From contig OY970359.1 in NCBI GenBank assembly GCA_963718665.1, positions 1,024,001-1,088,000 of the forward strand: a stretch of DNA of 64,000 bases, written 5' to 3'. Origin of the DNA: an uncultured Phycisphaerales bacterium (GTDB lineage Bacteria > Planctomycetota > Phycisphaerae > Sedimentisphaerales > Anaerobacaceae). A program made the translations under genes and the position numbers. This document shows positions 1-64,000 of the stretch, piece after piece. Numbering within the stretch: the first letter of the stretch is position 1; each line of letters opens with the position of its first letter. The notes under the pieces were generated by a model that was not told the origin of the DNA, did not search any database, and saw only the letters and a list, made by a program, of their open reading frames with translations.

Positions 1-332
1 GCGTTGATATCGACGTCATTGGGGTCAACCGCCACGTCCTGGTCCTGGGGGCCGATTGAATCCTTTTGAAGCAGAATCTCTATCGCAGCTTTTCGGTTGT
101 TGGCCACGGCGATGTCGTTTCGGCCGTCGCCGTCAAAATCGGCAATCTGCAAATTCTGAATACCCCAGTCCAGCTTGATGATTTCCATCTCGCCGAATCC
201 GTAGTATTCGCCGATGCCGTTCGCGTCCGGCTGGTTAACGTCCTGCCCCGGCTGTTCTTTAACGGGTTTGCTTATGCCTGCCGTTGCTATCGTAAGGCAT
301 AATAATATGATTGTGCCCTTAATCGTTCGCAC
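1..332 (-). CDS. Secreted FG-GAP/VCBS-repeat protein, 5' part only (runs off the window start)
   Basis: Hand translation from GTG at 332 (GGAGG upstream): signal-peptide-like N-terminus, then IADFDGDGRNDIAVAN, an FG-GAP motif. Not in the ORF track because it is truncated. Confidence 0.75.
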   Translation of the reverse strand, partial: MRTIKGTIILLCLTIATAGISKPVKEQPGQDVNQPDANGIGEYYGFGEMEIIKLDWGIQNLQIADFDGDGRNDIAVANNRKAAIEILLQKDSIGPQDQDVAVDPNDVDIN

Positions 333-471
333 TGGAAACCTCCACGCAACTGAGTTATCTTCAAATCGTTTACTCAATCATCAATTATCAAGCATCGGTT
401 GTCAATACTCTGGCACTTATCAGCCAGCTATGTTATTCTTATTGCGCATTAAACAGTAAGGGATTACAGGT

Positions 472-1452
472 ATGGCAGAAAGATACGATTGCATAATAAT
501 CGGAGCGGGCCCGGCCGGACTGGCGGCCGGGTTATACGCCGCGAGAGACCGGTTTAAAATGCTGCTGCTCGAAAAGTTTGTTCCGGGCGGGCAAATCAAC
601 AGCACCGACAGAATTGAAAACTACCCCGGTTTCGAGCGCATAAGCGGCTATGAACTTATCGAAAAAATGCAAAAGCAGACCGTCTCCTTCGGCGGCGAAA
701 TCAAAACGGGGTCGGAAGTAACCGCCCTGAAGAAATTAAGCAACGGCGACATCGAAATTTCCTGCGATAAAGACAAATACCTCGCCCGCGCGGTCATACT
801 TGCCCCCGGCAGCGACTACCGCAAGCTCGGTATTCCCGGCGAGGACAAGTTTCGCAACGCAGGGGCGGGCGTAAGCTACTGCGGGACCTGCGACGCGCCT
901 TTCTTCAAAGGTAAATCCGTCGCGGCAATCGGGGGAGGCAATACCGCGCTGGAAGAGACGCTGCACCTGTGCAAATTCGCCGCCAAAGTAACGCTGCTTC
1001 ACCGCAGGAACGAATTCCGCGCGACCAAAGTCCTGCAGGAAGAGCTTATCGCGAAGAGTAAAGAGCCGAATACGAATCTGCTGATTAGATACAGCACCGT
1101 GGCGACCGCCATCGAGGGCAAAGACAAGGTTGAATCCGTCCGGCTGAAAAACGTTAAAACCAATAAAGAAGAAAGTTATCCCTGCGACGGGGTTTTCATT
1201 TTCGTCGGGATGGTTCCCAGCACCGGGTTTCTCAGGGGTTTCGTTGATTTGACCGACGACGGTTTCATCAAGTGTGATTTCGCACACCTAAGGACGAGCG
1301 TCCCCGGCGTATTCGCGGCGGGTGATTGTCGGGTGGGAGCCGCGATGCAGCTCTCGACGGCTGTAGGCGACGGGGCAAACGCGGCGATGATGCTGAAAAA
1401 CTATTTCCGCGATTCAAACTGGTGGAGTCAGCCGGCGGGCGGGGGACTTTGA
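472..1452 (+). CDS. trxB: Thioredoxin-disulfide reductase
   Basis: GAGPAG FAD motif, GVSYCGTCD redox CxxC, GGGNTA NADPH motif, TSVPGVFAAGD. Confidence 0.95.
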   Translation: MAERYDCIIIGAGPAGLAAGLYAARDRFKMLLLEKFVPGGQINSTDRIENYPGFERISGYELIEKMQKQTVSFGGEIKTGSEVTALKKLSNGDIEISCDKDKYLARAVILAPGSDYRKLGIPGEDKFRNAGAGVSYCGTCDAPFFKGKSVAAIGGGNTALEETLHLCKFAAKVTLLHRRNEFRATKVLQEELIAKSKEPNTNLLIRYSTVATAIEGKDKVESVRLKNVKTNKEESYPCDGVFIFVGMVPSTGFLRGFVDLTDDGFIKCDFAHLRTSVPGVFAAGDCRVGAAMQLSTAVGDGANAAMMLKNYFRDSNWWSQPAGGGL

Positions 1453-1459
1453 GTTTCGC

Positions 1460-1786
1460 TTAAAGCAGCTCGTCGATTGCCGCAGCGAGGTCTTTCTTGC
1501 TGGTCAGGCCGACCCATTTCTTCTGGACCTGTCCGTCTTTGAAAAGGATGATTGTTGGTATCGCGCTGATGCCGAATTCCATAGCGCTATCCCTGGCATC
1601 GTCGGTATTGAGCTTGCAGACCTTCGCCTTGCCTGTGTAGTCCCTGGCGAATTCCTCGATGATTGGCCCCATCATCCTGCAGGGGCCGCACCATGGCGCC
1701 CAGAAATCCACCAGCACGGGCGTGCCCGCTGTATGAATCATTTCATCGAAATCCGCGTCGGTAAGCTCAACTACATTGCCAGCCAT
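1460..1786 (-). CDS. trxA: Thioredoxin
   Basis: VDFWAPWCGPC active site; likely start is ATG 1786. Confidence 0.95.
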   Translation of the reverse strand: MAGNVVELTDADFDEMIHTAGTPVLVDFWAPWCGPCRMMGPIIEEFARDYTGKAKVCKLNTDDARDSAMEFGISAIPTIILFKDGQVQKKWVGLTSKKDLAAAIDELL

Positions 1787-1875
1787 TTTTTGATTCCTTT
1801 CCAAAATTGGCCTCAGGTTAACCGGATTTTATAGAGTCGGCCAATAACTGTCAAACGCTTATTACGTTTTTCTGT

Positions 1876-2964
1876 TTATGATTGTTCTTTTATTTGGCCG
1901 TCCAGCGGTTCTGGTTCGTCGGCTGTTTGTTTGGATTTGTCTTTCGGAGGCAATTCCGCAATAGGTATAGGCAGATGCAATTCCGTTTGTGCTTCTTCGA
2001 CGGGCTGCTCGATTGTAGAATTGTCAGCAGGCGGTATTTCTACTATTGGTATAGGCAGTTGCGATTCCTGCTCTGTTTCGGTTATTTCATCAATTGCAAA
2101 ATCCGGCTCCGCGGGTAATTCCTCAGCCGAGGCAGGCATCGGCTGCTGTTCTATTGCCGCCACTGCCTGCTGGCTGGCTGCTTCCTCTGCTTCGATTCTC
2201 ATTATCGCTTTACGAACGGCCTCTTCCGGCGGCGCATCGGTCAGCGCACGAAGGGATATTTTGCCTGTTTCCTGGTTTTGTTCCACCCAGATTAACTGCG
2301 ACCTGATAAGCTCCAGTATGGCCAAAAACAGTCCCACCAGCACCAGCCGGCTGCCTCGCGGCTCGAAAATGCGCTCGAAGCTCATCTGACCTTCTTTTTG
2401 CAGCCGATGCAAAATCTCTATCTGATACAAGTCGATCGGTGTGTCGTCCGTAATGTGACTTATATCGAATTTGGCGCCGGTCGCCTCCATAATTGCGTCG
2501 AAGGCCTCAAGCAGATTCCAGACGCTGACTTGGTCGAGGTCAACCGTTGGCTCGGCATTGGGCTTGAATTGCTCGATAACCGTATCAGGCCTGGCGAACC
2601 GGTCGCCATGTTCCTCGGCTGATGCCGCGAGCATATTTGCCGCGTCTTTGAATCGCTTGTATTCCAAAAGCTGTCTTATAAGCTCAGCACGCGGGTCTGA
2701 CAAATCTTCCGCCCCGATTTCCTCTCCCTGCGTCTTTGGCAGAAGCATAGCCGATTTTATCTGCATCAGCGTCGCCGCCATTACCAGGAAATCTCCCGCC
2801 ACGTCGATATCAAGCTGCTTTAGTATGTCGATATAACGAATGTACTGGTCGGTGATTTTCGCAAGGGGTATGTCATAAATATCAACCTCTTCCTTGCGGA
2901 CAAGGTACAAAAGCAGGTCCAAAGGCCCCGCGAATATCTCAAGATTTACCCGATAATCAGCCAA
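1876..2964 (-). CDS. scpA: Segregation/condensation protein A with acidic C-terminal extension
   Basis: FAGPLDLLLYLV, FLVMAATLMQIKSAMLLP, DPRAELIRQLLEYKRFK, FLAILEL. Confidence 0.92.
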   Translation of the reverse strand: MADYRVNLEIFAGPLDLLLYLVRKEEVDIYDIPLAKITDQYIRYIDILKQLDIDVAGDFLVMAATLMQIKSAMLLPKTQGEEIGAEDLSDPRAELIRQLLEYKRFKDAANMLAASAEEHGDRFARPDTVIEQFKPNAEPTVDLDQVSVWNLLEAFDAIMEATGAKFDISHITDDTPIDLYQIEILHRLQKEGQMSFERIFEPRGSRLVLVGLFLAILELIRSQLIWVEQNQETGKISLRALTDAPPEEAVRKAIMRIEAEEAASQQAVAAIEQQPMPASAEELPAEPDFAIDEITETEQESQLPIPIVEIPPADNSTIEQPVEEAQTELHLPIPIAELPPKDKSKQTADEPEPLDGQIKEQS

Positions 2965-3264
2965 TTACAACTCCTCCTCCTTTGGGTCATAGGGCTCATC
3001 CGCCTCGTCCGTTTCATCCATTACTTCATATTTTTCCGGCTCGTGACCTTGTTCCTGTTCCTCAAGTATCTGTTTGGCCTCATCAGCATCCTTTTCCAGC
3101 ACCTGAAGCTTGACCGTTGCGAATGCCGGTACACCCGCAAGCACATCCGCCCCGTGCTGGCCCGCCAGCGTACTCTTTATCCCAAAATCGTCTAAAACCT
3201 GTTTAGCCATCTCGGCCTGCATCGAATCCATATACTCGGCTATTGTAACAAGTTTATCTTCCAT
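2965..3264 (-). CDS. DUF2007-like putative signal-transducing protein
   Basis: LVTIAEY..AEMAKQVLDDFGI..VKLQVLEKDADEAKQIL pattern; operonic between trpS and scpA. Confidence 0.7.
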   Translation of the reverse strand: MEDKLVTIAEYMDSMQAEMAKQVLDDFGIKSTLAGQHGADVLAGVPAFATVKLQVLEKDADEAKQILEEQEQGHEPEKYEVMDETDEADEPYDPKEEEL

Positions 3265-4231
3265 AATACTCACCTAACCCTACAGCTTTTCGTGCTTCAA
3301 TCAGCGTCTTTACCGCGACGGCTCTTGCCCGCTGAGCACCTTTCGCCAAAATCTGCCTGAGATAATCAGGGTTACTCTCAAGTTCGGTTCGCTTCTGGCG
3401 GTAAGGCCTGAAGTATTCTACGATAAGCTCGGCCAAGCGTTTCTTCGCTTCGCCGTATCCTGTGCCGCCTTTGTGGTATTTGTCTTCCCACTGTTTGATT
3501 TCTTCGGCTGACGCGAAAAGCTTTAATAGCGCAAATACATTACACTTATCAGGATTTTTCGGCGCCTCAACCGGCGTTGAGTCGGTAACTATTTTCATAA
3601 CTTTACTTTTGATGCTCTTTTCCGGCTCGAACATCTCAATCGTGTTGCCGTAACTTTTGCTCATTTTTCGGCCGTCGATACCCGGCACGACCGCAACCGA
3701 TTCTATAATGTAATCCTTTGGCAGGACAAAAGTTTCGCCGTATGTATTGTTGAAGTAGCCCGCGATGTCGCGTGTAACCTCGATGTGTTGTTTCTGGTCT
3801 GCACCAACGGGCACAACGTCGCTCTTATATATAAGGATGTCCGCCGCCTGCAAAACAGGATACGCGAAAAGCCCATGGTTCGGGCTTATTCCCTGCGCAA
3901 CCTTGTCCTTATAGCTGGTGCACCTTTCTAAAAGCCCCTTCGGCGTAACGCACGACAAAAGCCACGTAAGTTCCGTAACCTCTGGCACATCCGATTGCCG
4001 CCAAAATATCGTTTTTTCCGTATCAAGACCCAGCGCTATGTAATCCATAGCGACGCTGAGGGTGAATTCGGAGACGTCCTTCGGCGAGGGATTGCTCGTC
4101 AGGGCGTGATAGTCGGCGATGAAGAAAAAGCAGTCGTTTCCCTGCTGCATTTGTATATGCTGCCTCATCGCACCGAAATAGTTGCCTATATGCAGCCGAC
4201 CAGATGGCTGAATGCCCGAAAGTACTCTCAT
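3254..4231 (-). CDS. trpS: Tryptophan--tRNA ligase
   Basis: SGIQPSGRLHIGNY, YPVLQAADIL, VPVGADQ, KMSKS. Confidence 0.97.
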   Translation of the reverse strand: MRVLSGIQPSGRLHIGNYFGAMRQHIQMQQGNDCFFFIADYHALTSNPSPKDVSEFTLSVAMDYIALGLDTEKTIFWRQSDVPEVTELTWLLSCVTPKGLLERCTSYKDKVAQGISPNHGLFAYPVLQAADILIYKSDVVPVGADQKQHIEVTRDIAGYFNNTYGETFVLPKDYIIESVAVVPGIDGRKMSKSYGNTIEMFEPEKSIKSKVMKIVTDSTPVEAPKNPDKCNVFALLKLFASAEEIKQWEDKYHKGGTGYGEAKKRLAELIVEYFRPYRQKRTELESNPDYLRQILAKGAQRARAVAVKTLIEARKAVGLGEYYGR

Positions 4232-4462
4232 AAAGTTGAACCGCCTTCCAAATTCGTCTTGTGCCTTGGGTCTTAGGTCTTATAATAAAAGAGGGTATCT
4301 TTCCCGGCTCCCAAAGTCAAGAGTTTTGCATTCGCAGATGATACCCGGGGTTGCCGCTTTCGGACAATATGCTCACTGGAATGGTCAACAAATGAATGAT
4401 TTCCAAAAGTGGTTGTTAGGAATGGAGGCAGCTTGGATTAAGTATTTGACAGGCGATAAAAA

Positions 4463-5092
4463 ATGAGGGAAATCAATTTAGATAAAAGTCGTTGTATTGG
4501 AGGTATAGTTTTATTTGGCGGCTTCTCCCTCTTTTGGGGATTTGCTTTAATCATGCTCGGCATCTATGACAAAGACGAACCTTTCGATAAGAAGTTAATA
4601 GGAATAGTTTTTGGAATAGGTCTTTTGTTGTGGTTAATAAAAAGCTTCTTCGAATACCTCATAACTTTTCTGAGATTTTACAACTTAAGAATAGAAATTT
4701 TAAGAGACAAATTAATTCTTAGAACTGACACGAAAGAATGCGAAATTCCTATGACTAAAGACACAATTGTAGTGTGTTGCATGGATGGATGGTTAATATT
4801 ATGGCCGTCTAAAAAAAGCGACGGCATAATTTTGCTTCCGAGATTTTTATTGGGAGACGATTTCCTCGAGTTGTGCTTTTATTTTCAGGAAAATACGCAT
4901 TATATCCCGTCTCAAGACATAAGACCTCCTTACCGATCTCCACTCCCATTAGGACTTTTTAATTTAGACTATTATCAGCCTAATGCGGATTATGAGGCGG
5001 CTGAAAAAGAAGAGAATAAGCTATTGGAATCGTTAGAAATTAATAGATTTTGGCCTAACAATCGCCTGAAATATATCAGATGGCCTGCTTAG
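4463..5092 (+). CDS. AT-rich hypothetical membrane protein (two N-terminal TM helices)
   Basis: 209-aa ORF with two hydrophobic segments; visibly more AT-rich than its neighbours. Confidence 0.6.
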   Translation: MREINLDKSRCIGGIVLFGGFSLFWGFALIMLGIYDKDEPFDKKLIGIVFGIGLLLWLIKSFFEYLITFLRFYNLRIEILRDKLILRTDTKECEIPMTKDTIVVCCMDGWLILWPSKKSDGIILLPRFLLGDDFLELCFYFQENTHYIPSQDIRPPYRSPLPLGLFNLDYYQPNADYEAAEKEENKLLESLEINRFWPNNRLKYIRWPA

Positions 5093-5327
5093 CAAGAAAG
5101 GAAATGGGGAAATTGATGTGCCGGCCAGACAATCGAGGAATCGAGAACCGGCTCGTATTCCCAATCGTTCAAATAATCCTCAACCAAGACAAAGGTAACG
5201 TAAAGAGCAGAAAGCGAGACAGGGGCCGAGAAAGCCCCTGCCGCGTTTAGGCGCAATCGCATTTGTCTCCCCGGCCTGTCTCAATGCCCTTTACAAGCCA
5301 GGATTTTTCGATGGCTGTTTGCTGGTA

Positions 5328-5702
5328 TCACTCAACTTTTAGAACGGAATTTACTCCGCCGTATGGGTTGGGTTCCGTGGCGTCATTATAAGGGTCCTGC
5401 TGCCAATGGCCGTCCACGATAAATCGGTAGTGGTAAGTCCCTTTTACGAGCGGTACCCTCGCCTGCCAGGTGCCGTCGCCTGCCTTTCTCATAATGGTCT
5501 TTTCGGGCTGCCAGTTGTTGAAATCACCGGCAATCTGAACGCTGTGTGCCTGCGGGTAAGACGCTACGAAAATAACGCTGTCTCCGACCTGGCACGGGCC
5601 AAGCGGTTTAGTGGCGCTTATAGCTGAAGGCCCGGGGTTCATGATTGTTGAAGACATTGTTGTTGATGCCGCTTTGTCTTTTGAAAATTTTGCTGTTTTC
5701 AT
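5328..5702 (-). CDS. Glycogen-binding CBM48 / isoamylase early-set domain protein
   Basis: AHSVQIAGDFNNW, GTYHYRFIVDGHWQQDP, NPYGGVNSVL. Confidence 0.88.
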   Translation of the reverse strand: MKTAKFSKDKAASTTMSSTIMNPGPSAISATKPLGPCQVGDSVIFVASYPQAHSVQIAGDFNNWQPEKTIMRKAGDGTWQARVPLVKGTYHYRFIVDGHWQQDPYNDATEPNPYGGVNSVLKVE

Positions 5703-5704
5703 AA

Positions 5705-6988
5705 CTAAGTCCTTTCAGAAAAACATAAACTATTTGCAACGTTATCATTACTTGTTCCACTCTGCCGTTCGGCACTGAGTTCGTATATACGGGTCGGTTT
5801 TCTAAGAATCGCTTCAGAGCAGCTACGGTCGAGATTATCCAGAACGTTCATAAAATTTATGTAGGCGTCATAGGGCGAATTATAATGGTTGAAGTATTTA
5901 TGGACGTCGCCGTCTGCGAACCATTTCGTGCACATATAATAGAAATGGTCTGAGGTCTGCAATCTTCTCCAGATGTCGATAATGCCCGGGTTTTCGGTGT
6001 TTTTGACTTTGCCCTCGAGGCGATATAGTTCCGCCAGGGCGTTTTCCTGCATCGAGTTGCCACGCCAGGCGGAGAGGTCTCGCTCGATATCCGCCCAGCT
6101 TATGGTATATGGCACATCGACAGTATCAACGGACGGGTAAGAGCGTATTACCTCCGAAGGCGTTTTGAAATTGTTTTCCGGATACCTGAGGATATATTCG
6201 GGCATATGTCGCAGAAATTCGAAAATGCCCGTGTCCTGCCACTGATGCTCGCCGAAGGTTTCATAATCCATAAAGAGATTGACGACATTTCCGCAGCCGT
6301 TGACTGCGTTAATCCAGGCAGCGAACTTATCGGCGGTAAGCGGCCACTCGCTCCAGTCGCGGTTTGAAAACCGAAACGCGATATCGTCGCTTAGCCGGTA
6401 ATTTTTCAGCAGGAGTTTAAGCCGGGTAGAGGTGGTGGGACGGTAAACAAAATTCGCGTTCCTGTAACCGAGGATGTGGTCGGCACCTTCAGCAATGATG
6501 GCATCGAAGCCGCCAATCTGGTCAACGATGGGAGGTAAGCCGTTGTTATAAATAAGCTCGGTGTTCCTGAAAATACGTGGTGTCTGGCCAAACAATTGTC
6601 TGATAATCCGCCTGTGGGCCTTTACCTGTTCTATAAACTCATCTTTAGAATACAGAAAAGCCAAACTGTGGTGATAAGTTTCGCCGAGAAATTCCACGCA
6701 GCCGGTGTCAGCCAGTTGCTTGAACGTGGTCAATGCCTCCGGCGCAAATTTTTCGAGCTGCTCAAGCAGAACACCGGTGATGCTATAAGATATTTTAAAC
6801 TTTCCCCTGTGTTTGCGGATAAGCTCCAGCATCAGTTTATTTGTAGGGAGGTAACATTTGTTGGCGACCTTCCTGCATATTTCGGCGTTCTTATAATCGT
6901 CTAAGTAGTTATCGCCGCGGTCAAAAACGTTATAATGCCGTAATCTCTGGGGCTGGTGAACCTGAAAATAAAAACATACCGAAGCCAT
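5705..6988 (-). CDS. GH57 alpha-amylase-like glycoside hydrolase
   Basis: FQVHQP, ETYHHSL, FRNTELIY, MDYETFGEHQW, LQTSDHFYYM. Confidence 0.92.
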   Translation of the reverse strand: MASVCFYFQVHQPQRLRHYNVFDRGDNYLDDYKNAEICRKVANKCYLPTNKLMLELIRKHRGKFKISYSITGVLLEQLEKFAPEALTTFKQLADTGCVEFLGETYHHSLAFLYSKDEFIEQVKAHRRIIRQLFGQTPRIFRNTELIYNNGLPPIVDQIGGFDAIIAEGADHILGYRNANFVYRPTTSTRLKLLLKNYRLSDDIAFRFSNRDWSEWPLTADKFAAWINAVNGCGNVVNLFMDYETFGEHQWQDTGIFEFLRHMPEYILRYPENNFKTPSEVIRSYPSVDTVDVPYTISWADIERDLSAWRGNSMQENALAELYRLEGKVKNTENPGIIDIWRRLQTSDHFYYMCTKWFADGDVHKYFNHYNSPYDAYINFMNVLDNLDRSCSEAILRKPTRIYELSAERQSGTSNDNVANSLCFSERT

Positions 6989-8277
6989 TATGTCTTCTCC
7001 TTACTTTTGGCCTGCTCGATTACTTCCTCGTAGATATTCTTCACTTTCGCTGCCGAATCTTCCCAGTTGAATTTGCACGATTCATGAAATCCGTTTTTAC
7101 CGAGAGTCGCCTTGAGCTGTGGCCGCTTGAGAACGGCTATCATTTTGTTGGCCATTTCATCGATGTCCCAGAAATCGACTTTGAGGGCGTGCGTTACCAC
7201 TTCGGCGATGCCGCTTTGTTTGCTCATAAGGACCGGGACGTTGCGGTTCATCGCTTCAAGGGAAGAAATTCCAAACGGCTCGGAAACAGAGGGCATGACG
7301 TAGAGGTCGGCCATTTTATACGCCCTGTTAACGTCCTCCCCGGTCAAAAAGCCGGTGAAGAGAACTTTGTTTCCGATACCCATAGAGGCCGCAAGCTCGA
7401 TAATTTTGGGCATCATATCGCCGGAGCCAGCCATAATGAATTTGACGTTGTCAACGACCTGGAGGACTTTTTTGGCGGCGGCGAGGAAATACTCCGGGCC
7501 TTTTTGCATTGTGATTCGTCCGAGGAACAGGACAATTTTGTCTTTCTTTTCCGCCGGGATATGACAGACGCCGTCGCCATTGTGCTCAACGGCATTGTAA
7601 ACGACTTCAACTTTAGCCGGTGGAACACCGTAATGTTTTACTATTGTTTCTTTGGTTAAGTTGCTTACGGCGATTATCTTCGAGGCAGCGTGCATACCCA
7701 TTCGTTCGATGTCGTAAACGGTCTGATTGACGTGCTCGCCGCTTCGGTCAAACTCCGTCGAGTGCACGTGCACAACGAGGGGTTTGTGATTTTGGCGAGA
7801 AACCGCTTCGCCGGCGGGATACGTCATCCAGTCATGCGCGTGGACGACATCGAAATCTTCAGCAGCGGCGATTATGGCCGCCCTGTCGGCATATTGACTT
7901 ACCGCGGAGAGAATATCGCCGGTATAATTGTCAGGGCCGAGCGCCACGCCTACATCGGCTATTTCAAGCAGAGTTCTTCCTGAGTCGTAATTGTTAAAGT
8001 TTTCATGTATATGAGAACCGACGCCGGCATAGGGCCTCAAGTTCGAAGATATGACGTGAAATCTCATGTTGGTGAATTGTTCGGACTGGGTTACAGTCGG
8101 GGTGTCATTCGTGCCGATGGTTCTAATTGAGCCGGCCGGATTGCCTGTGCCCCGCGGCAAAACAAACGTAACTTTTATGCCCAGCTTGTCCATCGCCTTT
8201 GTCAGGCCGTAACAAGCTGTTCCCAACCCGCCGCTTATTTGGGGGGGGAACTCCCATCCTAGCATAAAAGTTTTCAT
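6988..8277 (-). CDS. GT4 glycosyltransferase (putative alpha-glucan synthase)
   Basis: GWEFPPQISGGLG, HAHDWMT, PSVSEPFGISSLEA; coupled to the GH57 gene. Confidence 0.9.
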   Translation of the reverse strand: MKTFMLGWEFPPQISGGLGTACYGLTKAMDKLGIKVTFVLPRGTGNPAGSIRTIGTNDTPTVTQSEQFTNMRFHVISSNLRPYAGVGSHIHENFNNYDSGRTLLEIADVGVALGPDNYTGDILSAVSQYADRAAIIAAAEDFDVVHAHDWMTYPAGEAVSRQNHKPLVVHVHSTEFDRSGEHVNQTVYDIERMGMHAASKIIAVSNLTKETIVKHYGVPPAKVEVVYNAVEHNGDGVCHIPAEKKDKIVLFLGRITMQKGPEYFLAAAKKVLQVVDNVKFIMAGSGDMMPKIIELAASMGIGNKVLFTGFLTGEDVNRAYKMADLYVMPSVSEPFGISSLEAMNRNVPVLMSKQSGIAEVVTHALKVDFWDIDEMANKMIAVLKRPQLKATLGKNGFHESCKFNWEDSAAKVKNIYEEVIEQAKSKEKT

Positions 8278-8336
8278 TGCTGCTGTCCTTTCTGTCCCTG
8301 GGCATACGTGCCCCTGTTTTCATTTCATTAATTTTA

Positions 8337-8582
8337 TCAATGTGCATAAACCCTATTTACGGAAAAACCTGGATAGCCGGGCTGCTGCCTCGGGATTTTT
8401 TGCAGCCACTGCCCATTGCAGTTTTTATCGCTGCACCTGAACCATACAAAAGTTGTGCCGTTTTCACATACCCTTTCTGACTCGGTCATTTTGCCCCCAC
8501 ATTCCGGACACAACTGGTGGTTCTGTGCCCGCATAATTATTGGCAACAGCCCGGCGTTATTTTCAGTTTTCATAATCGTCAT
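8337..8582 (-). CDS. Small zinc-ribbon protein
   Basis: CPECG..FVWFRCSDKNC; GGAG upstream; first gene of the GT4/GH57/CBM48 unit. Confidence 0.6.
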   Translation of the reverse strand: MTIMKTENNAGLLPIIMRAQNHQLCPECGGKMTESERVCENGTTFVWFRCSDKNCNGQWLQKIPRQQPGYPGFSVNRVYAH

Positions 8583-8804
8583 CTCCGCTATCCGATGAGA
8601 TCGTAAATTCTTTGATATTACCGGTTAAAACTTATTAACGTTGAGTATAATACTCCTTTGTTCATTCGAAGGCATATAGGCATATTGCTTAATTATGGCA
8701 TCGCAATTGCTCACTATTGCAGGCAGTGATAACAGGGCAATTGAGAACGCGGGATTGCGCTGCTGTGCTCGCAATGACGTTGGAGGTGCGTTTGTGCCTT
8801 AATA

Positions 8805-9458
8805 TTACGGTTCCGGCTGCGTCAAACCTTCCTGAATCGCGTATTTGGTAAGCTGGGCGATGTTATCTATCTTGAGCTTGTTCATAAGATTGAGGCGGTG
8901 GACTTCAACGGTTTTTGCGCTGATGTGAAGGCGTTTTCCGATTTGCTTGGTGGCTTTGCCTTCCGTTAAAAGCTGGAGGACTTCCCGTTCTCTCTGGGAG
9001 AGTATTGAAAAGACGGAATCTTTGGCATTATCGGGCTGTCGCATATAGTTATCGACGACGACATCAGATATGGCGGGGCTGATATAGGTTTTATTGTTCA
9101 TCACCAGCCGGATGGCATTGACCAGCTCGTCGAATTCGCAATCCTTAAGCAGATAACCGGAGGCGCCCGCCTTGAACATTTCGATGATGAAATTCTTGCT
9201 CGAATGCATCGACAGCGCGATAATCTTGACTTTGGGGTTCTCTTTGACAATCTGGCGGGTCGCCTCGATGCCGTTGAGGTCGGGCATACCGATATCCATT
9301 ATTACGATATTTGGAGAAAGCTCTTTGGCAAGCTCGACGGTTGTCCTGCCGTCTTTGGCCTGGGCAATCACTTCCATATCTTTCTCATTTTGAAGAGATT
9401 TGCTGAGGCCGTGTCGCAACATCGCATGGTCATCGGCCAGTATTATTTTAATGCCCAT
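8805..9458 (-). CDS. NarL/LuxR-family response regulator
   Basis: REC domain (ADDH, MDIGMP) plus LuxR HTH LSQREREVL..ISAKTVEVHRLNLMNKL. Confidence 0.95.
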   Translation of the reverse strand: MGIKIILADDHAMLRHGLSKSLQNEKDMEVIAQAKDGRTTVELAKELSPNIVIMDIGMPDLNGIEATRQIVKENPKVKIIALSMHSSKNFIIEMFKAGASGYLLKDCEFDELVNAIRLVMNNKTYISPAISDVVVDNYMRQPDNAKDSVFSILSQREREVLQLLTEGKATKQIGKRLHISAKTVEVHRLNLMNKLKIDNIAQLTKYAIQEGLTQPEP

Positions 9459-9484
9459 AATAATAGTCCCCTTTCATCAGGATT

Positions 9485-12343
9485 TTACTCGATTTTCAAA
9501 GGCGCCGTCAAGATTATATGGGATCCTTTGCCTCTTTTTGATTCAATTTCGAGCTTGCCTCCTATGTGCCTGAGTCGTTCACGAACACTGAAGAGCCCGA
9601 GGCCCTTTGGTTTTTCCGACAGCACTGATGCGTCAAAACCTTTGCCGTCATCCTCAACTGTTACCTGTATATCGTTATTGTTCCTGGTAATAGCGACCCT
9701 GACCAGTTTTGCTTTTGCGTGCTTTGCTATATTTATAAGCATTTCGCGAATTGACCGGTACAGAAGTATTTTTACGGGGGTGGTTAACGGTTTGGGTTCT
9801 TCGCTGTTGCGGAATGAGTATTCCAGCTTGTGCTCTTCGCAAAACCGTTCAAGCAACTCTTCTATCGCGATTTCAAATCCGAGGGTGTAAAGCGTCGGCG
9901 GACTAAGGTCAAAGGTCAGTGTTCTTGTCTGTTTGACCGCCTCGCTGATGTTCTCGCTGATATTTTTCAGGGATTCGGCAACTTGTGGCGGGGCAGATTT
10001 TTGCAGGATTCCCAGCTCTCTTTTTGAGAAGGCGAGTATAGGACCAAGCGAATCGTGCAGGGCCGTGGCGATTTCGTGGCGTTCGCGTTCTTCGGTGAGG
10101 AGAAGTTCGGCGGTAAGAAGCCGGAGCTGTTTCTGGTCGGCGATAACCCTTTCCTGAGCGAGTTTTCGTTCGGTGATATCGCGGAAAACGATTTGCGCAG
10201 CCGGCCTGTTTTCATAGGCAAGCGGCGTGGCGGCAACTTCAACATCTATAGTGGTTCTGTCAACACGCAAAAATATATTTTCCCTGAGGGGCAGGGCCTT
10301 TTGCTTTCTGCGGAGAAACTCCAACTGCCTGTGCGTGCGTTTCCTGTAGTCAGGGTGAACAAAATCAAGAATCGACTTTCCGACAAGCTCCGCGGATTTT
10401 TTTGCGCCGAGCAGTTTGGCCGCGGCGGTGTTTATAAACACTATTTTGTCGTCCCTTTCGACGCCGATGCCTTCGGGAGAAAGCTCTACAAGCTGACGAT
10501 AACGCTCCTCGCTTTGTCGCAATTCCACTTCCACGTCAAACCTGTGGACGGCCTCTCCGATAAGCATCGCCATATTTTCTATAAATTCTACGGTTTGGGC
10601 TGGCGTTTTGTTTTCCTGCTTGTCAGCAAGATGAATCGCCCCGAGCACTTTGTCCCTGTAACGTATGGGAACAACGGCAAGAGAGGCAAAGCCGTAATGC
10701 ATACAATGACCGCGATATCGTGCCTTGTTCTTTTCGGGCAGCGAGTTAAAAAACTCAAGCGTATTATCGCAGCGGAAGGAACCTTTCGATGTCATTACCA
10801 GTGCATCCTGGGGTTCGGATTTCTGCGTAATGACTCGCATACAGGCGCAGGTATCGGTTTTCAAAGAGAGGATGCTTTCTATCGCCAGAAAATCCTTAGT
10901 AAAGCCAATCTGAGATTCGTATGGTATAAGCCCATCGGAATTAGTCAGTCGGATACCTACGCATTGACAACCGCTCCAGTCGCGGACAGCCCTGACAACC
11001 GAATCAAGATATTCCTTTCTTACAGATTTTTGCGCGAACAGTTCGAGCAGGACGTTTGTAATCCGCGAGAGTTTTTCTATTCTGTTGTGCTCGGTAACGT
11101 CACGGGCGACAGCAAAGACACCCTGTACCTGCCCTGCTTCATTTTTATAAAGCGTGGCGTTGTAGAGGACGTCTGTCGTATGGCCCGATATATGCCGGAT
11201 AGTGAGCGGATAATCCTTAACCATACCTTCCGCAAGCGCCTTTTTGTAACTGTCCTTTGCTTTTTGGGGTTCCGTAAAGTAATCCGAGAAATCGCTGCCT
11301 ACAAGATTCTGCTTCTGGACGCCTGTCACCAGCTCGGTTGCCCTGTTGATATCGGTAATTTTTCCTTCCGGGCTGATTGTAACAAAGGGGTCAAGAGCTG
11401 CTTCGAGAAGACCGCGTGCATACAGCGACGCGGAACGGAACGCCTCTTCCGCACGGACCCGCTGCATTATCTGTTTTTGCAGCTCCAGCACCAGTTCGCC
11501 AAGCTCGGCGGTTCGCTCTTTGACCCGCGTATCAAGCTCATCGTGCGCCTTACGGAGCGCCTCCTCGGCCCGTGCGCGGTCCGTGATGTCGCGGATGTTA
11601 CACTGGATTACTTTCGTGTGCTCTACCGTGTACACGTTACTAACGAATTCCACCGCTATACGGCGTCCGTCTTTTGTTTCGAGCGGCAGATTTTCGTAGC
11701 GTACGTATCCCCTGGTTTGCAATTTCAGAAACGCTTCTTTTGATTCTACAATGTCTTTGAAAAGACCAATCTCCCAGAGCTTCTTATCTAAAAACTCCTC
11801 GCGAGAATAGCCCAATATATCTTCTACGAATGGATTAACGTCAACTATCTGCCCGGAGTCCGCATCAAGGATTAGTATCCCATCACGGGCCGCCTCAAAA
11901 AGCCGGCGATAACGGAGTTCGGAAACCAGCATCGCATCCTCGGCGTTTTTTCGCTCGATGGAATAACGAATGACACGGGTTATGGTTCGTCCGTCGGTCT
12001 GGCCTTTTATGAGGTAATCCTGAACGCCTGTTCGCACGGCTTCGACGCCCGTATTCTCGTCATCGACCCCGGTAAGCACCACAATCGGCAAATCAGGAGA
12101 GATGCTCCTGACCTCTCGAACGGTATTAAGGCCCGAGCTGTCGGGCAAGGTCAAATCCAGCAGCATCGCATCGGGATGATTGTTTTTAAGGTGTTCTTTG
12201 GCCTCGTTCAGCGATTGAACCACACTGATGGAAATATCTGTGGTGCCGCTTGACAAAATGTTTTCCTGCAGCAGCACAGCATCTGAAGCGCTGTCTTCGA
12301 CAAGCACTATCTGCAAGGGTTTTATCGATTTTGTATTTTTCAT
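9485..12343 (-). CDS. Hybrid sensor kinase REC-PAS-PAS-GAF-PAS-HisKA_3-HATPase
   Basis: N-terminal REC, three PAS domains, GAF, ERERHEIATALHD H-box, EMLINIAKHA, DDGKGF, GLGL. Confidence 0.92.
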   Translation of the reverse strand: MKNTKSIKPLQIVLVEDSASDAVLLQENILSSGTTDISISVVQSLNEAKEHLKNNHPDAMLLDLTLPDSSGLNTVREVRSISPDLPIVVLTGVDDENTGVEAVRTGVQDYLIKGQTDGRTITRVIRYSIERKNAEDAMLVSELRYRRLFEAARDGILILDADSGQIVDVNPFVEDILGYSREEFLDKKLWEIGLFKDIVESKEAFLKLQTRGYVRYENLPLETKDGRRIAVEFVSNVYTVEHTKVIQCNIRDITDRARAEEALRKAHDELDTRVKERTAELGELVLELQKQIMQRVRAEEAFRSASLYARGLLEAALDPFVTISPEGKITDINRATELVTGVQKQNLVGSDFSDYFTEPQKAKDSYKKALAEGMVKDYPLTIRHISGHTTDVLYNATLYKNEAGQVQGVFAVARDVTEHNRIEKLSRITNVLLELFAQKSVRKEYLDSVVRAVRDWSGCQCVGIRLTNSDGLIPYESQIGFTKDFLAIESILSLKTDTCACMRVITQKSEPQDALVMTSKGSFRCDNTLEFFNSLPEKNKARYRGHCMHYGFASLAVVPIRYRDKVLGAIHLADKQENKTPAQTVEFIENMAMLIGEAVHRFDVEVELRQSEERYRQLVELSPEGIGVERDDKIVFINTAAAKLLGAKKSAELVGKSILDFVHPDYRKRTHRQLEFLRRKQKALPLRENIFLRVDRTTIDVEVAATPLAYENRPAAQIVFRDITERKLAQERVIADQKQLRLLTAELLLTEERERHEIATALHDSLGPILAFSKRELGILQKSAPPQVAESLKNISENISEAVKQTRTLTFDLSPPTLYTLGFEIAIEELLERFCEEHKLEYSFRNSEEPKPLTTPVKILLYRSIREMLINIAKHAKAKLVRVAITRNNNDIQVTVEDDGKGFDASVLSEKPKGLGLFSVRERLRHIGGKLEIESKRGKGSHIILTAPLKIE

Positions 12344-12347
12344 ATTC

Positions 12348-12794
12348 TCAGGTCTTTGGCGGCAGCGTAACGACCGTCAGCCAGAATTTTTCAATTGTTT
12401 TTACCACGTCGATGAAATGCTCAAAATCAACAGGTTTTGTGATGTAACAATTCGCGTTAAACTCATAGGATTGCAGCACGTCCTTGTCGGCGTGAGATGT
12501 GGTCAACACAATCACCGGGATGGTCTTGAGAGAAGGGTCGTTTTTCATTTCCCTCAGGACATCTCGACCATCCTTGCGGGGCAAATTCAGGTCTAACATT
12601 ATAAGGTCAGGCCTCGTGGCTTTGGCGTATTTACCCTGCCGTCTTAAAAAGTTTATTGCTTCGACGCCGTCTTCGACGTGGTTGAGATTATTGGCTATTT
12701 TGCCTGCCTCAAGCGCTTCCATGGTCAGTTTTGCGTCGCTGGGACTATCCTCAACGAGCAATATTTCGATTGGTTTTGCATCAGACAGATTCAT
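12348..12794 (-). CDS. Single-domain response regulator (Rcp1-like)
   Basis: [42 protein letters not shown]. Confidence 0.92.
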
Positions 12795-13104
12795 CCAGTT
12801 AGACCTCCTTTTATTCTGTTTCTAATGTATCTTTTTCCCATGCCTGTCTTTAAATATCTTTCTCTACGGAAAGAATCGTCTCGATTAAGGCATGCTTCAC
12901 AATACACCAATTTAACGGGTCCCCTGTTTCGCGTACAAAACACTTCTCCTTTTCTATGCTGTTCCAATCTTTCCCTTAAATCACTTGTGGCACCTGTATA
13001 AAATGTTCCAGTTTTTTCACATATAAGGACGTATGTATAAAACCACTGAGTCCCGTTAGAAATCGAAGATTTTCCAACATGAGGAGGTCTAACTGGATTC
13101 ATCC
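12788..13104 (-). mobile_element. Putative minimal GIY-YIG insertion cassette with 17-bp TIRs and 9-bp direct repeat
   Basis: ATCCAGTTAGACCTCCT (12793-12809) is the exact reverse complement of 13082-13098; GATTCATCC is directly repeated at 12788-12796 and 13096-13104. Confidence 0.7.
12791..13102 (-). CDS. GIY-YIG nuclease family protein
   Basis: [34 protein letters not shown]: conserved Y, Y, G, R, H, E. Confidence 0.9.
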
Positions 13105-13178
13105 TGTTATATCTCCTTTATCTGTTTTTAATTTGTAAAAGCCCGGCCATGAGTAATTATACTTCATTTTTAGGCGAT

Positions 13179-15602
13179 TCAAGCCCCTTCTATATCAGGA
13201 ACAGTAAAATAAAACGTGGAACCACGTCCTGGCGCGGATTCTACCCAAATTCTTCCCCCGTGTCGTTCGACAATTTTCTTGCAGATTGACAACCCGATAC
13301 CGGTTCCGGCGTAAGTTTTACGGGTATGCAGCCGCTGGAAAATCATAAATATACGCTCAGCGTATTGCGGCTCAATACCAATACCGTTATCACGAACGGC
13401 AAACCGCCAGCAGGCATCCTGACGGATGGCGCTGACGTGAATTTGCGGGGTCTGGTCGCCGCGGAATTTTATGGCGTTGCCGATGAGGTTCTGGAACAAT
13501 CGTGTAAGCTGTAGGTCGTCGAAATAAACGGTCGGCAAATCATCAGCGGTAATTTTTGCGCCCGATTCCTGTATTCCCGCCTGAAGACGCGCTAATGCCT
13601 CGTCGAAGACCTCCTTGGAATTGACCTTCTGAGGTTTTTTACCTTGTGTGCCGACGCGTGAATATTCGAGCAGGCCGTTGATAAGCGACTGCATTCGTTT
13701 GGCACCGTCTATGGTGAAATTCATATATTCGTTTGTTTTTTCGTCGAGGGATTTTTCAAGGTTTCGCCTGAGCAATTCGACAAAGCCGGAGATCGCCCTG
13801 AGCGGCTCCTGTAAATCGTGGCTGGCCACGTATGCGAACTGTTCGAGGTCCTTGTTCGACCGGGACAACTCTTCCGTTCGATGTTTAACGAGGTCTTCCA
13901 GGTGCAGCCGATATTGTTCCAGTTCTGCTTCGGTTGCCTTTTTCTCGGTTATATCACGTGCGGCGACAAAAACGCCCTGGACCTGGCCTGCCTCGTTTTT
14001 ATAGACAGCGGAGTTACAAATCACGTCTGTCAGCCGGCCGTCATGACGCCGAATCGTCAGCGGATAATCAGTGACAAATCCCTCGGCAAAAACCTGCTGG
14101 TAACCTTCTCTTGCCTTTTGGGGTTCGGTGAAATAGTCGGAAAAGCCCGTTCCAATAAGCTTCTCACGCGCCACGCCCGTTACAAGTTCCGTCGCTTTGT
14201 TGACATCGGTAATTTTCCCTTCGGGGCTGATTGTTACCAGCGGGTCGAGAGATGCTTCAAGCAGGCCGCGTGCATACAGCGATGCGGAACGGGATGCTTC
14301 TTCCGCACGAATTCGCTGCTGGACCTGCTTTTGCAGTTCCGTCACAGTTTTATCCAAGTCGGCGGTTCGCTCTTTGACTCTAATCTCCAGCTCATCACGC
14401 GACTTTCGCAGCGCCTCTTCTGCCTTTTTGCGCTCGATGATTTCTCTGTTCAATTCGTCACGGGAAGCGGTGGTCTGCTTTAAATCGAGTGTCATTTTGT
14501 CAAACGACCTCGAAAGCTGACCTATCTCATCCTTAAGGTTGTTACCGAGTTTATAATCCAGATTACCGCTTCCGATAATCGCGGCGCCTTCGGAAAGTCG
14601 TTTTATTGGCTCAGAAATGGAATGGGCGATGGAAAATGCTGTTATGCCGCTTAGAACAATAACAATAACCAAGATTATAGCTGCCAGATTTCTTAAATTT
14701 GTTACATCGACAAATGCTTCTTTGGTATCAATCTTAGCGACCAATCCCCAATCGAGGGAGGGAATATATCGCCAGGCAGCGATAACTTTCTTTCCCCTGT
14801 AGTCAATTGCCTGGCCGGAGCTGGTTCTGCCCTGAATAGCTTCTTGAATAGGGCGGCCGCTCTCTTCTCCTAAAGATACTCTTCTTTTAAGGGCCGCCTG
14901 TGGGTCATGCCTGAGAGGGTTTAAGAATTCCGCCTGATTGCCGATTCTCCTGGCCACCAGGACCTCGCCCGTATTACCCAGTCCGGTTGTATCCTGTATA
15001 AGGTTATAAATGGGGGTCATATCTATTTCAAAAGCAATGACCCCGATAAAAACACCGTTAAAATCAGAGGCCGGAGCGGCAAGCAGCGTTTCGAATCTTT
15101 TGTCTTCGGCTGTGTCGAAATATACATCCGAAAAGTAAATTCTGCTTTTCCCCTCAGCGAAGGCCTTCTGTTCAGCGTCAAGGCCATTAGGCATATCTTT
15201 TAAGTAATGCCCCGGTCTAAGTGAGTAAACGACCTTGCCTTGCAGATTAACCAGCATAATATCAGCCAGGTCTGAAACCGACTGCATCTGTTGTAATTGC
15301 GCATCGAGCATTTTCCTGGCAGCGAGGAACTCCGGATTATTCGGGTCGTCGGCAAGCCGGATTAGTACAGGAAGATTTTTCTTAATGTCGTAAAAACCCT
15401 GGGCTATCTCCATGCGTGCCTTTAATCCGGCAAAATATGCTTCTATTCTATCCGCTCTAAAAACAGCAAGGTCCCGCAACTGTGAAAAGCGATTGGTCTC
15501 GAGGGAATTTTTATAATTAGTGAAGGTCAAGGCACTTACAAAGATTAAAGGAATCGAGGCAATCGCCAGAAACATGATGGCAAGTTTCAATCTTATAGAC
15601 AT
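13179..15602 (-). CDS. Membrane sensor histidine kinase (Cache-like, HAMP, PAS, HisKA, HATPase)
   Basis: Two TM helices, DEIGQLSRSF HAMP, PAS, FAYVASHDLQEPLR, NLIGNAIKF, GTGIGLSIC. Confidence 0.93.
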   Translation of the reverse strand: MSIRLKLAIMFLAIASIPLIFVSALTFTNYKNSLETNRFSQLRDLAVFRADRIEAYFAGLKARMEIAQGFYDIKKNLPVLIRLADDPNNPEFLAARKMLDAQLQQMQSVSDLADIMLVNLQGKVVYSLRPGHYLKDMPNGLDAEQKAFAEGKSRIYFSDVYFDTAEDKRFETLLAAPASDFNGVFIGVIAFEIDMTPIYNLIQDTTGLGNTGEVLVARRIGNQAEFLNPLRHDPQAALKRRVSLGEESGRPIQEAIQGRTSSGQAIDYRGKKVIAAWRYIPSLDWGLVAKIDTKEAFVDVTNLRNLAAIILVIVIVLSGITAFSIAHSISEPIKRLSEGAAIIGSGNLDYKLGNNLKDEIGQLSRSFDKMTLDLKQTTASRDELNREIIERKKAEEALRKSRDELEIRVKERTADLDKTVTELQKQVQQRIRAEEASRSASLYARGLLEASLDPLVTISPEGKITDVNKATELVTGVAREKLIGTGFSDYFTEPQKAREGYQQVFAEGFVTDYPLTIRRHDGRLTDVICNSAVYKNEAGQVQGVFVAARDITEKKATEAELEQYRLHLEDLVKHRTEELSRSNKDLEQFAYVASHDLQEPLRAISGFVELLRRNLEKSLDEKTNEYMNFTIDGAKRMQSLINGLLEYSRVGTQGKKPQKVNSKEVFDEALARLQAGIQESGAKITADDLPTVYFDDLQLTRLFQNLIGNAIKFRGDQTPQIHVSAIRQDACWRFAVRDNGIGIEPQYAERIFMIFQRLHTRKTYAGTGIGLSICKKIVERHGGRIWVESAPGRGSTFYFTVPDIEGA

Positions 15603-16216
15603 ATAAATCCAATCCCCAAAACAATAAACAAAACGGCCGAGTGCAAGGCGACAGCGGAATTTACTCCTTCAATGAAATAATAAAGAAACGGGGCGTTAAT
15701 GATATAGCCGACCACCGCCATCGCTCCGATTAAGCCAACTATTACGCCAATAATCTTCAGCTTTGACTGTAATTTATCGGGATTCAACGTGGCTAAAATG
15801 CCAGCCGAGGCAATCAATATAAAATTGAATATCGTGGGCAATGACGGCCGGCCGGGGGTCACGGTCTTTACAGTGCCTGATGCCTCTTTAATAAATAAAT
15901 CCTCCGCACCTGTTCGAATCTTGAAAACCGCGGAGAAAAATAACGTTCCCATAAGAAGAATGATTATTAGAGACGTTACGGAAAGTGCCACCTGGGCCTT
16001 GTCGAATTCGCCTTCCGCGACCCTGACAATAAAATAGAGAGTGATGCCGCTCAAAACAAAAGCGATGGCGGTGTCAAATTTCATTGATACCCACGCAGGA
16101 GAAATGCTTTTCAGGAGGCCGACATTAAATATCCAGCCGATCATTACCAAAATCCCGGCAATAGTTACAACCAGTGACAACGCCTTGGCTGTCTTTCTTT
16201 TCTTTTCCGGGGTCAT
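15593..16216 (-). CDS. Polytopic membrane protein resembling a kinase N-terminal membrane sensor module
   Basis: About six TM helices, GW..LKSISPAWVSMKFDTA..F, ALHSAVLF; overlaps the kinase start. Confidence 0.7.
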   Translation of the reverse strand: MTPEKKRKTAKALSLVVTIAGILVMIGWIFNVGLLKSISPAWVSMKFDTAIAFVLSGITLYFIVRVAEGEFDKAQVALSVTSLIIILLMGTLFFSAVFKIRTGAEDLFIKEASGTVKTVTPGRPSLPTIFNFILIASAGILATLNPDKLQSKLKIIGVIVGLIGAMAVVGYIINAPFLYYFIEGVNSAVALHSAVLFIVLGIGFICL

Positions 16217-16638
16217 ATCGTGACCAATATCGCGTAAATAATATAACGTGAGAAGTTTTTCATAAATCCAAATCACCCTGTCTCGGGAAGTCCGGCGGCC
16301 CGTATAAGCTCATAATTGACCCTGGGTGGGGCTTCTTTGCGAAGTGTCTCAACCGCCTCGTTTTCCCGTTTTGTGGCCATAAAGGCAACCTAAATCGTTT
16401 GGCCTGGCGCAGTAAGGCAAAGGATTACTATATTATGCCGAAATACCGCAAATAATCAATAATTTAGCTACAACCCTGCCCCCTAAATACGGGGGGATTC
16501 AGGTGTTAGGGCGTTATCAAACAGCTAACCCTGTTATTGCTATGGCCGGGTGTTTCCAGGCAATTCTGCCGGCAGGATTTATGAAAGCGTTTTCAACTTT
16601 TACCGGAAGCTGTGAACCAGTCATTTCATCAACAATTT

Positions 16639-18177
16639 CTACCCATGGTCAACGGTGCCGTATTCATTCGTTGAATTGGCGGCAATTTCTTTCATTTGAG
16701 GGTAAATATTTTTTAACATCTTACGGAAGTGAACCCCATATATCGAAAGGCGAACAGCCAGAGGCAACCGACGGGGATTTTTGAGCGACCAGAGCATAAG
16801 CATCCAATAGTGCATCTTGCCCTTCTCTATTATGCCAATTCGCCACATTGACCTGAGAAACGCCTTGATGTCGCAATATCTAAATTTAAGTTTTGCCTTG
16901 TCACTGAAATGGTAGTTTTTAAGAAATGTTTTGATGCGTTTGCAATAGTATTTCTGCGAGTAGATGGTGTTCAGCACTTTAATATACCCGCTCAGGAGTT
17001 CGTGAATATCCATCCTGGGAATAAAATTCATTGTGCAGTCCATATTGTCCCCGGTTGCGGGCGTTGTTAATCTGTTTTCGCTCATCAGCTTTTTATAGAG
17101 TTTCGTTCCGGGGGGGGCGTTGAGCAGCCCGACCATCGCCGTAACGACGCCGCTATCCTGAATTAAACTTATCAATTTGTCAAACACACCCGGTTTATCG
17201 TTATCGAAACCGAGAATAAAGCCAGCCTGGACCTGCATGCCAAATCGCTGTATCTTCTTAACCGCCGCCACAATGTCACGTCCGGTGTTTTGTATTTTGT
17301 TGCATTCGGCCAAACTCGACTCATTCGGAGATTCGATGCCGATAAATACACTGTTAAATCCGGCCCTGCCCATCAGGGTCATAAGCTCCTCGTCATCCAC
17401 CAGGTCGATAGAGGTCTGTGTATTGAAGGAGAACGGTTTTTTTCTTTTATCCATCCAGTTGATTATTGCCGGGAGCAATTCGTTTTTAAGCTGCTGGCGT
17501 TTTCCTATAAAGTTATCGTCAACAAAAAAAACGTCGCCTCGCCATTTATGAACATAAAGGTTTTCGAGTTCATCGATTATCTGGCTGGTTGTCTTTGTTC
17601 GCACCTTATGGCCCAGCAGGGCTGTAATATCGCAAAAATCACAATTAAACGGACATCCACGGGAGTATTGAATGCACATCACGGCGTATTTTTTCATATT
17701 AATTAAATCCCACTGCGGGATTGGCGTACTTTTAAGGTCGGGTCTTTCGTGAGCAGTATAAACTGATTTGGGACATCCCTTTTCAAGGTCGCTCAAAAAG
17801 GCAGGCAGCGTGATTTCCGCTTCCTGCAGTATGAGGTGGTCAATATTCGAATAGGACTCGGAAAAAGCAGAAAACAGCGGACCTCCGGCAACGATTTTAG
17901 TGCTCAGTTTTTTACAGCGCTCGATAATCTGGTCAACCGATTTTTTCTGAATCACCATCCCGGTTACGAAAACGTAGTCCGCCCAGGCAATATCCTGGTC
18001 GCGCAGAACGGTTACGTTCATATCAACCAGTTTTTTCTCGAAAGATTCCGGAAGCATAGCGGCAACCGTAAGCAGTCCGAGAGGCGGAAGAATCGCCTTT
18101 TTGGAAACAAACTTTAAGGCGCTTTTCAAACTCCAGAACGTGTTTGGAACTTCCGGATTGACAAGCAAAATTTTCAA
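16639..18177 (-). CDS. B12-binding radical SAM protein (DUF4070 / HpnP-like)
   Basis: PPLGLLTVAAMLP, SRGCPFNCDFCDI, FFVDDNFIG, GFILGFDND. Confidence 0.9.
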   Translation of the reverse strand: MKILLVNPEVPNTFWSLKSALKFVSKKAILPPLGLLTVAAMLPESFEKKLVDMNVTVLRDQDIAWADYVFVTGMVIQKKSVDQIIERCKKLSTKIVAGGPLFSAFSESYSNIDHLILQEAEITLPAFLSDLEKGCPKSVYTAHERPDLKSTPIPQWDLINMKKYAVMCIQYSRGCPFNCDFCDITALLGHKVRTKTTSQIIDELENLYVHKWRGDVFFVDDNFIGKRQQLKNELLPAIINWMDKRKKPFSFNTQTSIDLVDDEELMTLMGRAGFNSVFIGIESPNESSLAECNKIQNTGRDIVAAVKKIQRFGMQVQAGFILGFDNDKPGVFDKLISLIQDSGVVTAMVGLLNAPPGTKLYKKLMSENRLTTPATGDNMDCTMNFIPRMDIHELLSGYIKVLNTIYSQKYYCKRIKTFLKNYHFSDKAKLKFRYCDIKAFLRSMWRIGIIEKGKMHYWMLMLWSLKNPRRLPLAVRLSIYGVHFRKMLKNIYPQMKEIAANSTNEYGTVDHG

Positions 18178-18274
18178 TTTATTTTCCTAAGCCGGACACC
18201 GGCACACTGCCTGCGATTAGGTTTTGTACCGTGTCCGAATTATACGGACAGTTCGATGTTATATCCACTTTTTT

Positions 18275-18943
18275 CTAAGGGCGTTTTTTCGTCAATTCGT
18301 CGAGATACTTTGCCGCGGCATCTTTACCGCCTAATCCAAAGGCAAGCGCAAGGGCAAGGACGATACCGCCGAGGATGATATTGAAGGCAGTACCCACCAG
18401 AAGCGGTGCGATACCAAGCTCTTCCATCGCAATAGTCACCGCGAAGATTACAATCGCCCATCGACTTATGCCGGCAATTAGTTCGGGTTTGGGCAGTTTC
18501 GCATTGCCGCAGGCCGTGCGAACTATTTCCGATACAAAACTGGCCAGAAACATTGCGACCACCAGAACAAGCAGGGCCGCTATCACCTTGGGAACATAAG
18601 CGAATAAGCTCGTAAGAACATCCGATGCCTTTGGCAGCCCCAGTGCGTCAACGGTCATCACTAAAACCATAATGATAATAAGCCAATAAACCAGGCCGCT
18701 TACGACCTCACGGGCGTTAATCTTCAAATCGCCTTTTCTGAGGACTTCTGATATACCCGCTTTGTCCGCTATCGCATCGAAGCGTACTGCCTTAAGCAGC
18801 AAGTCAACTGCCCGCCTGATTAACTTGGCCACAATCCAGCCCACTATCAGGATTATCAACGCGCCAAGCAGGATTGGAAGATAGGCCAGTATCCTCGTCA
18901 GCATCTGGCGAATCGGGTCAGTTATAAGTTCGTTCCAGTTCAT
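18275..18943 (-). CDS. TM-helix repeat protein (CmpX / MscS-associated type)
   Basis: YLPILLGALIILIVGWIVA, AYVPKVIAA, ALAFGLGGKD. Confidence 0.8.
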   Translation of the reverse strand: MNWNELITDPIRQMLTRILAYLPILLGALIILIVGWIVAKLIRRAVDLLLKAVRFDAIADKAGISEVLRKGDLKINAREVVSGLVYWLIIIMVLVMTVDALGLPKASDVLTSLFAYVPKVIAALLVLVVAMFLASFVSEIVRTACGNAKLPKPELIAGISRWAIVIFAVTIAMEELGIAPLLVGTAFNIILGGIVLALALAFGLGGKDAAAKYLDELTKKRP

Positions 18944-19187
18944 TTTTTTGTCTCCTATTAAATTGTTAACGTTTAGTATTTTGACTCCTTTTTATGTTCT
19001 TATGCTTCCTTTACCGCATAATTATGTACTTACAAAGGTGATTACGCAATAAGAATAAAGCTTAATTGCTTAGTGTCGTCAGTGCCAATGCGCCTGCTTT
19101 TGTTCAACGCGATTGTGAATAGTGATTGACTTCCGGCAAAACCGCGTATGCTTATCCCGGACAAACGTATTGTATGATGACGGATAA

Positions 19188-19505
19188 TCACCTTTTACTA
19201 TTGCCCAGGTACTTGAGATAAATTTCTCTTGCCCAGTTTAATTGCGTGCCTGCGGCTTCAACAGCAGTGATAAGCAGCGCCTCGGTTATTTCTTCTTTTG
19301 TTACGCCCGCCTCAAGAGCCGCCTTTATATGTGATTCGGTGCAATGCGGGCAGCGAAACGCCGAAGCCAGGGACAGCATCAATAATTCGCGTGTCTTTGT
19401 GTCAAGGACGCCTCCTTTGGTACAGGCGTCGTAGAAATTCTGGAACGGCTGGCCTATTTCTGGGGAGTTTAGAACATACCATGGCGTTACTTTTTCAGAA
19501 ATCAT
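19188..19505 (-). CDS. Carboxymuconolactone decarboxylase / AhpD family protein
   Basis: LDTKTRELL..RCPHCTESH..AGVTKEEITE. Confidence 0.88.
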   Translation of the reverse strand: MISEKVTPWYVLNSPEIGQPFQNFYDACTKGGVLDTKTRELLMLSLASAFRCPHCTESHIKAALEAGVTKEEITEALLITAVEAAGTQLNWAREIYLKYLGNSKR

Positions 19506-19580
19506 CTTTATCTCCAAAGGTTCTTTGGCCTTTAAGATTTATATTTGGGCATCCGTGCCCGTTAATAAGCTATATCCCTG

Positions 19581-19814
19581 CTATGCTCTTATGGCCACCG
19601 CGCAGGCAGACCTGCGATACGGGGGCAGATACTGGCTGCCCCTGCCGTCTCTTTCTCGGCAAATGCGACCATACACTTCCTTACGGTAAACAGGTACGGA
19701 TTTAGGAGCGTTTATTCCCAGTTGAATCTCATTGCGCCCGATACCGACAATCATAATCTCAATGTCGTCGCCAACCATAATTGACTCATCCCTGTGTCTG
19801 CTCAAAACCAGCAT
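19581..19814 (-). CDS. csrA: Carbon storage regulator
   Basis: MLVLSR..ESIMVGDDIEI..LGINAPKSVPVYRKEVY; AAGGAG RBS. Confidence 0.9.
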   Translation of the reverse strand: MLVLSRHRDESIMVGDDIEIMIVGIGRNEIQLGINAPKSVPVYRKEVYGRICRERDGRGSQYLPPYRRSACAVAIRA

Positions 19815-20043
19815 TTTAAAACTCCTTAATATTTAACGCTGTGTTACGGGCTGATAATACCCTTTTTAGACAAGATACACACAAAGCCCTGAATAGGTAA
19901 TTGGGGAAATGCTTAATTGATGCTTCGCAATCGCTTAGTCCAGAGCGGACTCCAAAGCAGCCGATATATAAGAGGAAACAAGAATTTGAAGCAAAACGTA
20001 GAATAAGCGAAGAACTTAGGGTATTATGGACGAGAGGTCAAAA

Positions 20044-22485
20044 ATGGAACACTATGTTTGTATTCACGGACACTTTTACCAGCCGCCGAGAGAGAACCCG
20101 TGGCTGGAAGAGGTGGAGCTGCAGGATTCGGCCTATCCCTACCACGACTGGAACGAGAGGATAACCGAAGAATGCTACAGGCCCAACATGGCCTCGCGGA
20201 TACTCGGCCCCGACCGCAAAATTATCGACATCGTCAACAACTACTCCAAAATCAGTTTCGACTTCGGCCCCACGCTGCTGTCGTGGCTTGAAAGGCACGC
20301 ACCGGATGTTTATCAGGGAGTGATTGATGCCGACAAAAAAAGCCAAGAGCGATTTTCAGGACACGGTGCGGCCATCGCCCAGGCGTATAACCATATCGTT
20401 ATGCCTCTTGCCAACGGCCGGGACAAACGCACGCAGGTTGCCTGGGGGATATACGATTTTGAGCACAGGTTTGGCAGAAAGCCGGAGGGTATGTGGCTTC
20501 CCGAAACCGCCACGGATTTAGAGACGCTCGACATACTCGCCGAGTACGAGATTAAATTCACGATACTTTCTCCTCATCAGGCCAAGCGCGTCCGCAGTAT
20601 TGGCGCAACGGACTGGATAAATATCGAGAAAGATAAAATTGACACAACAAAACCGTATCTTTGCCGGCTTGCCTCAGGACGAACGATAAGTTTGTTTTTC
20701 TACCACGGGCCGGTCGCCAATGAAGTGGCCAACGGCCATATCTTGCAGAACGGCGAGGTTTTCGCTAAAAAACTTAACTGGATTTTCACGGGGAGCAATG
20801 CGGAACACCAGCTTGCCCACATCGCCACCGACGGCGAGACATTCGGCCATCATCACCGTTACACCGATATGGCGCTTGCCTATTGCCTTCATTACGTTGA
20901 GGCCAACAAACTCGCGAAACTAACGGTGTATGGCGAATACCTCGAAAAATATCCCCCAGCCGAAGAGGTTGAGATTTACGAGAACAGCTCGTGGAGCTGC
21001 AGCCACGGAGTGGAAAGATGGAAGGCAAACTGCGGCTGTAATTACGGACGCTTTCCCTCGGGCAAACAGCAATGGCGTGCGCCTCTGCGGGAGGCAATGA
21101 ACTGGCTCAGAGACCGGCTCGCGGAAATTTACGAAAGCAGGATGAAGCAGTTTGTCGCTGACCCGTGGGGACTAAGGGACAAGTATATAGCGGTCATAAA
21201 TGACAGGTCCGCCGAAAACATGGAGAAATTTATAACCGAGTCGGCGGGCAGCGACCTGGATTTCGGCGAGAAGGTGATTTTTCTCAAACTGCTGGAAATA
21301 CAAAGAAACGCCCTGCTTATGTTTACAAGCTGCGGATGGTTTTTTGACGACATCAGCGGCATTGAAACGCTCCAGATAATGCAATACGCCTCGCGGGCGA
21401 TTCAATTAGCTAAAGAAATAGAAAACAGGGATTTTGAACCTGAGTTTGAATCGATACTCAAAAATGCGCCTACAAATGAAAAAGAATTCGCCGACGGAAA
21501 AGCCGTATATGAACGATACATTAAAACCAGCACGGTTGATTTGAACCGTGTGGCGGTGCATTTCGCGATAAGCTCGATATTCACGGAACATCCAAAGGAG
21601 CAGACGAGCATTTACTGCTACTCCGCCAGGACGGAGATATACGAACGGACGGAGGCGGGAATCCAAGTGCTTGTTACAGGCAGGGCCACGGTGCAGTCGG
21701 CCATTGTTCTGGAAGAATACACGGTGGATTTCGCTGCGTTACACCGGGGAGACCCGTATATAATCGCCGCCGGCAAAGGGCGTATGTCCGACAGTTTGTT
21801 TTCAGCCATCCAGCACGATTTGAAAACCGCTTTTCTCAAAGGGGACACCAATGAGGTTATGCGCCTGATGAACGTGGCGTTTGCGGGCCAGAGTTATTCG
21901 CTGTGGCATCTTTTCAAGGATGAGCAAAGGCATATCCTCAACCAGCTGCTCGATACGACCTGGCTTGAGATTGAGGCGTCGTTTCGGCACATTTACGAGC
22001 ACAACTACGCGATAATGCAGGCGATGCGCGGAATGAATATCCCGCTGCCAAAAGCCCTGGCCGGCCCTGCTGAGTTCATACTGAACGAGGCGCTGTGCAA
22101 AATAATCCGGGATGAGCGGGATGAGCACGCCACCCTGCTTGAACATCTTCAAATACTGGCCGACGAAGCAACCAGATTTTCCCTTCAGCTCGATAAAGCC
22201 ACTATCCAGTTCGAGGCGAGCAAGAAGATAAACCGGCTTATGACCCAACTGGAAGAGTCCCCTGAAAATACCGAGCTTCTTGAAGCGATAGAGGCAACGG
22301 TGAGGATTTTACTGTCAATCGTAACGGAGCTTAATCTTCAGACGGCTCAAAACGTATTCTTCGATATCAGCAAAAAGACATATCCGGAAATGAACAAAAA
22401 AGCCCAGGCGGGCGACCAGGTGTCGCAAAAATGGGTTGAACATTTCACGAAACTGGCAAGATATTTGGGAGTTAAGCTGCCATAA
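20044..22485 (+). CDS. GH57 family protein with DUF3536 domain
   Basis: IHGHFYQPPRENPW, GMWLPET, ATDGETFGHH, MFTSCGWFFD. Confidence 0.92.
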   Translation: MEHYVCIHGHFYQPPRENPWLEEVELQDSAYPYHDWNERITEECYRPNMASRILGPDRKIIDIVNNYSKISFDFGPTLLSWLERHAPDVYQGVIDADKKSQERFSGHGAAIAQAYNHIVMPLANGRDKRTQVAWGIYDFEHRFGRKPEGMWLPETATDLETLDILAEYEIKFTILSPHQAKRVRSIGATDWINIEKDKIDTTKPYLCRLASGRTISLFFYHGPVANEVANGHILQNGEVFAKKLNWIFTGSNAEHQLAHIATDGETFGHHHRYTDMALAYCLHYVEANKLAKLTVYGEYLEKYPPAEEVEIYENSSWSCSHGVERWKANCGCNYGRFPSGKQQWRAPLREAMNWLRDRLAEIYESRMKQFVADPWGLRDKYIAVINDRSAENMEKFITESAGSDLDFGEKVIFLKLLEIQRNALLMFTSCGWFFDDISGIETLQIMQYASRAIQLAKEIENRDFEPEFESILKNAPTNEKEFADGKAVYERYIKTSTVDLNRVAVHFAISSIFTEHPKEQTSIYCYSARTEIYERTEAGIQVLVTGRATVQSAIVLEEYTVDFAALHRGDPYIIAAGKGRMSDSLFSAIQHDLKTAFLKGDTNEVMRLMNVAFAGQSYSLWHLFKDEQRHILNQLLDTTWLEIEASFRHIYEHNYAIMQAMRGMNIPLPKALAGPAEFILNEALCKIIRDERDEHATLLEHLQILADEATRFSLQLDKATIQFEASKKINRLMTQLEESPENTELLEAIEATVRILLSIVTELNLQTAQNVFFDISKKTYPEMNKKAQAGDQVSQKWVEHFTKLARYLGVKLP

Positions 22486-22511
22486 GGGCTATGCCGCCGG
22501 GAAAAACGACT

Positions 22512-24014
22512 ATGACGCAAAAAAGAGCAAGCGGCTTACTTCTGCACATAACTTCGCTTCCATCAAAATACGGCATAGGCGACCTCGGCCCGCAGGCATA
22601 CAGGTTTGCTGATTTTCTCGCACGGGCAAAACAAAAGTTTTGGCAGATGCTGCCCCTGAACCCACTTACTCTCAGGCAAAATCCTTATTCGCCGTATAAC
22701 TGCATCTCCGCCTTCGCGGGCAACTCACTCCTTATCAGCCCGGATTTGTTATATCAACAGGGTCTTTTGCTCAAAGACCAACTTCAGGATTGTCCCCGCT
22801 TTGCAAAGTCAAAGGTTGAATATCCCAAAGTTGTCTCTTATAAGACAAAATTATTGAACGCCGCATACGAACGATTCAAAGTTTCAAAAAAGCAAAGCGA
22901 TTACGAGCGGTTTTGTATCGAGAACGCGACCTGGCTTGATGATTTCGCGTTGTTTGTCGCGCTGCGTCGGCACTTCGGACGCATCTTATGGTGCGACTGG
23001 CCCGCAAAACTGCGCGATAGATATAAGGATGCAATCAAGACTGCTGGAAACGCTTTTGCGGAAGCAATCGGCAGGGAAAAATTTTTTCAATATCTGTTTT
23101 TTAAGCAATTGGTCTCTCTCAAGAGCTACTGCAAACAGCTCGGAATCAAACTGATTGGCGATATTCCGATTTATGTCGCGTATGACAGCGCTGATGTCTG
23201 GAGTAATCCTGAAATCTTCAAACTGACCAAAGCTAAAAAAAACCGTTTTATCGCAGGCGTGCCGCCCGATTATTTCAGCAAAACGGGGCAGTTATGGAGC
23301 AACCCCGTTTATGACTGGGCAGCGTTGAAAAATACTCGGTATCGCTGGTGGCTCGAACGTATAGGACACAATCTTAAACTGTTCGATATAGTCAGAATTG
23401 ACCATTTCAGGGGTTTCTTCGCTTACTGGCAGGTTCCCGCGGATAGCTCAACCGCGGCCAATGGCAAGTGGGTGAAATGTCCCTATGAGGATTTTTTCAA
23501 TACGCTGTTTAAGCGATTGGACCCGCAATCAATCATAGCGGAAGATTTGGGACTTATTACGTCCGACGTCAAAACGTTTATCGAAAAACATCACCTGACT
23601 GGAATGCGTGTGCTTCAGTTCGGCTTCGACGGCAATCTCGCCAAAAATCCGCACTTCCCGGCCAACCACATAAAAAATACGATTGTCTATACCGGCACGC
23701 ACGACAACAATACCGCCGTCGGCTGGTTCACAAAAGACGCGACCGCGGCGCAAAAGAAGATTCTCTTTGCGTGCCTCGGGCGCAAGGTTTCGACCAATCA
23801 GATAAATTGGGGACTTATAAAACTCGCGATGAGCTCCACTGGCAATCTTGCTATAATTCCCGTGCAGGATGTTTTAGGACTGGGCGAATCAGCCCGTATG
23901 AATCGCCCCGCCAGGATAAAAGGCAACTGGCAATGGCGGCTGCATCCGGGCCAGCTTACGCCTCAAATCTCAAAGAAGATTGCAAAGTTGTCTGCTGCCA
24001 GCCGCAGGACATAA
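22512..24014 (+). CDS. malQ: 4-alpha-glucanotransferase (GH77)
   Basis: GLLLHITSLP, GVPPDYFSKTGQLW, RIDHFRG, IAEDLG, YTGTHDN. Confidence 0.95.
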   Translation: MTQKRASGLLLHITSLPSKYGIGDLGPQAYRFADFLARAKQKFWQMLPLNPLTLRQNPYSPYNCISAFAGNSLLISPDLLYQQGLLLKDQLQDCPRFAKSKVEYPKVVSYKTKLLNAAYERFKVSKKQSDYERFCIENATWLDDFALFVALRRHFGRILWCDWPAKLRDRYKDAIKTAGNAFAEAIGREKFFQYLFFKQLVSLKSYCKQLGIKLIGDIPIYVAYDSADVWSNPEIFKLTKAKKNRFIAGVPPDYFSKTGQLWSNPVYDWAALKNTRYRWWLERIGHNLKLFDIVRIDHFRGFFAYWQVPADSSTAANGKWVKCPYEDFFNTLFKRLDPQSIIAEDLGLITSDVKTFIEKHHLTGMRVLQFGFDGNLAKNPHFPANHIKNTIVYTGTHDNNTAVGWFTKDATAAQKKILFACLGRKVSTNQINWGLIKLAMSSTGNLAIIPVQDVLGLGESARMNRPARIKGNWQWRLHPGQLTPQISKKIAKLSAASRRT

Positions 24015-24025
24015 AATCGCCGGCG

Positions 24026-26569
24026 TTACTCACTCCACTTGACCATTTCGGGGTGCAAATCCTGCACCGTCGGGTCGGCGGGCCTTATGCGGGCGCTTAT
24101 ATTCTGCAATCCATATCCCTCGATTTGGGCAGAACATTCGTAATAAGCAATGTTGCCCTGCCTGGATTTAAACGACATCGGAATAATTTTGTAATTCTGC
24201 CTGTCGCCTGGCATATGGAACAGCTCGACGGTAAATAATTCGGTCGGCGCATGCCCCAAATCCACAACGCATTTCGCTTCGAGAGTGTCCCCTTCGCAGA
24301 CGCACTCTTTTTTATCCAGGTTGGTGGTAAGCTCTTTAACCACTATGTAATTCCAGCCTTTGAAAATCTCCTGTTCCCGGCCGATTGCCTCCCGGAGACG
24401 CTGACGGTTATTCTCGCGGAGCAGTTCGTGCTCTTTTGTCGCGGTGGCGTAAAACTTCCTGGAATAATCAACCAGCACCCTGTTCATATTGAAATTGCCG
24501 CAAACCGAGATGATGGATTCTTTCATCATACCCACCCATCGTTTTGGAATACCCGCTTCATTGCGCTCGTAAAACAGCTCCGCCACTTCTTCTTCGAGCA
24601 GGTCGTAAATCTGGTTTGCCTCGGCGGTTTCCTGCAGCTCGGTATGAACGTAGAATTTGCCCGCGGTTATCTGCCAGCCGTTTTTGCCGTTGTAACCTTC
24701 CGCCCACCAGCCGTCGGGGACGCTGAGGTTCAGGATGCCGTTCATCGCCGCCTTCATCCCTGATGTGCCGCTGGCCTCGTTTTCCATTACCGGGGTATTG
24801 AGCCATACGTCGGCTCCCCAGGCAAGATGCCTCGCCACGTCTATATCGTAATTCTCAAGGAAAATCACCCTGTCTTCGAGCTTGCGGTCTCGCGCGAAAT
24901 CCAGGATTTCCTTAATCATATATTTGCCCGCGGCATCGGCTGGATGCGCCTTGCCTGCGAATATAAGCTGAACGGGCCTTTTGGGATTCGTGAGTATTTT
25001 CACTAATCGTTCCTTGTCCTTAAGTAGAAGCGTCGCGCGTTTGTAAGGAGCAAAACGTCTGGCGAAGACAACCGTCAGATACTCCGGGTTAAAGAGGCGC
25101 GTGATATTGGTAATCTTTGGCTGCGAATAACCCCTGGCGATAAGGTCCCCTGCAAGTTTTCTGCGAATGAATTCTATCAGGTTGAGCTTGTTTTTATGAT
25201 GGGCTTCCCAAATCTCCTCATCCGGCGTATCAGCGAGTTTTTGCCATATACGTCCTTTATCGCGGCAATGTATGAAACCGGGGCCGATATGGTGATTGAA
25301 GAGATTCGTAAACGGTTCGCTAATCCACGACCAGTGAACGCCGTTGGTTACGTAATCTATCGGGATTTCTATCTGCTGCATCCCGGGGAACAGCCCCGCC
25401 CACATTTTGCGGGAAACGTCCCCGTGTATCTTCGAGACGCCATTGACGTACCTGGAAAATCTTATCGCCAGCGCAGGCAGCCAGAAGGTGTCCTTGTTAT
25501 TTTCGATAAATGCGTACGCGCTGAATTCGTCGAATGAAAGACCAATCTGTCTTATTTCCGGCTCGAGATATTTTTTTGCCATCTTGGTGTCGAAGTGCTC
25601 GTTGCCGGCTATTACGGGCGTGTGCGTTGTAAAAACGGTAGAAGTTCTAATCAGCGCCCTGGCCTCGGAAAATGATATTTTCTCTTCGGCCATCAGCTTC
25701 TGCAGCCGGGCGATTATCAGAAAAGCGGAATGCCCCTCGTTTATATGATAGATATTCGGCTTGATGTTCAATAACGCAAGTGCTTTTATCCCGCCAAGCC
25801 CAAGCACCACTTCCTGCTGGATTCGTTTATCTTTGTCCGCGACATACAACTCGTTTGTGATGTCCCTGAGGTATTGCGGGTTACTCTCGACGTTGGTATC
25901 GAGCAGAATCAGCTTCGTCCGCCCGACATCAATCTGCCAGAGTTTAATTTCACAATTTTCGCCGAGTATCTTTGTTTCAACAAACGCGGGCCTGCCGTCA
26001 GCGAGACGTATCTCCTTTATCGGCAGGTAATGATTTTCAAGCTCGATGAACAGCTCTTCCTGCCGCCCCTCAAGATTAATGCGTTGAGTGAAATAGCCGA
26101 ACCTGTAAATGAGTCCCACGCCTATAACCTGCATCCCCAAATCCGAGGCGGTCTTAAGGTAGTCCCCGGCCAGAATACCCAGTCCGCCGCTGTATATCGG
26201 CATAGATTCGTGAAGACCGAATTCCATTGAGAAGTAGGCGATAACGTTGTTCTTGCTAATGCCGCAGTCGTCGCCGCCGTTTTGCGGTGTCCCGCTGTAC
26301 TTCATATATTCGTCGAATTTCTGCCAGACTCTGTCAAGTTCGAGCAGAAAAACCCTGTCGCCGGCAAGCTCATTCATTTTTGCTTCAGGGAGGTCCAGAA
26401 GAAATTTTACCGGGTTATGATTGACCGACCTGAACAGGTGGGTATCAATACGGTAAAAAAGATTTACCGCGTCATAGTCCCAGAGACACCACAAATTGTG
26501 AGCAAGTTCATACAGCTTGCCTAAGTTCTCCGGGTAACGCGGATACACGAAAATATTCTTAAAAGCCAT
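24026..26569 (-). CDS. glgP: Alpha-glucan (glycogen) phosphorylase
   Basis: AYFSMEFG, YSGGLGILAGD, FARRFAPYKR, EASGTSGMKA PLP site. Confidence 0.95.
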   Translation of the reverse strand: MAFKNIFVYPRYPENLGKLYELAHNLWCLWDYDAVNLFYRIDTHLFRSVNHNPVKFLLDLPEAKMNELAGDRVFLLELDRVWQKFDEYMKYSGTPQNGGDDCGISKNNVIAYFSMEFGLHESMPIYSGGLGILAGDYLKTASDLGMQVIGVGLIYRFGYFTQRINLEGRQEELFIELENHYLPIKEIRLADGRPAFVETKILGENCEIKLWQIDVGRTKLILLDTNVESNPQYLRDITNELYVADKDKRIQQEVVLGLGGIKALALLNIKPNIYHINEGHSAFLIIARLQKLMAEEKISFSEARALIRTSTVFTTHTPVIAGNEHFDTKMAKKYLEPEIRQIGLSFDEFSAYAFIENNKDTFWLPALAIRFSRYVNGVSKIHGDVSRKMWAGLFPGMQQIEIPIDYVTNGVHWSWISEPFTNLFNHHIGPGFIHCRDKGRIWQKLADTPDEEIWEAHHKNKLNLIEFIRRKLAGDLIARGYSQPKITNITRLFNPEYLTVVFARRFAPYKRATLLLKDKERLVKILTNPKRPVQLIFAGKAHPADAAGKYMIKEILDFARDRKLEDRVIFLENYDIDVARHLAWGADVWLNTPVMENEASGTSGMKAAMNGILNLSVPDGWWAEGYNGKNGWQITAGKFYVHTELQETAEANQIYDLLEEEVAELFYERNEAGIPKRWVGMMKESIISVCGNFNMNRVLVDYSRKFYATATKEHELLRENNRQRLREAIGREQEIFKGWNYIVVKELTTNLDKKECVCEGDTLEAKCVVDLGHAPTELFTVELFHMPGDRQNYKIIPMSFKSRQGNIAYYECSAQIEGYGLQNISARIRPADPTVQDLHPEMVKWSE

Positions 26570-26750
26570 ATATTCGACTCCTTAGTTTCGCTTCACTGCC
26601 AAACACCCATATACTTATAGTGTTATACGCTGCCGGGTCAAATATAGTTTTGACGATAAATTCAGCGACACGAAAGTAACTCAATAAGCCGCAACCCGGA
26701 CAAAGCAACGCCTGGGGCGGATTAGTGACCTTTATAACCCAACAAGGGTA

Positions 26751-27059
26751 CTACTCTTTCCTGCGACGATACAGCAGGCCGCCCAGTCCCAGCAATGCAA
26801 GAGTCGTCATATCAGGAAGCTGGTGAATAATATCCGCCCCCGCAGAGGCAGTAGCCGGCCCCGGCCTGCCCGCATCGCTTATTTCAAGATATACGATACA
26901 AACCGAGCCGTCGTCGGACTGTATGCTGACCGCAATATCCGGGGACGTCATAACGGGGACATTATCGGCAGCAGAACTGTTGTTAAACGAAAGCCCCGCC
27001 TCGTTCGCGGCGAGGACGGTCAATCCGAGAACCATTATAAGCATCATTAACTTTTTCAT
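26751..27059 (-). CDS. Small secreted protein with PEP-CTERM-like sorting signal
   Basis: Signal peptide; C-terminal LPDMTTLALLGLGGLLYRRRKE; AAGGAG RBS. Confidence 0.75.
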   Translation of the reverse strand: MKKLMMLIMVLGLTVLAANEAGLSFNNSSAADNVPVMTSPDIAVSIQSDDGSVCIVYLEISDAGRPGPATASAGADIIHQLPDMTTLALLGLGGLLYRRRKE

Positions 27060-27502
27060 TTTTTCTCTCCTTAATACTTTTACTTTTAAACTTTCCTGAT
27101 GCTTGTATTTTCGTCATTGCCGGACAAAAAAGCATATAGGCAATATGCCTAATTTGTGTCTCACAAATGCCTATGGGGTAAGTATGAATAAAGGCAGTTG
27201 CAGGTTTGATTTAACGGACGGAAGGGATAAAAATTCTATCGGCGAAGGAAAACACCGGCGCAAAGCCGGCTCTTCCATAACCTGGCGTTAAAACTAATTT
27301 CGACGCCGTCGTGCTCTTCGACCGGCAGTGAACAAGTTCTTTCGAAATGACCCCGTGATGTCATTTTTGCCGTAATATCTCAGATATATTTGGTCTCTCG
27401 CCCTTTTTGAAAGCAGGTTAGCCCGATATAAAAAGTTATTTACAAACAGCAGCTTTTTTCGTATAATACGATGATTGGCTTTTTTACCGCTGCAAAAGGC
27501 AA

Positions 27503-30169
27503 TTGGCGCGAGGACGGGTGTTAATGCACTGGGTAATCGGAGAATCCTGTTGGAACAGCCGGAGCGTGTTTCGCCTGTTGGCGGCTCTGTCGTTATCTTC
27601 CCTTTTGTGGTGGTCCGGCATAACTTCGGCAGCCCCGATGACCGCCGGGAACGCCAAAAAACTGGCGCAGGCCTGGGTGGCCGCAAATCCGAAACCTATG
27701 GGCGCTCAATTAGGCAGGGAGATTGAAAGCGTTGAAACGTTTACGGATGCCAACAGCCAGCCCATTTACTACGTTGTTTATCTCAGGCCCAACGGCTTTG
27801 TAATCGTCCCGGCGGATGATGAGGTTGAGCCGGTTATTTGTTTTGCCCGGGCGGGCTGTTTCGACCCTTCTCCGGATAATCCCCTCGGCGCCCTTGTAAG
27901 CAGGGATTTGCCAGGCAGAGTAAATGCCGCAAGGACCATACAGAAAATGGTGCGTTCGGGCAAGGCCATCCAGAGTTTCACACAGCAGGAGATGGACATA
28001 AGACATTCGGGCGAGAAGGCCTTCGGCAAATGGTCAAAACTGCTCAACACCGCGGATTCCTGCTCAGTGCTGGCGATGTCTTCCGGCAGTATATCGGATG
28101 TCAGGGTTTCGCCCCTTTTACAAAGCGAATGGAGCCAGACAACCACTTGCTCATCAAACGCCTGCTACAATTATTACACCCCGCCCAATAGCAGCGGCAA
28201 TGTAAATAATTATCCCTGCGGCTGCGTTGCCACAGCGATGGCCCAATATATGCGGTTCTGGCAATACCCGACGACGAGTGTCGGGACAGGACGTTTTACA
28301 ATAAAGGTTGATAGCAGCTACGAATACGCGAATCTGCGGGGGGGCAACGGCTCCGGCGGTCCTTATGACTGGAACGATATGACGCTTGTCCCGGGTTGCA
28401 GCACGACGCTGACACAAATACAGGCCATCGGCGCACTGACATACGACGCGGGTGTGGCGGTGAAAATGCAATACGCGTCAGGCGGTTCAGGTGCGTATAT
28501 GAGCGATGCTGATACGGCGATGACAAGCACGTTTCATTACAGCAACTCGATATATGGCTATAACAACAACAATACCGTCAGCACCGCCGCGTTAAGCACT
28601 ATGCTTAATCCGAATCTTGACTGGGGTAACCCGGTAATACTTGGTATTGAAAATACTTCCAACAACAGCGGGCACGCCGTTGTGGCCGACGGATATGGGT
28701 ACGACAGCTCTACGCTGTATCATCATCTTAACCTTGGATGGGCAGGATCTTACGACGCGTGGTATAATTTGCCGAACATCGATGATTCCTATGATCCATT
28801 CAACGTTGTGGATAGCACAATATATAATATCTATATGAGCGGCTCAGGCGAGATTATCAGCGGGCGGGTAACTATAACGGGTTCGGGAACGCCGGGGACG
28901 CCAATTTCAGGGGCGACAGTAACCGCAACCAGGTCGGGTGGCACAACGTATTCGGCTGCTACAAACAGCAACGGTATTTATGCCATCGCCAAAATCCCGT
29001 CAAACTCAAGCTATACGGTATCCGTCGCGAAAACCGGCTATTCTTTCACAAGCAGACCGGCCTCTACGGGCAAGTCGAAGGATAGTTCGGCGACTTCGGG
29101 TAACTGCTGGGGGATAGATTTCAACGGAACTCAGCTTCAGACCGCCCCGGCAGCGACGGATTCGAATGTGTCCGTCTCGGCAGGAACAAGCCAGGTCATT
29201 ACTCTTCAGGCCACTGACGACGGCCTGCCCAATCCGCCAGGGGCGCTGACGTACATAATAACCTCGCTGCCTAAATACGGGACGCTCTCAGACCCCTGCG
29301 CCGGTCAAATCAACACTGTGCCGTATTCGCTTGTCAATTACGGTAATGATGTCAATTATACCTCGCGTATCTGCTATACAGGCGACGTCAATTTCCATTT
29401 CAAGGCAAACGACGGCGGCACTCCCCCGAATGGCGGCGATTCTAACATCGCAACAGTTAGTATTAACGTTCAGCAGCCCGCTCCCTCGATTATTTACGAA
29501 ACGTATTTTGATACGGGGTTGCCGACCGGCTGGACAATTGTACACGACGGCTCAGGCAGCCCAACGGATACCTGGCGGTCGGATAACCCGGCAGGTCGAA
29601 CAAGTCCTTACTGGACCGGCACATTTATGATTGTTGACAGCAACTACGCCGGCCCGGTCGATATGAATGAGCAGTTGATAACTCAAAATATCGATTGCAC
29701 AAATTTGACTGGCGTTACGCTAAGATTCGAACATGACTTTGAGTATTACGCCGTCGAGATTGGCGACGTCGATATCCAGGTTAACGGCGGCGCCTGGCAA
29801 AATATGGCCAGATACCAGGGGGCCGATTATGCCGGCCTGGTCGAGCTTGACCTGTCTGGTTTTGGAGCCGACGGCGCAGCCAGCGTGCAGATTCGCTGGC
29901 ATTATTACAACGCCAACTGTGACCTTTACTGGGGTGTTGATAACGTCCAGATAATCGCCACTCCTGTTGCAGCGGCACCACCTGGCGACTTCAATTTCGA
30001 TTGCGAAGTTGACTATGACGACCTTGCCATTTTTGCCGACGCCTGGCTAAGCAGCACAGGTCAGGCGAACTGGAACGCCAACTGCGACATCAGCCCGTCG
30101 GCTGACGGCATCATCAATGAGCTTGATTTTGCGGTCTTTGCGCAAAACTGGCTGGTCAATGTCAATTAG
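27503..30169 (+). CDS. C10 (streptopain/SpeB-like) cysteine peptidase with Ig-like accessory domains and dockerin-like C-terminus
   Basis: Propeptide GFVIVPADD, GCVATAMAQ (Cys), GHAVVADGY (His), HLNLGWAG, GDFNFDCEVDYDDL..DGIINELDFAVFAQNWL; exact start uncertain. Confidence 0.88.
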   Translation: MARGRVLMHWVIGESCWNSRSVFRLLAALSLSSLLWWSGITSAAPMTAGNAKKLAQAWVAANPKPMGAQLGREIESVETFTDANSQPIYYVVYLRPNGFVIVPADDEVEPVICFARAGCFDPSPDNPLGALVSRDLPGRVNAARTIQKMVRSGKAIQSFTQQEMDIRHSGEKAFGKWSKLLNTADSCSVLAMSSGSISDVRVSPLLQSEWSQTTTCSSNACYNYYTPPNSSGNVNNYPCGCVATAMAQYMRFWQYPTTSVGTGRFTIKVDSSYEYANLRGGNGSGGPYDWNDMTLVPGCSTTLTQIQAIGALTYDAGVAVKMQYASGGSGAYMSDADTAMTSTFHYSNSIYGYNNNNTVSTAALSTMLNPNLDWGNPVILGIENTSNNSGHAVVADGYGYDSSTLYHHLNLGWAGSYDAWYNLPNIDDSYDPFNVVDSTIYNIYMSGSGEIISGRVTITGSGTPGTPISGATVTATRSGGTTYSAATNSNGIYAIAKIPSNSSYTVSVAKTGYSFTSRPASTGKSKDSSATSGNCWGIDFNGTQLQTAPAATDSNVSVSAGTSQVITLQATDDGLPNPPGALTYIITSLPKYGTLSDPCAGQINTVPYSLVNYGNDVNYTSRICYTGDVNFHFKANDGGTPPNGGDSNIATVSINVQQPAPSIIYETYFDTGLPTGWTIVHDGSGSPTDTWRSDNPAGRTSPYWTGTFMIVDSNYAGPVDMNEQLITQNIDCTNLTGVTLRFEHDFEYYAVEIGDVDIQVNGGAWQNMARYQGADYAGLVELDLSGFGADGAASVQIRWHYYNANCDLYWGVDNVQIIATPVAAAPPGDFNFDCEVDYDDLAIFADAWLSSTGQANWNANCDISPSADGIINELDFAVFAQNWLVNVN

Positions 30170-30268
30170 CACAAGGTAATAATTGCCTGCTTAAAAGAAG
30201 TGGTCTTGCCTTTTTGTCCTGTGAAAAATATCTTGAGTCCGGCGCCTGGCTGTCTTTGGTTTTGTGTC

Positions 30269-30961
30269 TTATTCGGCCATCAGGTCCGCAGTAACTATAC
30301 CGGTCTGGCTGTCGTGCATAAGGTCATCGGTGAAAGTGCCTACAGTTCGCAAATGTGACGTGCCCGCGAATTTCCGTGTTTCGATAAGCCGGGCGCCTTT
30401 GGCCGCTATCTTGCGAAGGGCGTGCTTTGCCTTTTGTTTGTCCTGTGCCCCTACCGCATCGACAATAACCGTTACTCGTTTGCTTCTCTGCAAAAGCCCA
30501 AGCGCGGTCGCCTCAACCGCTCCTTCCGCGCAGGCGCCTATCAGCACAAATTCATTTGCCCGGATTTCGCTAAGCAGCCGGTCTATCCTCGGCTCATCAA
30601 ACGGGTCTAAGCATCTTTTATGAAGAACAATCTGTCGATATTCCCGCAGCAAATCCACCGGCAAATCCGTATTATTGTCCGCCGCGAAACTCGCCCTGTT
30701 GTTCAAAAGCGTATAGTTGATTTTATGCATTCCTTCCGTGCCATCCACACAGAATCCGCCGTTGTTTTCGGGATGAACTTCGCAAATCGATACTACAGGT
30801 ATTTTCTTTGCGCGGGCATACGCCATTACCCGTCTGATGTGGCTTAATACTCTCCTGCGATTGCCCACCCTTGCAATGCCGTTATCGAGGAAAAAATCCT
30901 TCTGAGTGTTGATGTCTATCAGGACCTGCTTACGACGAGTTTTTATCAATTGCCTTATCAT
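30269..30961 (-). CDS. Isochorismatase / cysteine hydrolase family protein
   Basis: IDINTQKDF, CVDGTEG, LHK, GACAEGAVEATA, VIVDAVG. Confidence 0.82.
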   Translation of the reverse strand: MIRQLIKTRRKQVLIDINTQKDFFLDNGIARVGNRRRVLSHIRRVMAYARAKKIPVVSICEVHPENNGGFCVDGTEGMHKINYTLLNNRASFAADNNTDLPVDLLREYRQIVLHKRCLDPFDEPRIDRLLSEIRANEFVLIGACAEGAVEATALGLLQRSKRVTVIVDAVGAQDKQKAKHALRKIAAKGARLIETRKFAGTSHLRTVGTFTDDLMHDSQTGIVTADLMAE

Positions 30962-31259
30962 TTTCGCGACCCTCTCGTTGTCGCTTCTATCCGGCTTATC
31001 CCTGCGCCTTTGGCCCTTATTAATCCATACGTCCCAACGCCGTCCGTGTTGCAAAAAAAATCTCCAAAAATTTCTTCCTCTCTCACAACCCAGCCATCCT
31101 GAATATCGTTTACCTTCGACACCGACTTTAAACCCTTATTTCGTCGTTTTTAACCCTGCCAGGCACTAAAGTTTGGCAAAACCGCGTCCGTCTCTTATAA
31201 TAGTCTGCCAATTGCCCAAAATGTTACAAAAGTTGGCCTTATACTGGTTGGTTTTCAAA

Positions 31260-31883
31260 ATGTCAAGAAAATTAAATAATTATCCGCAATTCGTCCTGGA
31301 GCACCCAAATCCGCCTGTCAAGCTTAATTTTGGCGATATTTTCGGACGTTTTGCCCCCGTCCACATCGAGATTGGCTCAGGCAAGGGGACATTTTTGGTA
31401 AACCAGGCAAAATCCCAGCCCGACGCCAACTTTATCGGGATTGAATGGACAGGCAAATTTTACCGTTTTGCCGTTGACCGGATTGGCCGGTGGAATCTGG
31501 CCAACGTCCGGATAATTCGCACCGATGCCGTCCCCTATATCGCCGAATGCGTCCCCGATTCCTCCATCGATTGCTTTCACATTTATTACCCCGACCCCTG
31601 GCCCAAAAAACGCCACAACAAAAGGCGTTTCATCAACTCCGCCAACACCGACCAGCTTATCCGCTGCCTCAAACCAGGGGGTGCCATCCGCGTCGCCACC
31701 GACTTCGCAGAATACTTCGAGCAGATAAAATCGGTGTTTGCCTCCAAATCCGACCAGCTTGAACAAATCGATTTTCTCCCCAACGCCGGCGCTCAAATCG
31801 GCGAATGGGTCGGCTCAAACTTCGAACGCAAATACCTAATGGAAAAAAGACCTGTTTACACAATAGCCCTCAGAAAAAAATAA
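31260..31883 (+). CDS. trmB: tRNA (guanine-N7)-methyltransferase
   Basis: EIGSGKG, YPDPWPKKRHNKRR, ATD, SNFERKY. Confidence 0.95.
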   Translation: MSRKLNNYPQFVLEHPNPPVKLNFGDIFGRFAPVHIEIGSGKGTFLVNQAKSQPDANFIGIEWTGKFYRFAVDRIGRWNLANVRIIRTDAVPYIAECVPDSSIDCFHIYYPDPWPKKRHNKRRFINSANTDQLIRCLKPGGAIRVATDFAEYFEQIKSVFASKSDQLEQIDFLPNAGAQIGEWVGSNFERKYLMEKRPVYTIALRKK

Positions 31884-31954
31884 CCTGGCGGGCTTATTAA
31901 ACTTTGTGCGACTTAGCGGGACATTTCGTAATTATTATTCCAGCTCTCTCCTAT

Positions 31955-32018
31955 TGTCATTCCCGCGAAAGCGGGAATCTATTTTTCATCTGGATTCCGG
32001 GTCAAGCCCGGAATGACA
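31955..32018. repeat. Inverted pair of TGTC-type REP-like palindromes
   Basis: TGTCATTCCCGCGAAAGCGGGAATC followed by GATTCCGGGTCAAGCCCGGAATGACA. Confidence 0.85.
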
Positions 32019-32549
32019 CTGGCGACGCTGTTTTATGTAATACCTGATAGCTTTTTTGCCCGAGTCGAACGCTAACCTGTTCACAGGAATCTGCCCCGGC
32101 TCAAAAAACTCAATGCCGGCGATTTCCTTCTTGTTTGGCTTTATCTTCTCCGGATTATCAATCCTGCACGTAAAGAACAAATCCGTAGTCGTATAAGTTA
32201 CGCCTTTATATATGTAAATATTCGGCGCCGATATTAGATATCGCGGGTTTTTGATTGTTATCCCAAGCTCTTCGCGAACTTCCCGTGTAAGCGTTTCTTC
32301 AATCGATTCCCCATAATCCGCAAACCCTCCCGGTAAATCAAACATCCCCGCCTTCGGCTCATTGGCGCGAGTTATCACAAGCACCTTTGAACCGTACTCG
32401 ATGATTGCCCCCGCCGCTGATGCCACGTTGTGATAATACTCAAACCCGCATTTGCCGCACGTTATGTGCTTGCTCTTCGAATGCGCCTTCGGCCCTTTGG
32501 CCCCGCAGCCCGGACAATACCTGAATATCTTCGACAAATCTATCTTCAT
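31986..32549 (-). CDS. NUDIX hydrolase with N-terminal zinc ribbon
   Basis: YCPGCG..CGKCG; Nudix box PGGFADYGESIEETLTREVREELG. Confidence 0.9.
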   Translation of the reverse strand: MKIDLSKIFRYCPGCGAKGPKAHSKSKHITCGKCGFEYYHNVASAAGAIIEYGSKVLVITRANEPKAGMFDLPGGFADYGESIEETLTREVREELGITIKNPRYLISAPNIYIYKGVTYTTTDLFFTCRIDNPEKIKPNKKEIAGIEFFEPGQIPVNRLAFDSGKKAIRYYIKQRRQCHSGLDPESR

Positions 32550-32583
32550 TAATCCGCAATCTAAAATCCGAAATCCGCAATCC

Positions 32584-32910
32584 CTATAGTCCTGACTGCT
32601 GAATCTGCTTCAAAAGATTCGCGTAAAGTCCGACAGACCCCACGCACAGCACAAGCGTAAACACGATAATAATAATCGTCCAGAACACCTTGCTCACCAT
32701 GCTGTAATTAGGATTGAACCATATCAATGGCAAAGCAAACGGCCCGATGCACAGCACCGAGATAATCACCGCCGGCGTCTTGTGATACCACTTTGTGTCC
32801 CCGTATTTTTTCAATCCCTTCAATTCCGCGTCAATCAGAAACTCGCCGCAGTGCTTGCACTTCACCGCTTCATCCTGAATTTCTTCCGCGCAAAACGGGC
32901 ATTTCTTCAT
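32584..32910 (-). CDS. Zinc-ribbon membrane protein
   Basis: KKCPFCAEEIQDEAVKCKHCGE followed by two TM segments. Confidence 0.8.
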   Translation of the reverse strand: MKKCPFCAEEIQDEAVKCKHCGEFLIDAELKGLKKYGDTKWYHKTPAVIISVLCIGPFALPLIWFNPNYSMVSKVFWTIIIIVFTLVLCVGSVGLYANLLKQIQQSGL

Positions 32911-33187
32911 ATGCATATCTCACTATCAGGCGTTAAATAATCGTTGTTATATGTTCTATAATCTCATTTATCGGCGGTTTTTCGGGCTTTCGGTTAATTA
33001 AATCGAACGTCCCAAAGAACACCACCGTTTGGCCCGAATATACCCTTTCGTGGTTAAGTTGCATCCCAAAAACGCCGAAAACAGTAATGTGCCGTCTCAA
33101 CACAACAGAACAGATGACACGTGCCGCAGCCGCCCGGCACAGAAGAGGGACTTGAAACAAAATGATTACCTGGTGAGCAGGGTATTT

Positions 33188-33628
33188 ATGGCCGACATTT
33201 CCAGGAGAAAGTTCATTATAATCACCTTCGCGGCAGGTATGTTTATAGGCCTGCTCTTCGCTTCCCTGTCATTTATCGACTCACAGCGCAAAGACAGCAA
33301 AGACAACCTTATGTATTTCACCTCCACACAGGCAAAGCTAATTTCCGCAAACGTCGAATGCGCATTGTCTTTCAGTGACGCCAAAGACGCAAACGCCGTT
33401 CTCGATACCCTCAAAACCCAGAATTGTATCGCCTTCGCGGGCATCTACGATTGCAACGGCAAACTCTTCTCCTCCTACCATCGCGATGATGTCAAAAACA
33501 AGGAGTTCAAACTGGTGCCCCCTTCAAAGGCAAAATTCACCTCTCGCGACGGCTACATAGTGGTCTCCGAACCCGTCATCCACCAGCAACAGTTCCTCGG
33601 AACCGTCTGCCTCTGGACACAGCCATAA
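33188..33628 (+). CDS. Stand-alone periplasmic CHASE8-like sensor domain protein
   Basis: TM helix then QAKLISAN..ALSFSD..A..L..L..AGIYD..GKLFSSY..GTVCL; no output domain follows. Confidence 0.6.
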   Translation: MADISRRKFIIITFAAGMFIGLLFASLSFIDSQRKDSKDNLMYFTSTQAKLISANVECALSFSDAKDANAVLDTLKTQNCIAFAGIYDCNGKLFSSYHRDDVKNKEFKLVPPSKAKFTSRDGYIVVSEPVIHQQQFLGTVCLWTQP

Positions 33629-33699
33629 ACCATCTAAAAGTCCGTGTCACCTGTCCTGAGCCAAGTCGAAGGAGTCCGTGTCTAACCTGCTATGCTGGT

Positions 33700-34494
33700 T
33701 TATTTCGCCGGCGTCTGGTTAGCATCTCGGCCGGTAACAGAGGCCGAAAACGACCTGTTCGTCAGCCCTTGCCCATCCTGTATTATCTCAAAGCCGGCCT
33801 CCATACTGTCTAAGTACCACGAGCTTTCCAGATAGCCCCGCGATACCGCATCATTGATAAAATCCTTGAGGTCGAAACTTGCCACAACGCTGGGCTTTGC
33901 CCTTTCGTAAGCGATGTATCTCCATCTGCGTTGTTGGGAATCAAAATAGACATTCCACTGGGTGCCGGCTACAGTTATCGTCGCTTTCTTTTCCCCGCCT
34001 GCCGGCATTATTATGCTTCCCTTTTTGTTAAGCCAGACCATCAGCTCCGCGCCGCCTTCAGGAATAGTGCCTCCCTTTGTGCTGAACCACGCCTCAAAAG
34101 CGGTATTCCAGACGCCCTTGGCGTGGTTTACGTCAACGCTCCACGTAACTGGAGCCGTCGCGATATTGCTTATCTGTATCGGCAAGCCGCTGTTTTTGGT
34201 ATTCTCACCCCCGAAGTGACGCCCGCGCACAATGGATGGATACGCGGCCACCATATTCGAATCGTGCGTGGTATGGATAACGCTGAAGAACGTGGAATTC
34301 GTATCTACGCTCAAACACTGCTCAGACGTACCTCTCCAGACATTGTTTGTAATTCGATACTCGCCGCCTATCACGTCGATGATTGTTTTATTGGCGTCGT
34401 TTACGTCTCCGCAAAGCTTCTCCGCCCTCGCGTCGCAAAGTAATATACAAGTGCAAAAAAGCATAAACGCAAAAACCTTACTCAAGCTGCTCAT
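33700..34494 (-). CDS. GH12 family endoglucanase-like protein
   Basis: Signal peptide, NNVW, AYPSI, ELMVWL, YLDSMEAGFE (two catalytic Glu). Confidence 0.88.
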   Translation of the reverse strand: MSSLSKVFAFMLFCTCILLCDARAEKLCGDVNDANKTIIDVIGGEYRITNNVWRGTSEQCLSVDTNSTFFSVIHTTHDSNMVAAYPSIVRGRHFGGENTKNSGLPIQISNIATAPVTWSVDVNHAKGVWNTAFEAWFSTKGGTIPEGGAELMVWLNKKGSIIMPAGGEKKATITVAGTQWNVYFDSQQRRWRYIAYERAKPSVVASFDLKDFINDAVSRGYLESSWYLDSMEAGFEIIQDGQGLTNRSFSASVTGRDANQTPAK

Positions 34495-35342
34495 CGTTCT
34501 AATCTCCAAAAACAACACTGCCTCGTTAATAAATACCGGAGAACTAACTATAAACAATATCTCTACAATTGTCAAGATAGTTAGCCCCCAGGCCCGCCTG
34601 GGGGTCTTTTTTGTCACATAAAAAACAGCGTCGATGGGGACATTTAAAAACGATGCAAACCCATTATTATTAAGCAGTTACAAATCTGTGTCATCTGTGA
34701 AATCTGTGGCTAAACCCCCGTTTTTTCACGCATTTTTGTGGCCATTTTTAACGTGTTTTTCAGATGCGATTTTTGCCGTAACCTCTTTCCTTATAACGGC
34801 TTAAATTCTGGACACAAACAGTCCTATAAAACAAATGTATCAAACAGTTGTATGATACAACTGTTATCCATTTTGCGCAGGTCGAAAACCCTTAGATGCG
34901 AAAATTCTAAAATTTTTTTACTCCTTGCACCATAAGGACTTACCGTTTTTAGGCATATCAGGAAATTCCTCGTTTTCGTCAAAAGGCGCAAGTTTGCGCC
35001 ATAGGATAGAGGAACTATGTTCCTCGGTTAGCCCGCAGGCCCGCCTGCGGGTGGTTTTGAACATTGACATTTTGATCATTGAGATTTGTTTCGGCCAGTT
35101 CCGGCAGAATTGCCGGGGGATAACGAAGTTAGCTCTGCGGGCAAGACGCGGGCCTTGCGCACAAATCGTATTTGGAGCAAAGGCCGCGTTGAGTACGCAC
35201 CTCTGGCCGAAACTTTCCGGCGTAAGCCGTCCCCAAGTGGAGTGGTTCTTCGTGCTCTTCCGCCGGAAGGCGTCCCTTACGGGAGTGGTGAAAAATCTGT
35301 GTTAATCCGTGTAATCTGTGGTTAAGAAAAGGAGGAGATAAA

Positions 35343-35930
35343 ATGTCAACCATCCAAATCAACGTTCCAAACTGCTTCTCTCGGCTGCCCCTCTGGATTG
35401 TTCTCACTTTTTACCGTCTTCGTTATGGCCATTCCGCCTGCTTTATCCACATCCAGAAATTCCGCTTCGCCATCGTTGACCCCGCCGATTACGACCTCCT
35501 TCGCAAATACAACTGGCGGCTGAACCGCTCCAACCGCACATACTATGCCTTCCGCACCGTCTCTCGCGGCCCGCTTCTCAAGCCCCGCGTAATCTGGATG
35601 CACCGTTGGCTTATGAATCCGCCCGACGACCTTCTCGTTGACCACCATAACCACAATGGCCTCGACAACCGCCGTTCCAATCTCCGCCTCGCCACCGATT
35701 CCACTAACCAGCAAAACGCCCGCAAAAGAAACAGCAAAACCACCTCACGTTTCAAAGGCGTTGACTTCGTCAAACCCACCGGCAAATGGCGTGCTCGAAT
35801 CTCCGTCGCTGGCAAACGACTCTTCCTCGGCTCATTTACTGACGAACTCGACGCCGCTATGGCCTATGACAACGCTGCTCGCAAGTTCTTCGGTGAATTC
35901 GCGTGCCTGAACTTCGATGGAAAATTTTAA
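35343..35930 (+). CDS. HNH endonuclease with C-terminal AP2 domain
   Basis: MHR..VDHHNHNGLDNRRSNLR..N; SRFKGV..KWRARI..LGSF..AAMAYD..GEFACLNF; AGGAGG RBS. Confidence 0.92.
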   Translation: MSTIQINVPNCFSRLPLWIVLTFYRLRYGHSACFIHIQKFRFAIVDPADYDLLRKYNWRLNRSNRTYYAFRTVSRGPLLKPRVIWMHRWLMNPPDDLLVDHHNHNGLDNRRSNLRLATDSTNQQNARKRNSKTTSRFKGVDFVKPTGKWRARISVAGKRLFLGSFTDELDAAMAYDNAARKFFGEFACLNFDGKF

Positions 35931-36004
35931 TATACGCTAACAATACCGGTATTTACGGTTTTATTATAAACCGACGCCCTTGATTCTCCGATTATATTTA
36001 ATAT

Positions 36005-36078
36005 TAATGCGTAGCTCAATTGGACAGAGCGTCCGATTGCTAATCGGAAGGTTGCGGGTTCGATTCCCGCCGCACAAG
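36005..36078 (+). tRNA. tRNA-like element / probable pseudo-tRNA, anticodon GCT on an Arg-type class I body
   Basis: D arm GCTC-AATTGGACA-GAGC, anticodon arm TCCGA-TTGCTAA-TCGGA, T arm GCGGG-TTCGATT-CCCGC; acceptor stem has two mismatches; no encoded CCA. Confidence 0.75.
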
Positions 36079-36178
36079 CGACTTTAAAACTAAGAAGGTC
36101 TACTGTGTGGCTGGAATTGAGAGTGTGCTTTGTTTGATATTTTTCTCGGTTTTGTTGTGGATTCAATGCTGCCGAAAT

Positions 36179-36607
36179 TTATGAGTTGGTCCTTTGCTTG
36201 TAGGAATTGATACCATCGATAATAGCTTTTCGTCCATCTGCGTTTCTTGTTGCTCTCCCAAAAGCTTGCATAGCAAACTTTGCTTTCAGGTACATTAAAC
36301 TTGCATGATTTCCTTCAAATCTATCTAATTCCAAGTCGTAATCGGCGGCATTTCGCTCAATTCGAAGATCGCGTAAATCACTCGCAACATCCTCGACAGC
36401 TTCGATGCCACAATTGTGCAAGTATTTATGAACCGTATCATGGTCTTTGGCCTCACCCGAAAAATTGCGAGGGAAATGGGGTTTTACGAACTGTGCAGTT
36501 ATGTTTAGAAGTGCATAATAACTCCGGCTGACGGACGTTCGCCATGATGCTTCGTTTTTACCATCCTTTAAATTTGCCGCCAAGTCCAAAAATGCCTGGG
36601 GTTCCAT
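36179..36607 (-). CDS. HEPN domain protein
   Basis: FLDLA..RTSVSRSYYA..H..LRDLRIERNAADY. Confidence 0.8.
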   Translation of the reverse strand: MEPQAFLDLAANLKDGKNEASWRTSVSRSYYALLNITAQFVKPHFPRNFSGEAKDHDTVHKYLHNCGIEAVEDVASDLRDLRIERNAADYDLELDRFEGNHASLMYLKAKFAMQAFGRATRNADGRKAIIDGINSYKQRTNS

Positions 36608-36614
36608 CCTGATT

Positions 36615-37271
36615 TTATTTCCAATAGTAAGTTACCGTAATGTTCTCACGAGTGTGTTGTCTTATTTTACTTCTAATATGCTTCTTGAACTTACTTTCCT
36701 CTTCCAATATTTGCTCTGGATTGCCCGACACGGTTAGAATAAACCGTATGGTTTCCCTGTCTGAGATTTCAGGGTCTTTTTCTAATAGCAGTTCTATCTT
36801 CTTAAGAGATGTATAAGTTGTTTTTGCGAGTTCGATGGCCGATTTCAACTCATCCCACCATCCATTAAGTTTACTTATTTTGATAACATCAGGAGAAACT
36901 CTAACAATAATTCTTTCTTGTATTTTGGGTATAGTTGTCCACACCACCCCAGAAACTTCGCGTATAAATATCCTATAATTATAGTTTCTGTTATATGGTG
37001 CGCAGGGTATTTGACCCAAATTAAGGTATTCTTCTTCCGAATATATTATAGGTTGCGGTGCAAAGTACAATTCATATTCAAAAGAATCGACATCCTTGAT
37101 TTGAGGGAGCCATGAAGCACACCATTCCCTTAGAACTCGCTGTTGCGAAATCCTTTTGGGGGTACTCTCTAAATCTCCCAGTGTATCTCCGCTTGTTATA
37201 TCGGAGATATCTAAAGACGGCTCAAATCTAAACGCATTTGGCCAGGTAGTATTTATTATTTCTGCTGCCAT
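36615..37271 (-). CDS. Hypothetical protein (middle gene of the TIGR04255-HEPN trio)
   Basis: 218-aa ORF overlapping the upstream gene and ending 7 nt before the HEPN start. Confidence 0.65.
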   Translation of the reverse strand: MAAEIINTTWPNAFRFEPSLDISDITSGDTLGDLESTPKRISQQRVLREWCASWLPQIKDVDSFEYELYFAPQPIIYSEEEYLNLGQIPCAPYNRNYNYRIFIREVSGVVWTTIPKIQERIIVRVSPDVIKISKLNGWWDELKSAIELAKTTYTSLKKIELLLEKDPEISDRETIRFILTVSGNPEQILEEESKFKKHIRSKIRQHTRENITVTYYWK

Positions 37272-38062
37272 AATTCTTTCTGAATACTATCAGTAGTTAA
37301 ATCCGCAAACCCTCTAACGATCCATTCATGGGCTAAATCAAACCATTCATCCATCGGTCCCTTTGAAAAACCTCTGACTGTTAATTCAAACACCATTACT
37401 TTTTTTGCTTCTTTGGTCAAAGCTGTTTTCAATGAGACATAAAATCTTCCCATTTCATTGTCTAATCTATAGATTCTACGCCAATCGACAGATTCCGGTT
37501 CCGGCAGAAATCGTCCGTCTATTTTGCATTGGAAATCCTTAAAAATATTTCCAATATCTGCTAAACATGTCCATTCTTGGCCCTGCGATAATTGGTTCAC
37601 ATACGTTAGTTCATATTGATCTGGTGACGGAATTCCCAAACTCGATTCGCCTATAAATGATTTGAATAGCTCCCAAGATTTCTTAAATTCGGGATATAAG
37701 TTTTGGTATCGAGGATAAGTATCCTTTTCTTTTAATTTTCTCCAATTCCGGTGGAATCTATCGTCCTGTACTTGAATGAGTTGGTCTTCTTTTGAATTTA
37801 TGAAAAATAGCCGCGGAAGGGGTGGCCGTTCAAAGGCTTCTATTTGGGGAGAAATTCCTTTTGTGCCTTCTGGCGCCTCTATAATATGAGGTATTGGATG
37901 CATTATTTTATATTGGGAGAAATTTTTCCTTCCTAACTTTTCCCACAGGAAACCAATATGGGGTGTCTCAAACTTGTCAATTTTCTGAAATTGAATCCCA
38001 AAAACCACTTCGTTTACAGGGGGATTATTGTATTCTGGTAGCGCAGAAACTTTATCTGCCAT
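37256..38062 (-). CDS. TIGR04255-like protein
   Basis: LPEYNNPPVNEVVFGIQF, PRLFF, LIQVQDDRFHRNWR, YPRY, ELTYVN, WFDLAHEWIVRGFADLT. Confidence 0.8.
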   Translation of the reverse strand: MADKVSALPEYNNPPVNEVVFGIQFQKIDKFETPHIGFLWEKLGRKNFSQYKIMHPIPHIIEAPEGTKGISPQIEAFERPPLPRLFFINSKEDQLIQVQDDRFHRNWRKLKEKDTYPRYQNLYPEFKKSWELFKSFIGESSLGIPSPDQYELTYVNQLSQGQEWTCLADIGNIFKDFQCKIDGRFLPEPESVDWRRIYRLDNEMGRFYVSLKTALTKEAKKVMVFELTVRGFSKGPMDEWFDLAHEWIVRGFADLTTDSIQKELWQQK

Positions 38063-38251
38063 TAGATACCTTCCTTCTCTTGGGATTACCAATCTTATTC
38101 GAACCCATGATATTTGCAACCTTCATAATACTACTATCGTTGTATTATGTCAATACTTAACGAATTTACAAGATGTATTTTTTATGGGACCTTTGGTAGT
38201 TATTCAGTTATCCCGATAGCACCATTATCCCGGTTCTCTGTTATTTCAACT

Positions 38252-39294
38252 TGCTTTGTAGAAACCTTTAATTAAAAGTTCTTTATGAAAAGTAAATAGA
38301 GAAGCATCAGGTTGTAGGTCAGAACTCTCATGACGCACTCGGTACTGCGAGATTCATTCGTTCGGCTACGAAGGGCGTAGCCAAGACGACGTTTCATGCG
38401 AGACATAACACTCTCAACTTGCCATCGCTGACCAAACTTACGTTTCGGGAAGTTATTCTTCATTTGATTTCGGTAATGGCCTGTAAGCTCGCCTTTTTTA
38501 CCTCGTCGGTTGTTGATAGCGATAATCGTCGAGCGGATGCCGAGATACTGACGACAGAATTTATGGTTGGCTTCTGCGTCATATCCTGCATCACCCAAAA
38601 GCCGGTCTATAGGCAGATTAGTTACCGCCTGGGAAACTGCCGGCATAAGGTAGGAACAATCATTGCTGGGACCAGTGCTGACCAAGCCGGCAGCAATCAG
38701 ATGGCTGGCATTGTGGCAGACAACCGTAAGTTTTGTCCATCGGCGATATTGCTGGGTATGTTTGCCTTGACGCATTAGAAAATGTCGGCTGACAAACCGG
38801 CTTTCCAGCCCCGTCGAATCAATGGATGCCTCGGGGCGTTCCTCGATTAAGCCATCGCGGCTGGCAATACTGAAAATGGCGGCTAACAGCTTGTCCCAAG
38901 CCCTTTTTTTAGCAGACGTTGCTGTGCTTTTTGAAGGGTAGTGTAGTGAGGAATTTTTGACAACCCAATCGCAGCTCTCAAGTCCGTGAAGTCCGCCAGC
39001 AACTGTACAATCCCACGATAGTCGGTTTGAAAAAACTGTCGCAGAGTCAAAATGGCGAACAACTGTGCCTGTGTAAAATCGTGGCGTGAGCGATTGGCTG
39101 AATATGGCGAGAGTGCCGTTGTGGCTGTCTGAAGTGCCTGCTTTGCCAGCATAACAGGTGATTTGGTCATAACTCCGTGTTTGGCCATCGTGGAATCCTT
39201 TCCAACGCGGTTTATGGCTGAAACCTAAGTTATTGTTATTATTAACACTTATCGCCATGACTAAACCTTATGCTTCAATCTTTTCTACAGAGCA
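38252..39294 (-). mobile_element. IS5-family-like insertion sequence, 1043 bp
   Basis: 13-bp TIRs with one mismatch (TGCTTTGTAGAAA / TTTCTACAGAGCA); 9-bp target duplication ATTTCAACT at 38243-38251 and 39295-39303. Confidence 0.9.
38272..39188 (-). CDS. DDE transposase split into orfA/orfB, joined by a -1 frameshift
   Basis: orfA (SRHDFTQAQLFAIL..DYRG..PHYTTL) ends LLKKG at an A7 run (38904-38910); orfB carries IDSTG, DAGYD, RWQVES. Confidence 0.85.
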
Positions 39295-39645
39295 ATTTCA
39301 ACTTTAATAACACTATTCTTTTTCTGGTTCTTACCTTCTATGTAAACAATAAAATATCGTTCACAATGCCGTCTGACAAGATAACAACACTAAAAGATGC
39401 TAGAGCTCCTACCTGTATCAACTTACAAAATGAGCCGCTCTAATAATCAATATTGGTATCAAAATGGCTGCTAATCCCAGGATGATAGATACTAATACCA
39501 ATATAAGAAAACGTATAGGATTCTGTTTTATGGCTTTTAAAGGAGCTTTTAAATCATCTAAAATCTCTATTTGCATAAAGATACTCTCCCGTAAATTAAA
39601 TAAATATTCGATATAGTTAGCTATTATCCAAAACGACAGCACTAG

Positions 39646-41108
39646 TCAAGGATATAGTTTTGAATTTGCCGCTTCCCCGGTCGCTCCCTCTTCCGTCGCT
39701 TCCGTAATCCTCACCTTCACAATTTGATTTTTCTTAAATCCGTAATCATTTTTTACTTTTTCATTTTTACTTTTTACTTTGACTATGAAGTATCTTTCAC
39801 AATGTCCGAACGCTTGTTTATCTTTTGAACCTTCGATTAGTACTTCGCAGGTTTGATTTATAAATTGTTCTCTGAATTTGAAGGCCAACTCATCGCTGAC
39901 TTTCCGCAGAATCTGTGCCCGTTTTTTAATCACGTCCGCAGGCAATCTGCCTTTCAGTTTCGCAGCAGGGGTCCCCATTCTCGAAGAGAATGGGAATACG
40001 TGTATCTTCGAAAACCCCGCCCACTTCGCCAATTCAACCGTCTGCTCAAAATCCTCATCTGTCTCGCCCGGAAACCCAACGATAATATCCGCCGTAATCG
40101 CTGGCCTGTCCAATCGCCGTTTTATCAGCTCAATTTTCCCCCGCAGTTCTTCTGCCGTATATTGCCGACACATTCTTTTCAACGTCGCACTCGCCCCCGA
40201 CTGCACCGACAAATGAATATGAGGCATAATATTCAAATGCGCACAGAAAACGTCTAACAATTCCTCGCTAATGTCCCCCGGCTCCAAACTACTCACCCGA
40301 ATCCTCGCCAACCCCTCCACCCTCGCCAGCTCTTCCAACAAATCCGCAATCGACGCGCAGCGTCGTCCCCGAGTGTTGCTTCTTTGGCCAGGAACAGGGG
40401 ACCCAAATTCTTCTTCCGTTCTCTGCCCTCCGTCTTCTGTCTTCTGCCTTCTAACTTCTCCCTTTCTCGTCGTGCTTCTTCCGTACGCTCCCAGATTGAC
40501 TCCCGTAACCACAATTTCCTTATGCCCCGCCGCCACAAGGGCTTTTGCCTCACTAATCGCCTCATCCATCGGCCTACTTTGAACATCAGGCCTTACTTTT
40601 GGTACAATACAATAGCTGCAAAGGCCGTCGCAGCCATCTTGGACCTTGAGAAACGCCCTCGTATGCCCCTTGAAACTGGACAATTTTGGCAATTTGGGAT
40701 ATTTAGCGAATTTAGCCATTCCATCCTTGATTTTTAGCCCATTTTTTGCTTTAATAAGGGGATTGTAGTCGATGATAATTTGGGCGATTCTTTGCACAAA
40801 TCATCCCGGTTGCTGATGATATGAATGTTATCGCCGTCGCAAGGGGGATTTTCCCGGCTTTTCATCGCCGGCAGACACCCGCAAACAATCCTTACGCCGG
40901 CAGGGCTGATTTTTAACGCTCTTTGTATATATTGCCTGCTCTTGGCTGACGCGGTTGCTGTTACGCAGCAGGTATTGATTACCGCTAAATCGGGTTTCTC
41001 ACGCGAGTCGGCTGCCGAAAGACCCAGCTCTTCGAGAAGCTGGGCTATCTGCTGCGATTCGTACTGATTTACCTTACAGCCAAGCGTATATATGGAAAAA
41101 GTTCTCAT
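39646..41108 (-). pseudogene. mtaB: tRNA methylthiotransferase MtaB, frameshifted (pseudogene or assembly error)
   Basis: N part TLGCKVNQYES, INTCCVT; C part LKVQDGCDGLCSYC, DIIVGFPGE, HVFPFS.R.GT; the two parts are in different frames near 40797. Confidence 0.85.
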
Positions 41109-41204
41109 AGTTCCTATAATAATATAATTCTTTGTGTTATACTATTGCGCTGGCTCTGAAAAACAGGTCCCGCCCGTTTCCGGCCGGGACAGGAGGCACA
41201 GTTT

Positions 41205-43490
41205 ATGGCGGAAAAAATAGGGTCGGTCTGGGCAATCGACATAGGCAACACCTCGCTTAAGGCCCTCCGACTTAGCAACGAATCCGGCACACTCGAAGTT
41301 ACCGGCTTCGAACATATCCAGCACGGCAAAGTCCTTTCCGGCTCAGGCATCAAGGACCAGGAAAAGCAGGAGCTTATCGCCATTTCCCTTCGCCAGTTTG
41401 TCCAGCAAAACGACCTCGGAAAAGATGAAATCATCATTGCTGTCCCCAGCGCAAACAGTTTCGCCCGTTTTGTCAATCTCCCGCCCGTCGAGAAAAAACG
41501 CATCCCCGAAATCGTCAAGTTCGAAGCCAGCCAGCAGATTCCCTTTGATATCAACGAGGTTGCATGGGATTGGCAGATGATGACGGAAGAGGGGGCGGCG
41601 GAAGCGAAGGTGGGGATATTCGCGATAAAAAACGACGTTGTGACGGCTGAGCTTGAGCACTTCAGCAGAGAAGATTTGGAGGTAACATACGTTCAGATAG
41701 TGCCGATGGCGTTATATAACTATGTTTTTTATGACAGGCCCGACCTGATGAAATCCGATACTCAGGCGACGGTGGTTCTGAATATTGGCGCCGAAACAAC
41801 GGACCTTGTGGTCTGCACGAAATCGGACGTGTGGCAGCGTGCGATTGCGATGGGGGGCAACGCGTTTACCAAGGCGATAGCGGATACGTTCAAGCTGAAT
41901 TTTGAGAAGGCGGAGAAGCTAAAACGGACGGCGCCGATGAGCAAATATGCCAGGCAGATATTGCAGGCGATGAAGCCGGTGTTTACGGATTTGGCGTCGG
42001 AAATTCAGCGTTCACTTGGATTTTATATCAGCTCTCATTCGAATGTGAAGCTAACGAGAGTTATCGCGATGGGCGGCGGCACAAAGATGCGAGGATTGCT
42101 GCAATACCTTCAGCAAAGTTTGCAGATGCCTATAGAGCGTCCAGACGCGTTCAAGCAGGTTGCAATTAACTCGTCGATTTCGGCTGCGAAGTTCCACGAG
42201 AGCGTATGCGATTTTGGCGTAGTTTACGGGCTTGGGGTGCAGGCACTTGGTCTTGGACAGATAGAAAGTAACCTGCTGCCGAAGAGTATAGCCAAATCAA
42301 TGATTTGGGCGAGCAAGACGAAATATTTTGTGCTGGCGGCATGTCTGATATTAGTGGCATCGATTTTGGCGTTCGCCAAGACGCTTGTAGACCGCGCCAG
42401 CTACGCCGGCAAGGTATCGCAGAGGGAGAAAATCAAGGCAGTGCTGAATATGGCGCAGAAAGCGGAGAGCGATTTAAAGGCCGAAGAGGCCAAGTCCAGC
42501 GAGTCAGAGGCGATAATAAAGAAGGAATTCGAGCAGTTCAAATATAGAGATATGGTTCCTTTGCTTTATCAGAAGCTGATAGCGACACTGCCTAACGCCA
42601 AGAGCAATCCAGAGCAGGCGGAGTTATACCGAGCTTTTGCCGGCGGTGACGCCGAGACGATAAAGGAGAAATATCCTGACCGCAGTGAGCGTAAGCAGAT
42701 TTTCGTAACCGGGATGACTATTTATTACACGCTGGATATCGCGAGCGGTCAGTTCGGGGTGATGGGTTTCGAGAAAGGTCTTGATGCAAGAGAGCCAGGT
42801 GCGGGAGGCATGATGGGCGGCAGGAATGCAATGCCCGACAGGAGTGGGATGACGAGGGGCGGTGCTGCCGGTCGTCGCGGCGGCGGCAGAGGGACGCTGG
42901 AGGCGCGAGGCAGAGGGGCAGGGGTACCGACACCCGGCGGCGCAACACCGCGAGGTTTTGTCGTAACGATAACCGGGTACAGTCCTTATAAGAATATAAG
43001 CGAGCTGCTGGACCCTGTCGGCGTCAAGAACGACCAGAATCAGTGGGGATTAGTTACCCGGCTGATGCATTTGAACAGTATGTTTGACGGCAACAGTCCT
43101 TTTGAGCTTTACAAGAAGACGGACAAACAGCATTTTGACTTTCAGACGGGGGAAGTAGATTTGGCGGCGGAGATGCCTCCCGGTATAGGGGTCAAGAAGA
43201 AAATAGAGGGCAAGGACGATGTGTTAATTGACCCGATGACCAATGAGATAATAAGCAAAATTACGAATGCTGATAAAACCGCGCAGGTAAACGACTCCTG
43301 GTTTGTGCTGAACTTTAAACTTAAGTGGAAGGATACAAACGAGCCACCGAGTGAAGCGGTCGCGCCCCCAGGCGTGCTCCTAGGCAAGCCACCAGGCGGC
43401 CAGCCAGCGCCACCTCCAAATAGCGGTCGCAAGTCACAATCTCCTAAACCTAAAGGCGGCGGTGGTGGCGGCGGCGGGGAAATGGAATAA
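41205..43490 (+). CDS. pilM: PilM-like type IV pilus assembly protein with long C-terminal extension
   Basis: WAIDIG, FEASQQIPF, GGNAFTKAI, EIQRSLGFY, GGGTKM, NLLP followed by a TM helix. Confidence 0.85.
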   Translation: MAEKIGSVWAIDIGNTSLKALRLSNESGTLEVTGFEHIQHGKVLSGSGIKDQEKQELIAISLRQFVQQNDLGKDEIIIAVPSANSFARFVNLPPVEKKRIPEIVKFEASQQIPFDINEVAWDWQMMTEEGAAEAKVGIFAIKNDVVTAELEHFSREDLEVTYVQIVPMALYNYVFYDRPDLMKSDTQATVVLNIGAETTDLVVCTKSDVWQRAIAMGGNAFTKAIADTFKLNFEKAEKLKRTAPMSKYARQILQAMKPVFTDLASEIQRSLGFYISSHSNVKLTRVIAMGGGTKMRGLLQYLQQSLQMPIERPDAFKQVAINSSISAAKFHESVCDFGVVYGLGVQALGLGQIESNLLPKSIAKSMIWASKTKYFVLAACLILVASILAFAKTLVDRASYAGKVSQREKIKAVLNMAQKAESDLKAEEAKSSESEAIIKKEFEQFKYRDMVPLLYQKLIATLPNAKSNPEQAELYRAFAGGDAETIKEKYPDRSERKQIFVTGMTIYYTLDIASGQFGVMGFEKGLDAREPGAGGMMGGRNAMPDRSGMTRGGAAGRRGGGRGTLEARGRGAGVPTPGGATPRGFVVTITGYSPYKNISELLDPVGVKNDQNQWGLVTRLMHLNSMFDGNSPFELYKKTDKQHFDFQTGEVDLAAEMPPGIGVKKKIEGKDDVLIDPMTNEIISKITNADKTAQVNDSWFVLNFKLKWKDTNEPPSEAVAPPGVLLGKPPGGQPAPPPNSGRKSQSPKPKGGGGGGGGEME

Positions 43491-43545
43491 CTCGCGGTGA
43501 AGAAATTCTGTTTTTAGCATAATGTTTTACTGATGGTGATGGTGA

Positions 43546-44796
43546 ATGGCCAAGATTAACATTGACATATCAAAATTGAAAGATTTGCTGAAGGTGTTTG
43601 GTGGATTTCGGGCATATTCTGTATTGATTTGGCCCGCGATAATAGTTTTGGCCTGCGGGGCCGTTCTTACGGCGACAGTATTGCTTGGCAGGGGCCTAAA
43701 GCAAAAGGTTAGCAATGAAAGTGTGCCGATAGGCAATAAGGTGCTTAGTCAGTTGAAGAGTTCGCCGGCGGCGAAGCAAGCCGAGGTGGAAAAGCGGTAT
43801 CAGGAGGCATACCAGCAGGACGCCAATTTCATACAACAATTGTCAGTGCAGGGTTCTGAGCGTGAGCTTCTGAGTTACGACATATTTCCTCAACCCAAGG
43901 ATACATCGACCTTGCTATTCACCCGGTTCGGGGAGAATTATCGTCATGGAATCGAGGCAATGATAAAGAAGGTCAACGGTCACGATTGTCCCAGTGCAGA
44001 TGAGATAAGGGCTGCAACGGAGACGGGTAAAAGCTCCGGGTCTTCAAGGTTGAGCGGGGACAGTGACGCAACGGCAAGGATTATCGATGAGATTTGTCGG
44101 GCCAGGGCGAAGTCGTCGTCGGTATATGCGAGTCCTGACATCGTGAGCGGATATGATTTTTGGAAGACGTACAAGTATTCCAATGCAGATGATAGCATCA
44201 AGGACTGCTGGTTCTGGCAGATTGGTTACTGGATAATAGAGGATGTGTTTACCACGGTGGAGAAAATGAACGCCGGTTCGAGCAGCATATCCAGTTCTCC
44301 TGTGAAGCGAGTGGAGCGGGTCGGTTTTTTGACGCCAGACGCTCTTTTTATGGCCGGAAGCACCGGTGCCAGCGGGGGTTTGAAAGTGGCGCAGGACAGG
44401 CCTAAGTACGTGACCAGGCCGGAGGAGCAGTTGACAGAGTCGTTTACCGGTCGCATAAGCAACGAAAGTATGGATGTGGTGCATTTTAGTATGGTTGTAG
44501 TGTTGAGCACCAAAGCGATAGTGCCTTTTATGCGGGAGTTGTGCAGCGCCAAGGAGCACAGTTTCAGCGGATTCACGGGCCAGGAACCGGCGAAAGTTTT
44601 CAAGCACAACCAGATAACGATTTTGGAGTGCCGTGTTAAGCCGGTGGTTCCGCTATACAGCGACCAATATTACAGATATGGGACTGAATCAGTGGCCGAA
44701 GTTGAAATGGTTTGCGAATATATATTCAACAAGCAGGGTTATGACGCGATAAAACCGGAGTCGATAAAGAGTCCCGTGGCCAAAACGGGCAATTAG
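43546..44796 (+). CDS. Pilus-cluster membrane protein (possible PilO-like)
   Basis: N-terminal TM helix; directly downstream of pilM, same strand. Confidence 0.65.
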   Translation: MAKINIDISKLKDLLKVFGGFRAYSVLIWPAIIVLACGAVLTATVLLGRGLKQKVSNESVPIGNKVLSQLKSSPAAKQAEVEKRYQEAYQQDANFIQQLSVQGSERELLSYDIFPQPKDTSTLLFTRFGENYRHGIEAMIKKVNGHDCPSADEIRAATETGKSSGSSRLSGDSDATARIIDEICRARAKSSSVYASPDIVSGYDFWKTYKYSNADDSIKDCWFWQIGYWIIEDVFTTVEKMNAGSSSISSSPVKRVERVGFLTPDALFMAGSTGASGGLKVAQDRPKYVTRPEEQLTESFTGRISNESMDVVHFSMVVVLSTKAIVPFMRELCSAKEHSFSGFTGQEPAKVFKHNQITILECRVKPVVPLYSDQYYRYGTESVAEVEMVCEYIFNKQGYDAIKPESIKSPVAKTGN

Positions 44797-44873
44797 AAAC
44801 GGCGTCTGATTGAGTTTGCCGGAGCAGAGTTGCGACGAATCGGGACTTCGGAGAACGTAAGGATTTTGGAATT

Positions 44874-46912
44874 ATGATAAAAAAACAAGGCAATTTCATA
44901 GAATCGCATATAGAAAAGGCAGTGTTGTTAATAGGCGTTCTTGCGCGCTGTACATTGTGTATGCGTTTGTTCTGAGTAACGTGGAAAAGGTCCCATTCAA
45001 CGGCCAGAGTTTTAGTCCCGGGCAGATTGATACATACATAGCGGAGCAATCAGACAAGCTTCAATCTCAGCTGGAGAGGGAGCCGAGTCTCAAGCCGGCA
45101 TATATACCTCAAAGCAAAGTTTTTCTGGAAAAAATGAATTCGGTGCTGGACAAAAATTTGAATGTGTTCTGGCCTGTGCCGAGTTCCATAGAGATGACGG
45201 TGGACAAGAGATATCGCATCCCGACGGTCGGTGAAGTAAATGATGTATTAGTGGGGCACATAAGAGCTGCGGCGTACCTTCCGAAGGTTGCGATTACCCA
45301 GGAGAATGTCGGGTCCGAAGATTCATATGAGCCGAACGACCTTGATTTAGTTACGGTCCAGGGGAATTTTGACCTTGGTTCGCTGATAGACAGTTTTCAG
45401 GAATGTTTTGCTGGCAAAGGAGTTCCTGAGGGCTGGCGTGATAAAGGTCTGGCCAGGCCGGTGTTTGCGGGTGTTGGGCTTCAAAGGCAGCGTCTTGATG
45501 AAAATGGGGAATGGAGCCAGTGGGAAGACATTCCACGTTTGCGGATAGACCCCAAGCGAAACACATACAAGATAATAGATGATGTTAATGATCTTCCGAT
45601 GGGCGGAGTTATGGTTCAGATTGCGCAGTTGGGCGACCAGCGGACGCAGGTGAGTATGCTTCAGCCGGAGCCGTACAGGATAGCGTCTGCGGAGGATAAC
45701 TGGCTGCCACCTGTATTGCACGAGAAGTTTTTAACGGTTCGTCGAGAGAAAGAGGCACAGGAGCGTCGTGAGGCGGCAACGGAGCGTGAAACCAAAACGG
45801 CAGAAGAACGTGAAAAGACGACAACGACGCGTTCGTCCCGTGAGGAACGTGGAACCGGAGTATCCGGCGGTGGTCGCGGCACAACAACAGGGCAAACGAT
45901 GGGCGGCGCAGGCAGAGGCGCGGCGGGTGGAGGCGGTGCCGCCAGAGGTCCGGTCGGCGGTGGAGTCGCCAGAGGTCCAGTCGGCGGTGCAGGAGGCCGT
46001 CCGACGGCAGCAGAAAGCGGTGTTTCTCGCAACACTCAGAGAACTACGAGCCGGACAGACACGCGTACTGAAGCGACGACGGCCGAGCAGAAGAAGATTG
46101 CCAAGACGACAGTAACAGAGGCGACAATAAACGAAGAACTGAGAAAGATGCTGCTGAGGAACAAGGATTTAAGCAGTTTGCATGAGACGATAACATTCTG
46201 GGCATATGATGATACAGTGGAGCCGGGGGCGAGCTATCGTTATCGAATTCGCATCGGGGTATTCAATCCTGTGGCCGGGACCGGCCAAGTGCTGGCGGAA
46301 GACGCGGCGAGTAACAGCAAAGTAATATTATGGAGCGATTTTTCGGAAGAGACGGACATAGTTGATATTCCCAAACGGCTGTATTTCTTCCCGACAAACG
46401 TTCAGGAAGCTGCAAAGGCCGTAGAGGTTCAGGTTTGCAAATACGTGATGGGTTATTGGTACAGCGAGCAGTTTATGGTCAAACGCGGAGATATCATAGG
46501 CAAGATAGCAAAGGTTGAGATTAGCGAGAAAGACAAAGACAAGACCGCAGACGTGAAGCTGCCTGAGGCGATAGATTACACAACTGGAGCGATTGTGGTG
46601 GACGTGGTGGCAATGAATGACTGGTTCGGAGACAAAACTCTGCAGTCGCAGCAGTATTTTGACGTATTGTTCAGTTTTGACGGAATGAGGGTGGACAGGT
46701 TGCCTGCGAAACTGATGAACTGGCCCGAGGATTTACGTTTGAAGTATAGCGAATTAAAGTCGCTGGAGAAAAAGACCAAAGCGCCATTGCGTGACTGGAA
46801 CAGCGCCAGCGTGCTGGAGGGAAGCCAGCGTGCTGCGCCCGGCGGCAGAGGGCCAATGGACAGGGGCGGCAATATGCAGGACACAATGCCAAACAGGGGG
46901 CCTATGCGGTAA
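44874..46912 (+). CDS. Pilus-cluster protein, apparent frameshift near its 5' end
   Basis: ATG 44874 gives MIKKQGNFIESHIEKAVLLIGVL, continuing in the -1 frame as ALYIVYAFVLS; later DDTVEPGASYRYRIRIGVFNP. Confidence 0.65.
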
Positions 46913-46923
46913 AATCAAGGGTG

Positions 46924-47988
46924 TTAGTCCTTTGGGCAATTAGCTGTAAGGACAACGCAGCCGTCTTTTGTGACTAAACAATCGTCTTCGATTCTGACTC
47001 CGAGGCGTCCGGGGATATAAACGCCCGGTTCAATTGTAATCACATCGCCTGCCTGTAATTTTCCTTTTGCTTTGCCTGATATGGCGGGCAGCTCGTGTAC
47101 CTCCAGGCCAAGTCCGTGCCCGGTTCCGTGGCCATAAACAGGCAGGTCTGCTTTTTTTATAATTTCCCGCGCAGTTGTATCGAGCTGGCTGATTTCGACT
47201 CCAGCTTTGACCATTCTTATGGCGGCGGCCTGTGCCTGTTTTACGACGGCGTAAACTTCGTTATAAAGCCCGCTGGGTGTGCCGACAGAAAAGCACCTGG
47301 TCAAATCACAGCAGTAGCCGTCGAGGCGCACACCGAAGTCGATGAGGATGGTATCATTTTTTCTTAATTTGCGCGAGGTAGGCTGGTGATGAGGTCTTGA
47401 GGCATTGGGGCCAAAGGCGACAATTGTTTCAAAGCTGTTTGCACCCCCGGCTTTTCTGATTTCAAAATCGACAATTCCCGCCAGAACGTTTTCCGTAAGC
47501 CCAGGTTTAACCTGTCGGAGGACGCGTTCGAATGCCCGTGCGGCGATTTTGGCGGCGGCGCGAACGGCGGCAACCTCGACCCGGTCTTTTTCCCGGCGTG
47601 CTGATTCGACGATACCTTCGGCGGCCTTCAGTCGGCAGGACAGGTTTTTCTTCAGCAACTGGAAATTGGCGAGCGATATTGATTTTTCGACGGCGGCGGT
47701 TTTGATTCCGCGTTGCTTTCGCAGCAGTTCGGCGACAGTGTTACCCATCGCTGCGGTGCGTTCGACGATTTTGCAGAATGGGCACTGGGTAACGGCCTGT
47801 TCGGTGTATCTGCTGTCGGTTACAAGCACGACTGCGCGAGGCAGAACAATCGCCCAACTATCTTCGCCGCTAAAGCCGGTGAGATAGGTAACGTTGGGGG
47901 GGGGTGCGGCGATGAGACAATCCGCGCCGGCCCGGGTAATCGCGGCCCGGATGCCCTTAAGGCGGGTTTTATATGCGTGCTTATCCAT
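46924..47988 (-). CDS. Xaa-Pro aminopeptidase (M24B)
   Basis: YLTGFSG, TDSRY, IDFG..GYCCDLTR, HGTGHGLGLEVHE, TIEPG, GVRIED. Confidence 0.93.
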   Translation of the reverse strand: MDKHAYKTRLKGIRAAITRAGADCLIAAPPPNVTYLTGFSGEDSWAIVLPRAVVLVTDSRYTEQAVTQCPFCKIVERTAAMGNTVAELLRKQRGIKTAAVEKSISLANFQLLKKNLSCRLKAAEGIVESARREKDRVEVAAVRAAAKIAARAFERVLRQVKPGLTENVLAGIVDFEIRKAGGANSFETIVAFGPNASRPHHQPTSRKLRKNDTILIDFGVRLDGYCCDLTRCFSVGTPSGLYNEVYAVVKQAQAAAIRMVKAGVEISQLDTTAREIIKKADLPVYGHGTGHGLGLEVHELPAISGKAKGKLQAGDVITIEPGVYIPGRLGVRIEDDCLVTKDGCVVLTANCPKD

Positions 47989-48200
47989 TCGTAAAAATTC
48001 TCCAGTCAAAAACCTGATGCCATTATTAACAGCAAGGGCGGCAAAAATAAAGATTTTTCCCGCGTTGATTTGGAGGCGGGGAATTCTTTTACTATAATTT
48101 GGTTAATTGGATTGATCCGGATGGATGAGGAAAGCCGGTCAAAAATAGAGCATATCGCCTCGCAATAATAACTTTAACGAGTAAAGTAGGAGGAAACACA

Positions 48201-48320
48201 ATGAAACGTATAGCATTAGTTGCTGTTATGCTGCTAATAGCAGCGTTATCCTGGACCATATCCACGTATGATACAGGCAGAAGCCAGATTGTGGTAGTGA
48301 GCTATTGCTGGAGATTTTAG
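48201..48320 (+). CDS. 39-aa small ORF with signal-peptide-like N-terminus
   Basis: AGGAGG RBS; MKRIALVAVMLLIAALSWTISTYDTGRSQIVVVSYCWRF; terminator downstream. Confidence 0.5.
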   Translation: MKRIALVAVMLLIAALSWTISTYDTGRSQIVVVSYCWRF

Positions 48321-48400
48321 GATAGCTTACGACGATGGATAAGCTGATTGATATCCCGTTTTAGTTATTACACGCAGGAAAACTTACCATAGTTCACCTG

Positions 48401-48432
48401 AAACAGGACGGCTGAAGTCGTCCTGTTTTTTT
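48401..48432 (+). terminator. Rho-independent terminator
   Basis: AAACAGGACGGC-TGAA-GTCGTCCTG followed by a T run. Confidence 0.75.
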
Positions 48433-48514
48433 ATGTCTTGCCCGCCCGGCGGAAAGCCCTTACAATGCTGCCCTTTGAATTGTCCTGCTTTTTCAAAGGT
48501 AAACGGAATCCATT

Positions 48515-49675
48515 ATGCTGCTGCCTATACGAACAAATGTCAGGTGCTACAGAACACCATACGCCAATTACGCCATCATAGCCGTAAATGTGATTGTGTT
48601 TCTGCTGAGCTACTGGCCCGATGGGCAGGCAAGAGAAATTCTGCGTCCCTGGGCGGAACGGTTTGTTTTCATGCCTGCTCACCCGTTTTTGTGGCAGTTT
48701 ATCACTTACGCTTTTCTGCACGCCAACATGCTGCACATTTTCGGCAACATGTTCTTTTTGTACATCTTCGGCAATAACGTAAACGACAAGCTCGGTCATT
48801 TCGGCTACACGTGCTTTTACTTAGCGGGCGCGGTATTCAGCGCGGTGGGCCATACGCTGATAAACAGCAACCCGGTTATGGGCGCCAGCGGCGCGGTGGC
48901 CGCGGTTACGGGGGCGTATCTTGTGCTGTTCCCGCAGACCCTTATAACTATCGTTTACTGGTTTATCTTCATCGGCACGGTTGATGTTCCAGCCCTTTAC
49001 TTTATCGCATTCAAGATGATTATTTTCGATAACGTCATCGGGCGATACACGTCTAACGTCGCCTATGATGCGCATATTGCGGGTTATTCGTTCGGCATCG
49101 TTTCATCGCTGTTTCTGCTGGCGACAGGGTTGTTGAGCAGCTCGCAATTTGACCTTTGGGCGATGTTCAAGCAGTGGAACCGCAGGCGCGCATATCGCGA
49201 CGCGATTGCCACCGGCTATAACCCATACACAGGACAGGGCGGCACAAAACGGATTATGGCCAAAGAGATAACAAAGCCGGGGCCTGATGAGCCGCAGATC
49301 AGGCAGCTGCGCGAAGACATCGCCAACAGTATTTATCAGCACGACCTGCAAACAGCCGCTCAACAGTATCTTAATCTTATGTCACTCGACAGCGAACAGA
49401 TTCTGCCCCGCCAGCATTTGCTCGATATCGCCAACCAGCTTGCCAGCGAGGGTGAATATAAGCCGGCCGCGTCGGTTTACGAAAAATTTCTCACTCACTA
49501 CGCAAATTATGAGCATATTGAGCAGGTTGAGCTGATGCTGGGGATAATATACTCGCGGTATCTTGAGAAACCCGACCTTGCGTTAAATCATTTGCGTGCC
49601 GCAGAGAAAAAAATTGCCGACGCCGCCCAGTTATTAATGTGCCGGTCGGAAATCGAAAAACTGCAAAGCCGCTAA
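48515..49675 (+). CDS. Rhomboid intramembrane protease with C-terminal TPR-like domain
   Basis: FLHANMLHIFGNM, GASGA, AHIAG. Confidence 0.92.
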   Translation: MLLPIRTNVRCYRTPYANYAIIAVNVIVFLLSYWPDGQAREILRPWAERFVFMPAHPFLWQFITYAFLHANMLHIFGNMFFLYIFGNNVNDKLGHFGYTCFYLAGAVFSAVGHTLINSNPVMGASGAVAAVTGAYLVLFPQTLITIVYWFIFIGTVDVPALYFIAFKMIIFDNVIGRYTSNVAYDAHIAGYSFGIVSSLFLLATGLLSSSQFDLWAMFKQWNRRRAYRDAIATGYNPYTGQGGTKRIMAKEITKPGPDEPQIRQLREDIANSIYQHDLQTAAQQYLNLMSLDSEQILPRQHLLDIANQLASEGEYKPAASVYEKFLTHYANYEHIEQVELMLGIIYSRYLEKPDLALNHLRAAEKKIADAAQLLMCRSEIEKLQSR

Positions 49676-49692
49676 CCTATCTGGTTACGATT

Positions 49693-50244
49693 CTATTTTT
49701 GCACCAGCATGTGCATCCAGTAAGCGAAGAAACCCGTCCAAGCCCAAATGGCCGAGGCGGCGAATAATACAAGTGAGCCAATGATACGCAGGCCCTTTTT
49801 GTCGTTCTGCCAAACCACGAGCGGCGAGAAAATGCCGCATATTCCGCTCAATATAAATCCGACGCCCGACAGAATCGGATGCGTTGTCAGGTTGAGGTCG
49901 ATTATCCGCACGCCAAGAAGCGCCGCTGCCGCACCTGCGAAAACGGCGTAAATCGATAAAGGCAAAAGTTTCCATCTTTTGGCTAATGTCAAAGCCAGGC
50001 CGAGCAAAAGCACGCCAAATAACACCGACATTTCGCCATAAGCCGAACTATATGGTTTGGGCAGCGGCCAGGTGAACGTAATCGCGAATCCGCCTATCGC
50101 GGCAACAAGGCCGGAGATTGTGAACGCGGGGACCCATCGGCCGGTATCTTCCGGGGTATCCAAATCACGCCAGACGAAACAGCCGAGCAGGAACAACCCC
50201 GCAGCCATATTTATCAGCATCAGCGTCAGATAATCAACCATCAT
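49693..50244 (-). CDS. DUF981-like membrane protein
   Basis: MVDYLTLML, TWPLP..Y..AYGE; multiple TM helices. Confidence 0.75.
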   Translation of the reverse strand: MMVDYLTLMLINMAAGLFLLGCFVWRDLDTPEDTGRWVPAFTISGLVAAIGGFAITFTWPLPKPYSSAYGEMSVLFGVLLLGLALTLAKRWKLLPLSIYAVFAGAAAALLGVRIIDLNLTTHPILSGVGFILSGICGIFSPLVVWQNDKKGLRIIGSLVLFAASAIWAWTGFFAYWMHMLVQK

Positions 50245-50296
50245 AATTTTGTCTCCCAATCTCTTTACCTGTGCTCTTGATAAAAGTGCGTTCAGG

Positions 50297-50569
50297 TTAC
50301 CCGAAATTGTAGTGCTTTTTGACGGCCTTTTTGACCTGCCATTTACATTCGAGGTCAACGGGGAAGACGACGAAATCGCCGGGGCCGAAGCTGACAGACC
50401 CTTTGCCGTCGGTTACGGTGACGTCGCCCTCAAGTATGAGGCAGGTTTCCTTTTCGGTATATGCCCAGTCGAATTCGCTCGGCTTGCAAGTCCAGATAGG
50501 CCAGGTCTTGCAGGTTTTCTCTTCCTCTTTGGTGGGCTTTCGCACCACAACGTCTTTTATCGTCGGCAT
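50297..50569 (-). CDS. Cupin domain protein (DUF861 type)
   Basis: WPIWTC..FDWAY..ETCLILEG..GDFVVFP..KKHY. Confidence 0.88.
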   Translation of the reverse strand: MPTIKDVVVRKPTKEEEKTCKTWPIWTCKPSEFDWAYTEKETCLILEGDVTVTDGKGSVSFGPGDFVVFPVDLECKWQVKKAVKKHYNFG

Positions 50570-50717
50570 ATTTCGCTCCTTTATCATTTATCTCGGTTTC
50601 GCTGGGGATATTATATCCCTTCTGTTGTCTTTTGCAAACCCGCCGGCGAATTTTGTTTAATCGTTATGGTAAAATGGGCTGGTTTGCTTTACATTATTCG
50701 CTTTCTTTACTGTGTTT

Positions 50718-50821
50718 TGTCATTCCGAGCGACCCCGAGTTTGTCGAGGGGGAGTCGAGGAATCTATTTACTTTAACAGATTCCTCCGCTGCGCCCCTAT
50801 GGGGTTTCGGTCGGAATGACA
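50718..50821. repeat. Composite TGTC-type REP inverted pair
   Basis: TGTCATTCCGAGC..GAGGAATCT..AGATTCCTC..GGTCGGAATGACA. Confidence 0.8.
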
Positions 50822-50837
50822 TGTAAGGTTTAGGAAT

Positions 50838-51623
50838 ATGAACAAAGAACAATTAAACGGATTCAAGGCGTGGTTTGATAAATTCGTCGCGGGGTTCTAT
50901 GGTAATGACGAATATATCAACGCCAATATAAAACTAAAGGAAGAGCACAGCGGGCGGGTATGCACTGAGATGCTTTATCTTGCGGACGAATTACACCCTG
51001 AAGGCAATCAGCGATTATTGGCGGAGACGATTGCGCTGTTTCACGACGTCGGGCGGTTTCCACAATTCGCCAAATACCAGACATATAGCGACCCGAAGAG
51101 CACTAACCACTGTCTTCTCGGCTTAGAGGTACTGCAAAAGGAAAATATCCTGGCGCAGTTGCCGGATGATGAAAGGGAAACAATCGAGACGGCGATTCGC
51201 TATCACGGCGAAAAGGAGCTGCCGAATAATCTTACGGGCGATACGCTGCTGTTTTCCAAGATGATACGCGACGCGGACAAGTTAGATATTTTTAACGTGG
51301 TGATAAAGGCGTATATCCAGCAAAGAGACGACCCGGATAATTTCAAGCTGGAGATTGAGATGCCCGATGAGCCGGGATTCACGCCTGAGGTGCTTGAGGC
51401 GATTCTGACGGGCAGGCGGATTGATTATAAGATGCTGCGAACATGGAACGATATGAAGCTGTGCATACTCGGCTGGGTTTACGATGTTAATTTTGTTCCC
51501 ACGCTACGCCGATTGAAAGAGAGGCGATACCTCGAAACTATTTTTGAATTCCTCCCCCGTACCCCCGATATCCGCAAAGTCCGCGATAAAATCTTCGAGT
51601 ACGTTGATTCACGGGTTAAATGA
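50838..51623 (+). CDS. HD-domain protein
   Basis: EHSGRV, ALFHDVGRF, IRYHG, IRDADKLD. Confidence 0.88.
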   Translation: MNKEQLNGFKAWFDKFVAGFYGNDEYINANIKLKEEHSGRVCTEMLYLADELHPEGNQRLLAETIALFHDVGRFPQFAKYQTYSDPKSTNHCLLGLEVLQKENILAQLPDDERETIETAIRYHGEKELPNNLTGDTLLFSKMIRDADKLDIFNVVIKAYIQQRDDPDNFKLEIEMPDEPGFTPEVLEAILTGRRIDYKMLRTWNDMKLCILGWVYDVNFVPTLRRLKERRYLETIFEFLPRTPDIRKVRDKIFEYVDSRVK

Positions 51624-52107
51624 CCAAATCTCGCCAACTTCTTATATAACAAGCACTTATGGGTAATTTGGTTGTGCTTGTATCTTTGGTCCGGCACCTG
51701 CGGTTTTCACCGTCATCAAGATAGACAACGCTCCTTTTATTTTCCCAAGCACAGAATTCCGGCTGGACACGTATAAAAATATGAGACGAGTGGTGCTCGT
51801 CCGAGCTGTCGGCGCACATTTTCTTCAGCGTAGGCTGGCAGCTCTGTTTTTTTCAGGTTTCACCGCCTGGCTGTCACCTGCAAAAGCAAATCTACTTTTA
51901 GTTTTTTGAAGCGCGTAATTCCGTTAGGCCTCGTATATAACAATGAGGACGAGCAATGACTTGTCCGGGCTGATTGGCCATGCGTTTGAGCCAACAGCCC
52001 TTTTTTTATCTCCCCGGAAGCTTGCCCGCCGTTAGTGTGGCGGATTTTGTCGTTGTTAAAAAACAGGGGATGGGTAGAATTGAGGGATAAGTTAGGGCGA
52101 CCTGTTT

Positions 52108-52494
52108 ATGGTCAAACTCCAAATGAAAACAAAGTTGGGCGGACCGCCGGAAACATTTAGAGCAAGTCTCAGGGCTGCCACACGATATTGGGAGCCTCGC
52201 CGCATTATCTACAATCTTGTTCTTGCCGCTGTCGCAGTTACCTGGCTCGTATTGACATGGCCCCACTTCCACTCGGCATTGACTCTGCAATCGTTGCTGC
52301 TGCTTCTGGTTCTCGCAGCCATAGCTAATGTTTGTTATTCCGCTGCATACCTCGCAGACATCCTGTTGCAATTTTCACCTCTTCGCGACCTGTGGCAGCG
52401 TCAAAAGTGGTGTCTATGGCTTGCAGGCACAATTTTAGCGGTCGTGCTTGAGTGCTACTGGATTGCAGACGAAATTTATCCATATATCAGATGA
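52108..52494 (+). CDS. Hypothetical membrane protein
   Basis: YWEPRRIIYNLVL..ANVCY; three hydrophobic segments. Confidence 0.7.
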   Translation: MVKLQMKTKLGGPPETFRASLRAATRYWEPRRIIYNLVLAAVAVTWLVLTWPHFHSALTLQSLLLLLVLAAIANVCYSAAYLADILLQFSPLRDLWQRQKWCLWLAGTILAVVLECYWIADEIYPYIR

Positions 52495-52621
52495 GCGCGA
52501 GGCCTCGTGTTCTTTTAGCCAGCTCCTGATGAGGTCGATTGAGGTTTGTTTAATCAGAATAGGTTGTCAATTACGCTGGTTGATAGTATGCTGTATTAAC
52601 CCGAAGAAAGGCGGGTGAAAA

Positions 52622-53779
52622 ATGATACGGCAAGAACGACTCGATGAACTGAAGCGATGCGACACCTCTCATAAATTTTTCGATGAGTTTTCTTATGAAG
52701 TGAATAGTATTGTTAAGCAACATCGAAAGGGTTTTGAGGATAAAGCACATAGCTTCATTGAAAAATACTTAAGATTTTTGGCAGTTATTGAAAATTGGTT
52801 AAAAGAGCAGAAAAGCACCCTCCAGCCCTCTATTTTTGAGCAATATTTGAAGCAGCTTTCGGGCACGAATAACTTTGCATCCCCTATGCGATTTAGTATT
52901 CTTGAGCAATGTCAAAGGCAACTGTCGAACATCCTTGAGCAGGGAGTGAACAAAAACAATCATCTCGTCTTATCCCTTGAGTGTCGTGTTCTTAAACAGT
53001 GTCAAGAGCAGTTATATGACACCCTTAGACAGGTAGGGGACTCAAATTTTGTCTTAATGCCTGAATTGGGCATTATCGAACAGTGTATAAGGGATATTAG
53101 ACAGCAATATCAAAGGGCGGATTGGAAAGAAATTAAAATTTTACATTCAGAACAAATACGGAAAGGTGAATATAGCGACTCTCGACTTACTCTATTTGTT
53201 CCACCGGACTTTCCCGATGACCCCGCTTCGTGGTTAAACATATACCATCCGTATTGGTATGACCCCAAAGCTTCTACTGTACACAATGAATTTACCTGTT
53301 CCCCAGAGGATGAACTGCTACGGAGTTATATAGCCCTAGTGATTTTGTTTAACAAGCAAGCGGTAGAACGCGGAGAATCGCTGATATCGCCGGACATTCA
53401 GCACTATATCGATATTCCATCTTGGACGTTTCTCAATGATGATTATAACAAGCACTGGCTAAAAATTAGAAACGTACTCATCGGAGACCTAGAAGCAGTC
53501 GACAAAGACCTTGCCAGCACAAAGCCGGCGGAAACAGAGCGGAAAGATACTCCTACGACAATAATCAATATAAATAAATTGGGGGTATTGGGGGACATTC
53601 AAAAAGTCGAAACATTACAGACCGGCGATAATGCCTCTGCTCATAAGCAGGTCGTGGGTGAGGAGAAAAAGAAAAGGATTCTCAGGCGAATACCATATTG
53701 GATTTATCTTCTTGTTTCCTTTTTAGCTGCACTGTTTGCTATCCTTCATTACATGGGATGGCTTGCCCCAAATAAATAA
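52622..53779 (+). CDS. AT-rich hypothetical protein with internal repeats and C-terminal TM helix
   Basis: 385-aa ORF; repeated (I/L)LEQC..QL units. Confidence 0.65.
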   Translation: MIRQERLDELKRCDTSHKFFDEFSYEVNSIVKQHRKGFEDKAHSFIEKYLRFLAVIENWLKEQKSTLQPSIFEQYLKQLSGTNNFASPMRFSILEQCQRQLSNILEQGVNKNNHLVLSLECRVLKQCQEQLYDTLRQVGDSNFVLMPELGIIEQCIRDIRQQYQRADWKEIKILHSEQIRKGEYSDSRLTLFVPPDFPDDPASWLNIYHPYWYDPKASTVHNEFTCSPEDELLRSYIALVILFNKQAVERGESLISPDIQHYIDIPSWTFLNDDYNKHWLKIRNVLIGDLEAVDKDLASTKPAETERKDTPTTIININKLGVLGDIQKVETLQTGDNASAHKQVVGEEKKKRILRRIPYWIYLLVSFLAALFAILHYMGWLAPNK

Positions 53780-54075
53780 GATTGCCACGGCCAAAGATAT
53801 TGGCCTCGCAATGACAAACACTGGATTCCCGCGTTCGCGGGAATGACCGATACAAATATGACCCCCACCGCAGGAGTGGGGGCTAACCATCGATTGCATC
53901 TGCGCTTGACGAAAAGGGGTTTGGGGATTAGCATACTGCACCGTCAAAAGAAGAGACGCGATTTCATAACTATGGATTCCCGCTTCCTTCGGCAAGCTCA
54001 GGACAGGTTCGCGGGAATGACAGTAGTAGATGTGCGGTAATGACCCTCCTTCGCCCACACGACGGGCTATGGAGG
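53779..54075. repeat. Cluster of several palindromic repeat types
   Basis: GATTGCCACG..CTCGCAATGACA; two GGATTCCCGC..GCGGGAATGAC; CCCCCACCGCAGGAGTGGGGG; CCCTCCTTCGCC..GGCTATGGAGGG. Confidence 0.8.
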
Positions 54076-54110
54076 GTAGGCACCCCCTTGGGGGCTAAGC
54101 GAAAGGGAAA

Positions 54111-55004
54111 ATGATGGAAGCGGTATTGCAGACGAAAATCGGGAGCGTAGAGCCGAAAAGAGGCAAAGTGCGGGATGTTTATGATTTGGGCGATAAGCTG
54201 TTAATCGTCGCAACCGACCGCATAAGCGCGTTTGACGTTGTGATGGCCAACCCCATCCCGAAAAAGGGCATCGTGCTGACGCAGATATCGCTTTTCTGGT
54301 TCGAGTTTTTGTCATCTTCCATAAGTCATCACCTTATAGCAACCGACGTGAGCAAATTTCCGGCCCCGTTTAACAAGTTCGAGAAGCAATTAGCAGGCAG
54401 AAGTATGTTAGTCAAGAAGACGAAGGTCTTCCCAATCGAGTGCGTTGTTCGCGGCTATTTAGCAGGGTCGGGGTGGAAGGAATACAAGCAGTCGCAAACG
54501 GTTTGCGGCATAAAGCTGCCTGCGGGACTGAAGCAGTGCGAAAAACTGCCTGAGCCGATATTTACGCCCGCGACAAAAGAGGAATTCGGCAGGCACGACG
54601 AGAACGTTGATTTCAACAGGTGCGTTGAAATCATCGGCGATAAAAATGCTAAGTACCTGCGCGACAAGAGCATCGAGATTTTCAAGAAGGCATCCAAATA
54701 CGCGGAGTCGAAGGGAATAATATTAGCTGATACTAAATTCGAGTGGGGAGATGCAGGCGGGCAAACCATTCTTATCGATGAGGTTTTGACGCCCGATTCG
54801 TCGCGTTTCTGGCCCGCGGACAAATACCAGCCGGGCAGAGACCAGGAGAGCTTTGACAAGCAGTTCGTTCGCAATTATCTCGAAGAGATTAAATTCGATA
54901 AATCAGGCCCGGGCGTGAAACTGCCCGATGACGTCGTCAAAAAGACGGGCGAAAAATATATAGAGGCCTACGAACGCCTTACGGGCAAAAAATTCGGGTT
55001 CTGA
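54111..55004 (+). CDS. purC: SAICAR synthetase
   Basis: GKVRDVY, TDRISAFD, ECVVRGY, ADTKFE, DEVLTPDSSRFW, SFDKQ. Confidence 0.97.
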   Translation: MMEAVLQTKIGSVEPKRGKVRDVYDLGDKLLIVATDRISAFDVVMANPIPKKGIVLTQISLFWFEFLSSSISHHLIATDVSKFPAPFNKFEKQLAGRSMLVKKTKVFPIECVVRGYLAGSGWKEYKQSQTVCGIKLPAGLKQCEKLPEPIFTPATKEEFGRHDENVDFNRCVEIIGDKNAKYLRDKSIEIFKKASKYAESKGIILADTKFEWGDAGGQTILIDEVLTPDSSRFWPADKYQPGRDQESFDKQFVRNYLEEIKFDKSGPGVKLPDDVVKKTGEKYIEAYERLTGKKFGF

Positions 55005-55035
55005 TTTGCAGGACGTTGGGCTTAAATCCGCAAAT

Positions 55036-57039
55036 ATGAATGAACGGCTATACAATCATCAGCGTTTGTTGATTTGCATATTGCTGGCGGCGGTAACTTT
55101 CGCTGTTTATTTGCCGGTCCGCAATTACAGCTTTCTTTTTTACGACGACAATGTTTATGTTTCAGACAACGCACAGGTCAAGCTGGGCTTGAACTGGCAG
55201 GGAATCAAATGGGCGTTCACGACGGGGTACGGTTCCAACTGGCATCCGCTGACGTGGCTGTCTCTTATGCTGGATTGCGAACTCTTCGGCGTCAAATCCG
55301 GTCCTATGCACATCGTAAACGTGCTGTTTCACATCGCGAACAGCATCTTGCTGTTTCTTGTCCTGGCCCGAATGACAAAGGGTGTCTGGCAAAGCGCATT
55401 TATAGCGGGGTTATTCGCATTGCATCCGCTACACGTTGAGTCAGTGGCGTGGGTGGCGGAACGCAAAGACGTTCTCAGCACGCTGTTCTGGCTTTCGACT
55501 ATGCTGGCTTACGCGCGGTATGTCGAGCGTCCCTCGGTGTGGCGATACATCGCTGTTCTGGTTTTGTTCGCTATGGGGCTTATGGCCAAGCCGATGCTGG
55601 TGACATTGCCGTTTGCTTTGCTTTTGCTCGATTACTGGCCCCTTGGTCGATTTACCGCTCCCAAATTCTCAATTATAAAAGCACTGCTGGAGAAAGTTCC
55701 CCTTATTGTTTTAGCCGCGGCATCCAGCGTTATTACTTTCGTTGTTCAGCGGGCGGGCGGGTCTATGCTTTCCATTTATGCTATTCATTTGAGTGAGCGT
55801 ATTAGTAACGCGATAGTATCGTATGTTTCGTATATCAGTAAAATGTTCTGGCCGGTTGGGCTGGCGATATTGTACCCGCACCCAGCCAACAGAATACCCG
55901 TTGCCAAAGCGTTAATTTGCGCGGCAATACTGATACTGATAACCATAATATGTTTATATTACGCCCGGCGCCGCAAATACCTGCTTGTCGGCTGGCTTTG
56001 GTATCTCGGCACGCTTGTGCCGGTAATCGGGATAGTGCAGGTTGGTTCGCAGGGGATGGCAGACAGATACACATACATTCCGTTAATCGGACTGTTTTTG
56101 ATAATCGCCTTTGCGGGGGCGGAGCTGTTGAAGAAAATATCGATGGGGACGGTCGCAATGGGCGTTATAGCCGGGGTCATCCTGTCGGCCTGCGGAATTA
56201 CCGCGGCGGCCCAGGTAAGGCATTGGAAAGACAGTATGGCGTTATTCGAACACGCTCTCGATGTGACAGAAAACAATTATCTTGTGGAGAATAATTACGC
56301 CAACGTGCTCAGCAATCTTGGAAGGAACGAGGAGGCGCTTACGCATCTTGTTGAGGCACTGCGGTTTCTCCCTGATTCGCCTGAAATGCACAGTAACTTC
56401 GGGAACATTTTGAAGAAAACGGGCAAATTTGACCAGGCGATAGAGCAATATGAAATCGCCCTCAAGCTCAATCCCGATTTTTCGCTGGCGAGATATCAAC
56501 TTGGGGTGACTCTTGCCGCCAAGGGTGATTACGAAGGCGCGATTAAGCAATACCGGCTTTACGCGTGCACCGCTGCGGATTTGGCAGATATCTGCAAGGG
56601 CCCGGGGACAGAATCAGCCAGGCAAGGCAAGGTCAATGATGCGGCAAATCAGTTCCATATTGTCAGGCCGGATTCGACGGAGGTTCGCAGTAACTTCGGC
56701 TATGCCCTTGCGCAAAGCGGAAAACCGAAGGAGGCAATAGAATATTACGACAGGGTGCTTGCGAAGGACCCCAATAATGTTATTACCCAAGGGCGACTTG
56801 CCCTTGCACTGGCGGCAATAGGCAGTATTGACGAGGCAATTGAGCATTGCCGGATTGTTATCGCAGCCAGGCCCGATGACGCCGAGATGCAAAACAACCT
56901 TGGTATGCTGCTTCAAAGGCAGGATAAAATCGACGAGGCGATTGAATGCTATAAAAAGGCCCTGCAAATCGACTCCAAATTACAAAATGCCCGCGAAAAC
57001 CTCGATTCCGCCCTCGCTCAAAAACAGGCAGGCAAATAG
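55036..57039 (+). CDS. TMTC-like polytopic membrane protein with TPR repeats (putative GT-C glycosyltransferase)
   Basis: YDD..NWHPLTW, LHPLHVESVAW..RKD, ADRYTY; C-terminal TPRs. Confidence 0.85.
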   Translation: MNERLYNHQRLLICILLAAVTFAVYLPVRNYSFLFYDDNVYVSDNAQVKLGLNWQGIKWAFTTGYGSNWHPLTWLSLMLDCELFGVKSGPMHIVNVLFHIANSILLFLVLARMTKGVWQSAFIAGLFALHPLHVESVAWVAERKDVLSTLFWLSTMLAYARYVERPSVWRYIAVLVLFAMGLMAKPMLVTLPFALLLLDYWPLGRFTAPKFSIIKALLEKVPLIVLAAASSVITFVVQRAGGSMLSIYAIHLSERISNAIVSYVSYISKMFWPVGLAILYPHPANRIPVAKALICAAILILITIICLYYARRRKYLLVGWLWYLGTLVPVIGIVQVGSQGMADRYTYIPLIGLFLIIAFAGAELLKKISMGTVAMGVIAGVILSACGITAAAQVRHWKDSMALFEHALDVTENNYLVENNYANVLSNLGRNEEALTHLVEALRFLPDSPEMHSNFGNILKKTGKFDQAIEQYEIALKLNPDFSLARYQLGVTLAAKGDYEGAIKQYRLYACTAADLADICKGPGTESARQGKVNDAANQFHIVRPDSTEVRSNFGYALAQSGKPKEAIEYYDRVLAKDPNNVITQGRLALALAAIGSIDEAIEHCRIVIAARPDDAEMQNNLGMLLQRQDKIDEAIECYKKALQIDSKLQNARENLDSALAQKQAGK

Positions 57040-57219
57040 CCGAGAAATCGGTCTGATAAGGGCTTGCAAGGAAGAGAAAATTTGTTACGATACCCTCTCA
57101 ACAGCTTTTTGTTGCCGCGGACGGTATGGCCGGTTATATGGAAGGTTATAATACGCGGTATAATGGCGGGGGTCGCCCGATATTATTTTGTTTTTGAGTT
57201 TGCGAAAGGATAGAGCGAT

Positions 57220-57849
57220 ATGAAAAGATTACTGGTGGTTTTGTTGGCGCTGGGACTGTCAGTTCCGGCAATGGCGCACTCGGGGGGCGTGCTTGTTTAC
57301 AACTTGAAGCAGAGCGGTGTGGAGTTCGAATATAACTCAGATGCAAACGCCTGGGCCCAGAGTCCGAAGTCAAACCACTCGCATTACCTTGTTATTGAGC
57401 TGGACAGTAACTATCCTGACTCCATCAATCTCTGGTCGGTTGAGACCTGGAAGGAAAAAGACGCCGGCGTAACGACCAATTATTACACAGCAGAGGGCCC
57501 GGCCGATATTAATTTCACAGAAACGTCGGCTGCGAGTAAGACGATATGGATTATCTCGGACATTTTTCCCTCAGGCGGCTCGCCCGTACACATTATGGTA
57601 TCGGGCCAGGCAAAGCCGACAAAGATTGGCACCGGCACGTATACTGTCGCTGCTGCCATGAGCGGCTATGTAATCTTTGGAGATATCATCCCGGATGGAG
57701 ACGTCGGCGCAGGCACGTTGTCAATGACACTGAACCCTAAAGCTACTACAGCACTGGCAGCATGGGTGCTAAGCGACAGCGGAGATGTAGATAGCGCAAT
57801 CAGTGACTATTTCGAGACCACACTTGGTTACGAACCCGGTTCCGATTAG
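57220..57849 (+). CDS. Secreted hypothetical protein
   Basis: Signal peptide MKRLLVVLLALGLSVPAMA; own terminator. Confidence 0.75.
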   Translation: MKRLLVVLLALGLSVPAMAHSGGVLVYNLKQSGVEFEYNSDANAWAQSPKSNHSHYLVIELDSNYPDSINLWSVETWKEKDAGVTTNYYTAEGPADINFTETSAASKTIWIISDIFPSGGSPVHIMVSGQAKPTKIGTGTYTVAAAMSGYVIFGDIIPDGDVGAGTLSMTLNPKATTALAAWVLSDSGDVDSAISDYFETTLGYEPGSD

Positions 57850-57879
57850 CCGCATCCAGTGATACAGTTTGTAATCCAG

Positions 57880-57909
57880 CCGGCGGCCCCACAAGCCGCC
57901 GGTTTTTTT
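57880..57909 (+). terminator. Rho-independent terminator
   Basis: CCGGCGGC..GCCGCCGG followed by T7. Confidence 0.8.
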
Positions 57910-58013
57910 GTATCATTTTTTTTCATTTTCATATTACACAAACCCCGCCCTCAAAGGTTATTATTATGTAGAAGTAAAATATTGCGGTACTCAGCTAAAA
58001 AGGGCTTTTTTAA

Positions 58014-58523
58014 ATGAGATACTCAAAGCGATTGGAGCTCTTTGAAAAATTAAAGAATGAGTACATCGGCTATCTTACGACCACGCTTTGGAAACTCACC
58101 TGTGACACCGATATTTTTGATGAGGCGATTCAATACGCGCTTCTGGCTATCTGGATGAATCTCGAAAAGCTGACAGGCCCGCAGGCAGGGGCATATATCT
58201 ATCGAATAGCGTTGTCCGCCAACTCAAAGGCGTGGCGAAATCGCACCGGCAAAAATGGCCAGATAGCTAATGCGACCCTGACCGGCCGCCCTGCATACGA
58301 AGAAGTCGTTGATGCTGAAACGCTGAATCTGGTTAGAAAGGAAATCGCCAAGCTGCCCGAACAGCAGGCACAGGCAATTGTGATGCGGTATATCGAACAG
58401 ACCGATTACAAAGCAATCGCCGACAAATTGAACTGTGCCGAGGATACCGCCCGTTCGCATGTTTCAAAAGCGATTAATACATTGCGAAACAATCTCGCTG
58501 AAATGAATATATCGGAGTCCTGA
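58014..58523 (+). CDS. ECF-type sigma-70 factor
   Basis: YIYRIA region 2; LPEQQAQAIVMRY..IADKL..TARSHVSKA region 4. Confidence 0.85.
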   Translation: MRYSKRLELFEKLKNEYIGYLTTTLWKLTCDTDIFDEAIQYALLAIWMNLEKLTGPQAGAYIYRIALSANSKAWRNRTGKNGQIANATLTGRPAYEEVVDAETLNLVRKEIAKLPEQQAQAIVMRYIEQTDYKAIADKLNCAEDTARSHVSKAINTLRNNLAEMNISES

Positions 58524-58524
58524 A

Positions 58525-58944
58525 ATGAATGAAGAAAAGCTAAAACAAGTCCTGAATAAAATCGGTCAGGCAGATGTCCCGCCGAACGTCGCTTTGATTG
58601 CCGAAAGGGCATCGCGGAATTTTGATTCTGCCCTCAAAATCGCCCAGCCGAAACAATGGTTTTTTACACCTGTCCGGCTAATCGCGGCTGCCGCGGTCGT
58701 TATTTTTGCGTTCGCCGCGGGCCGATGGTCACAACCGCCCCAGACACAACTATCATTGCTTAACCTCCCCGGCTATGCCTCGCCTATGCCGACACACCCG
58801 ACAAATCAGGAAAACGAAAACAGCTTCTGGCGACAAAAAGCCCTCGCCGCAATGCAGCCCAGACCTTATACACAAAACCAACTCTCCCAAACCGCATTAC
58901 TTAACGTCTATAAACAATACCTCAAGGAGAAATACAATGACTAA
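58525..58944 (+). CDS. Putative membrane anti-sigma factor
   Basis: Directly after the sigma gene; single TM RLIAAAAVVIFAFAAG. Confidence 0.6.
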   Translation: MNEEKLKQVLNKIGQADVPPNVALIAERASRNFDSALKIAQPKQWFFTPVRLIAAAAVVIFAFAAGRWSQPPQTQLSLLNLPGYASPMPTHPTNQENENSFWRQKALAAMQPRPYTQNQLSQTALLNVYKQYLKEKYND

Positions 58945-60454
58945 GAAAAATATCATCAAATTATCGCTCGTCGCCTCTTACATTCTCGCCGCCTTTATCG
59001 CCGGCTGCTTCCCAAAGGATTCCCTCCAATGGTCCAAAGACGGCTCCACCGGCATCTACAGTAAAAACGGTGCCCTGTTTATCGTCGATGGCAATACCGG
59101 CTCTCTTACACAAGTCGCCCCCAAAGAAACCACCACGAACTGGCCCGCCATATCGCCCGATGGCGCTATGATTGCTTTTGGCAGCACCGTCAAAGTCGAC
59201 CAATTCAACAATGCCTTGAAGCAGCTCCCGCAGAACCAGGTCAAACTCATCGAGACACACGCTGAAATCCTCAAACAAAAAATCCTTGCCGAAGGAATCA
59301 AAGACGGCAACTTCCCCTTCATCGGAAACCCCGTCGCCACAGACAAAGGCCCAAAGGATTCCTTCAATGACCAGCACATCGCCTGGGTCCAAAGATACCT
59401 CGTCGAAAAAGCGGACAAACAGCTTACCGAAAAAATAGGTCCCGACCTTATCAATAAAACCAAATCCAAAGACCTGACTTATTGCCGGCTCGTTTGTGCC
59501 CCGACCTCTGACCCCAACAACCACAAAGTCCTCACAACAAATGAACAGACGCTTTGGCGCATCCGCTTCTCGCCCGACTCCCGCCTTATCGCTTTTGGCC
59601 AAGACCGTATCTATGGCTCCGCCTGGGACGTTGGCTTCGACCTCTACATTGTTTCATTAACCGAAAGCTTCACCCCGGCATTCATTGCACCAGCCGTGGC
59701 TTTTGGCTATGACTTCAAATCCGATTCCCGTGCAATCGCATATATCAAGCCCGAGAATGAATTCTTCGACGCCAGGAAAACTCTCGGCTCGCTCGTCGAG
59801 CGGACCGTCATCGACCCCAATGGAAAATTCCTCGTCTCACCTGCCCTGAGCGGGGTCGGGGGGTCTGAACGTCTCGACGGCAACAACTCCCCCGCACTAT
59901 ATGTCTGCACAGGCACCGCTATGGAACTCGCTGGCCTCTTGTATCACCCCTGGATGTGTGCCTCTTATGCCGCTGATAACCGTATCTTCTTCGCATCCGT
60001 AAAAATGTCACTGCCATCCAGTAAGCTCTACGAAGAAGAGCAAAGCGTATTCTGCTGCGATTTACTCATCTACGCAATCAGCGAACTTTCACCTCGCGTC
60101 CCCGATGAGTGGCAGGGAAATTTGTATCTTTTCGCGCTTTCCGGCGATTCCCGTAAAATCCTCATACCGGGGAAGAAAAACATCCTTGGCCTTTATGCCC
60201 TCGGCCCAGACCTCGATAAAACGAAAGTCATCGTTGACACAAACGAGTCCTTCGGGGATGACTCGCCGCCAAAACTCGTCTCGCAATGGAAAGGCCCCGA
60301 CCAGCTTTCCTGCCTTGTCTCTGAAAAGTCCCGTTATCTGACTACCGACCCGAATACTCCTCACCGCAGAAAGGAAATCGTCATTCTTGACGCAGAGGGC
60401 AAACTCGTAAAAATTCTGAGCAAGGACTGGCCGGACGAGCTTCTCGATTATTGA
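58937..60454 (+). CDS. Lipoprotein with TolB/WD40-like beta-propeller repeats
   Basis: AAGGAG then ATG 58937; lipobox FIAGC; WSKDG, ISPDG, FSPDSR. Confidence 0.75.
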   Translation: MTKKNIIKLSLVASYILAAFIAGCFPKDSLQWSKDGSTGIYSKNGALFIVDGNTGSLTQVAPKETTTNWPAISPDGAMIAFGSTVKVDQFNNALKQLPQNQVKLIETHAEILKQKILAEGIKDGNFPFIGNPVATDKGPKDSFNDQHIAWVQRYLVEKADKQLTEKIGPDLINKTKSKDLTYCRLVCAPTSDPNNHKVLTTNEQTLWRIRFSPDSRLIAFGQDRIYGSAWDVGFDLYIVSLTESFTPAFIAPAVAFGYDFKSDSRAIAYIKPENEFFDARKTLGSLVERTVIDPNGKFLVSPALSGVGGSERLDGNNSPALYVCTGTAMELAGLLYHPWMCASYAADNRIFFASVKMSLPSSKLYEEEQSVFCCDLLIYAISELSPRVPDEWQGNLYLFALSGDSRKILIPGKKNILGLYALGPDLDKTKVIVDTNESFGDDSPPKLVSQWKGPDQLSCLVSEKSRYLTTDPNTPHRRKEIVILDAEGKLVKILSKDWPDELLDY

Positions 60455-60468
60455 TTTTTAGTGACCAC

Positions 60469-60502
60469 AAAAAGGCCGGACGCCTCAACCGCCCGGCCTT
60501 TT
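60469..60502. terminator. Bidirectional terminator
   Basis: AAAAGGCCGG..CCGGCCTTTT between convergent genes. Confidence 0.7.
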
Positions 60503-60508
60503 ATATTT

Positions 60509-60703
60509 CTACAGTTTCCACGCCTTTGCAAACGCTTTGAAGCTTCTGTCGTATGTTCTTTCGACTTCTGGCGGGAAGCAGCAGCCGGGAAGTTGTCTTG
60601 CGGACAAGTGATAGGCGATACATTCGCAGCACATACCTGTTTTATCGCAGCCCGCATACGTGCAGGTGCAATTCTTCAAATTTTCCTTTTTCCGGCATTC
60701 CAT
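60509..60703 (-). CDS. Small Cys-rich protein (DUF6485-like)
   Basis: CTCTY..C..G.CCECIAYH..LPGCCF..E.TYDRS. Confidence 0.75.
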   Translation of the reverse strand: MECRKKENLKNCTCTYAGCDKTGMCCECIAYHLSARQLPGCCFPPEVERTYDRSFKAFAKAWKL

Positions 60704-60718
60704 CGTTCACCTTTTAGC

Positions 60719-63700
60719 TTATTCTATTGTAAATTCGTAAATACTGATGCTAAGCGCGGGCGATTTAAGTTTATTCGATAATCCTTCGACGGTTTTCCCC
60801 TCGATTGTTACCATCGGCTTTTTGCCCGGCACATTACACGCAAGGGGGTCGGTGCCTGTGATAACCCAGAGTTTTCCCTTGTCGGCGACCTTAATGCCTT
60901 TCAACACCAATGGCAAATCACGCTGTTTATCCGTCGGGTTGACAACCGCGATGGTTATCGCCTTGCGGTCGCTCTTTAATGCCGCCGCGACATCGAGAGG
61001 CCATATATTACTGGCTTTAACCTCAACAGGTATTTCGCCGAAGTGCTGCCTGTAAAGTTTCAGCGTAACTCCCGTGGTATCGAGAATTGACGTGGTGCGG
61101 GATGTTTTGATTGCGCCGATGACGTTGACCGTCTGGGCGTAGTTGGCCATAAAGTAAATATCACTGTTTCTGAAATACTCGTGCAGGCCGGTCGCGACGC
61201 CGAGCGCGTCTTTGAGATGATACTGCACCCCCAGCTCGCCGTAGATGTAATTGCCATACCAGTAGTTCCATTCATCCATCGCTATGCGGATATCTTTGCC
61301 CGCAAGCTCATTAACATCCCTGCGATATTTTCTGTGCGCATCCGCCACCCGTTTTATTTCGTTGGCAAGCTGTTTAGTATGTTTGATGACATCTTTATTT
61401 TCTTTGCAGTAGATGTGTTCACTGATAAGGTTCATATACCCCGAGCAAACCTTCAGCATCGTTTCGCTCCATTTGCCGACGCTGCCTACGCCGACGAGTT
61501 TGGCGCTGGGGTCAACCTTCCAGATTGCCTCGGCCACAAGGTTGTGTTTTTTTACGTATTCCGCCAAAGGTATATGCCCCAGTTGCCAGTCGCCAAACAT
61601 TTCGTTGCCCACTGCCCACCATTTGACGCCCCACGGCTCAGGATGACCATTCTGCGCCCGCAGTTTACCCATCGGCGTGTCTGCCGAGCCGTTGAAATAC
61701 TCAACTTCTGCCGCTGCTTCCTCAATAGTTCCGCGACCTGTATTAATCGCGACATAGGGTTGGGCCCCGATGAGTCCCATCAAGTCCATAAATTCGTGTA
61801 TGCCTACGTCGTTGTGCTCGATGCCTTTCCACGCGGGGTTTTTGCGGGGCGGCCTTTTATCCTGCTCGCCAATGCCGTCGCGCCAGTTGTAGCCGCTGAC
61901 GAAATTGCCGCCCGGCCAGCGGTATATCGGCGAATCAAGCTCCCTGAGCAACGCGACGACGTCGCTTCGCCAGCCCTTGATGTTATCCGCGGGCATAAGC
62001 GATAGTGTCCCTATTCTGACTGTCCCTTTGCCTTTGCCGACAATTTCCAGCCGAACGTTGTCACTCGATTCCGGCGCGGTGAAAGCGAAAAGGTATGGCT
62101 TGAATTCCGGGCTTATTTTACCGACGTCGATATTAATCGCATCACCAGTATCGGGCACGATACGCACAATGACAGGCCCGGCGGATTTGTCTCCGGCGAG
62201 TATAATCCTGCCCATGTACCCTTTATCCTTCACAATCGCCAAACCATCCTGCGAAATGCCGGCCTCGTTGCCGTCGTCGGTAAGGTGAATGGCCGGCGTA
62301 TGGCTGCCGACGTACGGGTTATTCGTATCCATCGTTACTGTGCCCGCAGGCCCGATTACCTTCCACGGCGAGGTCTTGAGATATTTATACAGCCCGGTGT
62401 TCCATTGCGGGTCCTTATCTGTCCCCCACGGATTGTATTTATCCGTGATTGGGTAGAAAAATTTGCGGTCCTCCAGCATCTCCGCCCATAGCCCGCCGTA
62501 AATGCACCGGCCGAGGTGCTCGATGAACTGCCCGTATATGTATTTCGATATCGGCTCCCTGGTTTTGGCCGCATCGATTTCGACCTTCGTCAGCATTTCT
62601 TCAGACGGTTTTGTCAGCCACACCGCCATCGGTCCCTGGACGCGGTTCGCCCAGGCGTAATACGGAATCATCGTTAAATCGTTCCGTGAGCCATCGGGCG
62701 AAATTGCCCTTGCGTGTACTATCATGATGCCGCCTAACAAGTCCTTAATCAAGTCGCACCATAACGGCACTTCGTCAATAAGAGATAAGTTGAGAACATT
62801 CGCGTCGCTGCCGGGCCACTCCGCGCAATAAACTATCGGCCCCTTTTCAACCGCCATCCTGCCCGCGTCCGCGGCGACATTGAGATTCGCGACGACGTAT
62901 CTGGCGGGCATAGGCATCTCCATCTCGATAACGTCACGCTTTTGCCACTGCCGGTCGATGAACGCGAATCCGTTTTTAATATCGGGCCTAATAACCTGAC
63001 CATCGAGCTTGAATTCAATCGGCGAGACATTGCTGTCGATATAACTATACAAATCGCTGGGCACGGGTCTGCCCTGCGTCCAGCCGGGAATTCTAACAGC
63101 CACTGCAAATTTCCCTGTCCCCGCCGGCTCAACGGTTATCTTCACCGCGCCGTCCCATGGGTACCATGTCTCCTGTTTGATTCGCACGGTGTTACTTTGC
63201 AGCTTGATTGTCGTTTCGGAGGCGACGAACAAATTCACATATATCGTATCGTCTGCTTTTGCGAAAATATATCCCGGCAGTGAAGCGATGAACCTCGCTA
63301 TATTAGGCGGGCAGCAGGCACAGCCAAACCATGATTCGCGTTTATGCTGCCCGTTTGATTCAAGAGGGTTAACATAAAAGAATTTATCTCCGCTCAGCGA
63401 CACTCCTGAAATAAGGCCGTTGTAAATCGTTTTCTCGAACACGTCGAGATACTTCGCCTCGCCCGTCAGCCGGAACATTTTGTAATTCCACATCGCGCCG
63501 CCTATTGCCGCACACGTTTCGCAGTAGGCAGTCGCATTCGGCAGCTCATAATTCTTTCCGAATGCCTCGCCATCGCCTTTTGCCCCAAGTCCTCCCGTGA
63601 TATACATTTTTTTGCCGACGACGTTATCCCATAGCCGCTTGACCGCGTCGGCGTATCTTTCGTCGCCAGTCAGCGCGGCGATATCCGTCATCCCCCCGTA

Positions 63701-64000
63701 CATATACATCGCCCGCACCGCGTGCCCGACCGCCTCATTTTGGTCAACGGGTTTTTTGTTCGCCTGGTTATATTCGCCGCCGCCAGGCCCGCGAACATCC
63801 AAAAAGAACTTAGCCAGATTCAAATACTTCTCGTTGCCCGTCACCCGGTAGAGCTTGACCAATCCCATTTCAACTTCCTCGTGTCCCGGCCATTTGCGCA
63901 ACTTGTTCGGCCCGAACGTTTTATCCAGCAAATCCGCGTTCTTTATCGCGATATCGAGCAGGTTGTGTTTACCTGTTGCGAGATAATGTGCTGCCGCCGC
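60719..64000 (-). CDS. GH127 beta-L-arabinofuranosidase fused to GH51 alpha-L-arabinofuranosidase (5' end outside the window)
   Basis: GH127: GHEE, GHAVRA, YCETCA, WFGCACCP; GH51: GQFIEHLGRCIYGG, RWPGGNF, GNE, DEWN, AQTVNV. Confidence 0.9.
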   Translation of the reverse strand, partial: AAAAHYLATGKHNLLDIAIKNADLLDKTFGPNKLRKWPGHEEVEMGLVKLYRVTGNEKYLNLAKFFLDVRGPGGGEYNQANKKPVDQNEAVGHAVRAMYMYGGMTDIAALTGDERYADAVKRLWDNVVGKKMYITGGLGAKGDGEAFGKNYELPNATAYCETCAAIGGAMWNYKMFRLTGEAKYLDVFEKTIYNGLISGVSLSGDKFFYVNPLESNGQHKRESWFGCACCPPNIARFIASLPGYIFAKADDTIYVNLFVASETTIKLQSNTVRIKQETWYPWDGAVKITVEPAGTGKFAVAVRIPGWTQGRPVPSDLYSYIDSNVSPIEFKLDGQVIRPDIKNGFAFIDRQWQKRDVIEMEMPMPARYVVANLNVAADAGRMAVEKGPIVYCAEWPGSDANVLNLSLIDEVPLWCDLIKDLLGGIMIVHARAISPDGSRNDLTMIPYYAWANRVQGPMAVWLTKPSEEMLTKVEIDAAKTREPISKYIYGQFIEHLGRCIYGGLWAEMLEDRKFFYPITDKYNPWGTDKDPQWNTGLYKYLKTSPWKVIGPAGTVTMDTNNPYVGSHTPAIHLTDDGNEAGISQDGLAIVKDKGYMGRIILAGDKSAGPVIVRIVPDTGDAINIDVGKISPEFKPYLFAFTAPESSDNVRLEIVGKGKGTVRIGTLSLMPADNIKGWRSDVVALLRELDSPIYRWPGGNFVSGYNWRDGIGEQDKRPPRKNPAWKGIEHNDVGIHEFMDLMGLIGAQPYVAINTGRGTIEEAAAEVEYFNGSADTPMGKLRAQNGHPEPWGVKWWAVGNEMFGDWQLGHIPLAEYVKKHNLVAEAIWKVDPSAKLVGVGSVGKWSETMLKVCSGYMNLISEHIYCKENKDVIKHTKQLANEIKRVADAHRKYRRDVNELAGKDIRIAMDEWNYWYGNYIYGELGVQYHLKDALGVATGLHEYFRNSDIYFMANYAQTVNVIGAIKTSRTTSILDTTGVTLKLYRQHFGEIPVEVKASNIWPLDVAAALKSDRKAITIAVVNPTDKQRDLPLVLKGIKVADKGKLWVITGTDPLACNVPGKKPMVTIEGKTVEGLSNKLKSPALSISIYEFTIE

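Follow-up and report, generated by a model that had tools for sequence, protein, structure and literature searches.

The window analysed here is a 64,000-nucleotide stretch of the genome (G000) of an uncultured Phycisphaerales bacterium. It contains a small GIY-YIG nuclease gene, enclosed by inverted repeats, between a histidine kinase gene and the response regulator gene that follows it. The locus raises the question of whether this gene is a mobile element in its own right and, if so, what moves it and whether it seeks out start codons. The features are as follows.

13179..15602, minus strand: upstream host histidine kinase, dCache-HAMP-PAS by Pfam
13103..13137, minus strand: upstream ribosome-binding site (RBS) region, with AAGGAG at 13113-13118; now the nuclease RBS, and a lookalike of a decayed or converted right end
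13098..13101, minus strand: left 4-bp target copy, TGAA; joined to the A at 13102, it makes up the start codon of the nuclease
13085..13097, minus strand: left terminal inverted repeat, the 13-bp family stem, with perfect pairing here over 13082-13098; encodes N-P-V-R-P
13051..13082, minus strand: nested gene-less 32-bp miniature, in frame, with the right end intact and the left end decayed (9/12 match)
12794..13097, minus strand: insertion element proper, 304 bp, being the 268-bp form of its subclade plus a 36-nt nested insertion
12791..13102, minus strand: single-domain GIY-YIG nuclease gene, 103 aa (MNPVR...GGLTG), with a predicted UPF0213/Slx1-like fold
12804..12809, minus strand: AGGAGG Shine-Dalgarno (SD) sequence supplied by the element, 9 nt 5' of the regulator ATG
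12794..12806, minus strand: right terminal inverted repeat, with perfect pairing over 12793-12809; encodes G-L-T-G and ends at 12794 with the base that serves as A of the regulator ATG
12790..12793, minus strand: right 4-bp target copy, TGAA; contains TGA as nuclease stop and contributes TG to the rebuilt ATG of the regulator
12348..12794, minus strand: host response regulator, receiver domain (PF00072, E 1.4e-19); its start codon is the insertion site

The 17-bp perfect inverted repeats that an initial annotation had described around the GIY-YIG gene were present at 12793-12809 and 13082-13098; when the 1-kb region was dinucleotide-shuffled 300 times, perfect inverted repeats reached at most 13 bp. 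The same annotation had proposed a 9-bp direct repeat at the ends. Copies of GGATGAATC do lie 308 bp apart (12788-12796 and 13096-13104), within a direct repeat that really extends over 24 nt at 88% identity, but comparison with the family reduced the true duplication to the 4 bp TGAA. Boundaries were set from 92 distinct homologous elements together with empty alleles and give an element of 304 bp (12794-13097). In-silico removal of 308 bp yielded RBS-ATG-AAT-CTG-TCT, as had been predicted, although the RBS thereby "restored" resembles a worn or converted right end of the element. The distal repeat was confirmed to encode the nuclease C-terminus and to supply a new AGGAGG and an overlapping ATGA (12791-12794), in which the nuclease stop overlaps the regulator ATG. 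The nuclease start codon (13098..13101 plus the A at 13102) is the original start of the host gene. A third repeat copy, described there as able to pair with the proximal end, was found at 13051-13060, but as the right end of the nested miniature and not as a designed alternative hairpin.

Contigs from four sequencing runs of one study cover the element, and both junctions are spanned by one contig in X1 and by another in X2. No joint skipping the element was found in the contigs of those four runs, from which rare variants are dropped. The element is therefore not an assembly artefact. An empty or excised form was likewise not seen in these sequencing contigs, where rare variants are lost. 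The element had no Rfam match, and a scan of it for promoters and terminators remained at chance level.

We searched 60 relatives and read alleles only where the kinase-regulator junction was readable. The element occupies the same base in G006 and G019 as in the window genome, so that the insertion is common to three species, with copies 94-99% identical; it is old at this site. It is absent from seven genus members (G001, G002, G005, G007, G011, G018 and G020), and three genomes outside the genus (G040, G046 and G059) have the same ATGAA start without it. G002 and G007 retain the spacer of about 80 bp seen in the window with a single ATGAAT. These are the empty alleles that the initial annotation had proposed to look for at this junction in relatives and, as both have the same spacer, the locus is not one that always carries the gene. 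From these filled and empty alleles we regard mobility of the element as almost certain. That it is instead an ordinary operon gene, with repeats that arose by chance or act as a translational control hairpin, might be argued from the insertion shared by three species and from the folding of the whole unit, which exceeds that of shuffles (z -3.7). The empty alleles, together with the family-wide ends and duplications described below, leave this explanation hardly any probability.

One of the empty genomes, G020, still retains the right end of the element, which points to a secondary loss that may have occurred by recombination between the two SD-ATG copies. At the same site a metagenome contig (L081) carries an 82%-identical element preceded by about 45 bp of the 3' end of an older copy. 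When compared with right ends of the window's subclade, the upstream RBS region of the window scored 31.0, as against a mean of 16.5 (sd 2.9) for 390 SD-bearing starts, and was exceeded only by the element's own right end, to which it is identical at 15 of 20 positions (15 other sites, 3-11). The same score was just 20-22 in G007, G006 and G019. Probably, then, the "restored" RBS is either host sequence that an element end has overwritten in part or the decayed remnant of such an end. Flank trees were mosaic and do not give the order of events at the site. Over window positions 9485-15602 and their orthologues, kinase and regulator gene trees disagreed across the genus; the locus itself is mosaic, and the kinase-regulator spacer ranged from 9 to 115 bp among orthologues, with unrelated repeat insertions.

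To place the element in a family we examined 134 loci (48 from GTDB, 80 from metagenomes, 4 viral and 2 from the search of relatives); the metagenome loci were the best 80 of 569, and 10 of the 134 were truncated or unmatched. Among the 117 loci with at least 50% identity, exact CCNGTTAG and CTAACNGG cores were found at both ends in 75, and cores with at most one mismatch in 95. The search for GIY-YIG homologues suggested by the initial annotation thus found 95 of 117 bounded by the same repeats, in unrelated genes. Hosts include Planctomycetota, Omnitrophota, Patescibacteria, Actinomycetota and Balneolota. The 92 distinct elements measure 265-340 bp and have complementary ends at the inner N in 89 and at the outer base in 87. 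At 85 flank-deduplicated sites (imperfectly so, since L003 and L004 are both the window locus), freely varying positions of the two ends pair at 0.91-0.96, compared with 0.40-0.56 expected. Such pairing suggests that the ends either form a base-paired stem about 13 bp long or are kept complementary because one is copied from the other. No neighbouring gene recurred in more than 5 of the 85 loci. A close homologue (E<1e-22) was present in only 7 of 24 genus genomes; plasmids gave two distant matches, neither covering 80% of the query, and one of the four loci on viral contigs was close.

Several side observations concern the sites occupied. Tandem, nested or re-inserted copies were found beside older ends at L082, L085, L109 and L144 and at G000:C1:1470203-1470316 and 1838902, and new copies often adjoin the element's own ends. 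One clade (L031, L112, L114 and L157) lies in the RHSFATH/LGH region of tyrosine-recombinase genes, which from their motifs we take to be integron-integrase-like; L031 and L114 have clean 4-nt duplications and L112 an apparent adjacent deletion. Four elements (L134, L145, L150 and L167) share a position near the 3' end of one gene type, presumably ORF6N-like, and three of these seem to have gained 5 nt and not 4. More distant GIY-YIG genes (L035, L037, L038 and L046; 32-46% identity) lie between a tRNA-like sequence and its partial copy, which is a different architecture.

The junctions follow a 4-nt rule. A 4-nt duplication was present at 34 of the 85 sites (shuffles, mean 12 and maximum 20) and, where the right flank was not TGAA, at 13 of 39 compared with 1.1 in shuffles. 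Five sites had a 3-nt duplication, and at 46 the flanks differed. The net gain on insertion was the element plus 4 nt, rarely 3, and the family target is a YRRR 4-mer, mostly TGAA. A duplication of 9 or 6 bp was excluded by sites such as ATGAG-C...G-TGAG, which are compatible with a 4-nt duplication only.

The differing flanks are more than drift alone would be expected to leave. In the 46 such sites a pyrimidine-centred left flank was combined with a purine-centred right flank 26 times and the reverse never occurred; the same asymmetry was seen in miniatures (15:0). At G000 site 2105455, in a gene presumably hypE-like from its motif, the filled allele reads TTTA, element, TGAA. In all 14 aligned empty alleles, of 19 loci given, only the left 4-mer was present (TTTA in 13, TTAA in 1). 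As the right TGAA is missing from all of these, it arrived with the element. A similar element occupies this site in G004. An RNase H gene starts at the right TGAA of L025, and hence the left 4-mer there is the foreign one, whereas in L150 the host 4-mer is on the left. An IS608-like rule in which the right 4-mer always comes from the donor was therefore ruled out. When read on the strand that carries the YRRR target, the order was always foreign 4-mer, element, target. Left flanks were common to nearest relatives at 0.42 versus 0.22 by chance (p 0.004). Significance was not reached in a subset of 66 rows from which the CTTG clade was missing (p 0.12), and first-base sharing was not significant either (p 0.14). 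The added 4 nt are thus either duplicated target or foreign DNA, the latter probably derived from the donor.

Gene-less relatives of the element bear on the same question. G000 contains ten units of 59-114 bp with the same ends, seven of them in frame (63 or 66 nt added) within ORFs of at least 250 codons; from 130 bp to 4 kb, the nuclease element was the only unit in this genome bounded by the terminal inverted repeats. Empty orthologues of the miniatures mostly differed by the element plus 4 nt, with 4-mers of CCCG (4 genomes, CCTG in two), CGCG (4) and CGAG (2, CGGG in one), and one empty orthologue, in G002, is an ATGAG start codon. Inexact fits to this gain occurred at site 863344 (offsets of +1 to -3) and at 1840983 (-7 in two genomes). 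The nested miniature of the window (13051-13082) adds 36 nt compared with the 268-bp relatives L083, L084 and L005 and is flanked by CTCC (13083-13086) and CTCA (13047-13050); the homologue P0011 begins MNPVRPQWFY, the predicted sequence before nesting. With filled and empty alleles, the same ends in unrelated contexts and gene-less miniatures, the initial reading of the locus as an insertion element was upheld.

Among 250 genomes of the phylum, miniatures were found in 7, the nuclease (<1e-22) in 10 and both in 5 (Fisher p 7e-7, a value overstated because the threshold was picked post hoc and three of the five genomes belong to one family). Two of the seven miniature-positive genomes had no close nuclease, and the same was true of the genus members G007, G015 and G017. 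Other repeats were noted in passing. At G000:C1:1379926, in a gene presumably rlmN-like, there is a miniature in G000, and the orthologues (L340-L344) include three unrelated repeat insertions, in G017, G007 and G002; judged by these sequences, the site is an insertion hot spot. A sister repeat type, CCCGTGAGAT...ATCTCACGGG, likewise with YNNR flanks, lies at G000:C1 positions 17069, 490797, 926934, 1106587, 1271171, 1377939, 1835178, 1839045, 1840765, 1842444 and 2219833, and GIY-YIG genes about 49% identical in G008, G020 and G021 (L307-L309) are followed by a repeat of this sister type. Further over-represented 10-mers in G000 repeats, for example CTAACGACTA, AGCCACAGAG and AGCGTACAGC, indicate additional repeat families.

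Whether start codons are targeted was assessed in a subclade defined by its ends alone, namely an SD-like right end, the defining trait of the window's subclade, and ACC behind the left core. Its 18 rows represent 17 independent sites. Every site makes an RTG at the right end, and this RTG opens at least 60 codons at 16 of 17 sites (null 25%). At the left junction a start codon is present in 16 of 17. A Pfam domain starts within the first 57 residues in 14 of 16 downstream genes, the window locus being excluded, and these genes represent at least 12 unrelated families. The claim that the nuclease takes over the host RBS and ATG while the element rebuilds both for the host gene was thus borne out across the subclade. 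As a rule for the whole family, start-codon targeting was rejected. Of the 67 rows that do not belong to the SD group and include insertions within genes, only 16 have a start codon opening an ORF of at least 60 codons, which is close to the 25% null. The initial claim of start-codon targeting therefore applies to the window's subclade, whereas the wider family targets its YRRR 4-mer, also inside genes. Starts make up about 10% of host-tolerated TGA(A/G) sites in G000 (609/6169, by rough gene calls and with G000 as a proxy; the binomial comparison took 17 of 18 as the observed count), and host survival alone is thus insufficient for the pattern; selection on an element lacking its own start, or true targeting, must contribute. 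Choice of target by homology to the SD end was tried as an explanation and was weak (6.0 versus 5.2 matches of 19, p 0.06). With the termini included, the SD subclade was monophyletic at 99/93 support, whereas quick core-only trees required 2 changes; the subclade is clustered, its monophyly not proven.

One alternative is homing, in which a free-standing endonuclease gene would spread by break repair only into empty alleles of one and the same site. The fold is that of homing nucleases, and the kinase-regulator site has received a second, 82%-identical element in L081. Nevertheless, the starts of at least 12 unrelated gene families are occupied, and one genome holds two copies at different genes (L005 and L013). 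Terminal inverted repeats, duplications and gene-less miniatures are moreover foreign to homing, and the NCBIfam model of group I intron endonucleases, TIGR01453, gave 16 bits against a cut-off of 56. We consider homing very improbable.

The encoded protein matches Pfam GIY-YIG (PF01541) above cut-off at E 6.7e-12, and its sequence matches in the PDB are 1zg2 (E 6e-12), 1ywl and Slx1. A structure predicted with a pLDDT of 89.9 matched 1zg2 in Foldseek (E 5e-4), 7wme is also among the best sequence and fold matches, and the modelled fold is closest to UPF0213, HIGLE and Slx1; the ESM Atlas returned GIY-YIG clusters only. The profile match to UPF0213-type proteins ends near residue 65, before their conserved C-terminal helix. 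Nearly every homologue (83-84 of 84) retains the active-site residues Tyr, Tyr, Gly, Arg and Glu. Of 19 pairs (66 of 85 cores used), 12 were saturated and the remaining 7 gave dN/dS of 0.06-0.14. Among the 120 matches listed, homologues are mostly 90-91 aa, compared with 103 aa in the window, and 95 combine a PVR(P/L) start motif with an LTG end, so that both repeats are built into the protein.

We think it probable that the family is a minimal insertion sequence (IS) whose sole protein, the single-domain GIY-YIG nuclease, is the mobiliser, with gene-less miniatures as derivatives. In this scheme one strand of the element would form a stem-loop, with its two ends paired as the stem. A branch- or flap-cutting enzyme like Slx1 or Ssn, the nuclease would recognise this stem and place two nicks, one in the donor some 4 nt beyond the 5' end and one in the target at the 4-mer, after which host polymerase and ligase would join in the transferred strand. 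If the 4-nt donor flap were trimmed and the gap filled, a true duplication would result; if the flap were kept, a foreign 4-mer would remain on one side. Such single-strand transfer, with the flap trimmed or kept, seems the simplest reading of the junctions. Elements of the SD subclade would land on a start codon and be translated from the host RBS, the downstream gene being re-coupled through the ATGA overlap, and loss by recombination between the two SD-ATG copies would leave a right-end scar. The broader proposal is that a GIY-YIG protein of about 90 residues is the only enzyme of a new class of prokaryotic transposon, which moves by one-strand transfer with a 4-nt flap, drives miniatures and in one clade evolved targeting of starts; we lean towards it, slightly less firmly. 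All 87 large units carried the nuclease, a figure partly built in because the loci were collected via the nuclease. To our knowledge, GIY-YIG enzymes are known only as hydrolases.

The units could instead be non-autonomous and be moved in trans by another transposase or recombinase, for example a piggyBac-like DDE enzyme, the GIY-YIG gene being a conserved passenger that aids persistence or spread. Terminal inverted repeats and a 4-nt stagger with retained donor bases match the geometry of piggyBac, which has a 4-nt donor overhang (PMC7351741). Miniatures in genomes lacking a close nuclease also suit a mover in trans, as does the presence in G000 of two Y1 transposases and up to seven tyrosine-recombinase matches. 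On the other hand, no transposase-bearing unit with these ends was found in G000 (to 4 kb) or among 320 loci, and no transposase recurs as a neighbour in cis (at most 5 of 85 loci per neighbour). The two Y1 genes (G000:C1:442794 and 1274084; L321 and L322) are RAYT-like and have GC-rich hairpin repeats of their own, each different from the ends described here. The one-sided asymmetry of 26:0 is also better suited to a single transferred strand than to double-strand cut-and-paste. As the family spans several phyla, a trans factor would need an equal host range. We rate this explanation as possible but rather unlikely.

A further explanation is a domesticated system like Ssn, in which a host ssDNA nuclease reads genome-wide hairpin repeats and limits incoming DNA, the repeats spreading as a by-product. 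SsnA, a GIY-YIG protein of 94 aa, binds ssDNA at its own hairpin repeat and cleaves a few nucleotides beyond the repeat, and Chenal et al. 2025 (PMC11893778) liken NTS-ssnA-NTS to an IS. The present nuclease similarly is single-domain, has its own flanking repeats and is under purifying selection. The SRM motif, by its published degenerate pattern, was absent from window positions 12590-13300 and from within 100 bp of all 85 sites; a plasmid match used as a stand-in for SsnA had no SRM either. Furthermore, the repeats are not stand-alone hairpins but bound a single unit at its two ends, with duplication of the target, and presence is patchy, at unrelated sites including the inside of genes and with a close homologue in just 7 of 24 genus genomes. 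Such a system is improbable here. A second single-domain GIY-YIG gene in G000 (G000:C1:543300-543640; L002) is 33% identical and has neither terminal inverted repeats nor SRM; its WRREWK...NPEW tail we take to be Ssn/cd10448-like.

If the nuclease is the mobiliser, GIY-YIG would join the DDE, HUH, tyrosine and serine enzymes as a catalyst of transposition, an autonomous element would need only about 270-300 bp, and the published idea that single-domain GIY-YIG genes with repeats are domesticated transposons would become directly testable. The family explains many annotations of "putative endonuclease / excinuclease C" and the short in-frame PVR...ISNG peptides in proteins of uncultivated bacteria. 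An insertion that rebuilds a start codon can rewrite the RBS and start without killing the gene and, if start targeting is real, would be a near-silent insertion that captures the host RBS. The locus itself contributes a series of filled, empty and scarred alleles, a nested miniature and an asymmetric rule for foreign 4-mers. No published description of the family was found in the literature searched, with most subscription journals, ISfinder and bioRxiv supplements outside its scope; the main text of Di Nocera 2013 (PMC3733652) contained neither "GIY" nor a motif match. Even with a trans factor as the mover, both the family and its 4-nt rule for junctions appear to be undescribed.

Compared with known systems, the family resembles several in part. 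Ssn (cd10448; NTS/SRM) likewise combines a small single-domain GIY-YIG gene, within the <150 aa of that group (103 aa here), with its own flanking repeat and many gene-less genomic repeats. The repeat of Ssn is a different one. Those of the present family terminate a single unit in inverted orientation, and this unit leaves a 4-nt footprint in the target and has empty alleles; the available parts of PMC11893778 report no transposition, duplication or rebuilding of start codons for Ssn.

IS200/IS605 elements and RAYT/REPIN systems use an HUH/Y1 transposase and subterminal hairpins, without terminal inverted repeats or duplication. The likeness lies in very small size, recognition of hairpins, a probable single-strand route, gene-less derivatives and insertion at short motifs, but the present family has terminal inverted repeats and frequent true duplications and no HUH domain in the element. 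With classical IS elements and their miniature derivatives (MITEs) it shares terminal inverted repeats, a short duplication at some of its sites (4 nt at 34 and 3 nt at 5 of 85) and pairs of autonomous and miniature forms. Unlike them, it carries only PF01541, with no DDE transposase and no other cargo, is complete in 265-340 bp and has foreign 4-mers on one defined side only.

UPF0213/YhbQ, Slx1 and HIGLE nucleases are the best sequence and fold matches to the element nuclease, and we know of no description of them as mobile. Rickettsia palindromic elements are miniatures in frame within coding genes, as here, but are unrelated in sequence, whereas the miniatures of G000 belong with a parent element that has the same ends and carries the nuclease. 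Homing endonuclease genes would be expected at one cognate site and with an intron or intein or a long DNA-binding domain, in contrast to the many unrelated sites found, and neither Rfam nor TIGR01453 at its cut-off supports that assignment. In integron cassettes, attC is a hairpin of some 57 bp or longer, RYYYAAC...GTTRRRY, that follows the gene. The element ends do contain GTTAGAC/GTCTAAC cores, but no downstream hairpin of attC length was evident, and Rfam gave no match. On the features tested, the family works like an IS/MITE pair and falls outside the DDE insertion sequences, IS200/IS605, homing nucleases and Ssn/SRM.
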